This document shows, in pieces, positions 1 through 21,510 of a DNA stretch of 21,510 nucleotides. The first letter of the stretch is position 1, and each line of letters opens with the position of its first letter. Both the position numbers and the translations under genes were made by a program. This DNA is from Promethearchaeota archaeon. GTDB taxonomy: Archaea; Asgardarchaeota; Lokiarchaeia; Sigyniarchaeales; SOKP01. Below the pieces are notes generated by a model that was not told the origin of the DNA, searched no databases, and saw nothing but the letters and a program-made list of their open reading frames with translations. The stretch covers positions 1 through 21,510 of the forward strand of contig JBHLPW010000073.1 of assembly GCA_048939015.1 (NCBI GenBank). The letters are read 5' to 3'.

Positions 1-57
1 CCTATGATCTCCAGAATAAAATTAAATTTTCCTTATTAAACTGATTATGTCTTAATC

Positions 58-430
58 GATATGATCAAATAAAATATCTTATCAAATTCAAAAGGGATTA
101 TTTTTTTCAATTAAAAATTTTTTAATTCACCATTGAATTACCATAAAAACTATAAAAAAGAAGGATTAATCAATATTGATAGTGGAATAATTTTGTTTCT
201 ATAAAAATCAACACTTTTTTTTTGACTGATTGACCATGATATGATCATATAATTGATGTTATCAACATTTATTACGGATCACTTTCATCAATTGTATATT
301 TATTAATTCGCCACTAAATCATAGTCAATCCAATTTAAAATGTTAATTAATCATGCTTAATATTTGAATAATGGTGATCCTAACAAAAACAATTCAAATT
401 TTTAACGTGATCAACCATTGAATGATCATA
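58..430. repeat. Degenerate ~181-bp tandem duplication (about two copies) in non-coding DNA upstream of the histone gene
   Basis: Manual alignment of 58-250 against 238-431 needs one 1-nt gap and gives about 130/193 identities (~67%). Anchors: GATATGATCA at 58/238, TTAATTCRCCAYTRAATYA at 122/303, ATGATCATA at 241/422. Confidence 0.7.
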
Positions 431-517
431 GATGATGAGGATTTTTTTATAACAAAAATTTTTTGTCGTGATTTTTTTTTTATTTATCTCTTCGGAGTCT
501 TCTGATTTGCCATAACA

Positions 518-525
518 TTTAAATA
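518..525 (+). promoter_or_regulatory. Probable TATA box of the histone gene
   Basis: TTTAAATA at 518-525 fits the archaeal TTTAWATA consensus, ~105 nt upstream of the ATG. A GGAGG Shine-Dalgarno at 619-623 suggests a leadered mRNA. The AT-rich background weakens the call. Confidence 0.4.
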
Positions 526-631
526 ACTCTTCAGATATTATATTATCTAAGAAACTTTACTAATAACTTCAAAAAAAATTAAAAATCTAAATTTTTAAAA
601 ATTTTGATTAAAAAAGTTGGAGGAATAAAAA

Positions 632-850
632 ATGGCTAAAAAGAAACATTCTTTCGCATGGAGCCCAATTCGACGATTAATGAAGCAACAGGGTGCTAGC
701 ATTGTAGCTCGAAATGCAGTAGATTTATTAATTGATCATTTAGAAAAAACTGCTACTGCTTTAACTGAACAAGCACGAACCTTTACAATGCATGCGAATA
801 GAAAGAAAATAACTAAAAACGACTTACTATTGTCGATAAAATACAAATAA
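632..850 (+). CDS. Archaeal histone (HMfA/HMfB-like histone fold)
   Basis: 72 aa with PIRRLMK..GA..V...A, HANRKKI...D (H49, R52, D59 equivalents) and C-terminal LLL. GGAGG RBS at 619-623. Confidence 0.95.
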   Translation: MAKKKHSFAWSPIRRLMKQQGASIVARNAVDLLIDHLEKTATALTEQARTFTMHANRKKITKNDLLLSIKYK

Positions 851-883
851 AGAAGTTTATTGGGCTAAAATAACTATTTATAA

Positions 884-900
884 TTTTTTTTTCTTTTTTT
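884..900 (+). terminator. Oligo-T archaeal terminator after the histone gene
   Basis: T9-C-T7 tract 34 nt after the stop codon, between convergent genes. Confidence 0.55.
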
Positions 901-914
901 ATTTATTATATTGA

Positions 915-1490
915 TTAATCTTCTTTAGTCTGTAGACGTTCTCCTAATTTATAATAATTGAAATCTCCTCCTGTAGCCCAAATAATTGGGTGAATCTTCC
1001 TCCAATCAAGTTTCGCATTCCCTTCTTCTTCAATCGTGTATTGAGGATTTACATAAGATTTAATTACTTTTCCAATAATTCCTTCGCCATCCCCATAGTC
1101 GAGAATTTCATTAACTTTGCATTCCATATTTATGGGACATTCTTGAATCATTGGAGCTGTTTTTAATTCTCCGTAAAAATTATTAAAGAGAGAACTTTTA
1201 TCAATATCTCGTCCGGATTTGCTTCCACAAATCTTAGTTTTTTCCACTAAATCCTCTGAAGGAATATTTACGCTAAAGGTCATGTTCTCATGAATTCCGA
1301 TTGCAGTATAGCGTTTTGGATATAAGCTAAAGAAAATATATTTACCAAAATCAAATGGACAACTATAACCAATCACTAGATAATTTGGTTTATTGTGTAC
1401 ATTTGCTCCAACCAAAATCACAGGTAATGGACTGAGTAGATTTCCTTCAATAACTTGTTTATCTGATTCTTCATTATCCATTTTAATCAT
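915..1490 (-). CDS. Flavin reductase-like FMN-binding protein (flavoredoxin family)
   Basis: PLPVILVGA, KPN, YTAIGIHENMTFSVNIPS, CGSKSGRDIDK, APMIQECPINMECKV motifs. The start may be the ATG at 1481. Confidence 0.9.
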   Translation of the reverse strand: MIKMDNEESDKQVIEGNLLSPLPVILVGANVHNKPNYLVIGYSCPFDFGKYIFFSLYPKRYTAIGIHENMTFSVNIPSEDLVEKTKICGSKSGRDIDKSSLFNNFYGELKTAPMIQECPINMECKVNEILDYGDGEGIIGKVIKSYVNPQYTIEEEGNAKLDWRKIHPIIWATGGDFNYYKLGERLQTKED

Positions 1491-1509
1491 AAAAATTTTA
1501 CATTTAACA

Positions 1510-2088
1510 TTATTGTTTATAATTTTTACCTATTTCAAAGGCAGGTGCGAGTTTTGCGCCGACTTTCCAATAATTATTTCGAGAATAAGTAAAAGTATTC
1601 AATTTGGCAAGATCTGGTATCCCTTCTGTTAAATATTTCTCATCCGCATAAGCGTTTACAATTTTACCAATAAAAATTTCATGTCCTTTTTCTACATCAA
1701 CTAATTCTGTCACCTTAATGGTTTTAACAACTTCACATTCTACATTTAGTGGTGATAAAGTTACCATAGGTGCTGTTTTAAGTTCGCCATAAAAAACATT
1801 AAATACTTCAGACTTGTCAACTTCTTTTCCTGAAACAATACCACAAAAATCGACCTTTTCTGCTATATCTTCGGATGGAGTATTAACGCTAAATGTACCA
1901 TTTTCATTAATACCTACGTTTGTATAATGAGTTTCCCAAGAAGCTATTGAAATTAGTGGTGGATCAGCTTCAACAATACCTACATATGCAAGGGTCTCAA
2001 AATTTGGCTTCCCCTTCACGTTTGCTCCAATAAGTGCTACAGGCATAGGAAACAAATAAGCTCTGGGAGTTATTTTACTTTTTTCCAT
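1510..2088 (-). CDS. Flavin reductase-like FMN-binding protein (flavoredoxin family), paralog of the adjacent gene
   Basis: PMPVALIGA, GKPNF, HYTNVGINENGTFSVNTPS, CGIVSGKEVDK, APMV...PLNVECEV, HEIFIGKI motifs. Confidence 0.92.
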   Translation of the reverse strand: MEKSKITPRAYLFPMPVALIGANVKGKPNFETLAYVGIVEADPPLISIASWETHYTNVGINENGTFSVNTPSEDIAEKVDFCGIVSGKEVDKSEVFNVFYGELKTAPMVTLSPLNVECEVVKTIKVTELVDVEKGHEIFIGKIVNAYADEKYLTEGIPDLAKLNTFTYSRNNYWKVGAKLAPAFEIGKNYKQ

Positions 2089-2133
2089 TAAATTCCACTT
2101 TTATTAATTTATAATATATATAATAGATAATAT

Positions 2134-2178
2134 TAACATAAATAGATGATAAGCTTGAACTTAGAAGGAACTTTGAAC
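2134..2178 (-). promoter_or_regulatory. 45-bp promoter/operator module, copy A (upstream of the flavoredoxin pair)
   Basis: + strand TAACATAAATAGATGATAAGCTTGAACTTAGAAGGAACTTTGAAC, 36/45 identical to 3305-3349. Contains an 11-bp-period (T/G)GAACTT direct repeat. Confidence 0.65.
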
Positions 2179-2205
2179 TCATTTTCTAATTTTGAACCAT
2201 AACAT

Positions 2206-3189
2206 CTAATTTCTTTTAATCTCTTTCTCTCTCACAATAATGATAATTGATATGATGATGATAATAATTCCAATAAGCTGATATATTGTAAAAACATCTC
2301 CGAGAATAATAAATGAAAAAAATGCTGCAGAAAATGGTGTAAGGGAATTAATAACTGTAGCGGTACCAATTTGTAGATAGGTAAGTGTTTTATACCAAAG
2401 ATATAAACTAAAACCATAATCTAACCCCATAACTAAAAAAAATATAAAGTTATTAGGATTGAGCACAATATTTAAGTTTTCTAAAGGGAAAAAAATAAGA
2501 TAGCTAGTTAGTAATAAAATCCCACTCATTAAATTCCGCATAAATACAATTTGAGTTGGATAAAATTCATTTTTATCAAATTTTATCTTAGTTAATGTAT
2601 GAATAAATGTGAAAAGAGCTACACTCACAAATAAAATCAGGACTCCAATATTTAATTCATCCAAGTTAGAAAAACCTTGAGTTAATGCAAAAATTAGACC
2701 GATAAATAGAATAAAACAAAAAATTAGTTGAATTTTAGTGACTTTTTCATTTAAGATTAGAAATCCAAATAATAATCCAAATATTATTTCACACTTTAAG
2801 ATGATAGAGCTATTTGTTGGCCCCGCAAGTTCATAACCAATATATAAAAAAATTGGAATAAAGGTAAAAGTGAATCCTATTAATACTAATAATTTTATAT
2901 TATCTTTTTTTTTCCAACTATTCAATAAAGAATATACATTTTTTTTATTATTTTTATCGGTTTGTTGAATTGATATCAGTCTTTTTCTTTCAAAATAGTA
3001 GAATGGAAGGAATATTAATGCCTCAATTAATGATGTAATTGCGGCAAAAATATAAGGATCTATAATTGATGGTCTTGAATTAGAAATGACAGGTTGCAAC
3101 CCTATTAAAAAAACCCCTATTGTTCCAAAAATTATTCCTTTCTTGATATTTGTATCCAAGCTATCCACATTAACACTTTTTATTCTCAA
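2206..3189 (-). CDS. DMT/EamA family transporter
   Basis: About ten hydrophobic segments in two repeats, with LLFGFLILNEKVT and FFSFIILGDVFTIYQLIG EamA signatures. TTG start. Confidence 0.9.
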   Translation of the reverse strand: MRIKSVNVDSLDTNIKKGIIFGTIGVFLIGLQPVISNSRPSIIDPYIFAAITSLIEALIFLPFYYFERKRLISIQQTDKNNKKNVYSLLNSWKKKDNIKLLVLIGFTFTFIPIFLYIGYELAGPTNSSIILKCEIIFGLLFGFLILNEKVTKIQLIFCFILFIGLIFALTQGFSNLDELNIGVLILFVSVALFTFIHTLTKIKFDKNEFYPTQIVFMRNLMSGILLLTSYLIFFPLENLNIVLNPNNFIFFLVMGLDYGFSLYLWYKTLTYLQIGTATVINSLTPFSAAFFSFIILGDVFTIYQLIGIIIIIISIIIIVREKEIKRN

Positions 3190-3208
3190 TTAATATTATA
3201 GGTTTTAA

Positions 3209-3254
3209 TAACATAAATAGGTGAAATTCTTGAACTATGTATGAATTCTTGTTC
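3209..3254 (-). promoter_or_regulatory. 45-bp promoter/operator module, copy B (upstream of EamA)
   Basis: TAACATAAATAGGTGAAATTCTTGAACTATGTATGAA, 29/37 identical to copy A. The minus-strand TTTATG begins 28 nt before the TTG start, which is leaderless-promoter geometry. Confidence 0.6.
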
Positions 3255-3304
3255 TCAATTCTGTTTTCATTTTTGCTTTCTTTGAGTTTATTTATAATAC
3301 CTTA

Positions 3305-3349
3305 TAACATTTATCGATGAAAATGATGAACTTAGAATGAACTTTAAAC
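3305..3349 (-). promoter_or_regulatory. 45-bp promoter/operator module, copy C
   Basis: TAACATTTATCGATGAAAATGATGAACTTAGAATGAACTTTAAAC, with a perfect TGAACTT-N4-TGAACTT at 3327-3344. Confidence 0.6.
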
Positions 3350-3523
3350 AAAATGTCAAATTTTCTAATCTGTTCTCCATTACCAATTAAATTCTCCTAA
3401 TTTTTAATCAGAATTAATGGTTTGATAATGTAGTTTAAAAACTTTGTTAGAAAATATGTATTAACCATAAAGATTATTTTAAGTCTTTTATTACTTATAT
3501 TGGGAATTGATTAAATATCAATT

Positions 3524-4171
3524 ATGAGCAAAAAACTTACTATGACTGAAACTAATGATATAACTTTTAATGGAGAGACAAAAAGAATTTTGTTTCAATC
3601 CATGGAACTGATAATGAACAATATTAAAGCTAATATAGATCATTTAGACAAGAATTTTAAGTATACAAAAAAATTTATTGATTTAGTCCACGATGGGTTA
3701 GTTAATAATCGTAAGTTTTTCTTATTAGCATCTGGTAGAAGTGCTTTCATATTACAATGTTTTGCTACGCGTTTGGTCCATTTAGGAGCCGAAGTCCATA
3801 TAGTTACAAACTTAGCAAGCATGCCAGCATTAAGAAAGAAAGATATTTTAATTGTACTCTCAGGTTCTGGAACTACAGGTATAGTTGTTAGTTTATTAAA
3901 TAACTACGTAAATACAGTAAAGCCATATGGAATTGTCACTATTACTAGTCATCCTGAAACAGTAATTGGGAGGATAGGAGACATTACAATTAAACTTAAA
4001 GGCAGAACTAAAAGAGATCCAGCAGTAGGTGATGATGCAGTATTAGCTCCTGAAGGAACTATGTTTGAAATTGCGGCTTTTTGTTATCTAGATGCTATAA
4101 TAGCAGAATTAGCAATCAAAATGGGTAAAACAGATAAAGATTTACTCGATAAACATTCTCAAAGTACTTAA
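3524..4171 (+). CDS. hxlB: SIS-domain 6-phospho-3-hexuloisomerase-like protein
   Basis: ASGRS..I...FATRLVHLG, DILIVLSGSGTT, ITSHPET.IG and APEGTMFE motifs typical of PHI/HxlB. Confidence 0.85.
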   Translation: MSKKLTMTETNDITFNGETKRILFQSMELIMNNIKANIDHLDKNFKYTKKFIDLVHDGLVNNRKFFLLASGRSAFILQCFATRLVHLGAEVHIVTNLASMPALRKKDILIVLSGSGTTGIVVSLLNNYVNTVKPYGIVTITSHPETVIGRIGDITIKLKGRTKRDPAVGDDAVLAPEGTMFEIAAFCYLDAIIAELAIKMGKTDKDLLDKHSQST

Positions 4172-4184
4172 ATTAATATCATTC

Positions 4185-4199
4185 TTTTTTTAGTTTTTT
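4185..4199 (+). terminator. Oligo-T terminator after hxlB
   Basis: T7-AG-T6 tract 14 nt after the stop codon. Confidence 0.5.
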
Positions 4200-4234
4200 C
4201 ATCTCAAAACTTTGTACTAATTAAATGATATGAA

Positions 4235-4242
4235 TTATATAT
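4235..4242 (+). promoter_or_regulatory. TATA box for the H/ACA sRNA
   Basis: TTATATAT starts ~27 nt upstream of the hairpin 5' end, the expected archaeal spacing. Confidence 0.55.
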
Positions 4243-4261
4243 CCTATTAAATAATATTAAT

Positions 4262-4332
4262 TGTGCCCATTTATAGTGTCTCTATGAGAAAATTCTTTCA
4301 ATGATTATTGATCTCCAAATGGGCACACATAT
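4262..4332 (+). ncRNA. Archaeal single-hairpin box H/ACA pseudouridylation guide RNA, predicted target 23S rRNA helix 69 U1911 (E. coli numbering)
   Basis: Lower stem GTGCCCATTT(4263-72)/AAATGGGCAC(4317-26) followed by ACA (4327-29). K-turn: U4285.U4305, G4286.A4304, A4287.G4303, bulge AAU 4300-02, capped by GAAA/UUUC. There are 14 nt between the pocket top and ACA. Pocket arms TTATAGT and CTCC are complementary to GGAG-UA-ACUAUAA. Confidence 0.85.
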
Positions 4333-4360
4333 TATTGTAATTTTATTTAAAGCGCACACT

Positions 4361-5230
4361 TTAAATGAGTAATGCACCAAATGCTGCGCAAAATTCAGAA
4401 TTTTTCAGAAATATAGCTTTCTTATTATTAACTTTGCATATTAGGGACAATAATTTCTTCAAAATCTTATTTTCTTTTAAAAATCCTCCACAAAAGACAA
4501 TATTTGACACATCATTATTATCAGCAATTATAGTAGCGATTGTACCTAAATTTTCACCAATAAGACAAATAAAAGAATTAATGAAATCTTCTTTATTCGA
4601 TGAAGCAATATTAAACTCGCTGGTAATCTTACCCAATGAAGCAGCAGTGAATTCTCTGAATAATAAATCGACCCTATTGTCTTCCGGAGAATAAATATCA
4701 GAAACTTTTAGATCCACATTATATCTATTTCCTTTTCTTGCCAGATTTAAAGCTTCTTGGTAATCTTTCAGATTAAAAAGGGCATTTATTAAACCCATAA
4801 AAAATCCTCCCCCGAGGGCAGAACCACCTAAATGGGTATACTTATCATCATTTAATACAATTGAAGTTCCAGTACCTATGGTTACTATTAATGTCCGAGG
4901 AAGTTCTTTATTCTTTTCAATTTTATAGAGTAATTCAATCCCCTTGACATTTGCTTCGAATTCATTTACGATTTTTGTTTTAGTATCTTTTGAATATTCT
5001 TTATATAGGTTAAAACTTTTTCCTCCTGTAAAATTAAAAGACTCTACTGTAGCTTTTTTAGAATTTAGGAATTCTTCAATTTTTTGGACCCTATTTTGAG
5101 TTGGAAAAGAAAAAAAAGTCAATTCATTACTTTCAAAATAAGCAATTTTCGAAAGCGTTTGTCCCATATCAACGCCAATTCTATCTGATGGAATTTGAAG
5201 TACATTTTCGTTAATACTAATTTTTGACAT
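4361..5230 (-). CDS. Type II pantothenate kinase (Fumble/CoaW-like, ASKHA fold)
   Basis: GVDMGQTLSK, FTGG, NEFEANVKG, IGTGTS, GGSALGGG, GNRYNVDLKVSDIY, TAASLGK and FCGGF motifs. ATG 5230 preferred over GTG 5242; 289 aa. Confidence 0.88.
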   Translation of the reverse strand: MSKISINENVLQIPSDRIGVDMGQTLSKIAYFESNELTFFSFPTQNRVQKIEEFLNSKKATVESFNFTGGKSFNLYKEYSKDTKTKIVNEFEANVKGIELLYKIEKNKELPRTLIVTIGTGTSIVLNDDKYTHLGGSALGGGFFMGLINALFNLKDYQEALNLARKGNRYNVDLKVSDIYSPEDNRVDLLFREFTAASLGKITSEFNIASSNKEDFINSFICLIGENLGTIATIIADNNDVSNIVFCGGFLKENKILKKLLSLICKVNNKKAIFLKNSEFCAAFGALLI

Positions 5231-5313
5231 CCTTATTATCACTTAACTTAAAATTCAATACTTTCATTATTTTATATTATTAATTTAATATATGAATTTT
5301 GTAAAATTTTGTC

Positions 5314-6786
5314 ATGCTAAGTCAATCAAAATCGAAGAAAAATGAAGTTGTTATCAGTAAAGCTGAAACTCCAAAAGAAAGCTTAATTAAAGGAATTGAA
5401 ATACTTGGAGGAATTTCTAAATTTATTGGTAACGAGGACCAAGTTTTCATAAAGTTCAATTTAAATTTACCAGGAGGATTTCCTACAAACACTAATTTTG
5501 AAGTGATAGAAGGACTTATTAAATCTTGTAAGGAGGCAGGAGCAAGTAAAATCTATTTGGGTAGTTTTCCTGTGAAAGGGATTCCAATTAATGTCATTTC
5601 AGAAATACTGAGCTTGAAAGAGTATTTTAACTCTATTGGCGCAGAATTAGTATTTCTAGATAATAGTAATTATTATGGGAAAAAAGAAGTTAATTTAGAA
5701 CAATTAAAAAAAATAAAAAGAGATTCATTTACAAAAGTTAATTTAAATGATAATGATTATTCGATTCCAAATATAATTTTAAATTCAGATAAATTTATTT
5801 CGGTTAATCAGGTAAACGTGAATCCATTATTTAAAATAAATTTAGCACTATTAAATTCATATTCTATTATTCCTTCAAAATCTCGGGAAGTTAAAAATAA
5901 TGAAAATAGTATTCATGAATATAATTCCAAGAATCAATATAAAAAGGATTTTATTTCTAATATCCTAAAGATTTATACAGTTAAACAACCAGATTTAGTT
6001 GTAAACGATTTATTTTATATATTAGATGGTGCAGGTCCTTTTATTTATAAGGATTCTAATTTAAGAAAGACAAAATTAATGATTATAGGAAATGATACAA
6101 TTTCAGTTGATTTAGTTACTTTAAAACTTCTAAATATCGAACCCAATGATAATGATTTAATAAAACAAGCACGAACCATGGATTTTACTGTACCTGAAAT
6201 TTCAAATATTAAAATTTTAGGAGAAAAAATTGAAGAAAATAGAGTTAATATTGATTTATGTGTTCCAAAAATAGAAAACATTAAGCTTCAAAACATATCT
6301 ACCTATCCAGGAAATTACTGTTCTGGATGCTACAAACAAGCTTATCATTTTCTAAATTTCATGAAAACATATATGGTAAAAGATTTAAAATATAATCCTG
6401 ATAATTGCTTTTTAATTGGTGAAAATCCTTTGGTGCCAGATAAATCTGGAAATATTATCCTATTCGGGGATTGTGCTATAAATAGCACAGAAAACTATAA
6501 ATTTAGAAAAATTGTAATTGAGAATAAAAAACAAAATAAAAAACAAAATAAAAATAAGCATCCTAAAAAACCTGAATCGAAAAAGAAGCCTAGAATCAAA
6601 GAAAAACCTAATAAAGATATCTTAGAATTACATGGATGCCCTCCTGACATTTATACATGTTTTGATTTATTAATAAATTATTATGGGAAAAAAAATCTCC
6701 CTAACGTAAATTTACTTACAAAAATGAATGACTTTTGGATCAATGGGAAATTAAATAAAGAACTAAAGACTTGGGAGGGACTTTAA
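5314..6786 (+). CDS. DUF362-domain protein with C-terminal Cys cluster (putative Fe-S protein)
   Basis: LGGISKFI...DQVFIKFN, TNTN.EVI, PDLVVND...LDGAGP, D.ISVD; C-terminal CSGC...GDCA...GCPP. Confidence 0.78.
   Translation: MLSQSKSKKNEVVISKAETPKESLIKGIEILGGISKFIGNEDQVFIKFNLNLPGGFPTNTNFEVIEGLIKSCKEAGASKIYLGSFPVKGIPINVISEILSLKEYFNSIGAELVFLDNSNYYGKKEVNLEQLKKIKRDSFTKVNLNDNDYSIPNIILNSDKFISVNQVNVNPLFKINLALLNSYSIIPSKSREVKNNENSIHEYNSKNQYKKDFISNILKIYTVKQPDLVVNDLFYILDGAGPFIYKDSNLRKTKLMIIGNDTISVDLVTLKLLNIEPNDNDLIKQARTMDFTVPEISNIKILGEKIEENRVNIDLCVPKIENIKLQNISTYPGNYCSGCYKQAYHFLNFMKTYMVKDLKYNPDNCFLIGENPLVPDKSGNIILFGDCAINSTENYKFRKIVIENKKQNKKQNKNKHPKKPESKKKPRIKEKPNKDILELHGCPPDIYTCFDLLINYYGKKNLPNVNLLTKMNDFWINGKLNKELKTWEGL
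6523..6552 (+). repeat. In-frame 12-bp tandem repeat AATAAAAAACAA x2.5 (NKKQ)
   Basis: Copies at 6523-6534 and 6535-6546, partial copy at 6547-6552, inside a Lys-rich insertion. Confidence 0.7.
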
Positions 6787-6790
6787 TAAA

Positions 6791-8374
6791 GTGATTAATA
6801 AGAAATTTAGAGATAATTGGTTTAAAATATTAGATTTTAATAGAAATAGAAATATATTACAAGATCCCGAACAAAGCGAGGTAGTTGTAAGAATCCCATT
6901 AAGTCCAATAACAATAAATGCAAATATCTTATATTACTTATTTGAGGTCTTGTATCCTAAATTTATTAATGACCAACAGAACATTCTTGACATTATTATT
7001 CAGGATATTGATAAAAAAAACAAAATAACAAATTTATTCTTATATTTGACACAGAAAGCGGGAATACATGAAACTGTAGAATCATTACCCGAAAAACTAC
7101 TTAAAATCAAAAATCTTGAAATCGAAAAACTAGAGGAAGTATTTAATAAAGCACAAAGTGTTCTATTAAAGGAAAAAAACACTCAAATTTCATCAATTCG
7201 TATATTTAAGAAAGAAGCTATTGATTTAATAAATAAATTTTGTGAAAATATAGAGGAACTATCCCTTTACGAATTTTTTAATCGAGTTATGGATTTACTT
7301 CAGAATTTATTTGAACAAGATTTAATTTTAATATACCCAGAACCTATTATTATTAATTTTATTAAATCTAGTATTTCACTATTAAATGAAATCCGATTCC
7401 ATAATTTGTTTCAATTCATAGAAGACAAATTACCAGAATTTCATATTTCTCTTTTAATCGATGCTAAAACAACAAGAACAATTGTTTTGGTACAAAAAAC
7501 AATTTTAAAAGATGGAAAATCGGATTTGAGATTAAATTTTTTTACACCAACAGAATTGGGTATAAATATAGATGAATTTGATATAAAAAATACTCTACAT
7601 ATAATTCAAGATAAACTACATACTGAGAAATCGTACTATTTAAACCAAAATACCATTTTGACGTTCATTTCAGACCTTTTCGAACTCTTAATTCCATTAA
7701 AAAAAGAAAATCTCAAGCTTTTATTTCAAAAAGCGTTATTTGGGTATCGTAGTTTTGAGAAACACTGGAATATAGTACCAAAACCTACTATCTATAATAC
7801 TTTTGTTAGATTCTTAATTCGCTTAATTGGATTCAATCTGAATCTTAAAAAGATATCACATTGGGCAATTCCAGAAGTGCTTTCAAGTTATATTGATTTC
7901 TTTTTTGGATTAAATTCGAAAATCCTACTTATTATTACTGATCATAGTGTTGATAAAAAAATCAAAGTCCCCAAAAAACAAGTTATAAAAAATACATGTA
8001 GGCATGCATTCTTATTAGAGTTTGAAAATAGTACTTTAGAACGTATAATACCAATAAATAAAGATAAAATTTTTTTAGATAGTGGTTCCAATTCATTATC
8101 TTCAATAAGGAAAGCTTCATTAGAGACGTTTAGGGTTTCCCCTGTGATAATTATCATAGATAATATATTGATCAGGGAAATTATCAAGAATTTTATTTTT
8201 GAACATTCTAGTTTTTCTTTTATCCCCAAGTTCAAGACATTAAAATTATTAAAAAATGAGAAATATTTTATGATATATCCAGAATTTCCATTTTATAAAT
8301 TAATCAAAAACAAAGGATCTCTGTCAATGTTGAAATTATTTCTTCCTATTATGATAGACAAATTTGAATTTTAA
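6791..8374 (+). CDS. Hypothetical protein (527 aa)
   Basis: Long ORF in AT-rich DNA, GTG start 4 nt after the DUF362 stop, GGAGGG RBS upstream. No motif recognised. Confidence 0.8.
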   Translation: MINKKFRDNWFKILDFNRNRNILQDPEQSEVVVRIPLSPITINANILYYLFEVLYPKFINDQQNILDIIIQDIDKKNKITNLFLYLTQKAGIHETVESLPEKLLKIKNLEIEKLEEVFNKAQSVLLKEKNTQISSIRIFKKEAIDLINKFCENIEELSLYEFFNRVMDLLQNLFEQDLILIYPEPIIINFIKSSISLLNEIRFHNLFQFIEDKLPEFHISLLIDAKTTRTIVLVQKTILKDGKSDLRLNFFTPTELGINIDEFDIKNTLHIIQDKLHTEKSYYLNQNTILTFISDLFELLIPLKKENLKLLFQKALFGYRSFEKHWNIVPKPTIYNTFVRFLIRLIGFNLNLKKISHWAIPEVLSSYIDFFFGLNSKILLIITDHSVDKKIKVPKKQVIKNTCRHAFLLEFENSTLERIIPINKDKIFLDSGSNSLSSIRKASLETFRVSPVIIIIDNILIREIIKNFIFEHSSFSFIPKFKTLKLLKNEKYFMIYPEFPFYKLIKNKGSLSMLKLFLPIMIDKFEF

Positions 8375-8418
8375 AAGTTTAGGGCCTTTTAATGACTATC
8401 GGAAGTATTTGATGTATT

Positions 8419-9507
8419 TTACTTAATAAAACCTTTTGTGACTAATAACTCAGCGTTCAAAATAGCGCCTCCTGCAGCGCCTCTTATTGTATTATGACTT
8501 AATGATACAAATTTATAATCAAAAACATTATCCTCTCTAAGTCTTCCTACTGTTACAGCCATTCCTTTATCATTGTCTCTATCCTTTTTTGGTTGGGGTC
8601 GATCAATATTATTTAAGTATATTATTGGTTGGGTGGGAGCAAATGGTAAATCTAACTCCTGAGGTACTGATTTAAAATTTTTCCAAATTTCAAGAATTTC
8701 TTCTCTTTTGGGGATTTTTTCTTTGAATTTCAGATTAACTGAAGCGGTATGCCCATCCGATACAGGAACTCTAGTACAAGTAGCGCTAATTTTTATTGAA
8801 TTATTATTAATTATACCATCTTCTCCAAGGCTTCCAAGAATTTTCAATGGTTCTCTCTCAGTTTTTTCTTCTTCTCCACCAATATAAGGAACAACATTAT
8901 CGATTATATCTATAGATGATACACCAGGATATCCTGCTCCCGATACAGCTTGAAGTGTAGTGATAATCAAATTACTTACGTTATATCCTGCATTTTCTAA
9001 TGCATAAATTGGAGTAAGATAGCTCTGTAATGAACAATTAGGTTTAACAATCACGAAACCTTTACTTAATCCTCTTCGTTTTTGTTGGATTGGAATTAGA
9101 TTTACATGTTCATGGTTGATTTCTCCAATTATCATAGGAACATCGGGAGTCCACCTATGTGCTGAGTTATTCGAGATAACCGGTATTCCTTTTTGTGCGT
9201 ATTTAAATTCTACTTCTTTAATATCCTCTTTATTAGGGAGAGAAATTGCAGAAAACACAAAATCTACATTATCACTTAAAGAATCAAAATCTTGAACATC
9301 CCTCACAATTAAATCTCTTATATCTTGAGGAATAGAGAACAACATCTGCCATTTCTGCTCAACCGCATCTTTATATGGTCTATCTGCTGATCTTGGAGAA
9401 GCTGCAACATCTATTATTTGAAACCATGGATGATTCTGTAATAATTTAATATAGTTTTGACCTACGATACCAGTTGCTCCTAATATCCCTACATTAAATT
9501 TTTTCAT
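8419..9507 (-). CDS. asd: Aspartate-semialdehyde dehydrogenase
   Basis: GILGATGIVGQ Rossmann motif, SNNSAHR, catalytic PNCS, QAVSGAG, CTRVPVSDGH, HNTIRGAAG. Confidence 0.97.
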   Translation of the reverse strand: MKKFNVGILGATGIVGQNYIKLLQNHPWFQIIDVAASPRSADRPYKDAVEQKWQMLFSIPQDIRDLIVRDVQDFDSLSDNVDFVFSAISLPNKEDIKEVEFKYAQKGIPVISNNSAHRWTPDVPMIIGEINHEHVNLIPIQQKRRGLSKGFVIVKPNCSLQSYLTPIYALENAGYNVSNLIITTLQAVSGAGYPGVSSIDIIDNVVPYIGGEEEKTEREPLKILGSLGEDGIINNNSIKISATCTRVPVSDGHTASVNLKFKEKIPKREEILEIWKNFKSVPQELDLPFAPTQPIIYLNNIDRPQPKKDRDNDKGMAVTVGRLREDNVFDYKFVSLSHNTIRGAAGGAILNAELLVTKGFIK

Positions 9508-9755
9508 TCGAAATCCTCTAGTTATTAATTTTATTTATACTTCTGAAATTATTGATTAATTTTTAGAAAATAATCAATTTCAATTTAAAAGTTTTTCTTT
9601 CTAATTATTATTTTAATAGTCTTTTCAAATTTTATAAACAAAAATTTATGGATATGGAGATAACGATAAATTATTTGAAAAAGCAATTATTAATTATAGA
9701 TAATACATTACAACTCCACTATTCATTTATATACTATTACTATTATGTGATATTC

Positions 9756-10289
9756 ATGCCACCAGGACCTTATGATGCGATTGAAAAAGAAGCAGAACAT
9801 TTAGAAAATCAATCCAAAGTCGAGTTCGATAAAAAAAATTTTGTTGCCGCAATTTCATTACTTGAAGAAGCTAAAGAAATTTACAAGAAATTAGGTTTCC
9901 AAGGAAAAATTGGAATGATTGATCAACGTATTTTTAGGTTAAGAAATTTAGTGAAATTTGAAAAGCAAGATACTACGGTTCAAACCAAGAGTGAACAAGA
10001 TTTTCAAAAACGTGTTCAAAAAGTGATGAATGAAAAACAAAGGTACCAAGAAAAACAAACTGAAATTCAAAGAGCTCTTTCTCCCGAAATGAAACAAAAA
10101 TTTGAAAAAATTAAATTATTAAAGGAGAAAGCTGAAAAAGAAGAGAAATTAAATAAATTTTCGAGAGTATTAGGGAGGTATGAATACATATTAGAACTAT
10201 ACAAATCTATTCCAAAAGAAATAATGGATACAAGTAAAGAGATTTATGAGATTGAAAAAAAGATTTCTCTAATAAAACCAAAAGTATAG
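9756..10289 (+). CDS. Hypothetical alpha-helical (TPR-like/coiled-coil) protein, 177 aa
   Basis: Start moved to ATG 9756 (MPPGPY...): TTTATATA at 9726-33 and GTGA at 9747-50 precede it, and the upstream extension translates as low-complexity junk. Two similar helical hairpins (AAISLLEEAKEIYKKLG; RVLGRYEYILELYKSI). Confidence 0.75.
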   Translation: MPPGPYDAIEKEAEHLENQSKVEFDKKNFVAAISLLEEAKEIYKKLGFQGKIGMIDQRIFRLRNLVKFEKQDTTVQTKSEQDFQKRVQKVMNEKQRYQEKQTEIQRALSPEMKQKFEKIKLLKEKAEKEEKLNKFSRVLGRYEYILELYKSIPKEIMDTSKEIYEIEKKISLIKPKV

Positions 10290-10334
10290 ATGCTAATCAT
10301 TCTTCTTATTAAATACCAAATTTACTGAATTTTT

Positions 10335-11375
10335 ATGAAAAACCCTTTTGATAATTTTTATCACGTTCCAAATTCAGAAGAATTATTAGATATTGCTTTT
10401 AAAAGAGCAATGAAGAGCTCTGCTCAAGTTTCCAAAAATGCTCCAATTCTTATTAAAGCAAGAAAAAAAGAATCTAAACGTATTAAAGTAGCTATAGAAG
10501 AACTTATAAATAGGATATTAAAAATTATAAAATTAGTACCAATAATAGATGATCTACCAGATTTTTATAGAGAACTAGCAAATATTTTAGTTAATGTAGA
10601 TGAATTGAAATTAACATTAGGTAAATTAAATGGTATTTTACCTATCCTCAACAAAATTGAAAGAGAACATTTTATTAAACTTAACAGAATAGAAGCTCCA
10701 AACGAGGGCGATCAAATTAGAAGATCTGCATTTGGGAGAATTTCCTCCATTATTAATAAACAAAATGGTAATCTGGAATATTTAAATAAGATTAGAGGCA
10801 GTTTAAGAGAAATTCCCTCAATTGATTATACTATGCCATGTATAGTAGTTGCTGGATATCCAAATGTAGGTAAAAGTAGTATTGTTAAAAATATCTCTAC
10901 AAATAAGAAAATTGAAGTTAAGGAATATCCATTCACGACGAAGAAATTGAATATGGGGCATATTGAAATTGAAAAAAGATTTAATAAGATTAGAATTCAA
11001 TGCTTAGATACACCAGGGATTTTAGATCGCCCTATGAATAGAAGGAATAATATTGAATTACAAGCAATTTTAGCTTTGAGATTAATATCTGATCTGATTC
11101 TTTTTGTATTTGATCCTACTCCCGCTTCTGGGTATAATGTTGAATCCCAAATAGAATTATACAATGAGATAAAAGAAAATTTCTCAAAAGAAGGACAAAT
11201 AGAAATCATTATTATTTTTAATAAAATGGATTTAGCTAAAGAAACAGAAATAAAATATTTAAGAGATAAATTAAATTTGAAAGAAAATGAATATTATTTA
11301 ACAAATGCAATGACAGGGGATAATTTAGACAAAATAATTAGTGATTTAAAAGAAAGATATCGAGGTAATGAATAA
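10335..11375 (+). CDS. NOG1-family GTP-binding protein (OBG superfamily, ribosome biogenesis)
   Basis: N-terminal helical domain (LPDFYREL), G1 GYPNVGKS, G2 YPFTTK, G3 DTPGILDRP, RNNIELQAILAL, G4 NKMD. Confidence 0.95.
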   Translation: MKNPFDNFYHVPNSEELLDIAFKRAMKSSAQVSKNAPILIKARKKESKRIKVAIEELINRILKIIKLVPIIDDLPDFYRELANILVNVDELKLTLGKLNGILPILNKIEREHFIKLNRIEAPNEGDQIRRSAFGRISSIINKQNGNLEYLNKIRGSLREIPSIDYTMPCIVVAGYPNVGKSSIVKNISTNKKIEVKEYPFTTKKLNMGHIEIEKRFNKIRIQCLDTPGILDRPMNRRNNIELQAILALRLISDLILFVFDPTPASGYNVESQIELYNEIKENFSKEGQIEIIIIFNKMDLAKETEIKYLRDKLNLKENEYYLTNAMTGDNLDKIISDLKERYRGNE

Positions 11376-12466
11376 TAATCATCATCGGATTAGATATAGG
11401 TGGTGCTAATACTAAAGCTGCATTATTTAACTTGAAAGATGAAAAGATAAAAGAATCTTTTTCATTTATCGAATATTTTCCTTTTTGGGAGAAAACAATC
11501 AAGGAAATTCCAGAAATGTTAAAAGGAGTAGTAAAATACTTACTTGATAATAATAATTATACGCTTGAAGATATTGAATATTTTGCGATAACAATAACTG
11601 CTGAGCTTTCAGATGCATTTCAAACAAAGAGAGAAGGAATTTACACTATTTTAAACGCATTAAAAACAGTCTTTCAAGAAGATAAATTAAAATTCATTAC
11701 AAATAATTGTGAATTTGTCAATTATAATAAGGCTAAATCAGCTTATTCTTCGATAGCAGCAGCTAATTGGGCATCTACAGCCTTATATCTTGGAAGTTAT
11801 ATTCCTCAATGCATATTAATTGATGCAGGGTCAACCACTATTGATATTATCCCCATTTTAGACTCAATTCCAATACCACAAGGAAAAGATGATATTACTC
11901 GTCTAATAAATCATGAATTGATCTATACAGGAGGTCTAAGAGCAACTATCCCTTCTATCACTCACCATATCCCTTATAAAAACAGAAAGATCCGAGTGTC
12001 ATTTGAAAAATTTGCGTTAATTTCTGATGTTCATAGAATTTTAAATAATATCTCCGAGGATGAATATATAAATGATACAGCTGATAACCGGTCAAAATCT
12101 CTAGAAAATTGTTATGCTCGACTTGCTAGAATAATTTGCATGGATATTGAAACAATTTCAACTGAAGATTTAGATATAATAGCTAATTTTATTTACCAAA
12201 AGCAGTTAGACATTATTAAACGAGAAATTAAAGCTTTTATGAATAATCTTATCTCAAATTACAATCAGTTTATTCACAAACCTAAATTTGTAATAACTGG
12301 TTTATCTGCTGGTTTTCTTATACGAAAAGCGCTTCAAGAACTTGGTTTTAAAGATATTTACAGTTATGAGACTATCACAAGTATACCGAATAATATCAGT
12401 TCTTCTGCTTTCGCTATTGCAGGAGCTTTTAATAATCAAATACTAAATCAACAAGTAGAAAAATGA
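11372..12466 (+). CDS. mfnF: Hydantoinase/oxoprolinase-family MfnF-like methanofuran biosynthesis protein, probable AUA start
   Basis: The in-frame extension upstream of TTG 11432 encodes IIGLDIGGANTK, the family N-terminal motif. Also TITAELSDAF.TKREG, AAANW, DAGSTTIDIIP and ELIYTG. Confidence 0.82.
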   Translation: MIIIIGLDIGGANTKAALFNLKDEKIKESFSFIEYFPFWEKTIKEIPEMLKGVVKYLLDNNNYTLEDIEYFAITITAELSDAFQTKREGIYTILNALKTVFQEDKLKFITNNCEFVNYNKAKSAYSSIAAANWASTALYLGSYIPQCILIDAGSTTIDIIPILDSIPIPQGKDDITRLINHELIYTGGLRATIPSITHHIPYKNRKIRVSFEKFALISDVHRILNNISEDEYINDTADNRSKSLENCYARLARIICMDIETISTEDLDIIANFIYQKQLDIIKREIKAFMNNLISNYNQFIHKPKFVITGLSAGFLIRKALQELGFKDIYSYETITSIPNNISSSAFAIAGAFNNQILNQQVEK

Positions 12467-13185
12467 GTAAAAATACTGCTTTGTTTAAGATTGGCGGTAA
12501 AATTTTAGATGATTTTGATAATTTGAGTTGTACACTCTCTCAATTAACGCAACTGTTTAAAGAGGGTTTGTTTAAGAGAATTATTTTAATCCCGGGAGGT
12601 GGCTCTTTTGCCAATTTTATCCGTAAAGCCTATAGTGAACTAAAATTTACGGAAGAGATTGCTCATTGGATGGGAATTATTTCTATGAACTATAATGGTT
12701 TAGAATTAAATAAGAAATTTCCCTCCTTACAAATTACAGAAAATTTTGAGAAACTAAAAGAAAACAATAAAATGTTCTGTATTTTTTTACCATATGAATA
12801 TATAAAAGATAATGACAGATTACCACATTCATGGGACGTTACATCTGATTCAATATCTCTTTTCATCGCGAAAGAACTCAATTTAGAGGAATGTTATTTC
12901 ATTAAAGATGTAGATGGAATTATGGACAATAAAAACAATGTTATTAAAGAAATCTCAGCATCAGAATTAAGAAAAATGAAAGAAGTGGGGAAACTGGCTC
13001 AATTTAAATTAGATACTAGAAAAATAAAAGAAAGATCAACTCCAATCGATCCTTATGCAACAAATCTAATTAATACATACAAAATATCTTGTATTATTCT
13101 AAATGGTTCTCAAAATACAGTAAGAATTATAAATTACTTTAAATCAGAAAAAATAGAAGAAAGAATTTATACTATAATAAAATGA
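12463..13185 (+). CDS. mfnE: Amino-acid-kinase-family protein, MfnE-like (5-aminomethyl-3-furanmethanol phosphate kinase)
   Basis: KIGG, IPGGGSFANFIR, AHWMGIISM, LPHSWDVTSDSI, KDVDGI. ATGA overlap with the mfnF-like gene. Confidence 0.82.
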   Translation: MSKNTALFKIGGKILDDFDNLSCTLSQLTQLFKEGLFKRIILIPGGGSFANFIRKAYSELKFTEEIAHWMGIISMNYNGLELNKKFPSLQITENFEKLKENNKMFCIFLPYEYIKDNDRLPHSWDVTSDSISLFIAKELNLEECYFIKDVDGIMDNKNNVIKEISASELRKMKEVGKLAQFKLDTRKIKERSTPIDPYATNLINTYKISCIILNGSQNTVRIINYFKSEKIEERIYTIIK

Positions 13186-13274
13186 AGAACCTTTCAAGTA
13201 AGTTAACTTGTTTTACCGACATTTTTATTAAGTTTTAGTAAGAAATAAGTTTCAAATTCACATCTAATTGAGTC

Positions 13275-14096
13275 TTAAAATGAGGCGGTTAAAAATTTAG
13301 TAACAATTTGTTGAAATTCAATAGGATGATCTAAATTTGGTAAATGGGCTGCATCTTCAATAATAACCTTTTGAGCAGTTGATATCTTATCTACCATATA
13401 AGTTGCTGCGGTTAGTAAATAAGGAGTGTCATAAGCACCAACAATTATGAGTATTGGTATCTTTAACTCCTGCAATCGCTCTACTGCTGGAATCTTGGTA
13501 TCGGGTAACCTTTTTCCGAGTTTTTTTGTATCGTGCATTAATCCATTAAGATTCATCTCATAAACTAATTGACGCATTTTTTTATTAACTTGTTGAGGTG
13601 TACGCTTAATACCATCAAACCATATATGGGTCTCAAGTTCAGCTACCTGATCGAGATTTCCTGCCTTGTAGTGTTTCTCTATTTCAGCAAATTCATTAGG
13701 TATTGGGACATCCAAATTAAGTCCAGTTAGACCAGCATCAACCATTATTAACGACATTACTCTTGTAGGGTGCTCCAATGCAAAATCCAAAGCTAAACCT
13801 CCCCCCATAGAACAGCCCATAAGTATTAGTGGGCCATCAAGGTGGAGATATTCTATTAATTCTTCTAAATCTTGCAAATGACTGAATTCTCCCTCCACTG
13901 GTTCACTCCTTCCATAACCTCGCATGTCATAACGAATCACTTGGAAAAAGCTTGAAAATTGTGTAAACTCGTTATCCCACTGGCGACAATCAGCTATTCC
14001 TGCGTGAAGCATTAGAAATGGCTGACCATTTCCAGCAATCTCATAATAAATAAGAGCATTATTGATATTTGCTAAACCGGCACTATTTCGAATCAT
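13275..14096 (-). CDS. Alpha/beta fold hydrolase
   Basis: LHAG, YDMRGYGRS, nucleophile elbow GCSMGG, IVGAYD and AAHLPN (Ser-Asp-His triad). Confidence 0.93.
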   Translation of the reverse strand: MIRNSAGLANINNALIYYEIAGNGQPFLMLHAGIADCRQWDNEFTQFSSFFQVIRYDMRGYGRSEPVEGEFSHLQDLEELIEYLHLDGPLILMGCSMGGGLALDFALEHPTRVMSLIMVDAGLTGLNLDVPIPNEFAEIEKHYKAGNLDQVAELETHIWFDGIKRTPQQVNKKMRQLVYEMNLNGLMHDTKKLGKRLPDTKIPAVERLQELKIPILIIVGAYDTPYLLTAATYMVDKISTAQKVIIEDAAHLPNLDHPIEFQQIVTKFLTASF

Positions 14097-14465
14097 TTTA
14101 ATAACAGATCTCTACCATTTGAATTCTTTAATTATCATTTCAATTTATTAATTTTCATTATTAATTATAAAGCCACTTGAAATGCTCTTCGAAAAACTTT
14201 TGAGAGCTTATAACACTATTGCATTAGAGAATTAAGAAACAACCCGTCATCCTCTAAAATACAGTCCTTTATAATACTGAATTTTCTTTTTATTTTTTTT
14301 ATTTTCTTTTTAATTTTTTATTCAAGGGAAATTAAAAAAACAATAAATAAAGTTTGAAATATCAACTAGTTCATTTTTAAAATTAAAGTTTTAATTAAAT
14401 TGAACCTAAATTATATTTAATATAATTTTTAAAGTCAATTTTAAAAAATTAAGTGTGATATTAAG

Positions 14466-14966
14466 ATGGATATTGCAGAAATGAAAAAGAATGCTCAATT
14501 TCTAATTGATAATATAAAAGGAAAAGATATTCCCGGCTCTACATCTATAAGTGTCAGATATAGAAACTTGGTTAATTTTGCAAAAGTTTATGGAATTACA
14601 GATCCAAAATATGTCGGACCAGAAGAAAGTGGAGTTGTAGCTTGCCACGCATTTGCAAATTATTATACAATTAAGTCTCTTTATAAACTCCTTTTAGGAT
14701 TTAAATTAAACCAGGATGGGAAGGAACGAGGACTTGCGATCGACCTAGGAAAACTATTACATGCAGGGAATGAATATAATTGGGAAGGTTGTGTAGATGT
14801 CAAACCTGGAGATAAATTAATAGTAACGGGAAAAACTATTGATGTTCGTTTAGTCGAAAAAAACATGATGTTATTCACAGATTTCTTAGTAAATGTAAAA
14901 AATCAAAATAATGAGCCAGTTTGTAATATTACAATTTCAGCTGGGTTTCGTAAAGGAGGGTATTAA
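14466..14966 (+). CDS. MaoC-like hot-dog protein (MaoC_dehydrat_N/HadA-like, probably non-catalytic subunit)
   Basis: FAKVYGITDPKY, LLHAGNEYNW, VKPGDKL and VKNQNNEPV motifs. Confidence 0.8.
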   Translation: MDIAEMKKNAQFLIDNIKGKDIPGSTSISVRYRNLVNFAKVYGITDPKYVGPEESGVVACHAFANYYTIKSLYKLLLGFKLNQDGKERGLAIDLGKLLHAGNEYNWEGCVDVKPGDKLIVTGKTIDVRLVEKNMMLFTDFLVNVKNQNNEPVCNITISAGFRKGGY

Positions 14967-14967
14967 A

Positions 14968-15516
14968 ATGGTTAACGTTTCAGATCTAAATATTGGACAA
15001 GTTATAAAGAATGAATTTGAAGGGATCACCCGAGATCTACTAAAACAATATGCAAAAGCATCGGGAGACACAAATCCAATCCATACTAGTGATATTGTTG
15101 CTGAGAGGGCAGGACTTAAAGGTGTTATTGGCCATGGCTTACTAAGTCTTGGCTTTATTACAAAATTATTTGAAGATTTCCTCGAACATGGAAAATTTGG
15201 AAAACTTATAGATGTAAGTGTTCAAATGCGAGGGATGGTCAGATGTGGTGATCTTCTCATTACTGAAGCTACTATTAGTAAAATTGAAGGAAAGAAGATA
15301 TATTTTGAAGTAGTACAGACAACTATAACAAAAGTTGATATAAAAGATAAAGATGGTAATGTTGTAAAACAATTTGAAGCAGGGGAAAGAGGATATATTT
15401 CTGAAAAAGATATTAAAAGAGAGTTAGTAAAGACCAAGGAAGTTCCAGAAGGTATTCTTACTTATCGAGAAAGAATAGCTACACCAGGACAAGCTATTAT
15501 TGAACTCTTTGAATAG
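14968..15516 (+). CDS. MaoC-family (R)-specific enoyl-CoA hydratase/dehydratase
   Basis: Hydratase-2 motif YAKASGDTNPIH, GVIGHGLL, VRCGD. Start moved to ATG 14968, 1 nt after the upstream stop, with a GGAGGG RBS; 182 aa. Confidence 0.88.
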   Translation: MVNVSDLNIGQVIKNEFEGITRDLLKQYAKASGDTNPIHTSDIVAERAGLKGVIGHGLLSLGFITKLFEDFLEHGKFGKLIDVSVQMRGMVRCGDLLITEATISKIEGKKIYFEVVQTTITKVDIKDKDGNVVKQFEAGERGYISEKDIKRELVKTKEVPEGILTYRERIATPGQAIIELFE

Positions 15517-15716
15517 GACTTCAATAATTATAAAATTTTTATTATCTTTATTTCTAAAATATTTAGATTTCTTAGCATCTTTAAATTTCAGTTTTTATTC
15601 TTAATAAAAATATTTTTTTCTTCTTCACATAATTATTTTAAAAGATTTTTATACTAGTTTAATAGATCAAATATTTGAAGGAATAAATTATAACTACATA
15701 ATTTTTACCTACCACT

Positions 15717-18680
15717 TTGACAACTAAAGAACCGATTGATCACCAAGAGCCACTAGATACTGAAAGAATTGAGAGCTTAATTTTAAATGGATATAATGAA
15801 AAAGCTGCTGAAGAATTATTTAGTATAATCGAAGATTATCAAAAACATCTTGATAAAGAGTTAATCTATCGAAGCCTAAGTTTATTAAATTTAATCTGTG
15901 ACAAATCACCGTCAATATCAGAAAGAGCCATAAAAAATATAACTCATTTCATTAATGATTCAGATTCTTGGAATAGATTGGTTTCATTAGAAATATTGTA
16001 TCAAATTAGTTTATTTAGGCCAAATTTATTAATAGAATTACTCGAAAAAATTCGAAAACGATTATATGACCAAGATCCTTCGGTAAGGAGATTAACTGTA
16101 AAGATCATTGGTAATCTCATTTTATCTTTATATATAGATAAGGATGAATTACAAGAGATTATTGAAGAATACAATGAGAAACTCCTAGATAATGACTGGA
16201 AAGTAAAATTGAATGTAATTAAAACCATCCAAAAAGTCTTAAACCAAGATTATACTAAAATCCGAAACTTAGAACCTCTATTATCAATGGTAATTATTAA
16301 TCTAAGAGATGAAGATGATGATGTTGCTCGAGCAGCAGCAGAGCTTTTAAAAATTCATGGGACTTATTTTTTATCAAAAGAGAAAATTTTTTATATCTTA
16401 TTAAACCTGCTTTATAATGAAGAGAATCGGGTTAAGGAACTTATTATTTGGCTTTTTGGAGAAATTGGTAAAGAAAAATCATCTGAGATAATCTCAATCA
16501 TTCCAAAATTGATTAATTTATTAAAAGAAAAAGATTATCGTATTCAAATAAAAGTCATTGAAGCTCTTGTAAATATTGCCGAAAATAACTTTGATCAAAT
16601 TTGGGCAAATTTACTTCATTCGTTATTAGAAGCTAGTGATTCAAATTATAGAAATACTTTAGTAAATGCCCTTTTCCATTTAAGCCGTAAAAATATAAAT
16701 TATATATTCCCGTATCTATTTGAAGAACTTGAAAATCCCTCCGAAAATATAAGAGAAGCAATTACTCTTGTTTTTCAACGATTATTCGAAGAATATCAGA
16801 TTGAAATAGAAAATGAAATAACCAAGATCCTATATCAATTAGAATCACGCTTCTGGAGAGAAAGAAAAAAAACCATTAGCTTACTCCAAAATATATGTTT
16901 TATTTTAGAAAATAAAAAGATGGCAGTTTGGATTACAATAGAATTAAATAATGCTTTAAATATGGAAAAAGACCCCGAAGTTAAAACTGAAATTCTCTAT
17001 ACTCTCAAAAATATTCGAGTAAGCTTTCCAGATATAAATGATTCTATTGCTAAAATTAACAACGATTTAGCAATTTTTCATAAAAAAATTATTGAATTCC
17101 AGAAAGTACCAGCAAAATTTAGGGAGAAATTAAATTCTTATATTGAAAATTTTAAATTCAACGATACTGAGATTCAATTAAATGAGAAATATAATAAGAT
17201 TCTAAAAGATATAAAAAATTTCTCACTTCTCATTAACAGATTTGAATATAAAAGATTAGCTTTTGATCTAATCGAGGATTGGGAAGAAACAAGAGTTCAG
17301 ATAATTGAAGAATTAAGCATTATTAAAGGATTTATTTCTGAGATTTGTGAAGAGAAGAAAGCTGAATTTGTATCTAATTTGAAAAAAGAAATTAACGTTA
17401 TAGCCAATCGAATTGATGTTTTAAAAGCTGAATTTGAATATTTGAGAGAAACTAAATTTGAAGTCCAAGTGGAAGAAAAGTCATCTCAATTTGGATTTGC
17501 TTATATTAAAGAAGAAAAATTAGCTAATATCACTCAAATAAGAAAGAAATTGTTTAAATTGGATGGTGATATAAGAGAGTTATTAATTTCTAACGTTGAA
17601 TTCAACGAAATATTTAAAGAGCTTTTACAGAAATGGGTATCAACTAAAATTGAAATCCAAGAATATTTGAATGATCTAGATCGCCAGATTAAACAAATGA
17701 AAGATAAATTAATTGAATATGAAGAAGCCATACCAATAAAGAGTACTAATTCTAAATCTAAATTGTATAGTAATGAACTAAGCTTTCAACTACTTCAAGG
17801 ACATATCCAATCTATCATTACTGAGAGAATCGAAGGGATGAAAAAATTCAATGATGATTTTAATAACCTCAATGATAAAATGGAATTTTTATTTAAAAAG
17901 GAAGAGTTTTCAGATGCTAAGAAATTAATAGAAATGAATTCAACACAAATTCAAAATTATATTGAGGATACAGAAAAACAAATTAATATCATTATCGGTA
18001 ATGAAAAAATCTTTGAAGATAATAATGTCTTTAATTTATATATAAGACCATATATTAACAAATTTAATTCATCTAAAGAACTTCTAATCAATCGATTGAA
18101 AAAATTTAATAGAAAAGCGAAAAACAAGATCTCTCTCAACCAATTGAAATATTATTCAAAAATTCTAAATCCAATTAAGTTAGACCTGTTATCATCCTAT
18201 ATGGACTTAGATATAGAACGGTTAAAGGACCTAATTTTAAAATTTAGGAATAAAAACAAACTCGAAGCAAAAATTATTAATGATAAACTTTATTTTCAGC
18301 AATTAGAATCTGAGATGGCTGACTCACAAGAAATCCTCTTCTTCAAGAATATAAAAACAATTGGTTCAGAAATTTATCTGAACTTTAAATTAACTAATCC
18401 TTCTAATTTTGATTATAAGGATTTGCAAATATCATTAAAAACACCATCTTATCTTAATTTTCAAAAAAAAGAAAGTTTTCCAAAATTCCTTCAAATAAAC
18501 GAACTTAAAGCGGGAAATGTCTTTAAATTCAATTATGTACTCAAAGTTGATAAGAGAAAAGAACTTAAAAAGAATTTATTTGACCCTTCGGCTGATGAAA
18601 TCAAACTTGACCTTTATTATCGGGATCAATTTAATATTTCCAGGAAATCAACTAAACATATAGACCTCTTTATTCCTTAA
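15717..18680 (+). CDS. 987-aa HEAT-repeat protein with coiled-coil middle, PCI-like winged helix and C-terminal Ig-like beta domain
   Basis: Repeated L.D.D..VR..A HEAT motifs (DSDSWNR, DQDPSVRR, DNDWKVK, DEDDDVARAA, EKDYRIQ, NPSENIREA). Heptad-rich aa ~440-810. PIKLDLLSSYMDL...LEAKIINDKLYF. Beta-rich tail with LNFKLTNPS and LDLYYRD. Confidence 0.8.
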   Translation: MTTKEPIDHQEPLDTERIESLILNGYNEKAAEELFSIIEDYQKHLDKELIYRSLSLLNLICDKSPSISERAIKNITHFINDSDSWNRLVSLEILYQISLFRPNLLIELLEKIRKRLYDQDPSVRRLTVKIIGNLILSLYIDKDELQEIIEEYNEKLLDNDWKVKLNVIKTIQKVLNQDYTKIRNLEPLLSMVIINLRDEDDDVARAAAELLKIHGTYFLSKEKIFYILLNLLYNEENRVKELIIWLFGEIGKEKSSEIISIIPKLINLLKEKDYRIQIKVIEALVNIAENNFDQIWANLLHSLLEASDSNYRNTLVNALFHLSRKNINYIFPYLFEELENPSENIREAITLVFQRLFEEYQIEIENEITKILYQLESRFWRERKKTISLLQNICFILENKKMAVWITIELNNALNMEKDPEVKTEILYTLKNIRVSFPDINDSIAKINNDLAIFHKKIIEFQKVPAKFREKLNSYIENFKFNDTEIQLNEKYNKILKDIKNFSLLINRFEYKRLAFDLIEDWEETRVQIIEELSIIKGFISEICEEKKAEFVSNLKKEINVIANRIDVLKAEFEYLRETKFEVQVEEKSSQFGFAYIKEEKLANITQIRKKLFKLDGDIRELLISNVEFNEIFKELLQKWVSTKIEIQEYLNDLDRQIKQMKDKLIEYEEAIPIKSTNSKSKLYSNELSFQLLQGHIQSIITERIEGMKKFNDDFNNLNDKMEFLFKKEEFSDAKKLIEMNSTQIQNYIEDTEKQINIIIGNEKIFEDNNVFNLYIRPYINKFNSSKELLINRLKKFNRKAKNKISLNQLKYYSKILNPIKLDLLSSYMDLDIERLKDLILKFRNKNKLEAKIINDKLYFQQLESEMADSQEILFFKNIKTIGSEIYLNFKLTNPSNFDYKDLQISLKTPSYLNFQKKESFPKFLQINELKAGNVFKFNYVLKVDKRKELKKNLFDPSADEIKLDLYYRDQFNISRKSTKHIDLFIP

Positions 18681-18817
18681 GGTTATAAGATCTACTTCTA
18701 TAATTACTTATAAAACAATTCGATTTATTCAAGATTTTAATAATTTATATGGAAAATATTAATATATCTAGCTCATCTATATAATACTACTAAAATTGAA
18801 TAGATAATATATAATAT

Positions 18818-18824
18818 GAGGTGA
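18818..18824 (+). promoter_or_regulatory. Shine-Dalgarno GAGGTGA of selD
   Basis: Strong archaeal SD 3 nt before ATG 18828. Confidence 0.8.
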
Positions 18825-18827
18825 AGA

Positions 18828-19859
18828 ATGCAAGAGTTAGATAGTTATCGATTGACTTTGCAAACAAAATTATTCGGGTGAAACTGTAAATTATCTGCTG
18901 ATAAACTAGAGAAACTTTTATCAAATGTTGGCCTTAAAGGTATGATTGAGGATTCTGCTCTTATCCCAGTGCCAAAAACCGATCTTCTGATGGCTAAAAA
19001 TATAGATATATTCACTCCCATTATCGATGAACCGGAAATTATGGGTCAAATTGCGGTTGTTAATGTAACTAACGATGTTTTTGCTTTAAATGTTCCTGAA
19101 ATATCAGGAATGCTTGTATTTTTGGGACTCAAAAAAAATATGCCTATGTACATAGCAGAAGGGATTTTATATGGAATTAAGAATTTTATGGAAAATAAAA
19201 TTAATTCCAAAGTATTAGGTGGCCATACAATCTACTCCGAATGGCCATTAATAGGAGGAGAAGCCTCAGGTTTTGTTCATAAAGACAAGGTTATTAAAAA
19301 GAATTACGTGAAAGAGGGAGATAAATTAATACTTACAAAACCAATTGGAAACCAAGCTATCATGGCAGCATATCGACTCCAAAAAAACAATCCTAAACTC
19401 TTAGAAACCTTTTCCATGAGTGAAATTGATGAAACCATAGAACTAGCAGTGGAACTAATGACTACACCACTTCAGGATGTTGTAAGAGCAATACATTCCT
19501 ATAATGATGTTTCATTCATTCATTCAATGACAGATGTAAGTGGGTTTGGTCTTGCGGGACATCTTAGAGAAATGCTTCAAAATTCACATCTCTCAACAAT
19601 AATAGAAAAGGTTCCTAGCATTAAACTGACAAGCGATTTAGCTTATGAGTTTGGATACAAATATGACGAGTGTGAAATGCCTGAAACTGCTGGAGGGATG
19701 TTATTATCTGTAGATCATGAACATGCTGAAGAATTTTCTCAGAGGCTTAATGAATTTGGTGTGAATAATTGGACTGTAGGCACGATCGATAACATTAACA
19801 AACCTAAATATGTTCGAGTTTCTAAAAATGCTGAACATATCGAAATAACTAAAATATAA
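18828..19859 (+). CDS. selD: Selenophosphate synthetase (selenide, water dikinase), selenoprotein with Sec18; 343 aa
   Basis: ATG 18828 gives MQELDSYRLTLQTKLFG-UGA(18879-81)-NCKLSADKL..., in frame with the 18942 ORF. GUNCK matches the catalytic G-C/U-x-C-K motif. Also DIFTPI, GGHT, LILTKPIG, TDVSGFGLAGHL and PETAGGML. Confidence 0.95.
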
Positions 19860-19931
19860 CGATGTCAATGAGATAAGCAAAAACACTTTATTGTGAGCGC
19901 TTATTGAGAATACTGCTGCAAAACAGCATCG
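19860..19931 (+). promoter_or_regulatory. Eukaryote-like SECIS element in the selD 3' UTR
   Basis: AUGA(19868-71)G, helix AUAAGC(19873-78)/GCUUAU(19899-904), unpaired AAAAA(19879-83), minihelix CAC/GUG, UGAG(19905-08). Possible basal helix CGAUG(19860-64)/CAUCG(19927-31). Confidence 0.85.
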
Positions 19932-20010
19932 GAAATATTGAAAAACATTATAAATTATCTTATTTTTTTACAAATTTTTTATTTCCTGTTATAATTTTTG
20001 ATATATTTAA

Positions 20011-20042
20011 TTATCGATATTTTCGATAAATATTATCGAAAA
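20011..20042. promoter_or_regulatory. Overlapping palindromic operator candidates upstream of the DCCP-like gene
   Basis: TTATCGA-N5-TCGATAA (20011-29) and TTTTCGATAA-N3-TTATCGAAAA (20020-42). Confidence 0.55.
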
Positions 20043-20111
20043 GATTAATAAATTAGAAATATTCCTACTTATACTATTTAAATTAAAATTAGAAATTAAG
20101 GAAATAAAAAA

Positions 20112-21401
20112 ATGACAACAGAAAAACCTGATTGGTATCCAATGTGGAAAGAATTGGGCTTAGATCTTGAGAAACATGATCAACTTTTGGGAGTGTTGCC
20201 CGAAATATTCAAACAAATTTATATTGATACACAAAAAAAACGACCTGAGGGAATGGGATTTTTTGATTTTGTTGTTAGTGACATCCACGGTATTCGAGTT
20301 AGTGAACTTATGAAAGCTAAAGAGGATGGTAAAAAAGTAATTGGAACCTTTTGTCTCTATATTCCAGATGAAATAATATTTGCTTTAGGTGCCATTGGTG
20401 TTGGTTTATGTGGAGGAACAAATTTCTCTAACTACGCTTCAGAGGATTTATTACCTACAAATATTTGTGCATTAATTAAATCTGCTCTTGGTTTTGGAAT
20501 AGGAAATATTTGCCCATATTATGCAATAACTGATATCTTGATTGGAGAAACAACATGTGATGGCAAGAAAAAAGCTTGGGAAGTTATATCTGAATTCAAA
20601 CCAATTTATATTGTAGAGACGCCTCAATGTAAGGATCGACCACAAGCTAAAGCTCATTTTCTTAAGGAATTAAAAGGATTAATCTCAAAACTAGAAGAAT
20701 TGACAGGAAATAAACTTACTCCTGAAAATTTAAAATTATCAATGGAAAAAATAAGTGAAAAGAGGAAACAACTAAGAAGAGTTTATGAAACAAGAAAAGC
20801 TGATCCTGTTCCCATTTCAGGAAAAGATGCTTTATTAGTGTCCCAAATTGCATTTTATGATGATCCTGATCGTCAAATTCAAATGGTTGGAAACTTAGCA
20901 AATGAACTAGAAGAGCGTGTAAAAAATCACATTGGAATTACAGACAAAGGAGTAAAAAGGATTTTAATAAGTGGAACTCCTATGGCTATACCAAATTGGA
21001 AGATGCATCATTTAGTAGAATCAACAGGAGCTGTTATTGTTGCGGAAGAAACTTGTACTGGTACCAGATATTTTGATTCTGAATATGATATAAAAGGAAA
21101 CTCTTTAGATGAACTTCTCGAATGTATTGTTGATAGATATCTAGGAATTAACTGTGCTTGCTTTACTCCAAATGATGGACGAAAAAAAGATATTTTAAAA
21201 CTTGTGAATGAATATAATGTTGATGGCGTTATACTCTATACATTAAATTTTTGTCAACCTTATGATATAGAAGCAATTGGTTTAGAAAGGGAACTTAAAA
21301 AAGAAAATATCCCGGTAATTTCAATATCAACTGATTATTCTTCAGAGGATGAAGCGCATTTAATAAACAGGATTGAAGCATTCTTAGAAATGCTAAAGTA
21401 A
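20112..21401 (+). CDS. 2-hydroxyacyl-CoA dehydratase (HgdAB/FldBC) superfamily protein, double-cubane-cluster protein (DCCP)-like
   Basis: HGIRV.EL...K..GKKVIGTFC.Y.P.E, LCGG, LP.NICALIKS, CPY, GETTCDGKKKAWE, EETCTGTRY, INCACFTPN, FCQPY, TDYS.ED...L..RIEAFLE. Confidence 0.85.
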   Translation: MTTEKPDWYPMWKELGLDLEKHDQLLGVLPEIFKQIYIDTQKKRPEGMGFFDFVVSDIHGIRVSELMKAKEDGKKVIGTFCLYIPDEIIFALGAIGVGLCGGTNFSNYASEDLLPTNICALIKSALGFGIGNICPYYAITDILIGETTCDGKKKAWEVISEFKPIYIVETPQCKDRPQAKAHFLKELKGLISKLEELTGNKLTPENLKLSMEKISEKRKQLRRVYETRKADPVPISGKDALLVSQIAFYDDPDRQIQMVGNLANELEERVKNHIGITDKGVKRILISGTPMAIPNWKMHHLVESTGAVIVAEETCTGTRYFDSEYDIKGNSLDELLECIVDRYLGINCACFTPNDGRKKDILKLVNEYNVDGVILYTLNFCQPYDIEAIGLERELKKENIPVISISTDYSSEDEAHLINRIEAFLEMLK

Positions 21402-21510
21402 GTCCATATTTTAAAAATTTTTTTTAATAATTAGGAACTAGATTTAATGGATTAAAAAAAAAAATAATAATTAATAATATTACATAATTAAATTCTTACT
21501 TGAATTGAAT

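Follow-up and report, generated by a model that had tools for sequence, protein, structure and literature searches.

A candidate single-hairpin box H/ACA guide RNA predicted to target the U1911 equivalent of 23S rRNA helix 69 in Loki-type Asgard archaea

The locus and its hairpin

The window analysed here is a 21,510-nt stretch of DNA from a Promethearchaeota archaeon of the class Lokiarchaeia. Between two of its protein genes lies an unannotated gene of about 70 nt, which extends from position 4263 to about 4332 on the + strand (Table 1). The left neighbour (3524–4171, + strand) encodes a 6-phospho-3-hexuloisomerase-like SIS protein (HxlB-like). The right neighbour (4361–5242, − strand) encodes a type II (eukaryote/Fumble-type) pantothenate kinase (PanK), with matches of 152 bits to PF03630 and of 199 bits, below the cut-off, to the NCBIfam type II PanK model. 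The two genes converge on the hairpin. Synteny of PanK with the small RNA is found in at least two genera, and the 3′ end of PanK adjoins the RNA in several genera.

Table 1. Coordinates of the hairpin and of the elements flanking it, numbered from the first base of the window.
Feature	Position	Strand	Description
BRE/TATA-like element	4230–4243	+	purine/A-rich bases, then A/T-only octamer 4235–4242
Lower stem P1, 5′ strand	4263–4272	+	G4263–U4272 with A4317–C4326, 10 bp
5′ guide arm UUAUAGU	4271–4277	+	open pocket is AUAGU 4273–4277; complementary to H69 ACUAUAA
Upper stem P2, 5′ strand	4278–4285	+	8 positions, partners 4305–4312
K-turn G(2n) A(1n), non-bulged strand	4286–4287	+	G4286·A4304, A4287·G4303
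K-turn C-stem and terminal loop	4288–4299	+	GAAA / AUUC / UUUC
K-turn bulge AAU (4300–4302) and G(1b) A(2b)	4300–4304	+	3-nt bulge, 3′ strand
Upper stem P2, 3′ strand	4305–4312	+	partners 4278–4285
3′ guide arm CUCC	4313–4316	+	complementary to H69 GGAG, E. coli 1907–1910
Lower stem P1, 3′ strand	4317–4326	+	partners 4263–4272
Box ACA	4327–4329	+	directly 3′ of P1, 14 nt past last P2 base
T-rich tract	4341–4348	+	T runs 4341–4344 and 4346–4348; possible archaeal terminator

An earlier, sequence-only reading of this DNA had described a 10-bp stem followed by ACA, a pocket, an upper stem, a K-turn, a cap and a 14-nt spacing, and every one of these parts is found in place. The pocket is an asymmetric internal loop with AUAGU opposite CUCC, and its top is separated from ACA by 14 nt (4313–4326). 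The two uridines at 4271–4272 belong both to the 5′ guide arm and to P1, where they form the top two U-A pairs. P2 consists, in order, of G4278·U4312, U-A, C-G, U×U, C×U, U-A, A-U and U4285·U4305; the two mismatches of the window copy are U-A pairs in most relatives. Above the K-turn, the C-stem is made of four pairs (G4288–A4291 with U4296–C4299) and is capped by the loop AUUC. The minimum free energy of the + strand is −20.3 kcal/mol (z = −3.35 against shuffles). Fold stability alone says little, because the − strand folds about as well (−20.8 kcal/mol).

The same reading had placed a TATA box about 27 nt upstream of the hairpin and a T-rich tract behind it. The former corresponds to the A/T-only octamer, about 21–28 nt before the first stem base, and the latter to the two T runs in Table 1. 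In most relatives, T3–T6 directly follows ACA. The upstream regions of 38 non-redundant copies have no alignable sequence in common; what they share is a run of A at −33 to −30 and a G/C-free A/T stretch at −29 to −22 from the start of the hairpin. This positional signal has the layout of an archaeal BRE/TATA promoter and probably functions as one. In G059 and G041, two genomes whose flanks are GC-rich, a TATA-like element rich in A/T stands isolated about 26 nt before the hairpin.

Conservation, strand and RNA class

By BLASTN, about 26 genomes of the same genus contain the hairpin, with identities of 73–96%. Across 20 same-genus copies, 91% of cells are paired and three pairs are changed on both sides (U-A to C-G, C-G to G-C and C-G to U-A). 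A covariance-model search of relatives, which had been proposed along with the original description, identified one copy each in 110 of 131 family genomes, spread over 10 genera, and the same model (R1) also matches one genome of a second family. In an alignment of 46 diverse copies, fitted to the model and hence favouring the structure, 89.8% of cells are paired, compared with 33–49% when the partners are slid by 1–3 columns. Compensatory changes occur in 18 of the 22 pairs of these copies, and none of 500 shuffles reaches the observed covariation. P1 accounts for nine such pairs out of 10, with 97% of cells paired, and P2 for six out of eight. The unaligned raw sequences show that the P1 sequence is swapped wholesale between lineages.

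A pattern that is independent of the stems, combining pocket, K-turn and ACA, matches 83 of the 161 class genomes, compared with 3 matches in the control. Through it, G059 and G041 are seen to carry copies too; they represent two further families, and their copies are identical in anatomy and have unrelated, GC-richer lower stems. The hairpin is thereby known from more than 110 genomes and four families in all, and a divergent copy is present in the closed same-order genome G044. Outside the class, in a sample of about 125–150 other genomes of the phylum, only chance-like matches to the model or the pattern were obtained. When the 4.86-Mb genome was scanned by target and structure, this locus alone came up; the reversed-sequence control had 0 matches.

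One outcome that would have spoken against a guide, orthologues keeping the stem and losing the rest, is the reverse of what we observe: the stem sequences change, and what is kept is the K-turn, both guide arms and, in most copies, the ACA. The AUAGU arm of the pocket is invariant (46/46 copies) and the CUCC arm is present in 44–46 of 46. Within the K-turn, the 1n A (A4287), L3 U, 1b G and 2b A are each found in 46/46 copies, as is the closing C-stem pair G4288-C4299 (−1n G, −1b C). The L2 A of the bulge is present in 45/46; position 2n (G4286) is G in 40 and A in 6 of the 46, and U in some same-genus copies. The apical stem-loop varies in length (7–23 nt) and in sequence, and it covaries. 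The invariant columns are those that an H/ACA guide needs. The box column reads ACA in 33 copies; six have AAA, one has AUA and six a triplet other than ANA. The modal spacing from P2 to ACA, 14 nt, is found in 31/46. In about one in four of the more distant copies, the spacing is 12–13 nt or the box is degenerate (ACU, GCU, AUU, ACC), so that ACA is less constrained than the pocket.

Several lineages depart from this layout. Members of genus g23 (L067–L069, L072, L073, L078) mostly carry AAA (...AAAGG) in place of ACA, followed directly by a GC-rich hairpin of the GGGAGCC...GGCUCCC type, which might act as a terminator or form a second structural element. Copies from genera g19 and g20 (L070, L071, L076, L077, L102) keep the pocket and the K-turn and have an ACU/GCU box and/or a spacing of 12–13 nt; in L070 and L071, the 3′ arm additionally contains an inserted U (CUUCC), with their own H69 unchanged. 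A further locus, L103 (G088:C21:9034-9286, minus strand 101-153), consists of a 9-bp stem followed by ACA, with a K-turn-like AAUGA and no open pocket. It resembles Sulfolobus sR666, which is pocket-less and Cbf5-bound.

Three features fix the + strand and rule out a minus-strand RNA: the kept G·U pair, the orientation of the K-turn and the scores of the model. The covariance model gives 86.8 bits on the + strand and 19.9 bits on the −, and the G·U that closes the pocket (4278/4312) stays G·U in 40 of 45 distinct sequences and is never G-C. A C/D-box RNA was ruled out, there being no D box. A pocket with the first two P2 pairs opened (6-bp stem) was also rejected: the spacing becomes 16 nt and the pairing with H69 is lost.

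At Rfam 15 gathering thresholds there is no match anywhere in the window, and the sole match at E ≤ 10 is spurious (E = 8.9, minus strand, an Enterococcus sRNA). The Rfam search that the first description had proposed thus confirms that the RNA is absent from Rfam, and no relevant paper came up in a literature search for H/ACA or snoRNA-like guides of Asgard archaea. The hairpin is a new RNA family inside a well-known kind, the archaeal box H/ACA guides, and in principle unsurprising. Both proteins on which the sequence-only reading had made its case depend are encoded in the genome: Cbf5 (with 424 bits, above the NCBIfam cut-off) and Nop10 (55 bits). The genome also encodes two L7Ae-family proteins and a Gar1-like open reading frame of 93 aa with a weak match (25.9 bits against a Pfam cut-off of 29.3). 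An H/ACA guide in an archaeon with H/ACA proteins is expected biology. An RluA/RluD-family synthase (PF00849) was not found in the assembly, which is 95% complete.

Helix 69 as the predicted target

The sole 23S fragment of the genome (G000 contig C27:40825-42947) ends at the contig end, inside helix 69 (H69), at ...GCCGGGAGUAAC. Up to its end the contig reads ...GGGAGUAAC, and relatives read GGGAGUAACUAUAAC. No 16S is assembled in the genome, and most same-genus metagenome-assembled genomes (MAGs), two single-scaffold ones included, are without 23S. The 3′ half of the cognate H69 being absent from the assembly, H69 was taken from relatives. In the complete 23S genes of three same-order genomes, H69 is GGGAGUAACUAUAACUCUC, and of the 23 family genomes that contain the region, three of them same-genus, 22 have the surrounding 30-mer without a change. 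The H69 of the lineage is GGGAG-U-A-ACUAUAA.

Against this H69, seen in full in relatives only, CUCC pairs with GGAG and UUAUAGU with ACUAUAA (E. coli 1913–1919), giving 4+7 Watson-Crick pairs and no G·U. U1911-A1912 is left unpaired as the canonical ‘UN’. Both arms can therefore pair with the lineage H69, the point on which the original proposal rested, and its guess that CUCC would best fit a eukaryote-type GGAG stem agrees with the GGAG present in this lineage. We scanned every U of the same-genus 23S and 16S (G111), and the rRNAs of G044, as possible targets. The H69 site is the unique best; the runner-up lacks any 3′-arm pairing and is not bipartite. Among shuffled pockets, 2 of 2000 have a full match, a chance of about 0.001. 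In several lineages the base after CUCC is C, and the resulting CUCCC gains one more pair, the fifth, with the additional G of GGGAG; such an extension would be meaningless unless H69 were the substrate. The predicted-substrate 13-mer GGAG-UA-ACUAUAA has one other exact occurrence in the genome (G000:C117:12592), where by our estimate about 0.6 are expected by chance in 9.7 Mb, i.e. about one.

Guides for H69 positions 1915, 1917, 1921 and 1923 were sought by a genome scan with structural filters, whose descriptors are narrow, and none stood above the control. Three structure descriptors for other H/ACA guides in the genome gave no enrichment over reversed-sequence controls; an initial pocket-only regular expression was far too loose.

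The rRNA genes of the group show some peculiarities of their own. At a contig end in a same-genus MAG (G028:C18:26-55), a variant H69, …GUAACUCUGAC…, has two differences from the family consensus and could represent a second rRNA type or contamination. The same-genus 23S L107 (G111:C35:94300-98800) contains a block of about 770 nt (locus ~284-1058) that is unaligned to the G044 23S, near query position 2720, and that may represent an intron or a large expansion segment. Where they can be aligned, the G111 and G044 23S genes are only about 70% identical.

The geometry of the predicted complex can be compared with published guides. With 14 nt between P2 and ACA, the target U is at n+15, within the rule of about 15 (±1) nt (PMC7075261, PMC2377435). 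The distal G·A pair of the K-turn is at the 10th position from the base of P2, and archaeal guides have 9–10 positions to the K-turn (Li & Ye 2006, crystal structure paper, quoted in PMC7075261). In Pyrococcus guides, an upper stem of 5–6 bp is functional and one of 7 is not (Muller et al. 2008, PMC2377435); by this count the P2 of 8 positions is long. The sequence signature of the K-turn is complete, with a core invariant in 46/46 copies and the L3 U that is usual in archaeal H/ACA K-turns (PMC7075261), and a kinked fold is predicted from it. According to Muller et al. 2008 (PMC2377435), the 3′ arm is the more important of the two, and a 4-bp arm with two G·U pairs failed in Pyrococcus. Here the 3′ arm has just 4 bp, all Watson-Crick and three of them G-C. 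The short 3′ arm, the two P2 mismatches and the long P2 are points against reading the hairpin as a guide for this site, as are the distant copies that depart in spacing or box and the archaeal literature surveyed, with H69 pseudouridines reported at 1915 and 1917 and not at 1911.

By analogy with solved archaeal H/ACA RNPs, L7Ae would bind the K-turn, and the PUA domain of Cbf5 would hold the lower stem and ACA, with Nop10 and Gar1 joining. In the assembled particle the pocket would pair with H69 of 23S, CUCC with GGAG (1907–1910) and (UU)AUAGU with ACUAU(AA) (1913–1919). U1911-A1912 would stay unpaired at the base of P2, 15 nt from ACA, and Cbf5 would then isomerise the U1911 equivalent to pseudouridine. 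Taking the structure, its covariation and the complementarity together, we suggest that the segment from 4263 to about 4332 (+) very probably encodes an archaeal box H/ACA guide sRNA that consists of one hairpin, stands alone under a BRE/TATA promoter of its own and is directed at the U1911 equivalent of H69.

Could this be a genuine H/ACA-class RNA for which U1911 of H69 is not the physiological substrate, or not the sole one? The RNA might guide modification of another RNA (tRNA, sRNA or mRNA), or act as an H69 chaperone in 50S assembly without catalysis. The shortness of the 3′ arm and the unexplained wobble at the top of the pocket fit such a role, as do the lineages that are off-rule in ACA spacing or have lost ACA and kept the pocket, since this loss is tolerable if binding, not catalysis, mattered. 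The second 13-nt match, at C117:12592, would offer another substrate, but a single match is at chance level. The pocket, moreover, does not vary across a class in which such constancy is to be expected of rRNA alone; H69 is its unique best bipartite match in rRNA, and the CUCCC extension of the arm tracks the sequence of H69. We consider a different substrate or a chaperone role unlikely.

A second possibility is that the hairpin binds protein or acts in cis without guiding anything, for example as an L7Ae-binding K-turn element or a bidirectional terminator, its match to H69 being fortuitous. Its position between the 3′ ends of two convergent genes and the nearly equal folding of the reverse strand are in favour of this reading, and pocket-less K-turn hairpins do exist (L103 in G088; Sulfolobus sR666, PMC11077068). 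A terminator, on the other hand, needs no invariant internal-loop bases, no fixed 14-nt distance to ACA and no upstream BRE/TATA element. The pocket bases are the most conserved part of the hairpin, whereas the stems drift; the G·U pairs and the K-turn make sense on the + strand only, and a fortuitous match to H69 has the low probability given by the shuffled pockets. A cis-acting or merely protein-binding hairpin is thus very improbable. That the hairpin arose by chance in AT-rich intergenic DNA, where weak hairpins are many and loose descriptors match reversed-genome controls equally often, is already refuted by its compensatory conservation in more than 110 genomes of four families and by the excess of pattern matches (83 genomes against 3 in the control).

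Known H69-modifying systems and implications

The predicted guide RNA resembles the single-hairpin archaeal H/ACA sRNAs (Pyrococcus Pf9/Pab91, Archaeoglobus Afu-46, Sulfolobus sR115 and sR435) in its lower stem of about 10 bp followed by ACA, its bipartite pseudouridylation pocket, its n+15 spacing and its probable independent promoter. It differs from known archaeal H/ACA sRNAs in that no Rfam 15 family resembles it by sequence or covariance model, from the Pyrococcus guides in its P2 of 8 positions in place of 5–6 bp, and from known single-hairpin archaeal guides in being very AT-rich and in having a different target position.

An archaeal K-turn H/ACA guide acting on H69 of 23S has a precedent in SL2 of Haloferax volcanii sR-h45, which guides the pseudouridines at 23S positions 1940 and 1942, corresponding to the loop positions 1915 and 1917 of E. 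coli (PMC7075261, PMC2584109). sR-h45 is a double hairpin, and its SL2 has atypical spacings of 17 and 19 nt, whereas the RNA described here has one hairpin and a canonical spacing. Unlike sR-h45 SL2, it has no pairing for 1915 or 1917 and would be aimed at the loop-closing U1911 equivalent. In haloarchaea, H69 carries pseudouridines at 1915 and 1917 (PMC7075261, PMC2584109). No pseudouridine at 1911 is reported for the archaea covered by the literature surveyed.

In bacteria the H69 pseudouridines at 1911, 1915 and 1917 are made by RluD, a protein-only synthase; the one at 1911 is paired with A1919 and makes the H69 stem-loop more stable (PMC3973299). The predicted product at 1911 is the same, but RluD is a stand-alone RluA-family enzyme and in the present case an RNA guide would provide the specificity. 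Eukaryotes likewise pseudouridylate H69 by RNA guidance, through a Cbf5/dyskerin RNP and, in yeast, the snoRNAs snR191, snR3 and snR84; their H/ACA guides, by contrast, have two hairpins, boxes H and ACA, and no K-turn. The H69 pseudouridines of yeast are at the equivalents of 1915, 1917, 1921 and 1923, not 1911. Vertebrate 28S carries a pseudouridine at the 1911 equivalent. The H69 stem of the lineage studied here, GGGAG/CUCUC, is the eukaryote-like version.

These comparisons allow a bolder proposal, that Loki-type Asgard archaea install the ‘bacterial/vertebrate’ loop-closing pseudouridine of H69 with an RNA guide that shares ancestry with the eukaryotic snoRNA for the corresponding 28S position. 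We regard it as unlikely; if it were true, and the likeness reflected shared ancestry and not convergence, it would provide a snoRNA lineage traceable from Asgard archaea to eukaryotes. The lineages that have kept the pocket and the K-turn and lost ACA may be natural intermediates towards ACA-less, ‘atypical’ H/ACA guides. The 46-copy alignment is a natural mutation set for the tolerance of H/ACA guides at the ACA box, in the spacing and at K-turn position 2n, and the covariance model can be used to annotate the gene in more than 100 MAGs. With none in Rfam 15 or in the literature searched, the hairpin is a concrete and well-supported candidate for an Asgard H/ACA guide. It makes a sharp prediction: a pseudouridine at the 1911 equivalent of H69, in a lineage whose H69 stem is eukaryote-like.
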